DNA of 64,000 nt from Curvularia clavata (lineage: Eukaryota). Both the position numbers and the translations under genes were made by a program. Positions 1 to 64,000 of the stretch are shown in pieces (position 1 is the stretch's first letter; each line of letters opens with the position of its first letter). The stretch is taken from the NCBI GenBank assembly GCA_023920165.1, contig CP089276.1, positions 3,038,001 through 3,102,000 of the forward strand. The letters are read 5' to 3'. The notes beneath the pieces are model-generated. The model was given only the letters and a program-made list of their open reading frames with translations. It did no database searches and was not told the origin of the DNA.

Positions 1-1281
1 GCAAGCTACGTGTAGATGGCTTATGCAGACACTGATTGCGGCGCCGATGGCAGTCATATACGTGTATACGCGCGCGGCGAGACAAAGGCCGTGGAGTTGT
101 TTGAGACTGTTGCTTGTGCAGGCTGCGATGTCGTGTGCGGTTTTCCTGCTAGGAAATTTTGTCTGTCTGGTTGCTGCGTTGCCGGTAAGTATCGAGCCCT
201 TCTTTTGAAGGCAAGGGAAGGCGATGGGCTAATGCATGATAGGATTTCCAGGCAACGATAGAGGCGCTGGAGGGGTCAGGGATTATGGGAGTGCGAGTGT
301 GATGTGTTGAGTATGGTGGCATGTAGAGGACATTGAGGCAATTACGTGTGTTGTGTGAGGGAGCGGAAAGTGAGATTGCTTATGCAGGGTGAATGGAGGT
401 CAGCTTGTGGGTGATGGATGAGAAGGCACCAGAGCTAGATTCGTCCAGTTAGACTTTGCCGTATCGAGACCCCATGGTCAGATTCGAGCACCGAATTTGT
501 CGTCATGGAGTCTCCGAATCACGAAATAATGCCATGCCTATCTAGTACCGGCTCTCTACGGAACTATAGAACTACTGCTGCTGCTCCTTCTCTCGGTCAA
601 CTTCCCTTCATTTTTCTCGTCTTTGAGCTGGCGATTAACTAGTACTACAACTCTCTGCAAAACACCCCAAATCTATCCACTTTCCACAACAAGGCGGTCA
701 GATGAAAATGCATCTTCCTGCGCATGCACAAGGCATCCACTCAACGCTGCATGATTGCGTCTACCTCTAGGACGAGCAACTTTTTGTCCGGTGGGCAAGG
801 CGTACCGTACACACTCTATCGATCCAACCACACCAACTCGGATCCATGATATCTCACACGCGCACTCTCCACAATGGATACCCAAGACTACCACATTACA
901 AATCAGTCTTCTCACAGAGACGAGACGGAGAGAATGTTGCGCCGAGCGCAAAAGCCTGTAGTAACCAGGGACTCGCCCAAAAAGCCCCGCTGAAACTCGT
1001 CCGCGTCACACGGACGGCGGGGCGGTTTGGGGCTGGTGGCAGCGTTTCCGCCAACCAGCCCTGCGTAGCCAACCTTCTACCGATTTCCATCTATCCAGCT
1101 CCCAAAACAAAGAAAACCACGACAACTACAAAGACCTATAAAGACCCGTCGAGTGTGGCGATTACAAGCAACCAAACAAAACCTTCTTTGACAAGCAGAC
1201 TCGACACCAAGGGGCGAATTTGGTAAAGCAATTGACGTTACAACAACCACAACAACACGTAACAAGCAACAAGAAGTCAAG

Positions 1282-1860
1282 ATGATGACTATTCAACTCC
1301 CAGATGAGTACGGGTATGTATAGCCGCGCTCAATTGCTCTTTCTACACGCTTCAATTCCTCCTATTCCCCCTTCCATTTCCATTGCGCCCGCCTCTTCCA
1401 CCACTAAAAGCTAACCCACCTATCTAGCTACGTCCTCGCCGCTGCCGTCTCCACCTTCCTGCTCGCGCCCTGGCTGGGCGGACGCGTAGGAGCCTACCGC
1501 AAAGCCGCCAAAATCCCTTACCCCTTCGAATACGCTTCGTGGGAGCAAATCCAGACCGCAGCCCCCGCTTCCAAACGCGCCATGCTGGCCTTCAACGCCG
1601 CACAGCGCGCGCACCAGAACTTCAACGAGAACCACCTTACTGCGCTCGGCGCCCTGCTCATTTCCGGGCTGAAGTGGCCCGTGGTCTCGGCAGTGCTGGG
1701 TGGTGTCTGGAGTGTAAACAGGGTTGTGTATGCGATTGGGTATACAAACAGTGCGGAGAACGGGGGTAAGGGAAGGTACTATGGCGGGTTGGGCTTGCTG
1801 GCGCATTATGTTTTGATTGTGATGAGTGGAAAGGCGGTGTGGGATATTGTTAGGGCTTAG
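1282..1860 (+). CDS. MAPEG family microsomal glutathione S-transferase (MGST3-like), 2 exons
   Basis: ATG 1282; intron 1314-1427 (GTATGT...CTAAC...TAG). Spliced protein MMTIQLPDEYGYVLAAAVST...RKAAKIPYP...FNAAQRAHQNFNENH...RVVYAIGY carries the MAPEG FNxxQRAHQN motif and hydrophobic helices. Confidence 0.9.
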
Positions 1861-2222
1861 AGGTTGTATATGCGGAAAATGGACGGGCGGGTGTAAGAAT
1901 GTTGTAGGCACGCGTCTGGAAGCATGGTTGTTTGGATTCGATGCTATATAAATCCAATTGTTTCAGTTTTGAAGCATGAACTACATTTCCTCTGCGAGGA
2001 GAGCCAGACGGCATGAGCATTATCCCCAATTCGAAATAGACAATAGATGTAATGCACATCTCGACACCACGTGTTCAAACACAGTCGATTCAACCCTCAC
2101 ATCAGTCAACAAATAGCACAAGAAACGTTCAATCAAAAGGGTATATTCGTTCGTTAGGCATAAAGTTCGTTACCATGACGCGCATAAAACAGTCATAATC
2201 ATCATCATTTTCACATTCTGAT

Positions 2223-4142
2223 TCAACAACCATTCGCAGTAACAGCCCGAACAGCCACACTCTCAATCCGCTTCTTATACACCGCCATCTGGTGCTTGAG
2301 CAAATCTCCATACACAACCTTCTTCAGCATCTCCTCGTCCACCGTCACGGCTTCGACATCGTCTTCACTTCTGCTGCCCACTCGTTGCCGCAACACGACC
2401 AGTCGGCCCGCAGGCGACAAGGTAGATGGAGGGATTGGCCAAGCTGGCAGAGAAGAGGAAGAAGTCGAGTTGGTGTTATTAGTGTGCAACGACACTTTTG
2501 ACGACCTAGAGAGCCGTGCAGCAAATGGATGTTTAGATCTCGATTTTGGCGGGGACGAAGACTGCAGCTGAGAAACGTTGATCCTGGACGACGACGCCGA
2601 TGCCGAACCATGGTTCGAGGCCGGAGCGGGTGCAGGACTAGCGTACAACTTGAGCAAGCTCCGCAGCATGCTCTTGTCGGCTCTCGGTATAGGGTCGCCT
2701 TCGTTGATGAAGCTGTAGAAAAGACTCTTCCTGTGCCGTTTGTCTTCAGGCTTCTTCAGAGGCCGCAGACTGACGGGCGGTGCGCCAAAGGTGACGCAGT
2801 GCACACGCTTAAAGAAGCTGGTAAGATAGTTAAGTTCCGACTCGATTTTGGTGCTCATCATATGCGCATACAGCAACGCGGCAACAGCTCCGCCCGCGGA
2901 GTGGCCGGTGATGAGCAGACTACAGTTTGAGCGCGCGGGATTTTCCTGAAGCAGCACCTTCAGACGTTCCGCGACTGGCTTGATCATTTTCTTCGCGACA
3001 TAGAGGAAGCCTGCGTGGCACAGATTTCCTGGGTCGTCGAGAAACTTGCTTGGACTACTTGGTGCAGAATTGTAGTTGACAGCCCAGTCCATGAACGTCT
3101 GACTCCCACGAATAGCAAACACAATGGTGTTTAGCTCTTCCACAGGTATGGATTTGAGGACCATGGCCTTTGTGCCACTACGCCAGTCGGCAGGGATGTG
3201 CGTCTCCATCTCAGAACCCTTTTTAGTACCAGGGGGAATATACGCCTTTTCAGAGTACGTTGCCGCCAAACACAAGAGGGGATACGTCGGTAGATACACC
3301 TTGAAAGGGGGCAAATGGGGTGGCAGCCGCGAATTCGAGTAAAGCCATACTTTTGAGAAGTGGTTTGACCCCTTTTCACTACTGGGTTTGGGGTACACCT
3401 CCGCTCTAACAGGACGTCTCCCTTCAAGCGGCGGACTCGGTCTGGAGGTTTCCTCTTCCAGCTGATCGCCCAACTCCATCATCAAATCTTGCTCCTTTCC
3501 GCTGAACTTCTCGTCGTCAATGCTAGTAATGACAGAGTCGAACTTGGAAGTTATCACATCGTACAGTGCTGCGCCACGACACAGAGTTTGCATGCTCTTG
3601 GTGGCGACAGCAGCCGTGGGCCGCTCGATGTAGTTAGTAGTTAGCTTGTTCACACTCTTTCCAGCCGCATCACGGAGGTTTGTGTATGATTTGGCGGCCA
3701 TGCGGTCAAGGCTGTCCCACTGTTGCTGGAACGGACCCTGGCCGCGAGCCTCCGGAGGTGGCGGGGAAGCAAAGCGGATAGTGGATTGACTGGCGTATGG
3801 CTGAACAGGCTGTGGAGAAGGCGACCAATACCGCGGCACATCTTGGGGATATGATCCAGGCATTTGTCCGTAACTTGGACGCTCTGGCGGACTGGCAGAA
3901 TAGTCGTGGTGTCCTGGTGGTAGCCTAGCAGCAGGCTGAGGGAGGGACTGCTGAGAAGCCGTATACTGGGAAGGAATCTGCGAGGCTGCCTGAACGGGTG
4001 GCGCATAGTCCTGCAAGTACATTTCTCGTACCGAAGGCGAAGCATGAGACCTCTTGGATGAGGAGCGCGTCTTCGAATTCTTGGATGACGAATGCGAATG
4101 CTTCCTTCTGCTCCTGCGCTCAGTCTCGGTCGCGTGCGCCAT
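2223..4142 (-). CDS. Class 3 lipase (alpha/beta hydrolase) with long Ser/Pro-rich N-terminal region
   Basis: IVFAIRGS, CHAGF, nucleophile motif ITGHSAGG, CVTFGAPP, FINEGDPIPR. First ATG (MAHATE) at 4142; the ORF-track start at 4274 is a TTG. Confidence 0.85.
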   Translation of the reverse strand: MAHATETERRSRRKHSHSSSKNSKTRSSSKRSHASPSVREMYLQDYAPPVQAASQIPSQYTASQQSLPQPAARLPPGHHDYSASPPERPSYGQMPGSYPQDVPRYWSPSPQPVQPYASQSTIRFASPPPPEARGQGPFQQQWDSLDRMAAKSYTNLRDAAGKSVNKLTTNYIERPTAAVATKSMQTLCRGAALYDVITSKFDSVITSIDDEKFSGKEQDLMMELGDQLEEETSRPSPPLEGRRPVRAEVYPKPSSEKGSNHFSKVWLYSNSRLPPHLPPFKVYLPTYPLLCLAATYSEKAYIPPGTKKGSEMETHIPADWRSGTKAMVLKSIPVEELNTIVFAIRGSQTFMDWAVNYNSAPSSPSKFLDDPGNLCHAGFLYVAKKMIKPVAERLKVLLQENPARSNCSLLITGHSAGGAVAALLYAHMMSTKIESELNYLTSFFKRVHCVTFGAPPVSLRPLKKPEDKRHRKSLFYSFINEGDPIPRADKSMLRSLLKLYASPAPAPASNHGSASASSSRINVSQLQSSSPPKSRSKHPFAARLSRSSKVSLHTNNTNSTSSSSLPAWPIPPSTLSPAGRLVVLRQRVGSRSEDDVEAVTVDEEMLKKVVYGDLLKHQMAVYKKRIESVAVRAVTANGC

Positions 4143-4953
4143 GGTGTCCCTTCTCTGGAATATGATGTGGTGTAGATCTGGAAAAAATGATTGGCGAGGC
4201 TCCGCTATCGCGTGCAAGCGTTGGTGTTTTTTCAGCGCGATAAACGTCGACTGCCGGGTCGCGACGTATGCCAAGGCCTATTCATAGCCGCTCCGTGCTT
4301 CTTTTGTGCTAGGCGATCGAGGCATCCATGAGGACTGTAGATCTCTGTTCTTTGAGGGTGAAACGAATGTTGGGGCTAAAAGAAGGGTTCAGGGCCGCTG
4401 AGGCAAACAAAGATCGAGTCAAAGACTAGGAGGGGGGAGTGGAAGGCTCTGGAGTCTGAATGGGCGAGGCCGGAATGTTAAGAGCGGGTCGATGCAGGTC
4501 CAAGCAGCAACCGCGGCATAGCCTGGCGCTAAGCCCAACATGGCCGCTTGTAAACACGCCGCTGTGATTCGTCGACCTCATCTTGGCGCTGCACAGACCA
4601 GGCCATGCAGCTGGCCATATGCACTGTATCCACCGCTGCACACCAGAGCCTGTCGACACGTCGCACCAAGTCCGAGGCCGAGATGATGCATTTGTCGTAG
4701 CGTCGGGGTCGGTGAGAGCATCGTCTGTTGATTTGCTTCGCGTTCCTGGCGGACATGCCCCCCCGCGGGTCTGACTAACGGCCGACCTGCCTAGCGAGCC
4801 ATCTCCTACTGTCGTGGCCTACACCGCATGCGCGACATGCGGCATATGCGGTGATATCATCACATGACGATCCACGCGGGATCGAGACCTTCTTTTCAAG
4901 GCTTCCGGCAGAGAAGGTGCTAGACACGGTGTCAAGTGCTCATTTCCCGAAGA

Positions 4954-7804
4954 CTATCTATCATCCGCGCCAATGAAGCCCTCGTTTGCTTCCGGGAGTA
5001 GGCCCCTTTGCTCATCATCTTCATCATCATCTCCCTCCTCTCCAAGCCCTCCTCTCCCAACTCCCATGCCCACCTCCTCTTCACGCTCTTCCTCCATACC
5101 CTCCATGACGTACCAGACATCTTTTTTCGTAAGCAACCCTTTAAGGGTCCCTCGATCTGTGAACAACACATAGCGTAGTCCAAGGTTTTGGAACATGGAT
5201 ACCGTAAGCTGGAAACTAGCTTTGGCGTTCAGCGTGATGGGTGTTTGGTCCATCCACGGCCGGAGATCGAGCGAAGTTGTAGGGTCCGAGAGGGGCTGAT
5301 GCGAGAAGAATGCTTCTGTCTCAGGGGCTAGGTTCCGAGGGGGCGTTAGAGCAGTCTGAAGCGCATACTGTAGTTCAGTCCGTGATATGTAGCCGAGCAA
5401 GAGCGCATCCCGACTGTTGTCAATTACCGGAAATCCGCGGAACCGATGCTGAGACAGAAGCTCACGCAGCGATCCGATGGTGTGTCCGGTTGCGGTGATG
5501 GCAGTCAAGTCTTCGATACGCGTCATGACATGACTTGCACTGACGTCGGGAATGGAGCTACCATTATTGTCGCGGTTGTCGAGAAAAGGATACCCTTTGA
5601 AATGTATCCAGGACTCATAGATGCCTCGCGGAGAGATCGCGTCGCCGATCCATTTACTGATCATGACTGCAATCATAATGGGCAATACATATGTGAGAGC
5701 CCCTGTCAGCTCAAACATGATGACGACAATCGAAACCGTCATGCGTGTCGTGCCTGCAAGAGCCGAAGCAGCACCAATGATAGCGTAGGTTCCTGGCGTT
5801 ACACAAGGTACGTCGGGTTCGCAGGAATTGAAGACAAATAGGGATGGCCAAGCGGCCTGTACCACCTGCATGGACAGTCCTACCGCACGACCGAAGAGAC
5901 CACCGATAGCCATGGAGGGCAGGATGATGCCGGCTGGAATCTGCAGGCCAAAGGTGAAGCCTGATAGTATGACACCCAGACCCGAGGATACTAGTAGCAA
6001 GGCAATCACTCCTGTGTTGGCTTTGCCAGATTTGCAAAGGCCCAGTGTATCCTCAGTGAGGTCAGCGCACTCAGCGAAAAGAATGTGTACTAGTTCGGAA
6101 GCCTGAGCGCGCATGAACTTGATCGGAAAGTTGATCAACGCCGTCACGAATGCCACAATGACGACCTCTTTCACAGGACCTTTGAGATATTGCCGATTCT
6201 TTCGCCACTCGGCAACGCTCATGTTGAGCTTGATGAAGAAGCCCCCAAATAGACCGCCTAAAATTCCGAGGAACACAAAAGGCACGAGCTCAAAGTCGTG
6301 CCATCCACTGTGATAAGTGACTTGATACAACACGAGCTTTCCGGTGCGGAAGGGGTTGCATGCCTGAAGAGTGACGGCCGCTACCATGGCGCATACGAAA
6401 CTGCTCCACATGGTCTTGTCTGGAAAATAGTATGACAGCTGCTCGAGACTGAAGAGCACGCCACCAATAGGTGCGCCAAATGCGACTGAGATGCCTGCTG
6501 CGGCAGCCGCAGAGAAGACTTCTCGTTTTCGTGCTGTACAAGTCAGCGTAGTGTAGGAGGTAATGGGGTATGCTACTGGCCTTCATTCCCATTTACACTA
6601 CTGAACAGCTTCATAAAAAGGTTCGCTGAGCAGCAAGCTACATGTACCAATGGACCCTCCTTGCCTAGCCAGAGACCTGACGCAACTGCCAAACACTGAC
6701 CAGATTAGTCGCTGACGAGACATCATTTCTCTTAATGTGACTTACCAAGCCAATTGTTTTTGTGACCAGCGTCCAGCCGCCTAGGAAATGCCTGATGACG
6801 AATCCACCAAGCACAGTCTTGATTTCCGGTATACCACTATGCTTAGCATAAGGGGAGAACTCGCGAACCAGAAAACTAGCGCATGCTGCAAATAGCACCT
6901 AAAAACCATCAGTTTTCTCATTTTTCGAGCACAGCCCCGCGCCTGAGACTTACCGAAAACAGAATAAAGAAGATGTATTCAACAACATATCTCCCACCAG
7001 CACTGCCAATGCCCATGGCCGAGCCCCACGAGTTCCAATCATGACATGCCTGCGCTTCGTTGATTCCCCAGCAACAGAAGCTCTTGTTGAGATAAAACTG
7101 CCCGTCTCCATCCACATTGTGACAGTATCCCGTTTTGAGATCTGCAAGCCAGTCGCTCGCAATATCGATGAACGCTGCGATGCCTCCACTTAGGATACCC
7201 GCAGCAACCAGAATAATCCAGGCTTGACTTGCGTCCGCAAGCTGCTTTACATGACCCAGGATGCCACTTGCGCCTGTGTACAGGTACCTTAATCGCTGGC
7301 GCTCTTTTGCGTATTCGAAAATCCAGTCGATGGCGGTGAGATCGTCGTAGCCTACTCTTCGACCTGGCCCCTCGATATGCCAATCCAGTCCGTTTGCATC
7401 CTTGAAGTCTTGACCGTGTTCACCAGCGCTGCCTTGCGTATCGAGGTAGTTTAGGTTAAGTTCGTTTGAGGGAGTGGCGCGGTGAGATCGTAGGGAGGGC
7501 GATGCGCGGTTGCTGGAAGACGTGAGCGGCGAGGGGAGGTATCGTGAGAAGCCAAAGGAGGAGGATGTTGGTGCCTTGGGTTTGCGCTTGAATGATAGTC
7601 TGCATGTAGTTCAGTACAGATGTAGAGAGAGGATGTCAAAGGCGCATACTGCTCAGGTAAATCGGAATCTAAGGGGTCGTCTGCTAACAGCGCCTCTTCG
7701 TCATCATGGGCATCTTGAACAGCTGGTTGCTTTCCGTTCGATGTACGGCTCGACGAAGCGTTAACGTGTCCGGTTGGGGACCGGCTGTGCGAAGAGCTGG
7801 ACAT
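4954..7804 (-). CDS. CLC family chloride channel/transporter with C-terminal CBS domains, multi-exon
   Basis: Motifs [30 protein letters not shown] and CBS region (GFPVI...GYISR...GLLTKKD). Introns near 7602-7650, 6899-6953, 6701-6745 and 6534-6580. Confidence 0.92.
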
Positions 7805-8403
7805 GCCCTCGACATATACTTGTTAGAAAGCCGAGGCGCATTGCGCAAGCAATTGTTATATGGGAAGACGGACAATGTGGTGATCGTTGTACCAGCGACG
7901 TAAGGCTGGGTCTTGGTGAGACGCATGTGCAGCGAACAAGCGTTGGTCTGTGCATCAGGGCCTGGAATCACAAGACAGTCCCTTGTCTCTACCGCTAATA
8001 CATGAAAGCGAGTCGCACAATTACAGCAATGAAATTTCTGATCTCACATGGAACATTCAAATAAACTGCGTAGCTACTTTTGCTTTTGAAAAGGCCCAAG
8101 AAGTTAGTAGGCAGGGTTGTCATAGTCTTACAATTTTCCAAGTTAGTCGTGCCACGGGCCTGTCCCTGGCATAATACCGAAGGATACTAATTGCTGAACT
8201 TGAGATGGCCGCTAGAAATTGAGGATCTGCTACAGTGCTCACAATGTATACGCCTTGTGGCTAGACTTTGTCGGACATACATAGCTTGGCTACTGGGTGT
8301 GTTGAGTTTGGATACTTTGAGCATGGAAATGGTACTCCAATCTTATGAGTACAGGACTAGAGAGCGTTTTTCTCTTCGCATATATACGACCCTAACACTA
8401 CTT

Positions 8404-10252
8404 TCAAACAACCCTGCTTGTTGAAACCTCCACACGTCTAAACACCGCCTCCTTGAGCATTGGAACGCCATTACCTGTAGCGTACAAACCCATTCGCGCA
8501 CCCTGCCACGATATTCTTCCTCCTGAGTGCGGTGCCATCCAGGAAGCCGAGAACGCTACGAGCCACTTGGGACTCTTGTAGTCAGGAGAAGAGTACCCCA
8601 GCTGATAGGTATCTGGGGTAGCGCGGATGTAGAGGCGTACACTTGGCACACCGTCACTGGCATCTCGTTCTGACAACGGCATGTAAGTCGTCGTAACGTT
8701 ACCATCGATACCAACTCCTTGTGCAATGGTCTCTGTCCTCAGACAATAAGTGCTATTTTGATTTTCGCACAACATCAGGGATATGCTGTTATGGTACTGA
8801 TCGTTTACCCAAGCTGTGATTCCGGCTTCGTGCGATTCTAGCGTAGGCTGGAAGTCGAGATCGACACTAAATTCGTAGTGGAGGTCATCTTGCTTCCTAG
8901 TAATTAATGCCATGCCATCAAGCGCGGACAGAGTGCGTGGCGTTCCGCGCAGAATCAATGAGGAATTCTCAAGACGATACCAATTTCCATAAGGTGTGCC
9001 GCGGAACTCCCAGCCCGAGGTCAGGCTGGGAGATGAGAAGTCGTCCTTCCAGACAGTATCATTTGTCTGCTGAGCTGGGAGACTAGGATCCTCAATCTCA
9101 AAGGTGATGGCTGACCCGTTGTTCGCCAATGGCCAGCCGTCTTGACTCCATGTTACGGGACTTAGAAAAGTCTCGCGGCCGAGTTGGTATGTGCCATTGA
9201 GATTTGTAGGAAGTTGAGGTCGCACGGCAAGAAAAACTGCGTACCATTTACCATCGGGGCGTTGAACAAGATCTGCATGGCCAGTTTGTTGGATTGGTAG
9301 GGATGGATCACGGCTGTTGAACACAATAGGACCCAGTGGACTCGTTTCCCAAGGGCCTGAAGGAGACGGTCCTCGATGAATGGTCTGACGATGTAAAACC
9401 TCCGTGCCTCCTATGACATTATGAGATTATGCTGGTATAATACATGGGCGGATGAGCTTGCTTACCTTCCGCAACGGACAGATAATAGGTACCATTGATC
9501 TTGTACAGATGTGAGCCTTCGGCCCAACGAATAGCAAGGGGTAGATCGGAGCTGTAGATCAGCTTGGGTTGATTCAATGAATGGCCAGTCCGCAGATCAA
9601 CCATAGATTGCCAAATGGTGCTGTTACCACCTTTGGGCCCATTCTCTGGTAGTGCGGTGGACAAGTAGACGCATCCATCGTCGTCGAAGAAAAGGTCAGG
9701 ATCAATGCCAGTTTGATCGAAATATAATGGCTGACTCCAGTTTCCAGAGAAGATGTCATCCGTTGTGATTAGAAACGGGCGCTGGTCAGCCGGATTGAAT
9801 GCTGTACACAGCTTCATTAGTGGCCATTGTTGCGTATTTCAAGTATTGCGGCTCAAGCTTACAATCTGCATAATTGGTGATCAGGTAGAAGGTTCCATTG
9901 TGGTGGCGCAGGGTAGGTGCGAAAATCCCACCTGTCGTGAGCAACTGACGATCGAAGATGGCATTGGAACGTGTCAAACCATGACCGATGATTTCCCAAT
10001 TGACCAAGTCTTTTGAGTGATGTATGGGTAAACCAGGAAAATACTCAAAGGACGATGTGACCACGAAATAGTCATCTCCCACGCGAATCGCTGTTGGATC
10101 GGCATTGACTCCGGTTATGATAGGGTTTCGGAATGCTGAAACGACATGGCCTAAAATTAATGTATCAGCATCAACCATATATAGTAGTGGTAGTCTGGTT
10201 TCAGCTGACCTGTAAAACCTAGGGCAACGGTAAAGATTGATCTAAACGACAT
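8404..10252 (-). CDS. Secreted glycoside hydrolase family 43 (beta-xylosidase/arabinofuranosidase) with C-terminal beta-sandwich domain
   Basis: Signal-like N-terminus MSFRSIFTVALGFTG; NPII.G..ADP, TSSFEYFPG.P, GGIFAPTLR, GIDPDLFFDDDG, WAEGSHLY, TGHADLV, LGRETFL. Introns near 10151-10209, 9802-9862 and 9411-9465. Confidence 0.92.
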
Positions 10253-10385
10253 GAGAGCTCTTTCGTAGTCTATAATCCTTGAGACTTGACAATGAGCCCT
10301 CTGGTGTTTTTAAGTAGCAAAGGCAGACCGACGAACTAGTCTCCACATCATGAATGTTGCAATTCCACCAAGCTACACTCTAAAT

Positions 10386-10509
10386 CCCCACATTCCGGAA
10401 AATACCCGGGATCCGGGGTAGAGTAGGGCTAAAATTTCCACATGCGTGAAAATGCATGCATAACTGACTACCTTTGCATGCGTACTGGTAGCGGCTCGTC
10501 TTACCCCAC
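10386..10509. promoter_or_regulatory. Putative XlnR (GGCTAAA) and CreA (SYGGRG) sites upstream of the GH43 gene
   Basis: GGCTAAA 10427-10433; SYGGRG matches at 10386-10391, 10413-10418 and 10504-10509, within 260 bp of the ATG at 10252. These are short motifs, so chance matches are possible. Confidence 0.4.
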
Positions 10510-10749
10510 AATCCGGTGTCTTGATTACGTATGCCACTCTTTCCGGATTTTGAGAACGTGCACGCCCACTACTTCCGGTGCCATATACTTTACCCAAACT
10601 GAAATCGGGTACACCTGATTACCGTTTTGAACAGCAAGCTTAGAGTACAACGTAATCATATATGCTACGTTCGCTTTAACACTTCTCTGTACATTCGAAA
10701 CTCACTCAAAGGTCGCACTATGCTACATCCAGATCCCGCTCGTCATCGG

Positions 10750-11969
10750 CTACTCCTTATTGAAGTCGACAACTGCCCTTCCAGCAATTTCCCCACGCCT
10801 CAGCTTTTGCACCGCTTCATTGAATTGGCTCAAGGGATACACTGTGTAGATGGGTTTCAGGAGGCCGCGCCTGGCAAAGTCGAGCGTCTTGTCGACATCG
10901 GCCATGCTGCTCACAAGCGTGCCTGTTATGCTCTGCTTTCTGAAAATCATCTGCGTGGGGTCAACATCCATGTGTTGAGTGCCAGCTGGTGGCAGTCCGA
11001 TACACATGACCCTGCCGCCAACACGAGAACCGAGGTAGGTCAGTGAAGTAGGATAAGTCTGGATAGCTGTGACGAAGACGCCATGGGCGCCGATGCCGTC
11101 GCATACTCGGACCACTTCATCGGCCACATTTTCTACTTTCTTGAAATCGATGAAATGCTCAGCGCCTCCAGTCTCTAGGCAGAGCTTCTTCTTTTCTTCG
11201 CCGGTATCGATGGCGACAGCCCGGAGACCCATGGCCTTGGCTAGTTGGACACCCTGTAGCCCTACGCCTCCACCAGCACCTGGGAACACTGCCCAGTCTC
11301 CTGGCTGCAACTGTGATTCTTTGATTGAGGTGTAGATTGTCGAGGCGGAGCACATGATGGGCCCTGCAATGTAATCATCTACTCCGTCTGGAATCAGGGT
11401 CGTATATCGTTCGGGGGAGACGATGTATTGTTTGTATGAACCGTCGACCATCAAACCAGTCAAGACAGCCTTTGCACAGTAGCATTCATTGCCGTTGCGG
11501 CAAAGCTCACATGCACCACAAGTATCTTGGATGGGCTGTGGTATGTTAGATCATACGACTACACGTATGGGTTTTGCTGCTCCGCCGTGAGTCTGCTCAC
11601 CTTGTAGCCAGCTCGCATGCCAGGCTTCAAGTTCTTGACCTGGTCGCCGACCTTTACGATCACGCCTGAGCCTTCATGGCCAGCGCACTTGGTACCAAGA
11701 TCAGACATCTTTGGCACATTCCAGTCATTGAGCATGAAGTGAAGATCTGAGTGGCAGATACCAGTCGCATTGAGCTTGATTAGGACATCAGTAGGTCCTG
11801 TTGAACGATGTCAGCGCCCTTCTAAAGCAAACTGCACTGCCGGCAACCTACCAATTTCTGGGACGGGAACATCCTGCACTTCTACATGAAAATCAGGACC
11901 TTCGTTAACTACTACGCCCGCCTTGCAGGTCTTGGGAATCTCAAACGTCTGTGTTTTTTCCTCTGCCAT
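10750..11969 (-). CDS. Zinc-dependent alcohol dehydrogenase (MDR family), 3 exons
   Basis: MAEEKTQTFEIPKTCKAG; TGICHSDLH; AGHEGSG; structural Zn CGACELC..G.ECYC; Rossmann GAGGGVG; C-terminal GRAVVDF. Confidence 0.92.
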
Positions 11970-13641
11970 TTTGAGTGGAATTTAAGATGTTAGGAGAAAG
12001 CACTTGGAACTACAGGCACTTATACAGGTCCATAAAATGGGTGAGATGATCGGGAAAGTATAAGCAGACTGTTGTGTACAGTAGTACATAATCCCCTCGG
12101 TACACTTTTACCCCTCTTCACGAAACGCGCCCCATAGCTTCTCCAACAGCTGCGATTTGCCGGACCAGTGGAGACGGACATATCATTGCCTGGTCAGAAA
12201 TGGTAAACACCTGGTACACAACAAGTCTAGCGTGGTCTTGGTGATATTCATGTTGCCCGATGAGAAGGTACAGCAAGGTCAGCAAGTCAGGGGGATATGG
12301 ATCATCGCCTGAATCTTAGATGTACTTGTGGGGGCCACTGGCGGCCAACAATCAGCTTTCATGCGAACGTTTTCATTTTTTCCGGACCCAATTCTGCAGC
12401 CAGAGAGTGGCATTTCCGTAAGGCCCTGGCTTTGAAAAAGAGTGGGTGGCGATGGCTCTGGAGACGTGTGGATAAGCCGCCTAGTTCCCCCATGGCGAGG
12501 GCCCCTGCTATGACACAATGCGGGGTGATGGATGCAGATGTGGGGTTACAACAGTGGTCACAGATAGGAGTATGTAAGCTGGCAAAGCCTAACCGACAGT
12601 GGTGTCGTCATACAGGCAGTTCTGCAGAATACTTTGTATATTACATGTACGAGCATACAGCCCAAGCGACAGATCTGCTACAAGCCAGGACGAGTCTTAC
12701 TCTGTCGCCATGGCCTCTGGACTGGAGGGGCACGGTGTGATATGCCAAGTCATGAAACAGAGAAGCCCTAGACATGTTGCATAGAAAGTAAGGTTGGGAA
12801 CGGGCCTCGAGTTTCCGCACATGGGCTCCAAGTCTTTGGCTAAATGCATTTTGCATGAGATGCCCAAATGCTCAGATGGTCGCACATGTGTACAACCACT
12901 AGGCCTGAGGAGGAGGTAGTGGCACCTCAGCCGATGTGTCGAAGCCTCTAGCATTCCCAAGCGTGCTTGGACATACGTATGCGGCCGTGGGGCTTTGCGC
13001 AATGTGGAATAGTCGAGGACAGCAGATTTTGAGGGAAGATCTGAGATGCTTACTCAAAACGGGCGTCTGGCCAGTCGAGCACTCCAAGCCGCCACTTTCC
13101 GGCTCACATTCTTGTTGCCTCGGTGTTTATCGCACGCACGTGACTTCGCGTCGGCGAATCAGAGGCACTGAGTTTCACAAGTGTCGATGGCCATGCACCT
13201 CCGGTTCCGAAAGCGGGGTCTTCGATTCGACACGCCACCCACCTGACACCCCCAGGCCATGGATAGTCATGGCAGTAGCAGCAATGCGGCAGCGCAATTG
13301 CAACATGATTTCAGTTCTCGAGCACCAAATGAAGCTGAAAAAGAAGAGTAGAGCTCGCAATTGGACCCACCAGAGCAGGGCAATCGGCGATGCACTGTTT
13401 GGCCGCTTGGATATACCTCAATGAATCGGTATAGTGGGGTGACTGGCCCGTACTGCTAGGCAAAATGGAGCTAACAGACGCGGACCCACCAAGACTGCGG
13501 GAGGGGAGGTGCTGGTCTGGTGTTGTTGGCCAGAACAGGTGCTTATGAATGCCCCCGCTACTTATATACCCAGATACTCCCCAGCACCCGCCTCGACAGC
13601 TTGTGCTTCACTTACACACCCTCATAGCACACACGACTTAA

Positions 13642-16037
<2,396 letters not shown>

Positions 16038-16829
16038 ACAAGACAGAAAGACAGAAAAACAACCTATGAGATGAAGAAACCAAACCGAAACCAAAAAGCT
16101 TACGTGTGTAACGCTTTTTTCCTATTCCCAAGCATATTTTCTCACCTCTTCTTCATTGTGGATACTACAACAAAAATCATTGGGCATAACTTTAAGTTAT
16201 CCACTCACTGACGATGACTCCATAGACCTGAATCTTTCCGGCAAAAACCTTCCACCAAACAAAAAAAAATTTAATGGGGATAACGGGAGATTCTACGATA
16301 CCTAGATAGCGCTTTTACCTGTAGGAATTAGGGCATATAGCAGGGTTATAAGCCAAATGAAATGAGAGTATGATGACACGAGTATGAAGATTTCTGTGCA
16401 AAAGGCAAATAATTGTGGTTGTCGAGGTGAACGTGTGAGTGTCATTAATGATGTGTATCTGAAGAGGTTGTCCTGCGTCCCAAAACAAGCACGTGATGGA
16501 AAGAATGAAAAAAATAATAGAAGAAAGTGGAGATGCCAGGACAGCAGAAGCGCGAAACGTAAAGTCATAACAGGTAACAAGAGGAGAGAGAGATAGAAAG
16601 AGAGAAAATAATGCCATGCGTGCCTGCAAACTAGCCTTAGTTGCGCCAAGGCGCTCCGAAACCCTCCCTATTACCAAAACGCGACTCGTATCAGCACAGG
16701 GTCAGTTTTGCCATGTTATCATACAATATCGTCTAAACTGGGTACCGCGTTTGTCTCATTGTCATCGTTGGAAACATATGGTCCACAAAAGAAAGAATTT
16801 AAAAAAAAAAAATGAATGAAGAGGATGCG

Positions 16830-19316
16830 TTACGGTTTTGCGGTACGGAAGTAATAAGCTGCGAGGACGCCGCCGAGGACAAGAGCAGATGCACTGTATG
16901 GAGAGTCAGTAAGGTTTCTTGATGCTAGGAAGAGAGGAACTAAGGGGGGCTAGCGGAACGAGTACTGCCACAAGCTGCGTACTCAAGCTTTCTTGGGAAA
17001 AAAGGAAGAAGACTGAAAACAAGAAATGAAATGTTGATTTACCTGGCTCGTTTCCGATCGCCAAACGCAGCGCCAAACAGGTGTTTGAGCGATATGGCGT
17101 CGTGTTTCTCCGCCTGTTGCTGGCCAAGCGCCGAAGAGGGTGGTGCCGCGTTGGCAATGTCTTTATCAGGAGCTGGGGCTTCCTTGGCGGTGGTATCTGG
17201 TGTGTCTGGCACATGCGAGGGCTCTTCGGCTGGACCTCTGCGCTGTCGAAGCTCCGAGTCTGGAGGGGCTGCTTCATTCGTAGATTTGGGGTCCGATGTG
17301 CCGGAATTTGTTACGTTTTCGCTAGGCATGGAGATGGCCTCGCGCAAAATGCCGAGGGGATTTGACGAATCGCCGGCGCCATCATGCTTGTTGATGTCCT
17401 CTGCTTTGTTGCCAGATTCCCTCTCTTCATCCTCTGAGCTTTCGTGTGTATCCTGCATGATATCTCCCAGCTGCCTGCTTGCGTTGATAACGGGTGTGGC
17501 GTTGGGGTCGCGCGAGAATCCGGATGGTCGATTGGACATGCGGAGAGATCTCTTCCTGCCCAGGTAAATTGGCGAAGGCAAACTGTCAAGATCATGATTG
17601 TCTTCTTCCTCGTCACTATCTTCAGCTTCGGGAACGGACGCCAAGGACGTGTAAGATTTGACTGGGACCAGGTCGACTGAAGAGCAGGCTTGCGAGAAGA
17701 CGGACGGTTGAGGCGAGTTAGGGTGGTGCCCGTGAGTGGCTTCATCTTCGGGAAGTTCAGCCCCAATAGAGGCTACGCGCTGGAAAATCTGATCGCGGTT
17801 GGTGGGAAAGCGCTCTAATGACGGGTCGTTCAGGTCCTCGTCTTCAGCATCCGATCGTGGCAGTCTATGAGGGAGGCTGCTGTTTTTCCGCGACTTGAAA
17901 ATATCATATCGCCCAGGCCGGCCAAAAAAAGATCGCGCGCCGTCAGCCTCATGGCCAAAATCAGGCTGTTTCTCTGGTGGAGATGGCGCATAGTCCTTGG
18001 AAGAATGAGAACTGATGTTATCAGGAATTTGCGATTCACGTTCGTGAGGAAGGAGCGGTGCGTCGCCATCGTCTGCCTCGTGATGATTGTCAAGTTCTTC
18101 TTCATCATCAAAGGGCTTATAACGCTGCGGTTCTACTTCCCCCAAGCGGCCATTCGTAGCTGTAACCATGCTTCCATTGAAACCCGAGGATCGACCTTCG
18201 TGCGCCAGCAATGGAATTCGGTCCAACTCGTCTCCCCCATCAGAGTCGGTCGTAACGGCAGCATCCTCTGGCAGAGGGGACTCAGAAAGGAACGGGTGAG
18301 CTTCACCGGTACCATGGTTCCCAGGTCCTGCTTCGTGGCTAAATAGAGGTCCGTTGGCAAGCCCGTTGTTACCAGGTCTCAAGGCAGTCTCATGGCTGAG
18401 TAATGGCATCAGGTTTAGCTCATCACCTTCGTCACCTTCGTCCATCTCAGACGGTGTATCCATACCATCTCCCGAACTAGTGTGATCTGCTGACGAGGGC
18501 GTAGACTCCTCGTCGATGGTGCCCATTGAAGGCGCCAAGGGGGGCTGGTCATCTTGGAAAGATTCATGACGAAACAAGGGTGCTGCTTGCTCGTCGTCTG
18601 TGCCCGGCTCAACGTGGTACTGAGGCACGATGTTGACTTTATCGGGCAACGCGTCGGCAGCTCCCGCCTCATGCGCGATCTTGTGTGCAGCAGGGGCCTC
18701 GCTAGCGTCTTGCTCATGTGCAGGGCTACTTTCCACCTTGTCTACTACAACAAGAGGAACATTGGATGGTTTAAGCGCGTCAGGCTCGGCGGGCGGATCG
18801 AACTTTGCTTTTGCGGTGTTGTGCCCTGCGTCGACTGAGGCGGTAGGGAACGAATCTTGGTCCATGGTGCTGTCTTTGCGGTTGTCGAACCGCTTCGAAG
18901 CCGGCTCATGGGAAGGTGCTGTAGGTGCCGCGGCTGGCTGTGAAGCTGGCGCATCTGTTGTTGAGCTCTGGGGCGTTTCGGAGCTGGCAGGCTCGACATG
19001 GATGACGTTATTCCGAATGCCTTGGTCGTCGGTAGCTGCGATGTGTCAGCGAGAAGACGCAGGGAAGCATGTGAGCAGCCTTGCCTGTTTCCTTGGACTC
19101 GTCCAGAATCCAGTTGTCTTCGCCCAGGCGAACCTTGTACTGGTAGCTCCCCTCGTGAACATTGGCGAAGTGCTTGGTGAAGACGAAGTCGCCAGAGGGA
19201 GTCTTGTCGTGAGCTATGTCCATCTCAAGCGGGGTCCACCCGCTCAGAGACGACGTGACATAGACGGGAGGCTGCACGCCCGGCTGGGAGAAGGTAATGG
19301 TCGCGTGAGTAGCCAT
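16830..19316 (-). CDS. AMPK-beta-like CBM48 (glycogen-binding) domain protein with long acidic disordered region and C-terminal hydrophobic tail
   Basis: N-terminal VYVTSSLSGW.P..M...GSYQYKVRLG...W...D.QGIRNNVIHV resembles CBM48. Introns 19036-19084 (GC-AG) and 16894-17042; last exon SASALVLGGVLAAYYFRTAKP*. Confidence 0.75.
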
Positions 19317-19485
19317 GGCTCCTCGGACGGTACACTGGGGGGGAAGAATCTAGGGGAGATCGTGTGGCGGACCAGACGCGGCCTCTGGTGGGAGAGGGTA
19401 GGGTCTGTTGGGAAAGGAATATGGTCAGTCGGTTGAAACGGACGGATTGGGCGCGCCCATGCAGTGGCGCAAGAGGGGCATAGGT

Positions 19486-19515
19486 TGCAGTGCAGTGCAG
19501 TGCAGTGCAGTGCAG
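19486..19515. repeat. (TGCAG)6 microsatellite
   Basis: Six perfect copies about 170 bp upstream of the CBM48 gene ATG. Confidence 0.95.
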
Positions 19516-20012
19516 AGCGGGGGAAAGGCAAGACGAGCTTACCAGACAGGCAGTGACCGGGGGAGCACTTGGCTTGGGGGCGGTAGCACCTGCCTTGTGC
19601 TACACAGAGGGGAGGAAGGAGCTACTGTGGTGAGGTGCAGGCAGAGAAGGCGCGACCGAGCTATCGGATGAGATGCAGATGGAGGGCCTCGGAGCGTGTC
19701 CGTGGGCGTGTGGGTGCAGGTGAGAAGCTGCGGCGAGTGCTTGACGTGACCTCAACTTGTTGAGATTCTTGTGCAGCGCCACTGGCCTGGAGCAGCGACG
19801 TCTGCACGCCGCGCCCTAGAGTCCATGGCTTTTGCGCGTTTCTTGATGCTTCCAAGGTGACGTGAGTACAACGTGTGGCAGCCCAGCGCTAGAGCCCCGC
19901 CGCCGCGGCCTCATCAGCCACCCGTAGCCCGATCAGGCTTCCCCCGCACTGGTTAGCCGCACCCTTCCATCCCAACACGTTCACGACGCACGACAAGACG
20001 ACCGTCTATCTA

Positions 20013-20037
20013 ATCTCATCTCATCTCATCTCATCTC
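20013..20037. repeat. (ATCTC)5 microsatellite
   Basis: Five perfect copies in intergenic DNA. Confidence 0.9.
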
Positions 20038-21004
20038 TCCAGACGACACGACATCCACAGAGTACCTTGGCCGTCTGCGCACAGTGCTCGAGTCGGCGCC
20101 TAATCTCAGGTATCCACAGTCTTCGCCAGCAGCACATACGCACCGCACCCACTCTCATGACTTGTCCCGCCCCTTGGCCAGCTTCACTCCTCTCCTACGT
20201 CTTTTATGCTACGCATGGGTTGTGGCGCCTTCACCCATTGATCGCGATACAAAAAACGCCACGTGATAACGTAATCAATCGATGCACATCGCAAACCTGT
20301 CCCACTTCGGCATCTATGTACATGTGACCGGAACCTGGAATGTTGAAATTTCCGTCGTAGTTCCGTTCGTCTTGAGACGCCCAAGACGGGGTGTTATGCA
20401 CTCCATACTATGTATATCGCCGGGATGATCCGTCGTATTCTCGGCCAAAACCTCGGTCCCAATCCGTGCCACCACCACCAAACACTCAACCCATTCATCG
20501 CCTCTGGACCTGTCCGTACCTCAGGCCACGGGTTCATGTAGGCTCCTGCCGCCTGTCCAACTCCATGCCATTGGGATTCGGCATCTAAAAACGGTTTCAA
20601 AAGACGCGCTGCGACAGGCTCTGTCACACCATGGTACCTGTCCACATTCAATTTCAACCGCTGAGCACGGGCCCCATGCCTCTCTCCCGCGCTAGTTAGT
20701 ATGCTTCTGGAAGTTCGTCCTGCGTTTCAAGTAACGCCGCAGCGCTCATGCAGCGGAAACTTTTGCAACGCGCTGATCGACATGCTGCACTGTCAGTGTC
20801 GCCATCTCTTTCCTCGACTCACATCTGTATTAGATCTGACATAGACCCATCTGGCCCAACCTCCCTCTACCTGGTCCTCTCCTGCCTTTTCCCTACATAC
20901 CTCCTGTCTCTCGCTTCAATCCTTGCGCCCTTGCCTGCTTCACCACCGCAGCCCCATGTCCCAACTCCTCACACTGTCTCTCTCGCTCACCTACCGTACA
21001 CGCA

Positions 21005-22588
21005 ATGGGCCATGTCGTCTTTGCGACGGGGCGTGACCAAGGCCCGCTCCTGAGCCGGGTCAGTCTCGCCATGTATACCGTGGCCGTTACGTTCGTTGCT
21101 CTTCGGTATGTCGCCTTCTCCTACCGTCTCATGGTGTATTAACCGTCCCTAGTTGCTTTACACGTGCCTACATCGTCAAGAGATTTGGCTTGGATGATTT
21201 CTTCATTGCCATCGCAACCACGCTTGGAGCTGCCCAGACCGTAACCATCATTCTCCAAGTCGAGCATGGACAAGGCCGACACACAGACGCCCTGCACCTC
21301 GAGCAGTTCAACCACATGCTCATGGTATGCCCAACGTTGCCCCTCTCCCCAAACAGCCACTGACTGCCAACTAGTATCAATGGATCAACATGTTGATATA
21401 CTTTGTCGCAAACTGGTATGCTTGCCTTGTATGCTGAAAAATCAAATCCCTAACTTGAATAAAGGGCGGTGAAGATGAGTATTCTTGCGCTGTATTACAG
21501 GATAGGGCACGGGAGGAAAGGCCTACCATGGATTGTTCAAGCGCCTGCCGTGTGGACAGTAGCAGGCTTCATGACAGCATTTGGCCTGTCCTCGTTCATG
21601 GTAAGTTCCATAGCTCTCTTCTGTGCCTTTTCACTACCAAGTCTAATCACCAACTAACAATCTTTTCCAGGCCCAGCTCTTTCTCTGCGTGCCCATCTCA
21701 CGCATCTGGGACATTGTCCACGTCAACGACGGAGGATGCATCGACGTGTCCGAGTTCATGATCATTTCGGCGGCGATAAACGTCACTACCGACATTATCC
21801 TACTCCTGTTCCCACTCCCCTTGTTGCGGCTCTTCACTTTCAATCGCAGACAGCGCAGTAAGTTGGCCGATTCTGTTACAGCATCCACGGTAGCTAATAG
21901 TGGACGCAGCGGCTCTGGCAGTCGTTCTCTCTGTTGGACTTATACCGGTTATAGCTAGCACTATGCGGCTTTGCGAAATCATCATGGCAGGCAGGCCTGT
22001 CAAGCCGGGTCGCGACTGGCAGGAGAATGATTTTAGTTGGTATGTACGACATGGTCTCTGCAACATTCATATCACTGACGATGCTTCAGGGGCTGGGCCT
22101 GGGTTCCAGTGTGGTCGCAAATTGAAGTTGACGTCAGCATCCTCGCTGCCTCTCTTCCCTGTCTCTCGCCTTTATTCAAGCATGTCTTCGGGTCCCCTGG
22201 TCGATCCGAAACACCCTCGCAAATCCCCACCCTACCCGGTTACCGTGAGAGCTGGGGAGAAGGAAATCTCGTAAGCATAGACGACGGCGACGACGATATG
22301 GAGAAGCAGAGCAAGAGTTTCGACTTTGGAGACGAGAAGCGACTGACGGTGCGGGAGAAGGAGATGGGCCAGGGAATGGGCATCAATCTAAGCATGATTG
22401 TAGACAAGGGTGTGGACATCAATATCATGGACGTTGGCGCCCATCGTTATGGCGATGACTTGTCTGCCGTGGCAGAAGAAGAGGAAGTCTCGAGTCGGTC
22501 GAGCGTGGCCTTGACCAAGACAGCCGGCGGGCAGACGACGCCGGTCCAGACTGGAACCCCCAGAATAATAGACTATAAAAAATTATGA
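21005..22588 (+). CDS. Pth11-like integral membrane protein (fungal rhodopsin-domain family, no CFEM), multi-exon
   Basis: FVALRCFTR...FGLDDFFI, HGQGRH, VKMSILALYYRI, C.PISRIWD, INVTTDIILLLFPLP, WSQIEVDVSILAASLP; about six short introns. Confidence 0.85.
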
Positions 22589-22751
22589 CATTATGATACT
22601 TGATAGAAGCCCCCTGTTCATTCAGTACAGATGCGTTAGAATTGGGCATAGAGCATCTTGCAGTAGATTATTATCATTAGTTACTCTTTAATGTATAGCT
22701 GTCGTTATATAGGCCTCAATGTCACAGAGGTTGGTTTAGCAAAGACTTTTT

Positions 22752-23954
22752 TTACCATCTCCCAAAGCTGTTAAATGCAGAGCTGAATTGGTTTGCTAGA
22801 ATCACGTCAGTCAGCACCAAAAGAAAATAAAAAAGAAGGTAATGTGAGAAAGGAGGGGTCCAAGAGCAAAAAAAGAGCTTACCAAACTGACTCGTCCCAA
22901 AACACTCACTCGTCTCTGCCTTCTCCATCGCCTTGGGCAACCACTCTCTAATCTTCTCCTCGCGATTATGATGACTCGGATGCGTACTCAGTATCTGCGG
23001 GGGCCCCTGACCCCCCACCTTTTCCATTCTTGCCCAGAAATCCATAGCCGCTTGCGGCTTATAGCATCCCTGCGCCATCATCATAAGTCCAATATAGTCC
23101 GCTTCTGCCTCGTGCTTGCGGCTCGCGGGCATAGAGAGAAACAAGTCGATGAGCAGTTTACCCGAGTAGAGCGAGATATCGAATAGCGAGAGAGCGAGGA
23201 CACCAAGCAGGACGAGAGGAGCTTGCGACATGCGTTCACTGTCTACACGTTAGCGATATGCTGAGTGGGGGAAGAGGGGAAGGGAGGGAAAGACGAACGC
23301 CGTATGTCTCGCAACCACATGGGCGATTTCATGTCCCAAGACGGCCGCAATACCATCCTCGTCCCTACACAGCGGCAATATGCCCGTAAAAATGAAAACC
23401 TTACCCCCCGGCGCTACAAACGCATTCTGCTCCGGACTCTCAATCACGCTAACCTCCCAGTTCAAATCCCGCAGCCCTTCGCCCTCGGCGTACGGCAGCA
23501 ACCGCGCCAGCACCTTCTTCACTGTCTTCACGCGCGGATCGTACTCTGGTAAGATGCGACCTGCGTATTGCTGGCGCACTTGCTCCACAGTACTGGCGCC
23601 GAGCGCTTCTTCCATGGACGACGGAATGATGTTGAAGCGTCGCCGCCCGGAGACAGGGACTTCTTCGAGATTGTACAGGTAGATGCCTCCTGCGCCCGCG
23701 CTGATGAGCCCAATGTCCCGGTAGAAGGTCGGGCGCGCGGCCCAGCGGTATAGGATTCCGGTGAGCCCGCCCGAGGACGAGGAGAAGCGCTTGTATTGGG
23801 GCCCGCGTCCGAAGGGGAGTTGTTGGTAGAAGCGCGCTTGGGTGATGCGCACAGGTGGGATGGATGCGCGGAGGGGTGCACGGAGGGGTGCGCGTGGGAT
23901 GGATGTGCGCAGGAGCGCATGGGGGACGGCGAGGGACGGTCGTATTCGATACAT
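22752..23954 (-). CDS. OMA1: Mitochondrial M48 metalloendopeptidase Oma1-like
   Basis: Arg-rich presequence-like N-terminus; VPVSGRRRF, NAFVAPGGK, HEIAH zinc motif, SRKHEAEADYIG, LSTHP; two introns. The start could lie further upstream (24041). Confidence 0.88.
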
Positions 23955-24613
23955 GGCTTGTACTGGGCGTGTGATCCTGCGGATGGTGCCTAGAGGTGAA
24001 TAAATGGTTGTGCGGTTGAACAGTTTACACCTAGGTAACATCTGGAGATATGACGTGCATGTGCTAGCTAAAGTCCGCGGGAGTGCAGGGATCAGTTGTT
24101 CGGTGGCTTTTGTGTTCCAACGGCTACCTTACCGGCTTGGGAGCGCATTTCCAGCCGGCGGAAAGTTTATCGGACACTCGGGTTGCGTTTTTGGTCCGGT
24201 CGTTTCCACGCCCGTGGTCTGGGTATGCGGTTATTGGTATGTCATTCGTATGTACGGTTTGAGGTTCAGTTAAGCGTGGCAGTTAATTTTGTTTATCTTT
24301 ATTCCGCTGACTCGTGGTTTGATATAACAGTGCTCTGATATATGCGGAGTAGAAGACCCTTGATAAGAGTGATATTAACGGGTGGCCTAGAATCCCCCTA
24401 GATTATTGCCATGGAATATCGATATTCATGGAGTCCTTTGGATTCACAACCACCTAGGTGGAATCGAAATCACTTTGGGCATTTCACAAGCTTATGCACT
24501 GGTAAATCACACGGTTCACTGAGACAAAAGCCAATTTTCAAGTAATCAAATCATTCCATTACTCCCACTCTGACCGCTACAAACACCCCTTCCCTATCCA
24601 TCCGTCCTGCACT

Positions 24614-25714
24614 CTACTCGTAGCAGTACTCAACGTGAACCTCGAGGACACACGTGTCGTAGGCAATTGGGCGGGGGAAAGGAGCAACGACTACAGGAGA
24701 AGTCGGGTAAGCATTGGCCGGTGCAGAGGCAGAGACCGAGGACTGTTCGACCGGTGTAGCAGATACAGAAGCAGTGGGACCGTTGCCACCGCCGGTGGCT
24801 GAAGCGGTAACAGAAGCAGTGGGACTGTTGCCACCGCCAGTGACTGAAGCGGTAACAGAAGCAGTGGGACTGTTGCCACCGCCGGTGACTGAAGCGGTAA
24901 CAGTAGCAGTGGGAGTGGGGACCGCAGACGAGCTCGATGCACTGCACAGAGGCGCAACGTTGTTGATCTTGTTGACGACCCAGGACGAGGCGTCGTCAGT
25001 GTAGAGCTCGAAATAGTTGAGGTGATCGGCAACGACGTTGCCTCCAGCGCAGACTGGGTCGCCAGCTGCGCAGTAGGAGCGGAGGACAGGAGCGTAGCGG
25101 TTCAGGCGGGCGAGGTCGGAGGCCGAGCGAGGGTTCTTCTCCTTGCTGGCACCGTCGAGCACGTTATAAGGCTGGTTGGCGGTGTGCATAACATCACCCC
25201 ACAGGAGAGCCGCGGCAACTAATTCAAGTCAGTACAGATCATAAACCACAAATCAATACATATACTTACTAGCTTTGCCAGCAGATGAGGTGCTGTCAAG
25301 ACCGTTGGAGACGAATGTGCAACCGCCAGGACCTCCCAGCACATCACCCATAACGTGGGCACCCTCAGAGTAACCATTGACCACAATGTGCGAGCAAGGG
25401 CACTTCTGGTTGAAAGCGGTAATCTGAGAGATACCGTTGCGGGCACCCTCAGCCACCTGAGCGCAGTAGTCTCCACCAAGAGTGACATCGAACTGGACAT
25501 CAATGTAGTCGCAGGTCTTGCCCTCGGCCCTCAACTTGCTGCAGGTCGCCTCAACAAAGGGAAAGGTACGTCCGTCGTGGTAAGGGGCGTCGTTGCCACG
25601 GGCCATGAAGATGACTACATCGGCGCAGCTGGCCTCCAGCTTGGGGGGAGTGGTTTGAGCCGCGGCGAGAGCGGACAGGGCGCCCAGAGCAATGGTGTTG
25701 CGGATGAAAGACAT
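24614..25714 (-). CDS. Secreted carbohydrate esterase family 5 (acetylxylan esterase/cutinase-like) with Ser/Thr-rich tail
   Basis: Signal peptide MSFIRNTIALGALSALAAA; C.DV.IFMARG, GYSEGA, LLWGDV.H..NQPYNV, SYC..GDPVC...H..Y; intron 25219-25269. Confidence 0.88.
24765..24914. repeat. Coding 45-bp tandem repeat, about 3.3 copies (PTASVTASVTGGGNS)
   Basis: Unit ACAGAAGCAGTGGGACYGTTGCCACCGCCRGTGRCTGAAGCGGTA starts at 24765, 24810 and 24855, with a partial copy at 24900. Confidence 0.95.
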
Positions 25715-26502
25715 GATTACGTATTAATTAGGTCTATCGTAACAAAAAGAGTGTGGTAGTGGCAAATGACCGTGGGGTAGGAGACCAGAAAAAGAGTGTT
25801 ACGGTCCTTTTGAAAAGGTGTACCTGGGGTATCAACAGTGGGTAAGAGGAAGACAGGAAACCTGGCTTTAATAGGATATCTGCCCTGCATTCTTCACGGA
25901 TCAAAAAGATTGGATTTGCCTCCACGACAATCAAGCCCCGCCTCCCCAGGCGTTTTTTTCGAGTCGCGTATACGAGCCCTGGCGCTGCTCTATCCCTTAT
26001 ACCCTACATGGATTCCGTTCCTCTTTGCCTGCGGATGCAGGCACCCGAGACATGATCATCTCCCTGGGGGTTGCCTGAAGAGGAAGCCAACAAGTGAAAG
26101 GATTCGCTTTCAGTCTAGGTGCGACTGTTAGCACAGCCACTTGAGGATATAGCGGCACGGTGGGTCCACCGGCTATACTGATGTTTGTTTTTAGGCCCAC
26201 ATCATGCCAGGGACGAACCCCACTGCTCACTCGTTCCTGTTCCGTGGAGAACGACAAGGTGTTTCAGTGCATGATAGTGGCGGGCGATTCACTGCATATA
26301 TTCTCGTATTTCTCGTCTCCTGCGCATATGCTACACACCCCAGGAATCTGGTGATTTCGGTACCATGATGGAGGTAACAGAGTAGATGAATTTGTTCGGA
26401 TAGGTCGGAAGCCGTCTCCAAACCCGGCACTTGTTACTAGCACTTCTACGCTATTTCTAGCTCTTGCCAATTCTCTTGGGACTTGGCGCCAGCTCCCAAT
26501 AA

Positions 26503-27874
26503 TCACTCCAACTTTTCATGGCTCTCCCTGATGGCCTGACCGTAATCTCCTGCATTTGGTGTCCGCACAATAGTATGAGTATGGTACTTGGCCGGCTCCT
26601 TGTTCGTCAAGAAAACACCAGAATGGTGGTCGAATTCCACCAAGATAACCGGGCTTTGTATGCGAAAGTAGAAGGCGTCATCGTCGCCGAAGCCACCGAT
26701 CCAGCAAAAGTACGTTTCGTCAAGGTGTTGCTTGATTTGCTTGAGCTTTAGCTCACGAGCCTTGGAGGGATGGTAGAGAAGAAACTCGTGGCATATGGAT
26801 AAGATGAGATCTTGTTCAGCGTTATTCAACGAAGAGGCGCAAATGCCTTCGTATGGAACAATGCGATTGTCACGGAAGGCGCCGCAGCGGTGGCGTTGAT
26901 CGTCGGGGCCCCAGGTGTCAGTGATGAGCTCGTCGCGTTTACTCTCATCATTGTTGGAGTTGCCATAGACTTGCTTCATGCCCTCGTCTCTCATCTTCTT
27001 GAAGATTTGAGCCTTCTGCTGCTGCTCTGCGCTCAGGCTCTGCATAAGCTTCAGGCCCAAATTGCCTTCTTTGTGCAGGATCTGGGTCCCTTTCCACTCG
27101 CCCTCATCGATGATATTGGGCTCGGCGCCAGTGAAGGACGGACTGAGCACAACTTGAGACCCCTTAAAGAAGCATGCGATATCGAGGTGGTGGCCGTATA
27201 GTAGCCAACCCCATGGTGAACTCGCGGATGCAGAGGGCGTCCCAAACAACAAGAAGTTGTAGGAATACTTGTTCATGATGTTCGGAAGCTTGACCACCTC
27301 TCCCAGAAAGTGGTTGATGCGCATGGCGGACAGTGCCTTTTGATAGCCTTCCGGTGACAGGGACGCTTCTATCACGGCGAGTATTGCCTGCGCGGTCGTG
27401 TCCGGTACTAAGCAGGTTAGCATGGTGTTGCAGCTTTTCCTTCGTGGACAAATTACCTTCCTCGAGTCTCAAACCGAACGGTCTCAGGAGAAACTCCGGG
27501 TTGCTCCATGCGCGCCATTCTCTTGCGTTGATCGGATAAGACAACTTCTTTTTCTTCTCATTGTCCAGGCCCCTGAGTAGCTCTTCTGCTTTTGCGACGG
27601 CGCCCTGAACATCCGCGCCTTCATCTCGCGCCTGGAAGAGACCTGGTCGTACTTTGCCGTCGTTGGTAACGCCTGTGTACGGCTCTTCCAACAGCTTCTC
27701 CCATACCTTTGTCAAGTCGTACAACCATGGCGGTGCACGGTTATCTTGCATTGACTGGACATATTCGTAGATGTTTTGTTTCGCAGCAGTTGTGAAGCGC
27801 GGACTGCTGAGATCTGGCAGATGGGCTCGAAAGCCAGCCGAGGCTTGATCGAAGGAGCTTCGCCGGTCCGTCAT
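26503..27874 (-). CDS. DUF3500 family protein, about 440 aa, 2 exons
   Basis: WxxWSNPE, SLS.EGY.K, YGHHL (the family GHH motif), YFRIQSPV..VEFDHH, HTHTIVRTPN.GDYG; intron 27408-27456. Confidence 0.82.
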
Positions 27875-29253
27875 GTTTGCGTAGCACTGAGCTTGCTGTT
27901 TACAGGCGATCTGATGTAGTGTTGCTTGCTCCACAGCACTTCTCAGTACTGTTGCGCAATTAACGTGCTACGGTGCCAGATTTTGCCCCGAAGCCCACGT
28001 AATTGATGTGTTGACTATCGAAGGTTGTCTACTGGGTACCCACAGCGGCCGGATGAAGGCTCTTCCTAGAGATCTGATGGCTCACGTTCGCACGAGTCTG
28101 TCACGCAGAGCGAATTCAGGTACGAACAGAGAGAACGGATTCCAAACTCCTGCCAGCTCATGAGGCAGTTAGTGACTTGACAGTATCTTCGGAGCTGACA
28201 CGGAAGTCACCCCACAATTGGCTTTTAACTTTTAGCGCGGGGTAGTCGGCCCCCCATTGCGTCGCTGTAGTGGGGACTGGTGTCTGTTTGCTAGAATCTG
28301 TTGTTATATTGTGTGTAGAGTACAAATACATATACGTATTGTCAGGATAACCCATGGAATAGCTGCTGGTGAACTTGCATCGTGGCAGCTGAGGAAGAGT
28401 GTCGCTGCCCCCAAACATGTCAAACCCCAAATCGAACGACCTTAGAGCTCATGTAGTGTGTAAACTCTAGGTAACTACATGAAGATATCGTTGGTTGCGT
28501 GATGGATTTGGGTGGTGTAATTGTGGAGAAATGCATGTAGCCTTTCTATCCTACAGACTGCACAATCGTATCAGGTCAAAACATTCGGGTGTGGTTCTGT
28601 ATCCTCTAGGGCGGGCGCAGAACATGATTTTTGATGTGAATAGCTCCCTGCAGATTGCGGATGCTCGGGAAAGCAGCTAGCGTCTGTAAGGGGCTGTGCG
28701 GGACTCAGCTTACCGTCCAGGAGCTTGGTGTCTCTCCGCAAACGCCGAAATGTGGTCATCAACATCAGAGTCGGCGGTGGGGCGAGGGACAAGAGAATCG
28801 CTCTGAGTAGCCCCGCCCGTGGTGGGGTACCTGGCTAGTACAACGATCCCCAGACATGCGTGCACGTGAAGTAGGAAGTATCCCTGGTATATATTTATCA
28901 GCTACCTTCGCCCAATTACAGATGGTCCAGTATCACCATCGCGGCTTCGCCCAATTGAGACTGACAGAAAGTAACAGCTCCGGTTAAGACATCTTCCGGC
29001 ACTCCGGATATTACGCGCTGACAGAAACTGTGGGGTGTTGTGGGGAGCAGCTCTAACTAGGCAGAACACGATAAGACCGCGTAGAACCGACTACATAGTG
29101 AGACTACCTCTTGGTGAATTGAAACTCGACCAGTTGTTATAACATCGTCAGCAATTCGCGACTTTGCTGCCATCTCGGGCATTCTCTTTCGGTTGAAACG
29201 TTAAAACCAATCAACTACCTATTGTCTGATCTAAAGTCGCCCTAATATACGAT

Positions 29254-30652
29254 ATGGCGGAAAACATAAGGATAGCCATTGTTGGCGCAGGTATGCTTCT
29301 GTTAGACCATATGTACACTTCTCGTCGCGTCTTCTAACCGTCTCTCAGGCATGGGCGGCCTCGCCGCAGCACTTGCCCTTGCAAAAGCTGGCCACCAAAA
29401 CATCACCATATACGAAAATGCCCCAGGCATGGGCTTCGTAGGCGCAGGAATCCAGCTCGCACCCAACATGGCTCGCATCCTTGACAGGCTAGGCTGCTGG
29501 GGTGTAATCCGTGACGAGGCTGTTCGGTGCTCAACCACATCGATCAGGGAGGGCGCAACAGACAAAGAGCTATCGCACGTAGATCTGGCCTACGTCAAGG
29601 AAAAGTACGGATATCCGCATATGGTTGGCCACAGAGCCAGCCTTGCGAACGGCTTGTATGAGGGCTGCAAGCGGGAGAGCGGTATCCAGTTCAAGCTAGG
29701 ATGCACCGTATCTGATGTACGCTTCGGTCCCAAGCCCAAGTTTACCATCACCCCCTCCCAGGGCGGTGCGGAGCCATATCAGGTCGAATGCGATGTTCTC
29801 CTTGGTGCCGATGGTGTCAAGAGCTCTACCCGCGTGGCCATGCTCAAGGAACTGGGGCACACAGGCGCAGCACGCGATTCAGGCCAAGCCGCTTACCGCA
29901 TCATGCTCAACCGCTCACAAATGGAACACGATCCCGAGCTTCTGAAGCTGATCGATTCAGACTGTGTAACACGCTGGATTGGTGAGAAGAGGCACATCAT
30001 CGCATACCCCATCCACAACAAGCAGATCTACAACATCTCTACCGCACAGCCAGACACCAACTTTGCTGGTGCGCCAGATGCACAGTACACGACAAAGGGG
30101 AGTAAGAAGGCCATGATGGAAGTGTACGGTGACTTTTGTCCCATGATTCAGCGCATGCTCAACTTGGTGCCAGAGGGTGAGGTGGTCGAGTGGAAGCTCA
30201 GAGTCCACGACCCGCTGGTAACGTGGGTGCACGGCCCGGCCGCACTGGTGGGTGATGCATGCCATCCGACTCTTCCACACATGGCACAAGGCGCTGCGCA
30301 GGCTATTGAAGACGGTGCTGTACTCGGTGTCGTCCTGTCACCCCAGCGACTTGGAGATGCTGCGCCCGAAACGATTGAGCGCGCACTGCGTATATACGAA
30401 AAGCTGAGGAAGCCAAGAGCCGAAGCACTGGTGGAGCTGGCGGCAGAGAGTGGACGAGTGCTGCACTTGGGTGCTGGTAAAGCGAAGGAGGAGAGAGATA
30501 AGCTGTTCGAGGCGGCAAAGAGTGGTCTTGGCAAAGTGCCAGACAAATGGGCGGATGCTGATGTGCAGGCTCAAGTATATGGTGTTGATGTAGTTGCCGA
30601 TGCGGAGGAACTGTGTGAAAAGGAAGGATTTGGGCTGAGATCGAGACTGTGA
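29254..30652 (+). CDS. FAD-dependent aromatic monooxygenase (salicylate hydroxylase-like, group A), 2 exons, C-terminal SRL
   Basis: IAIVGAGMGGL (spliced across intron 29291-29348), GAGIQL.PN, GADGVKS, LVGDACHP.LPHMAQGAAQAIEDG. Confidence 0.92.
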
Positions 30653-30920
30653 CAATGAATGAGATATCCAGTTGGATGTCTGAATAAACAATGTATATTT
30701 TGAGAACTACTTTGAATCGCAAAAGTACTTGTGTACTATAATTATCCATGGGAACTACCCAAAGAGAAGTTTGGTTCGCTCCACAGGAAATGAAAGTGCC
30801 GTAGTAAGCACACCCATGGCTAAGGACACAGAAAATAATAGATGACTGTGGCAACTGCAGCCGCCTTTCATGCAAGCTACCATTTTCAGGTTTTGCTAGT
30901 TGTGAGAGAGCTCAGGCATT

Positions 30921-32535
30921 CTACATGCTCTCCGACATAACGCCTCTCATGTTATGCCCCTTCCAATGCGTAAGCATAACCGGCAGCAAACTAACACCAA
31001 CAACCAACGCAGCAGCAACACCTGCACTATTCGCGATACCAACATGTTCAAACATAGCCGGGAACCAAAAGGGCCCCAAGAAGCCCCAGATCTGCCTCAC
31101 AAATGTGATGAAAACGCCAATGCTACCAGCCTCCTCGGGGTAACAGTCAACCGCGTACGTGATCAACACGGTAGTGACAATCTGGTTTCCAGCTGCTGCG
31201 ATGCCCGCACCCACAATCGGCGTGACATTCCATCTGAGTTCGGGAGCCTGCTCGATGCGAACCAAGAACACAACGATGCCGCATATAGTCAACAGAATAC
31301 CGATGTAAGACAGCCAGAGACGAAACTCTGGTGCGGGACGAAGCGGTGCCGTTTTCTTTCCTCGCCAGCGCATCCAGAGGTCACTCGAGTGACCGCCGAT
31401 CTGCTCGCCGATCACTGTTCCGACGATGATGCCGAGGAACTGGAGGCCGATTTGCTGCGCGTTGAGGTGGAACTTTTGAATGAAGAGTTGGGGGATTTCG
31501 ACGGTAGTGAGCACCGAGGCGAAGAGGAAGATCATGGCGTATGCGCAGGCGGGGATGACAATACAGGGGTACTTGAAGAAGCGAAGGGGAGAGATGAATT
31601 CATACAGCGTCATGGGCGTAGTGTCAATGCGGCGGAATTTTAAGTACATTTCCTTGTAGGCTGCGAAGCCTGACTGCGCGTGCTTGGCGTCACCGTGTCG
31701 CATAAAGCGTGTCTCTGGGCCGAAGAGTGAGTAGAGAATGAGCTGGGCGCCGTTGATCATGGCAAGGATCCAGTAGATCCAGCGGTAGCCCACGTTGTAT
31801 GTTACGAAGCCGAAGATGAGGGGCGCCAGTGGTATACCCAGAGTGATCATGACGGTCCACATGCCCATGAACTTTGCACGCTCTTTGCGGAAGAAAGTCT
31901 CCACTACTACGGCGCTGCCAATGGCGTTGGGTGGACAGATAAAAAAGGACTGGAACGCGCGGCACGTTGCCATGGCTGCGTATGTTTGGCTTTTTGCACA
32001 GCCAATGTTGAACACCAGGCTTCCGATCAGTGAGATGATGAAGATGGGACGACGGCCGTATCGAGTTGAGAGAGGGCGCCAGAACAACGGCCCGCCGCCC
32101 AGAATGGCAATTTGAAGAGAGGTAAGGTATGATGCTTTTTGAATGCTCACACCAAGGTCTTCGGATATCTCCTCGTATGCTGGGATGATGGCGGATGCTG
32201 GAAAGGCACACATCATGGCGTGAAAAGCCACGAAAAGTACGTTCATGATTTTCTGATTCGGAATTAGAGAGAGTTGTCAGTGAAGGATTGTGAGGGTAAC
32301 TGACCTTCCACTGGGGCCAGTTGTACGGGTCGGCAGTCCCCATGGTAGGAAGAGGGTCAAGATCGATTGTTCCATGACGCTCGAGGAGGTATTGGCGATG
32401 CTCTTCAGAGAGGTGAGATACCTCCTCCTTGTCGAGATATGTACCGTGGGTGGCGGCATGCTCGAGATCCTCATTATGCCTGGGCTCGTTGGCTACGAGG
32501 TCCTTTTCGTTTGCTGCATTTATTGGGTTCGCCAT
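30921..32535 (-). CDS. MFS transporter (DHA1-like), 2 exons
   Basis: DPYNWPQWKK, PLSTRYGRRP, ERAKFMG.W, WIYWI, PET, PEFRL; about 12 hydrophobic segments; intron 32253-32304. Confidence 0.92.
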
Positions 32536-32680
32536 GTTCGTCGTCTACAGCTTGTACGAAGGACGATGAAAGTGAAGAAGGCGAAGAAGAGACACGCAAG
32601 CTCCAACGTGGACATGCCCGCGGAGGCTCCATCTCATATCCTCCACTCTCTACGCTAGTTCCCCGGGAGATGACTTACGC

Positions 32681-32798
32681 GGAGACCCCGACTGGAGATC
32701 CCAGCAGAGAAATCTGAGTGGAGACCTCAGGGCATAGAAACCCCAGTGGAGACCCCAGATATAAGAGTTATTGGTGGGATGTGAGCCCACGGGGTTTC
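32681..32798. promoter_or_regulatory. Cluster of GGAGACCCCAG-like direct repeats upstream of the MFS gene
   Basis: GGAGACCCCG 32681, GGAGATCCCAG 32694, GGAGACCTCAG 32720, GAAACCCCAG 32737, GGAGACCCCAG 32748, and inverted GGGGTTTC 32791. Confidence 0.5.
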
Positions 32799-33730
32799 TA
32801 AACAAGGATCCTGAGCCATCGTCGTCACGGTTCCATCGCTAGTTTCTGCTATTACGCTAGTTGATCCACGGCTTGTCAACTCGGCAGCCGCGCATCGGAT
32901 GCTTGAATTGCCCACAGAGGATTGTTGAGGACCCAGTAGGATTCTAGATAACAAGCGGATGATGGCGGCGTGTTGGCCATAGTGACAGGAGAATGGTCGC
33001 AGACCGGAAGATAATCGTCTTGCAATTATCGCAAATCGCTTGACCTGCGATTGGATGGCCCTCCGCATATTGATGGTTAGAGATGCTTGCAATGACGCCA
33101 CCCGTACTCAAGCTTTATAGCAATGCTTGGTTGGCAGGCAAGGCTTGGGTTCAGGTGAACAGCCGCATTTCTTCTGGCCATGGCACTGGTACGTACCGTC
33201 CATGTTTTGGGTTAGAGCAATTAGGACTTGATTGGTTCGTGTCTCTGATGGCGTGGCCGCGGGCGAACAATGAGGCGGGGCTCAAAACAGACGGCAGTTG
33301 TTCTCGATAAAATACAGTGGGTCACCGAGGTTGTGACACGAAAGTGATTCGTATAGTCGGTATATGTTGCTATCAGCTAGTTCCCGGACTTCTTCCGGGA
33401 TCCTCCCGACGATCTGCACAAACGCCCCGACTTTCATGTAACAGTGGTTTGTACAAAACCCACATATCTTCTCCTTTTTTTTCTTTCAGAAGTTGGTCGC
33501 CCAAATCATCTTCTAGCATCTAACTTTGATTAAGTAGAAAGATGAGTCACGAAAACGCGAAGACGCTCTACAACTTCAGATAACACCAAGAGCTTCAGCA
33601 GGTAATGCCATGTCATTGAATGTGTCGGTCTAAAGCCTCCCCTAAAAACTGCCCGTCGGCTCCTTGCTGCCTTCATAGATAAAGCCCATATGCAATACGC
33701 ATGTTGATGCAGCCAAACCCTGCTCTGAAA

Positions 33731-34183
33731 CTAGTCGAGATCCACAACCACCTCCATGATATCCCACCAGACATGGCGCTCGGCCTTTTGTATAGAGCTG
33801 GAAGCACATCTCATGTGTCCTCCTGAGTGGAAACCAGGAACGTTTCCATACCATTGTAGCCCTAAAGGACCATACGACATAGCGTCTCGCATCTCGGCAC
33901 AGACTCGGCCGAGGAGCTCTTCGTAAACGAAAGTGCGTACGTAGCCTGCTCTCAATACCTCAATGTCAATTCCGGGAGCTTTGGCGATACCAGCTGCAAC
34001 GATGATGCGCTTCTTTCTAGGTGGTACTGGGTCATCCAAAGGGGCAGACTCGGCCCATCGCAATGATGGATTTAGTGTATAAGGCCTTTTACACGGGCCG
34101 TGCACGTTGTAGGCGACTGTGACTTCTGGCTTTGTGTAATCTAGGCTGTGTTGGGTACGAACGAGGACGTATGCTGTGAGCAT
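33731..34183 (-). CDS. Hypothetical protein, about 150 aa, no recognised family
   Basis: Uninterrupted ORF from ATG 34183 (MLTAYVLVRTQH...WWDIMEVVVDLD) with globular-looking composition; it does not overlap any other gene. Confidence 0.45.
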   Translation of the reverse strand: MLTAYVLVRTQHSLDYTKPEVTVAYNVHGPCKRPYTLNPSLRWAESAPLDDPVPPRKKRIIVAAGIAKAPGIDIEVLRAGYVRTFVYEELLGRVCAEMRDAMSYGPLGLQWYGNVPGFHSGGHMRCASSSIQKAERHVWWDIMEVVVDLD

Positions 34184-35154
34184 GTTGAGATTCAAAAGAG
34201 TATTCAATGGTTGAGATGATGGCTAATCACGCATTCAACACGAGATAATTATGGCGGCTGAGTGCTTGCTGGATAATGTCATAGGGAAACTTGTTATTTG
34301 GAAAAACCAAGCAACCAGACCGGCTCTTGCCACCATTCAGCTGCCATTTGATATGGTTGGTGAAAATTAAAAGTGTTTGATAATAAACTGGTGACAACAA
34401 GGTCTTAATTGCGCCAAGGTTTGGTTCTTGTTTTTCCTAAGACAAATATTTGCTGCCTAAGAACTTGTAAGTTCTTTTTTACCCCTCTGCACTCTAGGGT
34501 TACCTCCCTCAGATATGCCGTCTTATGTTTCGACTTCGCACGGCTCCCAAAAGTTGCCGGCACGTGATGTTGGCTGTTCATCGGCAAAGCTGTTATCCAT
34601 AGGCGAAACAAAGTCAACGAGCTCCAAAGCTGGAGCAATGGATGATGAGAGAGGGTTTGCTTGAAATTGTAGTTTACGGCGTGGATGTGGCAATTAGAGT
34701 GAACGTGCTGAAAAGTTGTACTAACCTTCTTACGGGACCTTCTCTTGCTCCGTACGTGGGGTCTTACAAGCTTCCCAAGGCGAAAAAAGAGCAGAAAAGG
34801 ATTGAATTGGTTTATACACAGATTTTCCACAAGTGATTCAATGTGAATGCGCCTCAACCTCGCGAGAGGTACTGCGCATGCACGAGAGGCATCCTTTCCC
34901 CACTTATTAGTAGGCCTGCATGTCTTTCCGTCAAAGCCAAGAACACAGCACACAGGCAGCACCCTCAGCTCACAACACATTGATTCTCTACCCTTCTTTA
35001 CAATATATCAGCATACGCATTCATTATACACTCTTTTTATATTTGGCAGATCCATTCATAGCCGAAGGGGAGAGCAGGGATAGGAACGTGCAATCAGGCT
35101 GCCAAGTTCAGCCTCAAGATTTGTTCTTATTAACCTACACGCCTATACGAACTC

Positions 35155-38100
35155 ATGCGGCTGCTGCAGTACAGCGGAAGCGGAGAACTCAGCGTCCATA
35201 GCTTTGGAGATGGCGACGTACCTCCTTATGCGATACTCTCACATACCTGGGGAGCGGATGGGGAAGAGGTGACCTTTGCAGATCTTCAAACGGGTCATGG
35301 AAGAACTAAGCCAGGTTATGAGAAGATAATCTTCTGCGCAAGACAGGCAGGAAATGCCGGGCTTCAGTACTTCTGGATTGACACATGCTGCATCGATACA
35401 TCCGACAAGGCTGAGCATTCCTGGTCGATACGATCCATGTTCCGCTGGTATCGCTTTGCAGCCCAGTGCTATGTCTACCTGCCAGATGTATCCACTGATG
35501 ATATATCTGTACAGTCCAGTTGGGAGCTTGCATTTCGGTCGAGTCGATGGTTTACCCGTGGCTGGACGCTTCAAGAGCTTCTTGCTCCATCTTCGGTCGA
35601 ATTCTTCTCGCGGGAGGGAGAAAAGCTTGGTGATAGGGTGTCACTCGCGCCCTTGATCAACAAAATTACTGGAATTCCGCCTCTGGTGCTCAATGGGACT
35701 CCAATTTTCCAATTCAGCATAGATGATAGGTGGCGGTGGGCAGAAGGCCGAATCACTAGACGCAGTGAGGATCGAGCATACTCTCTGCAGGGCATCTTCG
35801 GCGTCGAAATAGCGCCTGTGTATGGCGAGGGCGAGTCTGGCGCTTTTGATCGCCTCAAGCGTGAGATCTACAAGCTAGAGAGATGCCTAGAAGACATGCG
35901 CAGTACAGATCCGCGCGACGACAAAAGGCGCATTGAAGATACCAAAGGCGGACTGGTAACAGACTCGTACCGTTGGGTACTCGGAAATACTGAATTCAGG
36001 CAGTGGCATGAGGACCAACACAGTAGGCTACTTTGGGTGAAAGGCGATCCCGGCAAAGGAAAGACAATGCTCCTGTGTGGCATCATCGACGAACTGCAAA
36101 ACTTGCCGAGATGCACCCTCGTGTCCTACTTTTTCTGTCAGGCGACTGACTCGCGTATTAATAGTGCTACAGCTATATTACGAGGCTTACTCTACATGCT
36201 CATCGTTCAGGAACCGTCGCTGGTAGCTCACGTTCGCGAGAAGCACGCCCATGCAGGCGGGAGTTTGTTCAACGACGCTAACGCTTGGATCGCCTTGACA
36301 GAGATCTTTTTCCACATTGTGCAGAATGCGAGCGTAAGCCCAATATACCTAATTATTGATGCGCTTGATGAATGTATCAGCGACCAACCAAAGCTACTTA
36401 AATTCATCGCCGACCAGTCATCAGTGTCCTCTCGCGTCAAGTGGATCTTATCTAGTCGCAATTGGCCTACTATCGAAGAACAGCTAGAGCGTGCGGAGTA
36501 CAAGACAAGGCTAAGCCTTGAGTTAAACGCCGAGTCTGTCGCGACAGCGGTGAGGATCTTCATACAGCAGAAGGTCGGCCAGCTAGCGCAAGAAAAGCGA
36601 TATACACCAGAAATTCAAGATAGTGTTCTCCAGCACTTGACACTGAACTCAAACGATACATTTCTCTGGGTTGCACTTGTCTGTCAAGACCTCAAAGCAA
36701 CGCCGAAGTGGAATGTACTCAAGAAGCTAGCGCACTTTCCCCCTGGACTTGACTCTCTATATAGGCGGATGCTGCTTCAAATTAGACAGTCCGAAAGCGC
36801 TGAGATCTGCCTGGGTGTACTAGCAGTTACGTGTATCCTGTATCGGCCTGTTACAGTCACTGAACTGGTTGCGCTCGCGGAACAGATTGCGGGATTTGAC
36901 GAGGACTTGGAGTCAGTTCGGGAGATCATCGGTCTCTGTGGGTCATTTCTTACCCTCCGGGGAGATACAGTCTACTTTGTGCATCAATCAGCTAAAGATT
37001 TCCTCTTTGAAAAATCGCTTAACGAGGTATTTCCACAAGGGCTTCGAAGTCTGCATCGAGACATCTTTATGAAGTCTCTTACCCTGCTGCACAAGGTACT
37101 GTGTAGAGACATGTACAGTCTCGAAAAACCCGGATATCGCGTAGAAGACGTCATTCCACCCTCCCCAGATCCATTGGCTTTGTCACGCTATCCATGTGTC
37201 TATTGGATCGATCATCTTTGCGACTCGAGACTCGAGACCTCGGATCACAATGGTAACAATGTCGAAGATGCCCATCTTGTAGATTCTTTTATGAGACGAA
37301 AGTACCTATACTGGCTAGAGGCGCTCAGTTTGTGCAGGAGCATGGAAAATGGAGTGGTCTCCATGATAAAACTATCACATTTAGTCCAGGTAACAGCTCA
37401 CACAACTACATGCATCTGTAGTCTTTATGATACAACTGCTAACACGAATAGAAAATGGCTGAGAAAGACGCAGTGACCACGAGCGTTACTGATGCGCAAC
37501 GATTTATCATGTATCATAAAAACGCGATCGAGAATTATCCACTACAAGCATACGCGTCTGCTCTATTGTTTAGTCCAACAGACAGCTTGATAAGGATGCT
37601 ATTCCAGCATGAAGCACTAGAGAAGATGACAATCAAGCCTGCTACAAACCATAGTTGGGGTGCCTGTCTGCAGACACTCAATGGGAGTAGCCTCTGGGCC
37701 TACTCGGTAGCTTTCTCACGCGACTCGACCCGGATAGCGGCAGGATACGGTGATAGTACTGTGAAGATATGGGATGCAAGCAGCGGTATATGCATGCACA
37801 CGCTTGAGGGCCATAATCGTGCTGTTCAATCAGTAGCTTTCTCTCATGATTCAAGGCTAGCGTCAGGATCAGATGATGGGACAATAAAGGTGTGGAATGC
37901 GAGCAGTGGGACATGTCTGCAGACGTTAGAGAGCCATCGCAGCGTCGCTTCAGTAGTATTCTCACATGACTCCGCCCGTATAGCGTCATCAGGGTTGGAC
38001 AATACTGTCAAGGTATGGGACACAACCAGTTGGACATGTCTACTGATGCTTGAGGGCCAGAGCGGCATGATCATGTCAGTAGCATTTTCACACGACTCCA

Positions 38101-39530
38101 GCCGGATAGCATCTGGGGCGCGCGATGGTACTGTAAAGATATGGGACACGAATAGTGGCGTATGCCTGCAAACTCTCGAAGATCACGGTAACGAGATCAC
38201 GTCAGTAGTATTCTCACACGACTCAACCCAGATCGCGTCAGCGACATATAACAGCCCCCTGAAGATATGGGACGTGAGAACCGGAATATGTTCACAGATG
38301 ATTGGGGACACTCGCGTTGCTGTCAAGACAGTGATATTCTCACATGACTCGGCATGGCTAGCTTCAGGAACAACAGATAGTACTATCAACATATGGGATG
38401 CAAGAAGTGGGGCATGCCTGCACACGTTTGAAGGGCATACTGGCGATGTCACTTCACTAGCACTGTCGCACGATTCAAAGTGGCTTGTGTCCGGTTCGGA
38501 AGAAGGCGCTGTCAAGCTATGGGATGCAAGCAGCAGAGACCTTCGCCAAGCGCCTGGAAGCCATCGTGGTTATGTCGCTTCAGTGACCTTCTCGAGCGAC
38601 CTAGCCTGGTTAATCTCCCGGGGAACAGACCAATCCATCAGAATATGGGACGTAAGCACCGGTATATGCCTACATATATTTGAAAGAGAGGATTTGCACA
38701 TGCCCGGCTCTGAAGACGATGACATTGAATCAGTAACCATCTCTCCCAATTCGGCCTGGCTAGTATCGGCTTCACGTTGCGGACATATTACGCTGTGGGA
38801 TTTGAGCACCAAGACTTGCTCGCAGGTACTTGAAGGTTTGCAAAATGGTACTTGGCAGCCAGTAACGATTTCATCCAATTCTGCTTATTTAGCATTCGCA
38901 TCGAGTGCCGCGTCCCTGTTCGATGACGACCTCATCAAGATCTGGGACATAAGCAACGGGATGTGTTTGCAGAGTATTACAGCTCAGGATCGTGCAATCT
39001 GCTTGTTGGCCCTCTCCCACGACTCAGCTTGGCTAGTCTCAACTTCATTCCAGGCTACCAGGATATGGGATGTGAGCAGTGGGGTTTGCTTGCGCATGAT
39101 TAAAAGAGACTATAGCAAATATATCTACTCAATAGCATTGTCACCAGACTCGGCCTGGCTAGCGGAATCAACATTCGAAAACACTATCAGGATATGGAAT
39201 ACTAGTAGTTGGGAGTGTCAACATGTTTTGGATGTTGACACATGGTCTTCAACCTTGTCTTTCGACCCCACTGGTACTTTGCTTCATACGGACATGGGTG
39301 CTATCACGATCCCTAATCTTGAAGTTCCAAGCAGTACAGGTACCGCAAAGTCCGAAGCATATTATAAGGGTATTAATGTAACAAAGGATGGTACCTGGAT
39401 ATTCCGCGATGGAAACAACATAGTGTGGATTCCCTATGAGTACTGGTCGAGGCACGTGTTTGTGAGTGGGGCTCACATAGGTATGGGGTTACCATCAGGA
39501 AGAGTCTGGATTTTTCATATAGATGAGTAA
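35155..39530 (+). CDS. Fungal NLR-like STAND protein, HET-NACHT-WD40 (HNWD/HET-E-like), about 1437 aa, 2 exons
   Basis: HET: YAILSHTWG, WIDTCCID, SMFRWY, WFTRGWTLQEL. NACHT: Walker A GDPGKGKT, YFFCQ, Walker B LIIDALDEC, FLWVAL, VHQSAKDFL. Intron 37390-37451 joins the two ORFs in frame; about 12 WD40 repeats follow. Confidence 0.95.
37660..39290 (+). repeat. WD40 coding repeat array, about 12 diverged units of roughly 126 bp plus a cryptic one
   Basis: Recurring CxQTLEGH..V.SV.FSHDS..IAS...D.T.KIWD..SG units; recurring nucleotides TTCTCACAYGACTC and AAGATATGGGA. Confidence 0.9.
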
Positions 39531-40673
39531 CGTTAGACCAATGGAAGCCTTAAAAGCCCGATTGCTGAACATCAAAAGCTTCCCACAAAAAGCGATCAGT
39601 AGGTTCGGATTCTTGACCCACAGAATATGGACGCCATCTCAATAAGGGGTAACAGACTTACTCTGCGAAAGCCCGACTAGAGAAGCCTGCTGCGCGTAAC
39701 ACAATTGATCGAAGTTGCACAAGAATAACTATGCATTTCGTATTATTTGATACAAAATCTTTTCACAACAAAACTGTGGTCAAGCCGATTGCTAGAAAGG
39801 TCTGCATGTTACACAGCCGATGCAGTCATAGGCTTAGTCCTTATACGCTTTCCAAGAAAACTTTACGGCGGGTCTCAATGACGATAGGGGCATTTTTCGA
39901 GGACCATGGTGTTGACGTTGTGGTCACTCCACACAAGGAACCGGTTGGGTATATGCACGCTGACATCAGCATGGCGGGACCTCGGCCAGCCATGCGATCG
40001 GCACTCTCACCCCACAATCGAATCACCCTCATCTAACCACCATCAGCACACAGCTAACTCCACCTAGCCCTGAGCCCCGCAATATTGACACACGATTGGG
40101 CCTCGGCAGCTGCCGTTCTGCCCAGCCGAAACGCTTCCCAAACGGGTCACGGCCGCCAAGTGAGGTTGTAGGACGTGCCGCTCTGCTCTACATGCGCGGC
40201 CGGGAGAGAAGGGGTTCGCGTCCAGCAGCACGGTACGTCAGCGGTCCTTAGACATGAGGACGCGACGCGAGAACGGGTCGGATTGGCCGGGAATGTTCAT
40301 TTGTGTCAGGGAGCCCGGTGATGTCAAGTGTTGTGATTCGTGGCATGATACTGGGCGCGGATGGAGAGACACAGGTGCACAGCCCACTCGTGACCTGCAT
40401 TTCCCCGCACAAGGCTACTTGTATATACAGCCCGCATAGGCCGCGCCTTGGAAGCCCTGCTCCGGAACACATCACGTATTATCACCCATCAACCAAGCAT
40501 CATTCTGCTGAAACCAAACCGCGGCCGATACACTACCTCTTGGCCAAAAGCTCTACCAACTCGCCCACAAACGACAATCCACGAGATATAAGTCAAGCGA
40601 CAACTACCGTGTTTGAGGACATCTTCATCGTACACGGCATTCAATTTTGCCACTACTACCCAAAAACGCCAAC

Positions 40674-41260
40674 ATGTCTTTTCTCCTCCGCACTTCCAGC
40701 CTTGTTCGCCAACGGCTTTTCACTACTTCGACACGTGCTCGTAATGCCATCTCCGTACAAGATGCAGCAGCAGCACACATGGCAGCCACCCCTGGCGCCA
40801 GTGTCGTCCCCAGACTTGGAAGGGTAGCAAGATGGTCAGTCATGTCTCCTGTCTATCTATAACTATCACTGACCAGGTTACCAGGTACCTCCCTACCATG
40901 GCCATGGTAGCCATTGGTATGATCTATCTCCCCAGAGATGCATCATCATCACAGCCTCGCCGGCCACTTACGCTTGGTGATGCTAATGCTAACATAGGTT
41001 TCGGTGTTACCAATGCTCTTAACGACGCCAACCGCAGGGTTCACTCTGCACTAGAGCTTACCCAAGAGCAAAAGAACCAGATGCTCATGGATGCTTATGG
41101 CGAACGCTCCAGCTTGGAGGATATGGAGAGGGCTATCGCTGGTCTGGAGGCCAAAGCCACCCCCAGGAAAGACAGGAACAAGATGCTCGAAGAGGCGTAT
41201 GGTGACAAGACGAGCATCGAGGATCTCCAGAGGGCTATGGAGATTTACGAGGTGCAGTGA
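40674..41260 (+). CDS. Small hypothetical protein, probably mitochondrial and single-pass, with a duplicated AYG motif
   Basis: MSFLLRTSSLVRQRLFTTSTRAR resembles a presequence; intron 40835-40884 gives RWYLPTMAMVAIG; probable second intron 40917-40997. Confidence 0.65.
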
Positions 41261-42035
41261 GCGAATCAGGTGCTGGTGTAGGAAATCAGGGGGAGAAGAA
41301 ATGACCAGCTTCGCAAGAAGGCACGAGGGCAAAAGACCCTGAAGCACAGGACCCCAAACAAGGGACCGAGGAAATCCATGCGCTGCGCGCCATGGAGCCA
41401 CACCACCAGGCCACGAGCAACGGTCTACACAGTATTCAATCTGTCCCGGCTTGTGTACCTCGAGAAGTGGACATACAGAGAGAAAGATCATCTCAACATT
41501 CAGCATAGCATGCATCAAGCATTTTCATAGCATTCAGCGTTAAAAGACCCAAGGATAAAATGGGCTACGATCATGTATTATTATCAACTTACCAACAATT
41601 CATCATTGCCATAACCGAACGTCCAACCTACTTTTTTTTTCGTGGGCCACAGAAAAAAAAATACTGTTAAACGATTCTGATATCTTTCTTCTCTAGCAAC
41701 TCGTACATTTTCGATTTCGGTGTGAAAAAAGGGACCGAAGTTGCCTCCCGGCTTTGCCCGGTCGGCCGCGCTCACGGCAACGCAAATGGTCGTCGTATAC
41801 TGGCAAAAAGGGGCCCTTGCTTCTCCCCACATCCCGACGCAAAGCGCTCCCTGTTTCCTGTGTATGCAAAGAGGAAAAATGGTATATGTCAACTTGTAAA
41901 TCTTCTCTTTTTAAAAGAAATTGAGCCGCGCGAAACGACAAAGCGATCCAGTGGTAGAAGACCGCTCGGCATTCGATAAGTGTTGAGTCCATGTAGCGAT
42001 CAATTAACGGGTCAATTCTGATTTGCATTTCTATT

Positions 42036-44445
42036 TTACTCCTCTTTATCCGTCTTAACAAAGCTCCAAACCTCTCTCCAAAAGCCTCTTCCCATTCTCA
42101 CAGGCCTGCGTTCCAAAATCTGTCTAATCCGCGCCCGCTCATTACTCCTTGCCATTTCAGCCTCAATCTCCTCCTGCATATCCGTGTCCGGATTCGCGTT
42201 GACATTGACATTCCACAGTCCTTCTTCCTTGAACGGATCATGAAACATGTTGTGAGTAGCAGTAACAGTACCAGCAATAGTGGGACTAGCCAGAACGCTT
42301 CCATTATCGGCATCCATCTCGTAAGAGTCAAAGCGGGGTCTTGGAATAGGAGGGACGGTTTCTGTGCCTTCGAGCTCGATGCACGAGAGGTCTTGTAGTA
42401 CGTAGTCTTCTACTGTGAGATTGCGGATGTCGACGCGGGATGTGCGCGGATAGATGTACTTGTAGGATAGGTAAAGGGAGATGAATAGGAAGGGCCCGAT
42501 GTATGCGCCTAGAACGTCAAAAGCGAGGCTGACGGTTGGCTTGAGACGCTCGGTAGAGGTAAGACTGCCTTTTGTAACAAGGATAAGTAGGGGCGGTATG
42601 CCAGACCATACAACTACGAAGGCGCTTCCGATAATGCCAATGTAGGCTGGAAGAGGCTGCCACCGGGACTTGAACAATCGCGACTTGTAAAGCGGGTGGT
42701 TTCGCCCGAAAATCTTTCGTTTCGCCAAACGGTCGAGGCCGGCTTTGAAGCGAAGAAATGTTATGCAGAGGCAGAGATTGATGCATGTCGCTGTTCCTGT
42801 GTACAATTGAGATAATGTGATGCGTGGCTGTGCCCCAGACTTATCAGCCAAGCCGATGAGTGAAAGGAAACCCAATGCTGAGCATAGCAGAATCGCTGCG
42901 AGGGGAGTGTGGCCATTGTTAGTTCGACCGAAAATGTTAGCGATCTTCCTTGGAAGGTATTGTTGCGATAGCATGAAGACGCTTCGAGAGGCCGCATACA
43001 AATCAGTGTTTGCAGTTGTGTACGCAGACAAGATAAAAAGCGCATTCAGGACCTTTGGTAAGGCATGAAGTGACGATTCTTCAGCTGCGATGACAAAAGC
43101 TGATCTTGTAGCGCCTTCGCCTCTTGCCCATATCTTGGCCAGCTGTGGGTTTGCATAGTTGACGTTGGATCCAGCAGCCAGCATGGCGAAAGGGTAAATG
43201 CTGAGGGGCACGATGTATACGAAAGATATCGTGACGGGCACATCTTTCCAAGGGTCCTTCGCTTCGCCCGCAGTCATTGCGACAAGATCGCTTCCGAAAC
43301 AAGAGAACATGGCGAGAGTGATTGAAGTGCTTTATCGAATGTTAGCTCGAATATCGCTGGCTCATTTCAGGCACCCACATAAACGCAAACAAGACACCTC
43401 CAGGCCCAGAAATTCCAAAAGCATCATCCGGGACTCCTGTGATCTTGAGGGGATCGGCAATGGTGTTGTCATGTCCAATCGGTTTCCAATCGGGGGTGAA
43501 CGCATGGGTCGTATAGTCTGCGACACGAGTTAGCGTCAATGACGTGAATGTGGGACATATACACTTACTCCCATAATATTTCCCTTCCCTTGGACCTCCG
43601 CCTAGATAAGGTTAGAAGCGTTTTCGCAGTTCCACATGAGCTCGACACCATACCTCCAAGGTTAAGCACCACCATCATTATGCAGACAAGTACAAGCAAG
43701 CTTATCTTGAACCACATAACCACCTAAACACAACATATTAGACTGAACGGACAAGGGATCTTTCAAAATGACATACTCGCTCTATCTTGCCGTAAAGCTG
43801 GTCGATGTAAGTTTCAAGCCGCACTCGTCATTTTCGATTTCCCACTGACCTTGACACCAAGACAATGCGAAAGCGTCGTTAGAGCAATAAATGCAATGTT
43901 TATAGCTGTTTCAGCGCCTATGGAGTGCGGTTTTTGATCGCTTTTCAGCAGCGCAGTAAGCTCTGCCGAGTGCGCTGTGAGCGTAGCCATTGCACAGATT
44001 TTCCCCAATCTTTGCATTCGTTAGTTTACTGCCTAGATATGAAACGATAAAACATACCCATACATGGCTGCGACGGCGAAGCCACATGCAGGATCTAAAA
44101 AAGTATGTGGTAGATCTATGAGGGATCCGGTCAATGGTCGACATGTCACCATCTCAGTAAGAGTGTACCTTTCACATGTTTAGCTCAACTTTTTTCGAAG
44201 TGATAAGTTGTGGTTTCTTCTTACATGACACAAGCAACGATTCCTCCCGCCACGGCATAGCTGATGGCAGCTCCAAGTGATCCCGTGGTAGCTATTAGGG
44301 CACCGGATGTGATGAAGATGCCTCCGCCGATGCAGCCAGAGATACCAATACCAGCAAGCTGAGGCCGGCTGAGGACGCGGTCGAGGTGCTCAGAGTGCGT
44401 TACATAGTATGGCGATCGATCTAGCGGTCGTTCTTCCTCATCCAT
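42036..44445 (-). CDS. Amino acid permease (APC superfamily), divergent, many short exons
   Basis: LDRVLSRPQL.GIGISGCIGGGIF..SG, EMVTCRP..GS, LYGKIE, AGEAKDP, SAFVIA, LYAASR, GHTP.AA, SRWQP; at least 7 GT-AG introns. Confidence 0.85.
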
Positions 44446-45258
44446 GTTGCCTATCAAGTCAGGGACGACAGCGAGGCTGGAACGTAGTTTAGGCGGACCG
44501 TGGAAATGGGGGCTGTAAGCGAGACAGCTCAAGTCTTCACATTACAAGAGCATGCTGCAACGGTTCAAGGCAACAATTTTGGAATAAGCGGCCCCATCCA
44601 CCAGCCTGGTTCCCGGACATGCCAACTTAATGTACTGTGCACCATTTCTGTCGCTCAAGACCAAGACTACAAACTCACCCGCCTTCGCTTCTGCCTGCTG
44701 AATCTTCAATCAATAGGAAGATCTCGGCCTAGAAGTAGTATATTGGCACACGACTTGGCTTCACGGTGATTGGCCGGAACTGTGGGAATTCCGAGCGGGG
44801 TCTTTGAGCTTGCGTCGGGTTGTACACGTGAAGTTGGTAGATGGCACTAAAAGCGCCACAGCCAGATCTGACTGGTGTTCAAGTGCATTCAGTATCACAG
44901 CCACGCTGGGTACGGCCTCCCGGTGTACGCTTTTGGACACATTCTGTACAAGTTGGCAACGCTTCAAATTGCTTATTGGGCCGTTTGCACATCTTGGAAG
45001 CCACTATCTTGAGGGCCAAGCAAAGGATGGTTCCTACGTTGAGTTCTGTGGGCCGAGGCCTATGCACAACGCAATTAAGATCTGGTCATCGCAACTGATA
45101 ACAGCCGCCGTATCTGACCCCAGGATACGGGCTGACCGTCCATTTGAGGCGTTCGCCTTTCCGCTGCTTCACTCAGAAAGGCCCGCCATGGTCCATGCGC
45201 TGACTGCCGTTCACCACTTCCTTGTTCTCATGGCATCCTTGAGTCGTGCTCCTTGACG

Positions 45259-46693
45259 ATGTCGATTTCAAGCGATTCTTCGCACCCCTCAGCGCGTCGG
45301 TTTTCCCTAGCAGTTGAAAACTTCCAGATATTCTCAGCTTCGTCCGGTTCGCATTCGGAAACTCGCTTGCAGCAGCCTGGCCAGAAGTTCTTATCCAAAC
45401 CGTATGATGTCGCAACGTCCATCTCACCATCAGGCTGGGTCGCCGTGTGTTCTTTGAAGCAAGTCCGGTTATACAATGTGCGAAATGAGAACCAAAGTAA
45501 AGATATTCCGCTCAAAGCTGAGCTGAGCGTCTCTATGTCTCATAGGGACGAGAAGATACGGGGTATTGCTTTGTCAGAAGACTTGCTCGCTGTAATCACA
45601 CACAGACGGTTGCTGGTCTATGACGAATATCGCCGGAATGGCGGTGACGTACCTGTTTTAGTCAAGGAACAGCGTATCGATCAGAATGAGTGCTGGACCC
45701 CACGATCTGTGTCGATTTCGCAAAACGGTGGTCCATCTATCCAAGGTGGGGCTACAGCGAGCATAGCGGTAGGAGGAGAAGGGACTAGCGGCGTGAAGAT
45801 CTTCAGATACATTTATATGCAAGGCTGGAATGTCGAAAACCACTGCACAACGTTGATGTGCCCACAGAACAACGGAGCGATCAAGATCGTTGGCTTTTCA
45901 CCACGTCGGAGCGATGCGCTACAAGGACCGATGGCTTTTGCTGTGTCAACAGGAAACCGCATGTACTGTTGGGACGTCAGTAGACAGATCAGTTCCAAAT
46001 CAACGCTTCGGCTGGACCCGGTTTGGCACCTCAACTGCAACTCGAGTAGCAGCGAACGCGTGAGTGGTCTCGATGGGTATTTTCTGCAGGACTAAATTCA
46101 TGTAGGCTTTTCGCGACGAGATCTCGACGGCGACTTTAATGGTCTCTCCAACAGGAAGACCTTATATTCTCTGTACCGTAAATCACAAGCCAGGATCGAG
46201 CCTCCCTCCAACATTCACCGTACCAATCGACACTTTCGAAAGCAGTCCACAGGCTCTCCGCCAGCAGATAAAACCACTCCCTGACAGCGTTGTGGGACCA
46301 AGCGTTCTTGCCGGCACAGCATCTTGTAATGGCCGTTTTGTGGTGCTAGTAGAGAAAGGTCACAGCGAAGTCAGCATGAAACTGTTGACTCTCCGTGCAG
46401 CACCCATGGGCGGCTTGACGAGCTCAGCTGTTGGTATGCTGTCATGGACCGTCAAACTGCGGGCCAGCGGCAGCGACGCATCAACGATATCCATCTCCAT
46501 CTCGGAACAAAATGCCGCGCTCGAGGTCATCGCAGTCGATGGACAAGGACATGTCGTGTGCTCGAGAATCAGCGTACCAGAGATGCTGCAAAACCGATTA
46601 GGGTACCTTGCACCACCACCAAGACATGCAGCGCCTTATGAACTCGCAGCTTCGGATGACCCTGTGGACCGTATTGATATCATTCCAGGCTGA
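45259..46693 (+). CDS. Hypothetical protein with beta-propeller (WD40-like) features, 2 exons
   Basis: Intron 46060-46105 joins the two ORFs in frame; blade-like segments SISPSG.VAV..VRLY, GIALS..LLAV..LLVYD, VGFSP..MYCWD, ASCNGRFVVLV. Confidence 0.65.
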
Positions 46694-47599
46694 AGCTTTG
46701 TAAGCTTGTGATCAACGAACGAAACGAGGTTTGTCTTGAATTCGGCACGGAACCTAACAAAGATCGATATTTTTCGAGATCAAGAAGAGAGCCGGTTGGG
46801 GCACAACGGAGCAAGAAGGATTATGGGTTAAGTTGGGATAGGGTCGCCCAAAAATGTGCGCTTGCCAAGGTAGTCAGGTTTTGTTCGGTCGGATGTAGCA
46901 TTCGCACTCCAGAGACGACGTCAGCTTCTTCCAAACACGCGATCCATCTGAGAAGCCAGGATCAGAAAAGACCAGAATACATTCTGTGAGAGAAGCAGAT
47001 ATTCTAGTTTCTTACTGTCTCGTACGAGACTCTGCTTTATCTAGCTTTCTTGTTCGAAAGTCAGGAACTGGCAGCCCACATGTTTTCCATGGAATCGAGG
47101 GAGGGGCGACAAAACGTGTGCTCTTTGTATATCTTGTACTGTCAATGAAGAGGAGGCGCTTCGCGAGACGCGGTTGAGTGGGGATGTGGTGGCGATGAAT
47201 CCTAGGACATGTAATAAGACGATTCGCTTCGCATGAGTAAGGTGTGACACCAAATCTACGCCGAATTATTGTTAGTGAGATTGGATACTTAGCCTCCTGC
47301 ATTTCCAGTGTAAAGGTTGAGGATTAGACTTGGCGGCTGAAGAAGAACGCGGAGGTTGTGCATTGAACGCAGTAGTAGCCATTTGGTGTGATGTTTGTTG
47401 TTTTACAAAGTTGCTTAATGGATACATCTTAATCTTTAATAATGCTAGCCGCAAGTGGTGAGATGGTATTTCGTCTCTTGATTGCTAAGCTGTGTCATCG
47501 TCTTATAGTTTCATAAGATCCTAGGTGATCATCATGTGTCTCATACAATTCTTATACAGTAATGATACAATCCGCTTCTTTTCTTCAACATCATCCTTC

Positions 47600-48626
47600 T
47601 CAAGCCTTTGCAGTCTCCGTAGCCATGAGTCTGCTTGGCGACTTGACCAAGCCTGCTTCATCTCCAGGGCTGCCTCGGAATGTCCATCCGCCGTTGGCCA
47701 CTTCGTCATCAGTGGCATTGTCCAATCTCTTCAACTCTCTTCTCATGTATCCCACGATCTGAGCCAGCTTCTCAAAATCAACGTCCTCCTTGGCGCCGAG
47801 CAGATTTCTCCAGATGGCAGCTGCAAGCATAGCGTCGCCCTTCATCAAACCCTCGTCGTAGGAAAGGAGGACTGCACGCCACTGCGAGAACATGTCCTTG
47901 AGATACTTCTGGCGCAGCGAGTTGGCGTTGAACTTGTGCCACACCACGAGGCGGTCTTCGGCAGCGTAGAAGGCGTGGTTAGTGAGATGCTGGATCCAGA
48001 CGGGAGCGTGCGTTGAGGGAAACATGCGGAAGCGAACTTGTAGCATATACATGTGGAGGAAGGTGATTTGCGCCCAATTGGAGAAGGTGGGCTTTAATCC
48101 GAGGGCTGTGTAATTGGTGAGCTAGGGCTTGCGCGCAGGCCGTCAGAAGGAGTTGCTTACTGTCGTACCACCACCCCTCGCCCTCTCCTAGGTGGACTCC
48201 ATTCTCGTCTACTGGTATCTCTCCGCGCTTTACCAGGGCCTGGGGGATCTTGTACTCGCCGGGCTTGGTGCACTCCTTGATCAGGTCTCGTGTTGCGCCA
48301 TATGCGACATAGGTCTCGGTCATGAGCGGGGCCTTTTCACGCAGTTTCTGCGCCAGTCCAGTCACACCAGAGGCAACCGTGGGATGCGGCTTCTTGATTG
48401 CCTCTGGCCTGACGTCTGCTGACCGGTTGTGTGAGGCATGGTAAAAGGCCGGAGTCGTGGCGGAGAAGGCTCGTTGCGCTTGGCGAAGAGATAATTTATT
48501 CACTCGCTGCAGACGTCAGTCGGGGCAAGCACTATTGGCTAGGCAGAGGCTGTGTACCTGTATATGCGGCGCGGAGGACCTGAGTAAGGCACGAGAGCAG
48601 GCTGAGCACATGTAGTTCGAGGCCAT
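47600..48626 (-). CDS. CBP3: Ubiquinol-cytochrome c reductase assembly chaperone Cbp3, 3 exons
   Basis: TETYVAYG.T..L..EC, FSNWAQITFLHMY.L.VR.R, QWRA.LLSYDEGL..GDA.LAAA.WRNL. Confidence 0.88.
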
Positions 48627-49137
48627 TGCGGGCGAGGTTGGATGCAGAAGCAGTCTTTGCCTGAATAGACGGGTGGAGTTGGGGAAGTCGCGAGTCGCGC
48701 GCCTTCTATCTATGACGGCACCACCCTGGTTAATATGGCGATCCAATGAGCGTCACGACAGAACGCCTCCAGTAAACGGTTATCAGGAATAAGCTCACGT
48801 CAAGCTTCATCAGCTCCTCGTTTAAGATTGGGGTATTTCGCTGACAGACCAGGCCTGCCGTCGCAGCCTACCCTGCGTGCGCGAATATACAGAGTACAGG
48901 GCTGTGTGCCCAATGAGTGACATAGGGCGGTGCCAGATGCGGCGCTGCCAACATGGGAGCTCTAGCTCTCAGTCGAGACCCCTGGCGCTTGGTATGCAGG
49001 TGCCGAGACCGGGGACGCGGCCGGGGAATAAGGGTGCCATTGCATCTTCTCCTCAGTCAGCTGCTGCTTTATAACACACCCCTTTCCCATCACTTGGGTT
49101 GCATCGGCCAGATTGCACAGGAGACTCATCCATTCAC

Positions 49138-50592
49138 ATGGACACCGAGGGGCCTTTCGCTGGCCGAAGAGCCAACCGCAGAGACAATCCCGTCTACATC
49201 CATCTGTCCGGCTCGCCGCCGTCCTTCACTGCTGGCGATCACGTGAGCGGCGCCATCCTGCTTTCTCCAGTACGCTCTACTCGCATCAGCATAGCTCTGA
49301 GGGGCTTCTCCGTTGTTCCCCACTCCTCGGCCAAGGCTGTACACATTGAATTCTATCGGGAATGCCAGGACTTGTTCGTCTCACCTAGCGGCGGCGAGGA
49401 GCTTGATCTGCTGCCCAAGAGCTCAATCATCCCTGGACGACTAGAGCTACCCTTTTCTCTGACCTTTGCGCGACATGCGAACCTTCCGCCGCCCACGGAT
49501 AGGAACTGGCTTCATCCCGACGACTCATACAATCACCCCCGATTCCAACACTCTCCAGGATTCCAGCTGCCCCCGAGCTGTTCTACACCCGCCTCTGCCA
49601 ATATCCAAATCGTGTACCAGCTCGAGGCGACTCTAGAAAATTCCACGCCCAATGGACTTCCTGTGAGAGTACGCCAAGAACTCAAGTACATTCCATCTCC
49701 GCCTAACATACATCCTGCACTCCTCGAACCAGACTTGAACTTTGGCACGAAGCTGCCCAAACACTGCAGCCGCGAGAAGTTGATCCGCTCGCGCAAGTTG
49801 TACCATGACTATGAAGAGAGGTCCAGCAAGCTCATAAAGATCAAGGACAAACTGGTTGACAAGGAATTACTCTTTGGTGTCCAAAGCTTGGCCGAAATTC
49901 CATATGCCAAGTTTAGCATATCGGCGACTCCTGCTAGTGTACTGGTCATTGGCTCACAGATTCCCGCCATCATCACCATCAAGCATCTACAGCGTTCCGA
50001 GTCAATCGCGAATCCGCCTGATTTGTTCGTACGTCGTGTGAAAGTGCAACTCAACTCAGCTTACAACATTTTCATGCCCGGTGACCTGACCGGCCGCCAA
50101 ACAAAGAAGCCGTCTCTACACACAGAAAGAGGCCAAGTCTTGCTCTATGATAAGAAGTATGAGCAGGGTGAGGGACAGCCATTGTACGATGGGCTCCCCC
50201 TCTCCGACATAGCAAATGTTAGCCTCACAGGTCACGACATTGTTCCCAGCTTCACAACCTATGGCCTCAATCTGGAGTACGAGTTGCAAATCGAAATCAC
50301 TGGCAGGTGCGTCGATCGAGAATGGTCTGGCATCGTGTGCACTCAACCCGTACACCTTGTCACTGCGCCATCGGCATCCATTCCATTGCCAATTGGGGAT
50401 CATGATGCAGTCTACGATTTGGATTTCAGACCCATCTACCACGAAGTGGATCCCATGGAACAACCCTACGACTCCGATGCGAGCTTGGAAGCTCAAGAGC
50501 GAGGAGCCACGCCTCTGGAATACGAGTTTTACTCGAGACACATGGCACCGCCTGCAGTGGATACAGTACCTCCACCTGAATATACACCATAG
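49138..50592 (+). CDS. Arrestin-like (alpha-arrestin-type) protein
   Basis: F..GD.VSG.I, ELPFSLTF, LPPS, I.YQLEA.L, PSFTTY.L...YEL.I, and C-terminal PPPEY (PPxY) motif. Confidence 0.7.
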   Translation: MDTEGPFAGRRANRRDNPVYIHLSGSPPSFTAGDHVSGAILLSPVRSTRISIALRGFSVVPHSSAKAVHIEFYRECQDLFVSPSGGEELDLLPKSSIIPGRLELPFSLTFARHANLPPPTDRNWLHPDDSYNHPRFQHSPGFQLPPSCSTPASANIQIVYQLEATLENSTPNGLPVRVRQELKYIPSPPNIHPALLEPDLNFGTKLPKHCSREKLIRSRKLYHDYEERSSKLIKIKDKLVDKELLFGVQSLAEIPYAKFSISATPASVLVIGSQIPAIITIKHLQRSESIANPPDLFVRRVKVQLNSAYNIFMPGDLTGRQTKKPSLHTERGQVLLYDKKYEQGEGQPLYDGLPLSDIANVSLTGHDIVPSFTTYGLNLEYELQIEITGRCVDREWSGIVCTQPVHLVTAPSASIPLPIGDHDAVYDLDFRPIYHEVDPMEQPYDSDASLEAQERGATPLEYEFYSRHMAPPAVDTVPPPEYTP

Positions 50593-51535
50593 TGCAACCC
50601 TTCTGGCCTTAAATTTCTCTAAAGTATGATCTACCAAGCCACCACAACTACCACGTTTCTTGGAATTGCACCATCGAACTCCTGGCTGCTACCTACGTCA
50701 GTTGAAGAGTGCGATGTTCCTCCTACGTCAAGTTGGGATGTGAGACCTTGTCTTTGGCTTAGCTTACGTAGGGTCGCTGCTTCTTGCAAACATGATGCTG
50801 AGGTAGTGCTGTAAGGTCTGCAACTTTTTTTCAAGAGCAGACAAGGCTAGTTGTTCTTCCAGTAACACTGTCAAACGAGCATGCAATCAAAGGGGATTTG
50901 CGCTAGGGATGAACAAAATCGAGAGAATCATTTTGGATGATTGAATGAAGTTCCACAGGTAACCGAATCACGATGCACATGAGGGAATCAAACGTGGAGG
51001 CTTTTCTTTCGGGGTTGGCAGGCAGCTTTGTTTCTGCATAAACATTGTTGAGAAACGCGTGTGCGAAGTTCAAGAAAGCAAAGAAAATTGCAATGTATAT
51101 CAAAGGATTCGCGTAGCAAACAATAAACACAATTCAGACACTGCACATGCCTGTGAAAAGGCTGTGAGGAATATTGGATCCCGAGACTTCTTATCAGTTC
51201 AGTGATGGTTTCCTCAGTGACAAAGCACTGCTGCGCTCAAGTTGCGAACCAAAGAGGACCACCAAATTACAATAAATGAATACAAATATCAAGCGGCATG
51301 AGCAGTTATATGTGCCCATCGTTCTAAAAACGTGCGATCTAAAGACGAGGCTGTGACCGCGTTGTGATGGCCATGTTGGCTTACATAACCAGCTAGACGT
51401 GAATCTTGGCGCGTAGGCAGCATCACGTTCACAGTAGTCGCGAACGAGTTCACCTGGCTCTGCGCTAACTCTCACTCTCACTTCTCACAACACCAAAATC
51501 TACGTGGCGTTGCGAGCGAATAACACATCTTCAAA

Positions 51536-52816
51536 ATGCCGGCCGCGGCACCATCTCATGCGCCTCCACCACAGATACCAGGCTTCCTCATACCCAACCA
51601 AGAGGCGCAACCACTCAAGCAAGCTGTCGCGGATCTTCTCGAACGCGATAACCTGCGCTTCCCTGGCGCGCAACCCGTATCGTTCGCACGCGAGCATGTG
51701 AACGAGCTTCAGCGCAATGAATACTTTATGTGCGAGAAGACGGACGGCTTGCGCTGTCTTCTCTTCTTACATTGGCAGGAGGGGCCAACTGGAGCTTTTG
51801 AGCCCTTGACCTTTTTGATTGATCGCAAAAACAACTACTATGATGTGCAACCGCCCTTCCGAATACCCCATTATATGCACCTGAACGAACCCGAGCCGTT
51901 CTTATACGGCACCATCCTCGATGGCGAGCTGGTGCACGACCAGTACCCAAACGAAGCAGCGCCACGGTTGAATTTCTACGTTTTCGACTGCTTGGCAGTC
52001 AATGAGCAGAACGTTACAGGAAGGACACTGGACAAGCGGCTGGGGCGGTTGCATGACTGGGTCATCAAGCCATATGAAATGTACCTGACAAGGACGTTTG
52101 GAAAGAACATCAGGCCAGACGACCTCAAACCGTTTGCGTTAAAAGGCAAGAAAACATACGCAGCATACAAGCTTGAAGACATGTTCAGCAACATACTGCC
52201 CAATCTTAGACATGGTAACGACGGTCTCATCTTTACATGTGTATCCACACCCTATCAGTTTGGCACAGACCGACATATTCTCAAGTGGAAACCACCGCAT
52301 GAAAACACGATCGACTTCAAGCTTCGTCTCGGCGATTTCCCGCTCATCGACCCTGAAGACGGCGAAGAGGGCCTGATTCCCGACTACGATGCCATGCCCA
52401 ACCCCATCCAACTGCTTGTCCAGCACAACCAGAACAACTATCAAGTATTCGCTACGCTGTCCCTTACGCCAGCCGAGTGGGAGACACTGAAATCGCTCAA
52501 TCAGCGCCTGGACGGTCGCATCATAGAATGCTTCCGCACAGAGGGCGGGCAATGGAAATATAAGCAAGAAGCAGACGGTACGCCTCGCTGGCGTGACGAT
52601 AAGAAAGACGCCAATCACATCAGCACTGTTAATAGCGTGCTGGAGAGCATTGAAGCGCCTGTCACGGAAATGGACTTATTGGCCAACGCCGAAAATATTA
52701 AGCGTGAGACATATCGCATGCAGGGTAAGCTCGACCAATACCGTCCTTCGCAAGATGCTGGGGAGAGGGAGGCCAAAAAGCGCAAGTTCAGCGAATCTGG
52801 CATGAACGGGCACTGA
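51536..52816 (+). CDS. CEG1: mRNA capping enzyme alpha subunit (RNA guanylyltransferase)
   Basis: FPGAQPVSF, motif I CEKTDGLR, TILDGELV, FYVFDCL, NDGLIFT, LKWKPPHENTIDF, RDDK.DANH. Confidence 0.96.
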   Translation: MPAAAPSHAPPPQIPGFLIPNQEAQPLKQAVADLLERDNLRFPGAQPVSFAREHVNELQRNEYFMCEKTDGLRCLLFLHWQEGPTGAFEPLTFLIDRKNNYYDVQPPFRIPHYMHLNEPEPFLYGTILDGELVHDQYPNEAAPRLNFYVFDCLAVNEQNVTGRTLDKRLGRLHDWVIKPYEMYLTRTFGKNIRPDDLKPFALKGKKTYAAYKLEDMFSNILPNLRHGNDGLIFTCVSTPYQFGTDRHILKWKPPHENTIDFKLRLGDFPLIDPEDGEEGLIPDYDAMPNPIQLLVQHNQNNYQVFATLSLTPAEWETLKSLNQRLDGRIIECFRTEGGQWKYKQEADGTPRWRDDKKDANHISTVNSVLESIEAPVTEMDLLANAENIKRETYRMQGKLDQYRPSQDAGEREAKKRKFSESGMNGH

Positions 52817-53329
52817 GATTGGGGACTGTGCTGAGCACGGTGTACATTGGATAAATACCAAAAAGAAGAGCTGTCCACAGAGGATGGCATCAGCACTGTT
52901 TTATCTCTTTTTAATGGCGTTTGCTTATGGCGTTATGAGAGCGTGCGCGCTGGGCTGCGAAAATGATACCCAAGCTCTGCTAGACAGATGAAATAGGAGT
53001 GGCTCAAATCAAGATGTGCTTCTCTACATCATCCTTGAACTGTGTTATGAATGTGGATCTTCTCTAGCGACCACATTGGGAACCCGCAACTTTGGAGTAC
53101 GTAAAACACAAAACCTTGTATAACTATATCAGAAGCCTTTCTTTAGGTACAGAAAATGGTAAGGATACCGTTTGTAAATCTTCGAGGTATCTTGACTCCT
53201 ATAACGCCCTGTCGTATCCATGCATGCATCTGTTCTTCCTTTTGACCTTCTTGTCAGTCTCTTTGATTCCCGCCACCCTATCATGAACCAACATGAATCT
53301 CTCCTCTGCACTCATATACCCAACCCTCA

Positions 53330-53716
53330 TCAATGATTTCTAAAATTCTTTTTCTGGTAGAACAGATCCGTCCTACTACTACCCAAATTGATAATCTTGG
53401 GACATCCATCTCTGTCTTTCTCCAGGCGCGTGCATTCGAAGCAGTAAAAGGCGTCAGAGATGCCCTCGCCACCGCAGACAACGCACTTGTTTTGGTAGTT
53501 GCCGAAGGAGCATTCGTCGCAGATGCGGGCGAGCGTCGTCGGTCGCACGTACGAGTCGCAGACGGGGCACTTGCCGTCGCATTTGTCGCAAAGGCGGCCG
53601 ATGGAAATGCCAGATTGCTTGCGGCACATTACAAGATCGCTGCGTGGTTTGTTAGTATATCTGAAGAATGCGGGTGGCGCGGGAGAGAATGCGACTTACG
53701 GATGATGGCGAGACAT
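53330..53716 (-). CDS. RDS3: PHF5A/Rds3/Ini1 SF3b splicing factor, 2 exons
   Basis: [37 protein letters not shown]...[14 protein letters not shown]; intron 53640-53699. Confidence 0.97.
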
Positions 53717-54076
53717 GATGGGAGGTTTTTGGTAAAGTACTTAGAGATGCAAGTGAAGCTGTGGGAGATGGTCTAAAGCCTCGTGAAATCGCTGGGTTTT
53801 GTTTTCGGTATGAAGTAACGTGTGTCGCAGTAGATGTTGTTGTGGGAGGCACGAAAGAAAGTTGTAGAATGGAAAGTCGAGCTTCGGAGGTCCGCTGCTA
53901 GTGTAAGCCAAGCCTCACCGTACTAGATGAACACCCGCCCTGCGCGGCCGCTCGTGTCGCGTTGGACATGGCTCATCTTACATACTCGCAAACACCCACA
54001 ACGCGTGGCATCCCAACACCACTGCATAAAATATAGGGGACTCAACGAGGGACAGGCATAGCCAACTCCATGTAAT

Positions 54077-55133
54077 ATGGAGGCCCCCATTGCGTCCGCC
54101 GTAGTCATCCCGGACGAGCTCTCAGTGCCAGCCTCGCCGGTGAACAGCCAGAAACGACGCCAAGAGTCGATCTCCGAGGAAACCGCAAAGCGACCACGAC
54201 TCGAAGCTGATGCTGCGCCCGGCGATAGCGACAAACGTGATCCCGACTCCAAGGACTCCAAGCCTGTTCCAGCGCGCCGCGAAAGGGGACGAGAGCGTAG
54301 GCTGTTCGGCGCTGTCCTAGGAGCTCTCTCACAGAATACTGCTACCACAGCACAGAAACGCCGTTTCGAAATCGAGAAGAGACAGCTAGCCCAGCGCAAG
54401 CAAGAAGACTACGAGAGCGAACAGAGAAAGGCGGAGCGCACAGCAAGGCGCAAAGAGCAGCGATGGATCGAGCAGAGGCGCTTTGAGAGAGAATCGGTAA
54501 TACTCAGCACTGCACTACACTCTTGCTCAACCAAAACTTACTGGCTTCAGATGCGGATTCGTCATCAAAACCTGCTGAACATGGCCCACTTCCTCCAGAC
54601 CAAGACCGAGCCACGTCTTGTACGTTATCGCACCAGCTCCTTGTTCATACCGAAGAGGCTAATTCTCAATATAGTACTACAAGCCATGGGAAACCAGTCC
54701 CGAAGAAGACGACCGCATACAAACACAAATAGCCGAAGCCAAAGACATCATCAGACAGGAGGAGGCTGAATACGAGGCTCGCCAGCAGTCGGATAATCAG
54801 CGGAAGCGGCACACTTCCGAGGAAATGAACCGTGATGCAGAGGATACCCAGACTGGTAAGAACCATGATGCAAATCCACCTCATGAAGAAACCACCCTCA
54901 ATGGTCCAACTAATGGCAGTGCTACTCCACCAAAAGATATGGAATCAGAGCACCAACATCCTGATGATTCGGGGACCAACGAGCAGCCCAGGGAAGAGCG
55001 CGCCGCTGGGGACATGCAAGCTAGCAAGGCTGCAAGTCATGACGACGTCCCTGGTGAGCCTGCCAAAGATGACGATGATGAGAACGGAGAAGACGTTGTA
55101 GAGGAAGCCGCCGAAGACACTGTCATTTATTAA
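54077..55133 (+). CDS. Pinin/SDK/memA domain protein, 3 exons
   Basis: RERRLFGAVLGALSQ, charged coiled coil, AHFLQTKTEPRL|YYKPWE, acidic tail. Introns near 54497-54550 and 54620-54675. Confidence 0.85.
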
Positions 55134-56112
55134 ATGGCATTGAGACGAGCTGCTCTGTACTTGCTCATAATCCTGCGTTACCAGCTAACATGCCTTTACC
55201 TTCATGGACATGCCTTTGGAGAAACCACCTTTTATCTACCCTGGTCCCATATATCCCCCTTCGAATCAGTTTCTGTCTTGGATGGACTCTGGACGATTCG
55301 GATCCTACCCAATACATAGGGCGAACTTCAAGCCCAAAAGCAGTTGTACGGTACTGTCGCACAGGCAAAGAATGCAGCGAACGAAGCCCTTTTTGTCCCG
55401 ATCAGATTGAGTCACTACACCCGATCGCCTCTCCCTTGTTAGACGCAGGATACAATCAGCCGTTGTGCATGACAAACTAGCATGCTCTCCACTCTACTTA
55501 ATCTGCTGAGTCGAAGGGCTATATTGCATTCGTCAGTGCAAGTATGAATTCAGACCTGAAAACAAACGTCAGACAATCGGCCGTAAAGTGTAATTATGTC
55601 GCACCTACAATGTATCACGAAAAGCTGTAACACATGTGAAATTCGGAATTGTCGGAGGCATGGTCGGAGGGCCCCTGCCCTAATTGTATAGCTTATAGAG
55701 AGATGTCTACATAGTATAGCGATGGTGGTGGTGATATACACTGAGCGCTATTCAATACACGCCTTCACTACCCTTTTATTTGCTTTTTTTCACAATAACA
55801 CTACTCCTGCACCATTACGTAGAAAGTTCACTATGCCTCACCCAACGTCATTCGTCTGTCTGGGCACACAACTACCCCACTCCTCTCTGCCCTACACCTA
55901 GACCGTATTTTTATGCCTCGGCATACCCACTTTTTGCTTCGTACGAAAAGCGCGTGCCAACATCCACATCCACATCACGCGTGGCACATTGCAACGTTGG
56001 TCCGACCGACCTTTTATCTACCCATCTTCTCCCTTTTCTTATTTTTCAAATCCTCTTACTGTAAGCTGTGATTGCAAGTACAGGGTGTGAAATAAAGGTT
56101 GTTGTCAGCACG

Positions 56113-57848
56113 ATGAGCTACGCACCCATCGACCCCGAATCCGATGCTCGCATCGAGCACAAGACGACGACGCTGAATGGACAGACGTACCATTATTTGT
56201 ACGGTGTGCCCAAGTCCGGCAAGTGGACGCAGACGGTTTTTCTGGTATGATATGCTCCAAACATTACCCGATCTGGGCGTGCTATATAGGCTTCATTATG
56301 TGTATACTAACACATGGACACTAGATCCACGGCTGGCCTGATCTATCTGCCGGATGGAGATATCAGATTCCGCTTCTCATCGACTTGGGTTGCAGGGTTG
56401 TTGCCCCGGATATGATGGGATATGGAGGCACGGTAAGTGCGGGAATGACAGTCTTCTTCTTTTTGATCTTTTTCACTCTCCAGTGTCTCTTGTAGAAGAA
56501 ATGGATTTGGGCTGATCGGAATATGTGTACAGGCTGCGCCACAAGTGCCCCCGAACCCTATCAACCTGTATGGCATGAAGAGAGCGGCTGATGATATTGC
56601 TGCTTTGGCCAAGGAGCTCGAGGCACCGCAGATTGTGCTTGGTGGTCATGATTGGTAAGCTGGCAATGCGATGCTGATCAGTAATTGAAGTCAGGAAAAG
56701 ATCTGCTAACATTGGAGTTAGGGGAGGTTTCGTCGTCTGGCGTACTGCTCAATGGTAAAGATCAACGCACTCATCATGCTTGGATATAGACTTATCAAAC
56801 CCGTTTAGGTACCCCGACCTGATCACTCACGTCTTCTCAATCTGCACACCATATACTGCGCCGTCTGAGAAGTATATCTCAACTGAAGATCTCGTTAAGG
56901 GACCTATTCCCCAGTTCGCGTACCAGCTGCACCTTGCATCTGGCGAGGTGGAGAAGGTGATCAAGGATGAAGAGACAATCCGACAGTTCCTCAAGGGCAT
57001 GTACGGTGCCAGAGGGCCAAATGGCGAGATTGCGTTCCACCCTGGCAAGGGCGTGCTGGCCGAGAACTTGGGAAAGCTTGGAGAAGGCAAACTCCTAGAC
57101 GGAAAGGTACGTTGTTGATCTCTTATGCTGGGACGCGTGTCCGGCGGGGGGAAGCTTTGAGTTGAAAAAAGCCGGGGAAGCGGGTGAGAGGCGAAGTTGT
57201 TGCTCTTTTGAGTCACACATGACCGCCCATATGTGCTGAACGGTGCTCGACACGCTCGCCACGATAATTGCCTCTTTGGGCGTTCGCTGCAGGATTGACG
57301 GCACGACTTCCAGAAGATCGGCTTCTGCTTGATTACGGATAAGACCCGAACCGCGAGTCATCTCAAGGATTTGTCGTCATTGGGTTGTTTCAGAAAGAAA
57401 GGAGCGGGAACAATCTCGTACAAGCGACGGTGTACTGACAGCGAATCAGGTCCTGGACTACTACGTCAAGCAGTATTCCAACCACGGCATCCATCCTACA
57501 CGTATGTTCTACGCCTAGCCACTCACATGGCAAGTTTCTCAGCTAACGCCTGCACTCAATCTAGTCAACTGGTACCGCACACGCCGCATCAACTGGGAGG
57601 AAGAGCAAGAGCTGCTCGACAAGAAAATCATCACGCAGCCCGTCCTCTTCATCCAGGCGACTCAAGACACAGTCCTCACACCTGAGCTGTCAAAGGGAAT
57701 GGAGAACTATATCCCAAAGCTAACCAGAGGCGAAGTGGCGACCTCGCATTGGGCCATGATCCAGAAGCCAGACGAGGTCAATAAAATTATCCGCCAATGG
57801 TTTGCTGAGCAGGGCATAGTGGACAAGCAACCCAACAGTCAGTTGTAA
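56113..57848 (+). CDS. Soluble epoxide hydrolase-like alpha/beta hydrolase, multi-exon, C-terminal SQL
   Basis: [46 protein letters not shown]; about 7 introns. Confidence 0.9.
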
Positions 57849-60800
57849 AGATATGGAATAGGGGAAGGATTCGAGAAGGATTTCCGCCAGCGTATAAGAA
57901 ATTAAATGGAGGGTACAATGACCGTTGTTTCCGCTAGTTGCATAGTAACATGTACTGCGAAGCTAGTGGTAGTTTACGAAGCTATTGTGGGCTCTTTCTA
58001 CGTATCAATGTGGATCCAGCATGGCTCTTTTTTTTTCTGGACCCCGTTACGGTTCGCACGGGTAACAGGTGTGCAGTCGTGGTGGGGACTCCATGACATT
58101 TCGCCTAAACGGAATTGTGTGTGATTTCCGCGTTGCATGACTGGTGGTGCGGTGACCGAAGAGTGGGGAGAGGGGGATGGTCGTTCTTGTAGGTACGTAC
58201 TCCGTATGGATCGTGTAATTTCGAGGCACACAGGACTAGATGACAAAGACAGATTGCAACTCCATCCGATTGTTCAATGCTTTGTAATGTGCTTTTCTTG
58301 CTTTTTGCTGTTTTAGTTTCTTTAAGCCCTTTGCATGAAGCGACATCGGGAAGCCGTTACGCTAGTCTGAGGCCCGAGCATGTGAATTTCGTTTAATTCG
58401 ACACTCGGTAGTGTGCTGTTCCTATTTGCTGACTGCTGACTCTTTGCTGACTGCGAACGGCTGGTGGCTCGAACGGCATTTAGATATATCCGACTAAGTT
58501 TCTGTGCTAAGAATGCACTCCAAGCCGCCGATGCAGATTGGTATACGTCACTTATCTTTCTCTTGGCTTGGTATACTGATTGGAGTGCCTCGGATTTCAT
58601 CAGCGGCCAAATGCGAGATTCCAAGTCGGTGATTAAGACAACAACCACTTTGATAGTTGCATCAAAATGACTTTAGAAAATCGTCTACGGTTTTGGCTTC
58701 TCGCCTACAAGATGATGCACCGGCTCGGTGCTTTTCCCTTTCCAAAATGAGGCGTTCTGGGGCTTGCTGAGTTGGTCGTGTTCCCTTCCTCGGTATCTCC
58801 GGAGGTTCTAACCATGAACAGAACGGCAAAAGTACTTTAGGTAGGCAATACTTAGCCCGTTCGTTGACGTGGAACCCGGGTGTTCTCAAGTGCACACCCT
58901 CAATCCTTTACTCTTGTCCCGTCTTGATTCAAATGCTTGTCCGATAGCGTGTCCGTGTATTTTTCCAAGCGAGTGAACAGCATGTTTGGTCGAGGTGCAA
59001 GATAGCCTGGAGCAACTTTCCTGGTACACGATATCCCAGATGCAGGTCCCCGTCCGTGCGCAACCCAGAGCCCTGGAACCTTTTGCCGCAGAGCACAGCC
59101 AGTGGTGTCATTGCGTTGTACCCTGTGGCTATCTGATGGTTGTGAGTTGGACTCGGCACAATGAGGGTGTTGTCGACGAACAGGTACGGAGCCGTACGTC
59201 CGCAATATCCACTGCTTCTTTGGGATTGGATGCTCCTTAGCTATGATAGGGGATGCGGCCCTGTTACGTCAAGCTGGTAGACCGCCTACCTAGGCATCCG
59301 CACTTCTGGGATCAAGATTGACTCGTCGTTCCGGATATCTGGCGGCAAAAGACCAAGAACGTGCCGCTCACCGCCGCAATACGAAGATGCCGGTGCCTAA
59401 GGTATACTGGAGACAAGTTGCGACAAAGGGATGCAGGCTTCAAAAGTTTCAAAGTGCAAGTGTGTAGGCGCGCAATGATTCGACAGGCTCACCGCCTTCT
59501 GTTTTTGAAGGTCCATGCAGCCAGCCTGAAGGTTTGGCCGCTTGATGATGCATGATCTCAAGGTTCGTACGGGCCATCGACAGGGCCGGAAGAGCGTTGC
59601 GTAGTAGGTAAGTCGAGCTTAGTCGGTACGTACTCCTCATATGGGATCGCGTCTTATCGGCTGCACATTAGACAATTGCATTTCGTAGTGCGCTGGGCCG
59701 ACGCGAGACGCAGAGTAGCCACCAAAAATTAATTGTAGTATCTTGGTTACGCGTGTCGTTGGTACACCATCACAGCATGCACGTCAAGCCGCCTCAAAGG
59801 TTGTGCAACCGCTATGGTGTTCTGTCGTGCAACGATCAATGATGCGCAGCAAATGGCTTGCATACTTGAGCTTTTGCCGTACAGCAAGGACTCTGACACT
59901 GAACGGTCGGAGAGATATGTCCTCATTCCGTGCTGCCAATCGCTTACCATAGGCCTCTCATCTCGCTCGTGGGCCACCCCCTGCCTAGCGGGTGCTGCCA
60001 TGTGCCCACGACTTCCGTTGTTCGTCATGATTCCTGGTGGACAATGCTCAAACTCATTTTTCGGTCGTAATGGTAGATCAGACAAGGTATTGAATTGCGC
60101 TATCGGTGCCTTCTCGTCATGTTCATGCAGAAGCCCCCAGCACATGTCAAATCTCCATGATCGTTGGTGGCCGCTCCTCGGTCGCAGCTGCAACTGGTAG
60201 CTGGTAGCCATGTCGCTGACCAGTCATTCCTGCAGTTGGCCCTGCAGTCGCTCCGATAAGAAGCCCTATATCTTGCTGTTCCGACTATTCGGTTGCGTAT
60301 TCATGATCTGGTCACGTAGCTGGTCAATGGTAGGCACACCGTAACGCACGCCCTACCTAGAAGCCGACATCCAGCCAACGGGTTTTTGACCACACGCGCA
60401 CGCCATCGACCGAGCAGCACTCTGCCAAGATGGCGTGCTCCCAGACACTTAGCCTGTCTTGCTGAAATGTTCGCTCAAGGGGCGCGCGGTCAATCATGAG
60501 CTGTTTGCACGCCTACGTATGTACGCAATCTACCTCAGAAGGCTAGATTGTCCAGGGGCTTCTGAAAGTCTTCTGGAAGCTGGTCAAGTATTCTAGCCAG
60601 TCAACGTTCGAATTTTCCCGTCGGCAGATAGGCTTTGGGAGTCCAAGACAAGATGATGAGCTGGGGTTCCCGGAAGACGTGCGGTGGAGATATGGCTTGA
60701 TGGCGACGGGTGGCACCCCTGGTACACAGGACAGCCCGCATATCAGGCTGATGTTTCCTGCATATCATCCAGGGATCCATGCAGACACAGGGCCACAAGA

Positions 60801-61456
60801 AGTGAACGATCCACTGTGACAAGTCCCAACGGAATCTTGAGAGGCAGGCTCCGCAGCTGCACAGCATGCCTTATCGCTGTTTCACGACGCCAGCGTCGTC
60901 TCTGATAGACGGCCGTTACCAAAAAGGCCCGTCCGTGACAGACACCATGTTATGACTACTGCTCACATATCGCATCCTGTATATGCATGTTCCGGTCCTT
61001 CATAGCTGTTGATTCGGCAGATCGAAGCCCAAGGAGCCAAGGTTTGCCGCTAGCTCTCTGGGCGAATTGCAGATGCTCTCCGCGGCATCCCCACAAGACG
61101 ATCTAGCCTCAAGTACACTATCAGGGCAACGGTATGGAGAAGTAACTGGGCCGAGCCTGGGTGCCGTACCAAGTAGCTTTGGTCGCGAATCCCTATCCAT
61201 GCTCGTCCCGCCATATTGAACCGCCTAGCAAATGATGTGGAACCGTTAGGTCTTTTCTCATGCCATGCCATTATCTCCCCGATGCACGAATCTGAGGTAG
61301 GTCCAGCGTGCGCCCATCCAGCGTTGATCGAAATGGGACTTCTCAACAAGTATATCAGCCTCCACGCTCCCGTGGGGTAGGCTCCTGCTAGCTATCTCTT
61401 CTTCACCCTCTCCCGTGTCTTGCCACCATCTCCTGTTACTTTAAATCTCTCTCGTA

Positions 61457-62901
61457 ATGGCGCCCTCAGCTCTAGCAGATATCTATCCAATCCCAACAAG
61501 GCACTACGCAAAGGCATCAACCGTCGTAGCGTCTGTCTTGCATGGGCCAAGGGATTTACGGCTGGTATGCCTTCCGTTTTCGTTACCCACCCCACGCTTA
61601 CCCACTGCGTGGGGGTGCTATTCTTATAGATCGAGCATCCGAGATGTCAGACTGACAGGTTCAAATAGGAAACTCGGACAATTTCAGAGCCTGCCGCCAA
61701 TGAACTCCAGATCGCTATCAAAGCCACCGGGCTATGTGGGAGCGATTGCTCCTACTACAGCAAGTTCCGCAACGGCGATCTGCAGGCTTGTGAACCGCTA
61801 TCACTAGGCCACGAGTCTGCTGGGGTTGTCGTATCCATCGGCAGTAATGTCACTGGCTACCAGATTGGCGACCGCGTGGCACTCGAAGTTGGTGTGCCGT
61901 GTGACAACTGCAGGTCATGTCAGAGAGGCCGCTATAACCTGTGCCCCAAGATGAGGTTCCGGAGTAGCGCCAAATCTGTGCCTCACTTCCAGGGGACCCT
62001 TCAGGAACGCATCAATCATCCTGCCAAATGGTGCCACAAGTATGTTGTGCATGATCGACCCGAAATTCCAGCCTTAGCTGACAACTTTAATCAGACTCCC
62101 TTCCCACGTGTCCATGGAATCGGCGGCACTGTTAGAGCCTCTTTCTGTTGGCATTCATGCAACCAGAAGGGCCCAGATTGAGCAGGGTGATACCGTGATC
62201 GTCTTTGGTGCAGGTACCGTTGGACTTTTGACTGCCGCAATGGCCAAGGTGTCTGGTGCTACGACTGTCGTAATTGCAGATATCGACTGCGGGCGCATCA
62301 ATTATGCTCTCGCCAACGGATTCGCAAACAAGGGTTATATCGTGAACTCGCAGGCACAAAGAAGTGAAGGGACCGAGCAATTTGCGGCTGCGAAGGAGCT
62401 AGCCACCGACATCATGCAGATTGCTTCTTTGGGCGAGGTTGACTTTGAGGGTGCTGATGTAACCTTTGATTGTACCGGCAAGGAAGTGTGCATGCAAGCT
62501 GGACTTTATGTAAGCAAGTCTTCCAATTTCTATGGAATTCAACTGACAACTATTTAGGCAACAAGGCCCGGCGGGAAGCTCATCATGGTCGGCATGGGCA
62601 CTCCGATACAGACACTCCCAATGTCAGCATCGCACCTGAAAGAAGTGGACATTATCGGCATTTTCCGTTACGCCAACACTTACCCCATCGGCATCAAGAT
62701 CCTCTCTGCAGGTGTGCTTCCAAGTCTCGACAATATGATTACACATCGGTAAGCGCTACTTTCAGCATCTGTGGAGTTTAATTTCTCACATACACAACCA
62801 GGTACCATGGCCTAGCGTCCACAAAGGAAGCGTTTGAGCTCGCCGGGAAAACCATGGACAAGGACGGCAAGTTGGTCGTCAAAGTCCTAGTTGAGATGTA
62901 G
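61457..62901 (+). CDS. Sorbitol/xylitol/arabinitol-type polyol dehydrogenase (MDR), 5 exons
   Basis: TGLCGSD..YY, LGHESAG, GDRVALEVG.PCDNCRSC..GRYNLC, LLEPLSV..HA, GAGTVG, GIFRYANTYP, ITHR. Confidence 0.92.
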
Positions 62902-63428
62902 ACGCGATTAATCTGCATTCATGCGTCGCACTCATTGAGAAGGAATAGAGGGAAGGCGTTTAAAGAAATAATCAACAGCCTTGGTCGGGCGTTCATAGTG
63001 GGACTTTGGGGCGATCTTCAAGACTGAGATACCATTCGTTTTTTTGGAAAAGCCTTTAGAGTACAATGTTTTGGGGTTATTTACTGGACTGGATTGAATA
63101 GAGGGGACAGCCCCTAATATGTAACAACTAGATAGCATAATGAAGTGACGATCGATAAACAGAGGCTGAAGCAAACGTGAAGTTCGATGGTAGTCATTAC
63201 CAGAGAATCGCGTCGCGTAGTCTACAAGTAATTGCGCGCTAGAGCTTCGGTTTAGCGGCTTGGCATGACCCCACGAACTGTGGCAGCTGCAGCCTAGCAA
63301 GCTCTCCCCACCATTGATGTTATCGCCGCCATTGCCTTACCGTGCAACCTCCACTCTTCACTTTTTGACTGCCGCTTCAGACTCCCCCTTGTGTGCCCCG
63401 GACAATCCTTTCTGATTTCACAGCAACC

Positions 63429-64000
63429 ATGGCAGATTCATCAGCAAATCCGCTCGTTTCGACGACCCGCGCCTCTGACGCAAGTCCCACAGTGCAGCTT
63501 CACCCGCTAGTCCTCCTCACAATTACCGATTGTGTAACACGGCACACGCTACGACAAAAAACAGGGCCCGTAGTAGGGGCTATACTGGGGGCACAGGATG
63601 GACAAAATATTACTATGGAGGTTGCGTTCCAGGCAAAACTCAAGTCAAACGAGGATGGCGAGACAATACTCGATGACGAGTGGTTCAGCAAGCGTATAGA
63701 GGATTGTAAGTTTACACTGGTGTGTTGTATAGATTTACTCGGAATCTTATGGTCGTTATAGTCAAGGACGTACACAAGGAGCCCCAACTAGACATTGTTG
63801 GATGGTTCACCCTCGGTCCTGTCTCCGGCCCTGAACCACATCTTCTTCCTATTCATTCACGCATATCAGAAGTCTACACCGAGTCGCCGCTCCTCGTACT
63901 GTTCCATCCCGAAAATGCTTTCTCCGAGGAAACTGCTGCTGGAAAGCTGCCGCTTACAGTTTACGAGTCGGTCACTGTTAGCGTGTCGAGCGAGCCAAAC
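63429..64000 (+). CDS. CSN6: COP9 signalosome subunit 6 (MPN-minus domain), 5' part, runs off the window
   Basis: VQLHPLVLLTITD..TRHTLR, VGAILG.Q.G..IT.E.AF, intron 63706-63761, YKDVHK.P.LDIVGWF, LLVLFHP, GKLPLTVYES. Confidence 0.88.

Follow-up and report, generated by a model that had tools for sequence, protein, structure and literature searches.

Introduction

Fungal gene clusters that combine a DUF3500 gene with a monooxygenase gene and an MFS transporter gene have been described by Martins et al. 2024 (PMC10832562), where a knockout shows that the DUF3500 protein acts on 1,2,3,5-tetrahydroxybenzene (THB) in gallate catabolism. The knockout accumulates THB itself, which autoxidises readily and was seen only with ascorbate, and that paper, too, offers a dioxygenase role of DUF3500 as a hypothesis. 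A short gene without a recognised domain and a gene for an FAH-like hydrolase are "often" found in the same cluster without being obligatory, while in Aspergillus the pathway gene types are co-induced and essential, although unlinked there (PMC10832562). Table S6 of this source names clusters from Bipolaris, Alternaria, Exserohilum and Parastagonospora, and gives no Curvularia and no gene names. On the monooxygenase side, deletion of PhyA abolishes growth on gallate and deletion of GacA has an effect limited to gallate and tannic acid; PhyA also converts protocatechuate in vitro, a substrate likewise recorded for it in FAMeDB, and, according to the PhyA paper, the enzyme falls in a clade separate from Mnx1, Mnx2 and the salicylate hydroxylases. 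In A. niger, growth on gallate survives deletion of 17 annotated ring-cleavage genes, and DUF3500 is therefore left as the candidate.

Here, we analyse a locus of Curvularia clavata within a stretch of 64,000 nucleotides (the window), in which a first-pass annotation had seen a candidate undescribed catabolic cluster with an uncharacterised DUF3500 protein. The cluster type and the role of DUF3500 are already published (PMC10832562): the locus is a trimmed copy of the fungal gallate-breakdown cluster, which is itself ordinary, and we assign a probability of roughly 80% to the reading that it represents the gallate-entry part of the fungal THB pathway. The earlier idea of a transport, hydroxylation and ring-opening module for a plant phenolic fits the published genetics and the conserved linkage, but it is not new, and two essential genes lie elsewhere in the genome, on contig C4.

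Gene models and layout of the locus

The locus comprises the following features.

26503..27874, minus strand: DUF3500 (PF12006) gene, 440 aa, exons 27874-27457 and 27407-26503; likely opens the THB ring, by homology to AN10530/ATEG_08221-22
27456-27408, minus strand: intron of the DUF3500 gene, 49 nt, spliced out in contigs of X1, X5 and X18
27875..29253, no strand: divergent intergenic region between the DUF3500 and monooxygenase genes
29254..30652, plus strand: gene for a group A flavoprotein monooxygenase of predicted PhyA/GacA type, 446 aa, PF01494, intron 29291-29348
30921..32535, minus strand: MFS_1 transporter gene, 520 aa, PF07690, intron 32304-32253
32682..32760, no strand: candidate regulator sites upstream of the MFS gene, a GGGGTCTCC-like motif repeated about five times

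The three genes are real and expressed, the latter judged from spliced contigs of public runs presumed to be RNA: all three predicted introns are absent from the X1 and X5 contigs, and two introns each are absent at the predicted sites from those of X18 and X9. The spliced monooxygenase model is identical, letter for letter, to protein P0271, and both DUF3500 exons match PF12006 (328.5 and 40.3 bits against a gathering cut-off of 27.2; E 6e-98 and 3.6e-10). The layout reported in the first-pass annotation was confirmed, with the DUF3500 and monooxygenase genes divergent and their start codons 1379 bp apart, and with the MFS gene converging on the monooxygenase at a distance of 268 bp from stop codon to stop codon (about 270 bp in the annotation).

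Within the divergent intergenic region, a non-coding element is conserved at about 28202-28257. The region also contains 14 SYGGRG sites, compared with at most 12 in other tiles, an enrichment that we dropped as evidence for being too weak and post hoc. The short no-domain gene of the pathway sits in the divergent region of some relatives and is missing from the window. A by-eye likeness to it near 28480-28680 was rejected as a remnant, as 24-92 of 100 shuffles matched its protein-alignment score, and nhmmer found no short-gene remnant in 27875-29253; in the control, the short-gene remnant of the related locus L004 was equalled by 0 of 100 shuffles.

Linkage in relatives

The same divergent monooxygenase was found in all seven close-relative loci with at least 4 kb of upstream sequence, five of them independent, and in 19 of the 22 species common to both homologue lists (counted by hand) the DUF3500 and monooxygenase genes lie on a longest contig of equal size, with adjacent locus tags in some of them. 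All-against-all clustering of open reading frames from the loci returned largely antisense noise. The neighbourhood check suggested with the original proposal thus speaks for the DUF3500-monooxygenase pair, whose linkage exceeds chance and is kept across genera. The MFS gene is equally placed in L004, L006, L011 and L016, disrupted in L011 and absent from L014, one of the five loci with room for it; the best NCBIfam models for its product are drug:H+ antiporter-like, every one under its cut-off. A GGGGTCTCC-like motif also occurs 5' of the MFS gene in L004, L006 and L016 and is lacking in L011.

It is very improbable that the genes are adjacent through ordinary Pleosporales synteny with no common function, the MFS protein being an unrelated efflux pump. 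The informative close loci all probably belong to one fungal order, and both the antiporter-like character of the MFS protein and its loss or breakage in some relatives would fit such an explanation; however, the genes beyond DUF3500 vary between relatives while the DUF3500-monooxygenase pair stays, and in Aspergillus these gene types are induced together and essential even though unlinked. Ordinary synteny is plausible for the MFS gene only.

The monooxygenase

The monooxygenase matches PF01494 (E 3.3e-14) and carries GxGxxG, DG and GD at aa 11, 163 and 314, the fingerprints of group A flavoprotein monooxygenases. Among solved structures, it comes closest to decarboxylating 4-hydroxybenzoate/vanillate 1-hydroxylases (E 1e-61 to 1e-56), whereas salicylate hydroxylase structures reach E 1e-28 and half the score of the 1-hydroxylases. 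With TIGR03219, a bacterial model for salicylate 1-monooxygenase, it scores 147.7 bits, below the cut-off of 446.35, and we therefore rejected an identity as a salicylate 1-monooxygenase of the NahG/ShyA type; the earlier description as "salicylate-hydroxylase-like" is a database label, and the protein groups with PhyA/GacA.

Peptides from published qPCR primer pairs (12 residues per pair) were compared with six monooxygenase regions of the genome. The window monooxygenase was the best of the six for the peptides of ATEG_05726b (53, others at most 38) and of AN4576 (58, others at most 34), the monooxygenase on contig C4 was the best for those of ATEG_08220 (57, others at most 38), and the ATEG_08831 peptides had no clear fit among the six regions. 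Together with length and nearest structures, the primer peptides suggest that the window monooxygenase is of the PhyA/GacA type (AN4576, ATEG_05726b, NRRL3_04659), and it is predicted to be a decarboxylating gallate/protocatechuate 1-monooxygenase. The protein ends in a predicted peroxisomal targeting signal.

30641..30649, plus strand: S-R-L C-terminus, predicted PTS1, consensus match

The PTS1 consensus is [SAC][KRH][LM] at the C-terminus, and 85 of 120 monooxygenase homologues carry it, a conservation that supports a predicted peroxisomal location. A canonical PTS1 was found on just 2 of 120 DUF3500 homologues and is lacking in the window DUF3500. A peroxisomal monooxygenase kept apart from a DUF3500 protein of this kind would count against our main reading.

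The DUF3500 protein

The three histidine clusters reported earlier were found in the DUF3500 protein at aa 211-213, 397-401 and 415-418.

27187..27195, minus strand: GHH motif, aa 211-213 (H212, H213), in the first repeat of the fold; kept in PDB 9x86
26623..26637, minus strand: EFDHH motif, aa 397-401 (E397, D399, H400, H401); E and D kept in PDB 9x86, both His absent
26572..26583, minus strand: HTHT motif, aa 415-418 (H415, H417); both His kept in PDB 9x86

Among 109 aligned DUF3500 homologues, the first cluster is nearly invariant (H212 in 107, H213 in 108), the third is kept in most (H415 in 100, H417 in 98), and the middle one declines from E397 (102) and D399 (96) to H400 (89) and H401 (79). 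Conservation is lowest at the two histidines of the middle motif, with H401 present in 21 of 51 distant homologues.

The predicted structure (pLDDT 95.5) had a sole structural match, PDB 9x86 (ApmL, titled dehydratase), with a Foldseek E of 1.5e-16, a VIA Z of 20.5 and an rmsd of 2.8 over 253 aligned residues, the next-best Z being 3.5. Six residues are common to the two proteins (H212, H213, E397, D399, H415 and H417), and in the model E397/D399 and H415/H417 are predicted at alternate positions of adjacent strands. Among the matches listed by the fold searches there was no known dioxygenase fold such as intradiol, VOC, LigB or cupin, and a search of the ESM Atlas with PF12006 excluded gave no usable match. 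The DUF3500 protein is probably metal-dependent, with a putative His-Glu-Asp metal site.

This likeness raises the question of whether DUF3500, in the same pathway, could work without activating O2 and in the manner of ApmL, as a tautomerase, a lactonising enzyme or a Lewis-acid dehydratase, on an oxidised form of THB that arises spontaneously or through a different enzyme. The only structural match carries the title dehydratase and keeps all six residues, THB is prone to autoxidation and needed ascorbate to be seen in the knockout, and the loss of water in lactonisation is part of the pathway. We nevertheless consider this unlikely, since THB itself accumulates in the knockout, A. niger grows on gallate after the 17 ring-cleavage deletions with DUF3500 remaining as candidate, H400/H401, missing in ApmL, could add the extra function, and a common fold does not fix the reaction, the dehydratase label of ApmL being taken from its PDB title.

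A second cluster on contig C4

Contig C4 holds a second DUF3500 gene, the best FAH-like match of the genome and its single match to the short no-domain gene. The short gene was recognised on visual inspection, through a conserved Ser motif and the primer peptides of AN0331. All four essential gene types of the THB pathway are thus present, the monooxygenase and DUF3500 at the window and the rest on C4. The C4 cluster also includes a rhamnosidase, a glucosidase, a quercetinase, an esterase and a second monooxygenase, and looks like a flavonol-entry module; tannase-family genes are present in the genome as well.

The window DUF3500 and its C4 paralogue share 54% identity and fall into separate clades of a quick tree with two fungal clades. 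Primer peptides of the A. terreus DUF3500 score higher with the other clade (64 for L026) than with the window copy (37), and the knocked-out gene may therefore be an orthologue of the C4 copy rather than of the window copy; those of AN10530 were uninformative between the two clades.

With two DUF3500 clades in one genome, protocatechuate also accepted by PhyA and the short gene lost from the window locus, the window module might be specialised on protocatechuate, 3-O-methylgallate or syringate, leaving THB proper to the C4 cluster. We regard this as quite unlikely, given that L011, L013/L014 and L016 retain the short THB-pathway gene inside the same locus and that gallate and tannic acid alone are affected by GacA deletion.

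Proposed pathway and wider reading

In our main reading, gallate entry into the THB pathway, the PhyA/GacA-type monooxygenase would use NAD(P)H and O2 to exchange the carboxyl of gallate (and protocatechuate) for a hydroxyl, turning gallate into THB. Opening of the THB ring would then fall to DUF3500, most likely a metalloenzyme that uses O2 and takes its ligands from among H212/H213, E397/D399 and H415/H417, and its product would be a C6 lactone, 5-hydroxydienelactone in the naming of the source paper (PMC10832562). An oxygen-adding step is probably needed, because THB plus O2 minus water equals the reported lactone. The MFS protein may carry the substrate or a toxic intermediate, in either direction, and the later steps, by the short no-domain protein and the FAH-like hydrolase, would be provided by the C4 cluster. 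We infer that the window genes share their substrate with the Aspergillus copies, and likewise the metal site, the use of O2, the role of the MFS protein and the peroxisomal location. A literature search that left most subscription journals outside its scope found no paper on ApmL/Amc20, none linking peroxisomal targeting with the Aspergillus gallate monooxygenase, and none joining quercetinase, trihydroxybenzoate, rutin and a gene cluster.

More tentatively, and with rather less than even confidence, these lines can be joined. DUF3500 could be a new two-repeat scaffold for ring-cleaving oxygenases, in which the H212/H213-E397/D399-H415/H417 site common to the bacterial dehydratase ApmL has been turned to O2 chemistry, perhaps via the gain of H400/H401, and which performs both ring opening and lactonisation. 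At the same time, the Pleosporales pathway could be split into a gallate module at this locus, whose monooxygenase would be peroxisomal, and a flavonol-glycoside module on C4 whose monooxygenase would be a 2,4,6-trihydroxybenzoate 1-monooxygenase.

For the ring-opening question raised for DUF3500 (PMC10832562), 9x86 offers a crystal template, and the candidates for mutation narrow to six residues. The two paralogues in one genome further represent a natural test of separate modules for gallate and for flavonol-derived 2,4,6-trihydroxybenzoate which, if true, would identify the monooxygenase that the published scheme still lacks. The breakdown of gallate and tannins is relevant to plant-litter turnover and lignin valorisation.

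Comparison with known systems

The closest described systems are the THB-pathway clusters of the ATEG_05726b (PhyA) type, with which the window shares the clustering of DUF3500, a monooxygenase of predicted PhyA type and MFS; compared with these clusters, the window locus is without the short gene, the FAH-like gene and a transcription factor. The putative THB ring-cleavage enzymes A. nidulans AN10530 and A. terreus ATEG_08221-22 share the PF12006 family and the pathway neighbours with the window, but A. terreus has one DUF3500 where this genome has two paralogues, and ATEG_08221-22 lies in an ATEG_08220-type locus resembling the C4 cluster, whereas the window copy belongs to the sister clade.

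Like PhyA/GacA (A. niger NRRL3_04659, A. nidulans AN4576, A. terreus ATEG_05726b), the window protein is a group A flavin monooxygenase and of similar length (446 aa, compared with 448 aa from a 1347-bp CDS). In Aspergillus this gene is unlinked to DUF3500, whereas the two are clustered at the window locus, and the peroxisome is unmentioned in either PhyA paper, while the window monooxygenase has a conserved PTS1. The 4-hydroxybenzoate/vanillate 1-hydroxylases (PDB 8gsm, 8r2t, 8x38) are its nearest solved structures and of the same decarboxylating reaction type, but are only distant kin. ApmL/Amc20 (PDB 9x86) has the same fold as the window DUF3500 (24% identity at the Z of 20.5) and the GHH, E-x-D and H-x-H residues in common with it; it differs in being a bacterial protein of 297 aa from amipurimycin biosynthesis, titled a dehydratase in the PDB, without the 85-residue N-terminal part of DUF3500 and without H400/H401.

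Gene models and arrangement

The window DNA is fungal, and the locus is a real and conserved further example of a published cluster type, comprising three genes:

27874-26503, minus strand: DUF3500 gene, one intron, 440 aa
29254-30652, plus strand: flavin monooxygenase gene, one intron, 446 aa, C-terminus S-R-L
32535-30921, minus strand: MFS transporter gene, one intron, 520 aa

The DUF3500 and monooxygenase genes are divergent with 1379 bp between them, and the monooxygenase and MFS genes converge with stop codons 268 bp apart. The first-pass annotation had described these three genes, including the divergent pair and an MFS gene converging at 270 bp, and the gene models and intron-skipping contigs bear it out. 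In the four of 20 listed public sequencing runs examined, which may be RNA, all three predicted introns are skipped exactly in contigs of X1 and X5, and two each in X18 and X9. The spliced monooxygenase model is identical to a protein labelled Curvularia clavata yc1106_04756 (P0271).

Other window genes include, 790 bp downstream of DUF3500, a cutinase-family gene (24614-25714, minus strand) that resembles acetylxylan esterases and has a repeat tail rich in Ser and Thr. Among the fetched loci it is linked to DUF3500 only in L031, and thus probably lies outside the cluster. A fungal NLR-like HET-NACHT-WD40 gene (35134-39530, plus strand) is unrelated to the cluster, and a peroxidase-family gene (PF00141; 13642-16037, plus strand; C-terminus R-P-R-L) resembles a catalase-peroxidase.

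Published pathway

According to the text of Martins et al. 2024 (PMC10832562), Aspergillus growth on gallate needs four gallate-induced genes, namely the monooxygenase AN4576/ATEG_05726b, the DUF3500 gene AN10530/ATEG_08221-22, a short no-domain gene (AN0331/ATEG_04855; hereafter the short gene) and an FAH-like gene. The same text reports that 1,2,3,5-tetrahydroxybenzene (THB) builds up in the DUF3500 knockout, offers DUF3500 as the ring-cleavage enzyme as its authors' hypothesis, and describes, for Ascomycota, clusters of three types that each carry a distinct monooxygenase, often adding DUF3500, the short gene, the FAH-like gene, an MFS gene and a transcription factor. The pathway is restated in the text of a 2025 review, where the dioxygenase is still termed putative (PMC12388069), and in that of FAMeDB 2026 (PMC13094099). 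The first-pass annotation's functional guess was essentially correct for a real and conserved locus, but the cluster type had already been described, with knockout data for DUF3500.

Linkage across relatives

Linkage was assessed in the 10 of 33 metagenome loci that had at least 4 kb upstream of DUF3500. All seven loci with a close DUF3500 (77-87% identity) have a divergent monooxygenase at 70-85% identity, about five of them independent because two pairs are near-identical; three loci with a distant DUF3500 (51-53%) have no such monooxygenase. By hand count, 19 of the 22 species in both homologue lists have equal longest-contig sizes for the two genes, three of these with near-adjacent locus tags, and the three that differ are two multi-strain clusters and Delitschia. 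The linkage in other genera on which the first-pass annotation had staked its proposal is therefore observed; that the neighbourhood is mere synteny seems very improbable.

The MFS gene is present in four of the five close loci with room, being broken in L011 and missing from L014. In L011 (3529-4383) about 190 of its codons are gone, while no damage is apparent in the monooxygenase, the short gene or DUF3500. The short gene is kept between DUF3500 and the monooxygenase in L011, L013/L014 and L016, and decayed, with frame breaks and stops, in L004 (5450-5980) and the same region of L006 (0 of 100 shuffles match the score); none was found in the intervals of L036 and the window. The decayed copy is intermediate between the intact gene and the state of the window, where the short gene has been lost completely and the module is partial. 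Two further features are candidate regulator sites:

28202-28257, near the DUF3500 promoter: conserved non-coding element, 75% to L004/L006
32682-32760, upstream of the MFS gene: repeated GGGGTCTCC-like motifs, recurring in L004, L006 and L016

Monooxygenase type and targeting signal

The nearest solved structures to the monooxygenase are decarboxylating 4-hydroxybenzoate/vanillate 1-hydroxylases (8r2t, 8gsm, 8x38; E 1e-61 to 1e-56), to which it is far closer than to salicylate hydroxylases (1e-28). The qPCR primer pairs of Martins et al. 2024 were translated, and the encoded peptides were scored against six of the eight matched monooxygenase regions of the C. clavata assembly. Among these six regions, the window enzyme was best for ATEG_05726b (53 vs at most 38) and AN4576 (58 vs at most 34), the enzyme on another contig, C4, was best for ATEG_08220 (57 vs at most 38), and ATEG_08831 gave no clear fit. 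This indirect but consistent typing assigns the window enzyme to the PhyA/GacA type, and the earlier label "salicylate-hydroxylase-like" gives way to it. In the texts available, PhyA falls outside the salicylate hydroxylase grouping and turns over protocatechuate in vitro (PMC8262893), and its deletion abolishes growth on gallate (PMC10512348). Specialisation of the module on another hydroxybenzoate appears distinctly unlikely.

A canonical PTS1 ends 85 of 120 monooxygenase homologues vs 2 of 120 DUF3500 homologues. At the DUF3500 C-terminus (window 26503-26520), 109 of 120 homologues terminate in x-[KRH]-L, or in [KR]-L followed by one more residue; this ending differs from a canonical PTS1 and may be a weak or relic signal. 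The string "peroxisom" is absent from the main text of PMC8262893, PMC10512348 and PMC10832562.

DUF3500 fold and proposed mechanism

The three predicted His clusters of DUF3500 were found at aa 211 (GHH), 397 (EFDHH) and 415 (HTHT). Near-fixed among 109 aligned homologues are H212 (107), H213 (108), E397 (102), D399 (96), H415 (100) and H417 (98); H400 (89) and H401 (79; 21 of 51 distant homologues) are less conserved. The fold, predicted on the Bipolaris homologue P0001 (87% and 91% identity over two exons; pLDDT 95.5, pTM 0.94), is internally duplicated (HHalign probability 90, E 1.4e-6), and conservation and strand register suggest that the histidines converge. Among solved structures its sole relative is an April 2026 PDB release, 9x86, which bears the title "dehydratase ApmL in amipurimycin biosynthesis" (Foldseek E 1.5e-16; VIA Z 20.5, rmsd 2.8, 253 aligned, next Z 3.5; profile E 4.5e-49). 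ApmL shares GHH, E-x-D and H-x-H and has neither H400 nor H401; no publication on it was found, and the dehydratase label comes from the PDB title.

We put at roughly 80% the probability that the monooxygenase would turn gallate into THB, releasing CO2, that DUF3500, through a metal site of His/Glu ligands, would use O2 to open THB into a lactone, that this would be handed to the short protein and FAH-like enzyme encoded on C4, and that the MFS protein (whose closest models are drug:H+ antiporters, all below cut-off) would bring substrate in or send intermediate out. The ApmL link keeps open a role for DUF3500 in only a water-losing step, but the product formula appears to require net O2 addition, for which a dehydratase alone would be insufficient, and we consider that role unlikely. 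The Figure 7 legend of Martins et al. 2024 gives "5-hydroxydienelactone" NMR signals of 5.57 and 6.81 ppm (J 2.2 Hz) and a carbon at 94 ppm, values that to us look more like the isomer 4-hydroxy-2-pyrone-6-carboxylate; both isomers would require identical O2 addition.

Second DUF3500 cluster and comparison with known systems

The assembly holds a second DUF3500, 54% identical to the window copy, in a fuller cluster:

C4:148700-169800 (L037:2408-9730, L038:598-9998, L039:546-4804): second DUF3500 cluster

Its genes are a quercetinase-like cupin, an esterase, a sugar-type MFS, an ATEG_08220-type monooxygenase, the only short-gene match in the assembly, a Zn2Cys6 factor, an FAH-like gene and DUF3500, and the cluster has a rhamnosidase and a GH3 glucosidase as flanking genes. 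Set against the rutin pathway, it looks like a full route that leads from flavonol glycosides through 2,4,6-trihydroxybenzoate to THB. A quercetinase-like gene also lies beside DUF3500 in L021 and L026, not in L022. The main text of PMC10832562 has no mention of quercetin, rutin or flavon-.

Three points of note were not found in the available text of the pathway literature, namely ApmL as a template, the conservation of the PTS1 and the arrangement in two modules; Figure 3 of PMC10832562 and other papers' supplements may show some of this. A quick tree of 47 rows puts the two DUF3500 copies in sister clades, with support of 99 for that of C4 and 87-94 for that of the window. The A. terreus DUF3500 fits the C4 clade better, so the genetically tested gene and the window copy may not be strict orthologues, and the C4 cluster mirrors the A. 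terreus ATEG_08219a-08222 locus.
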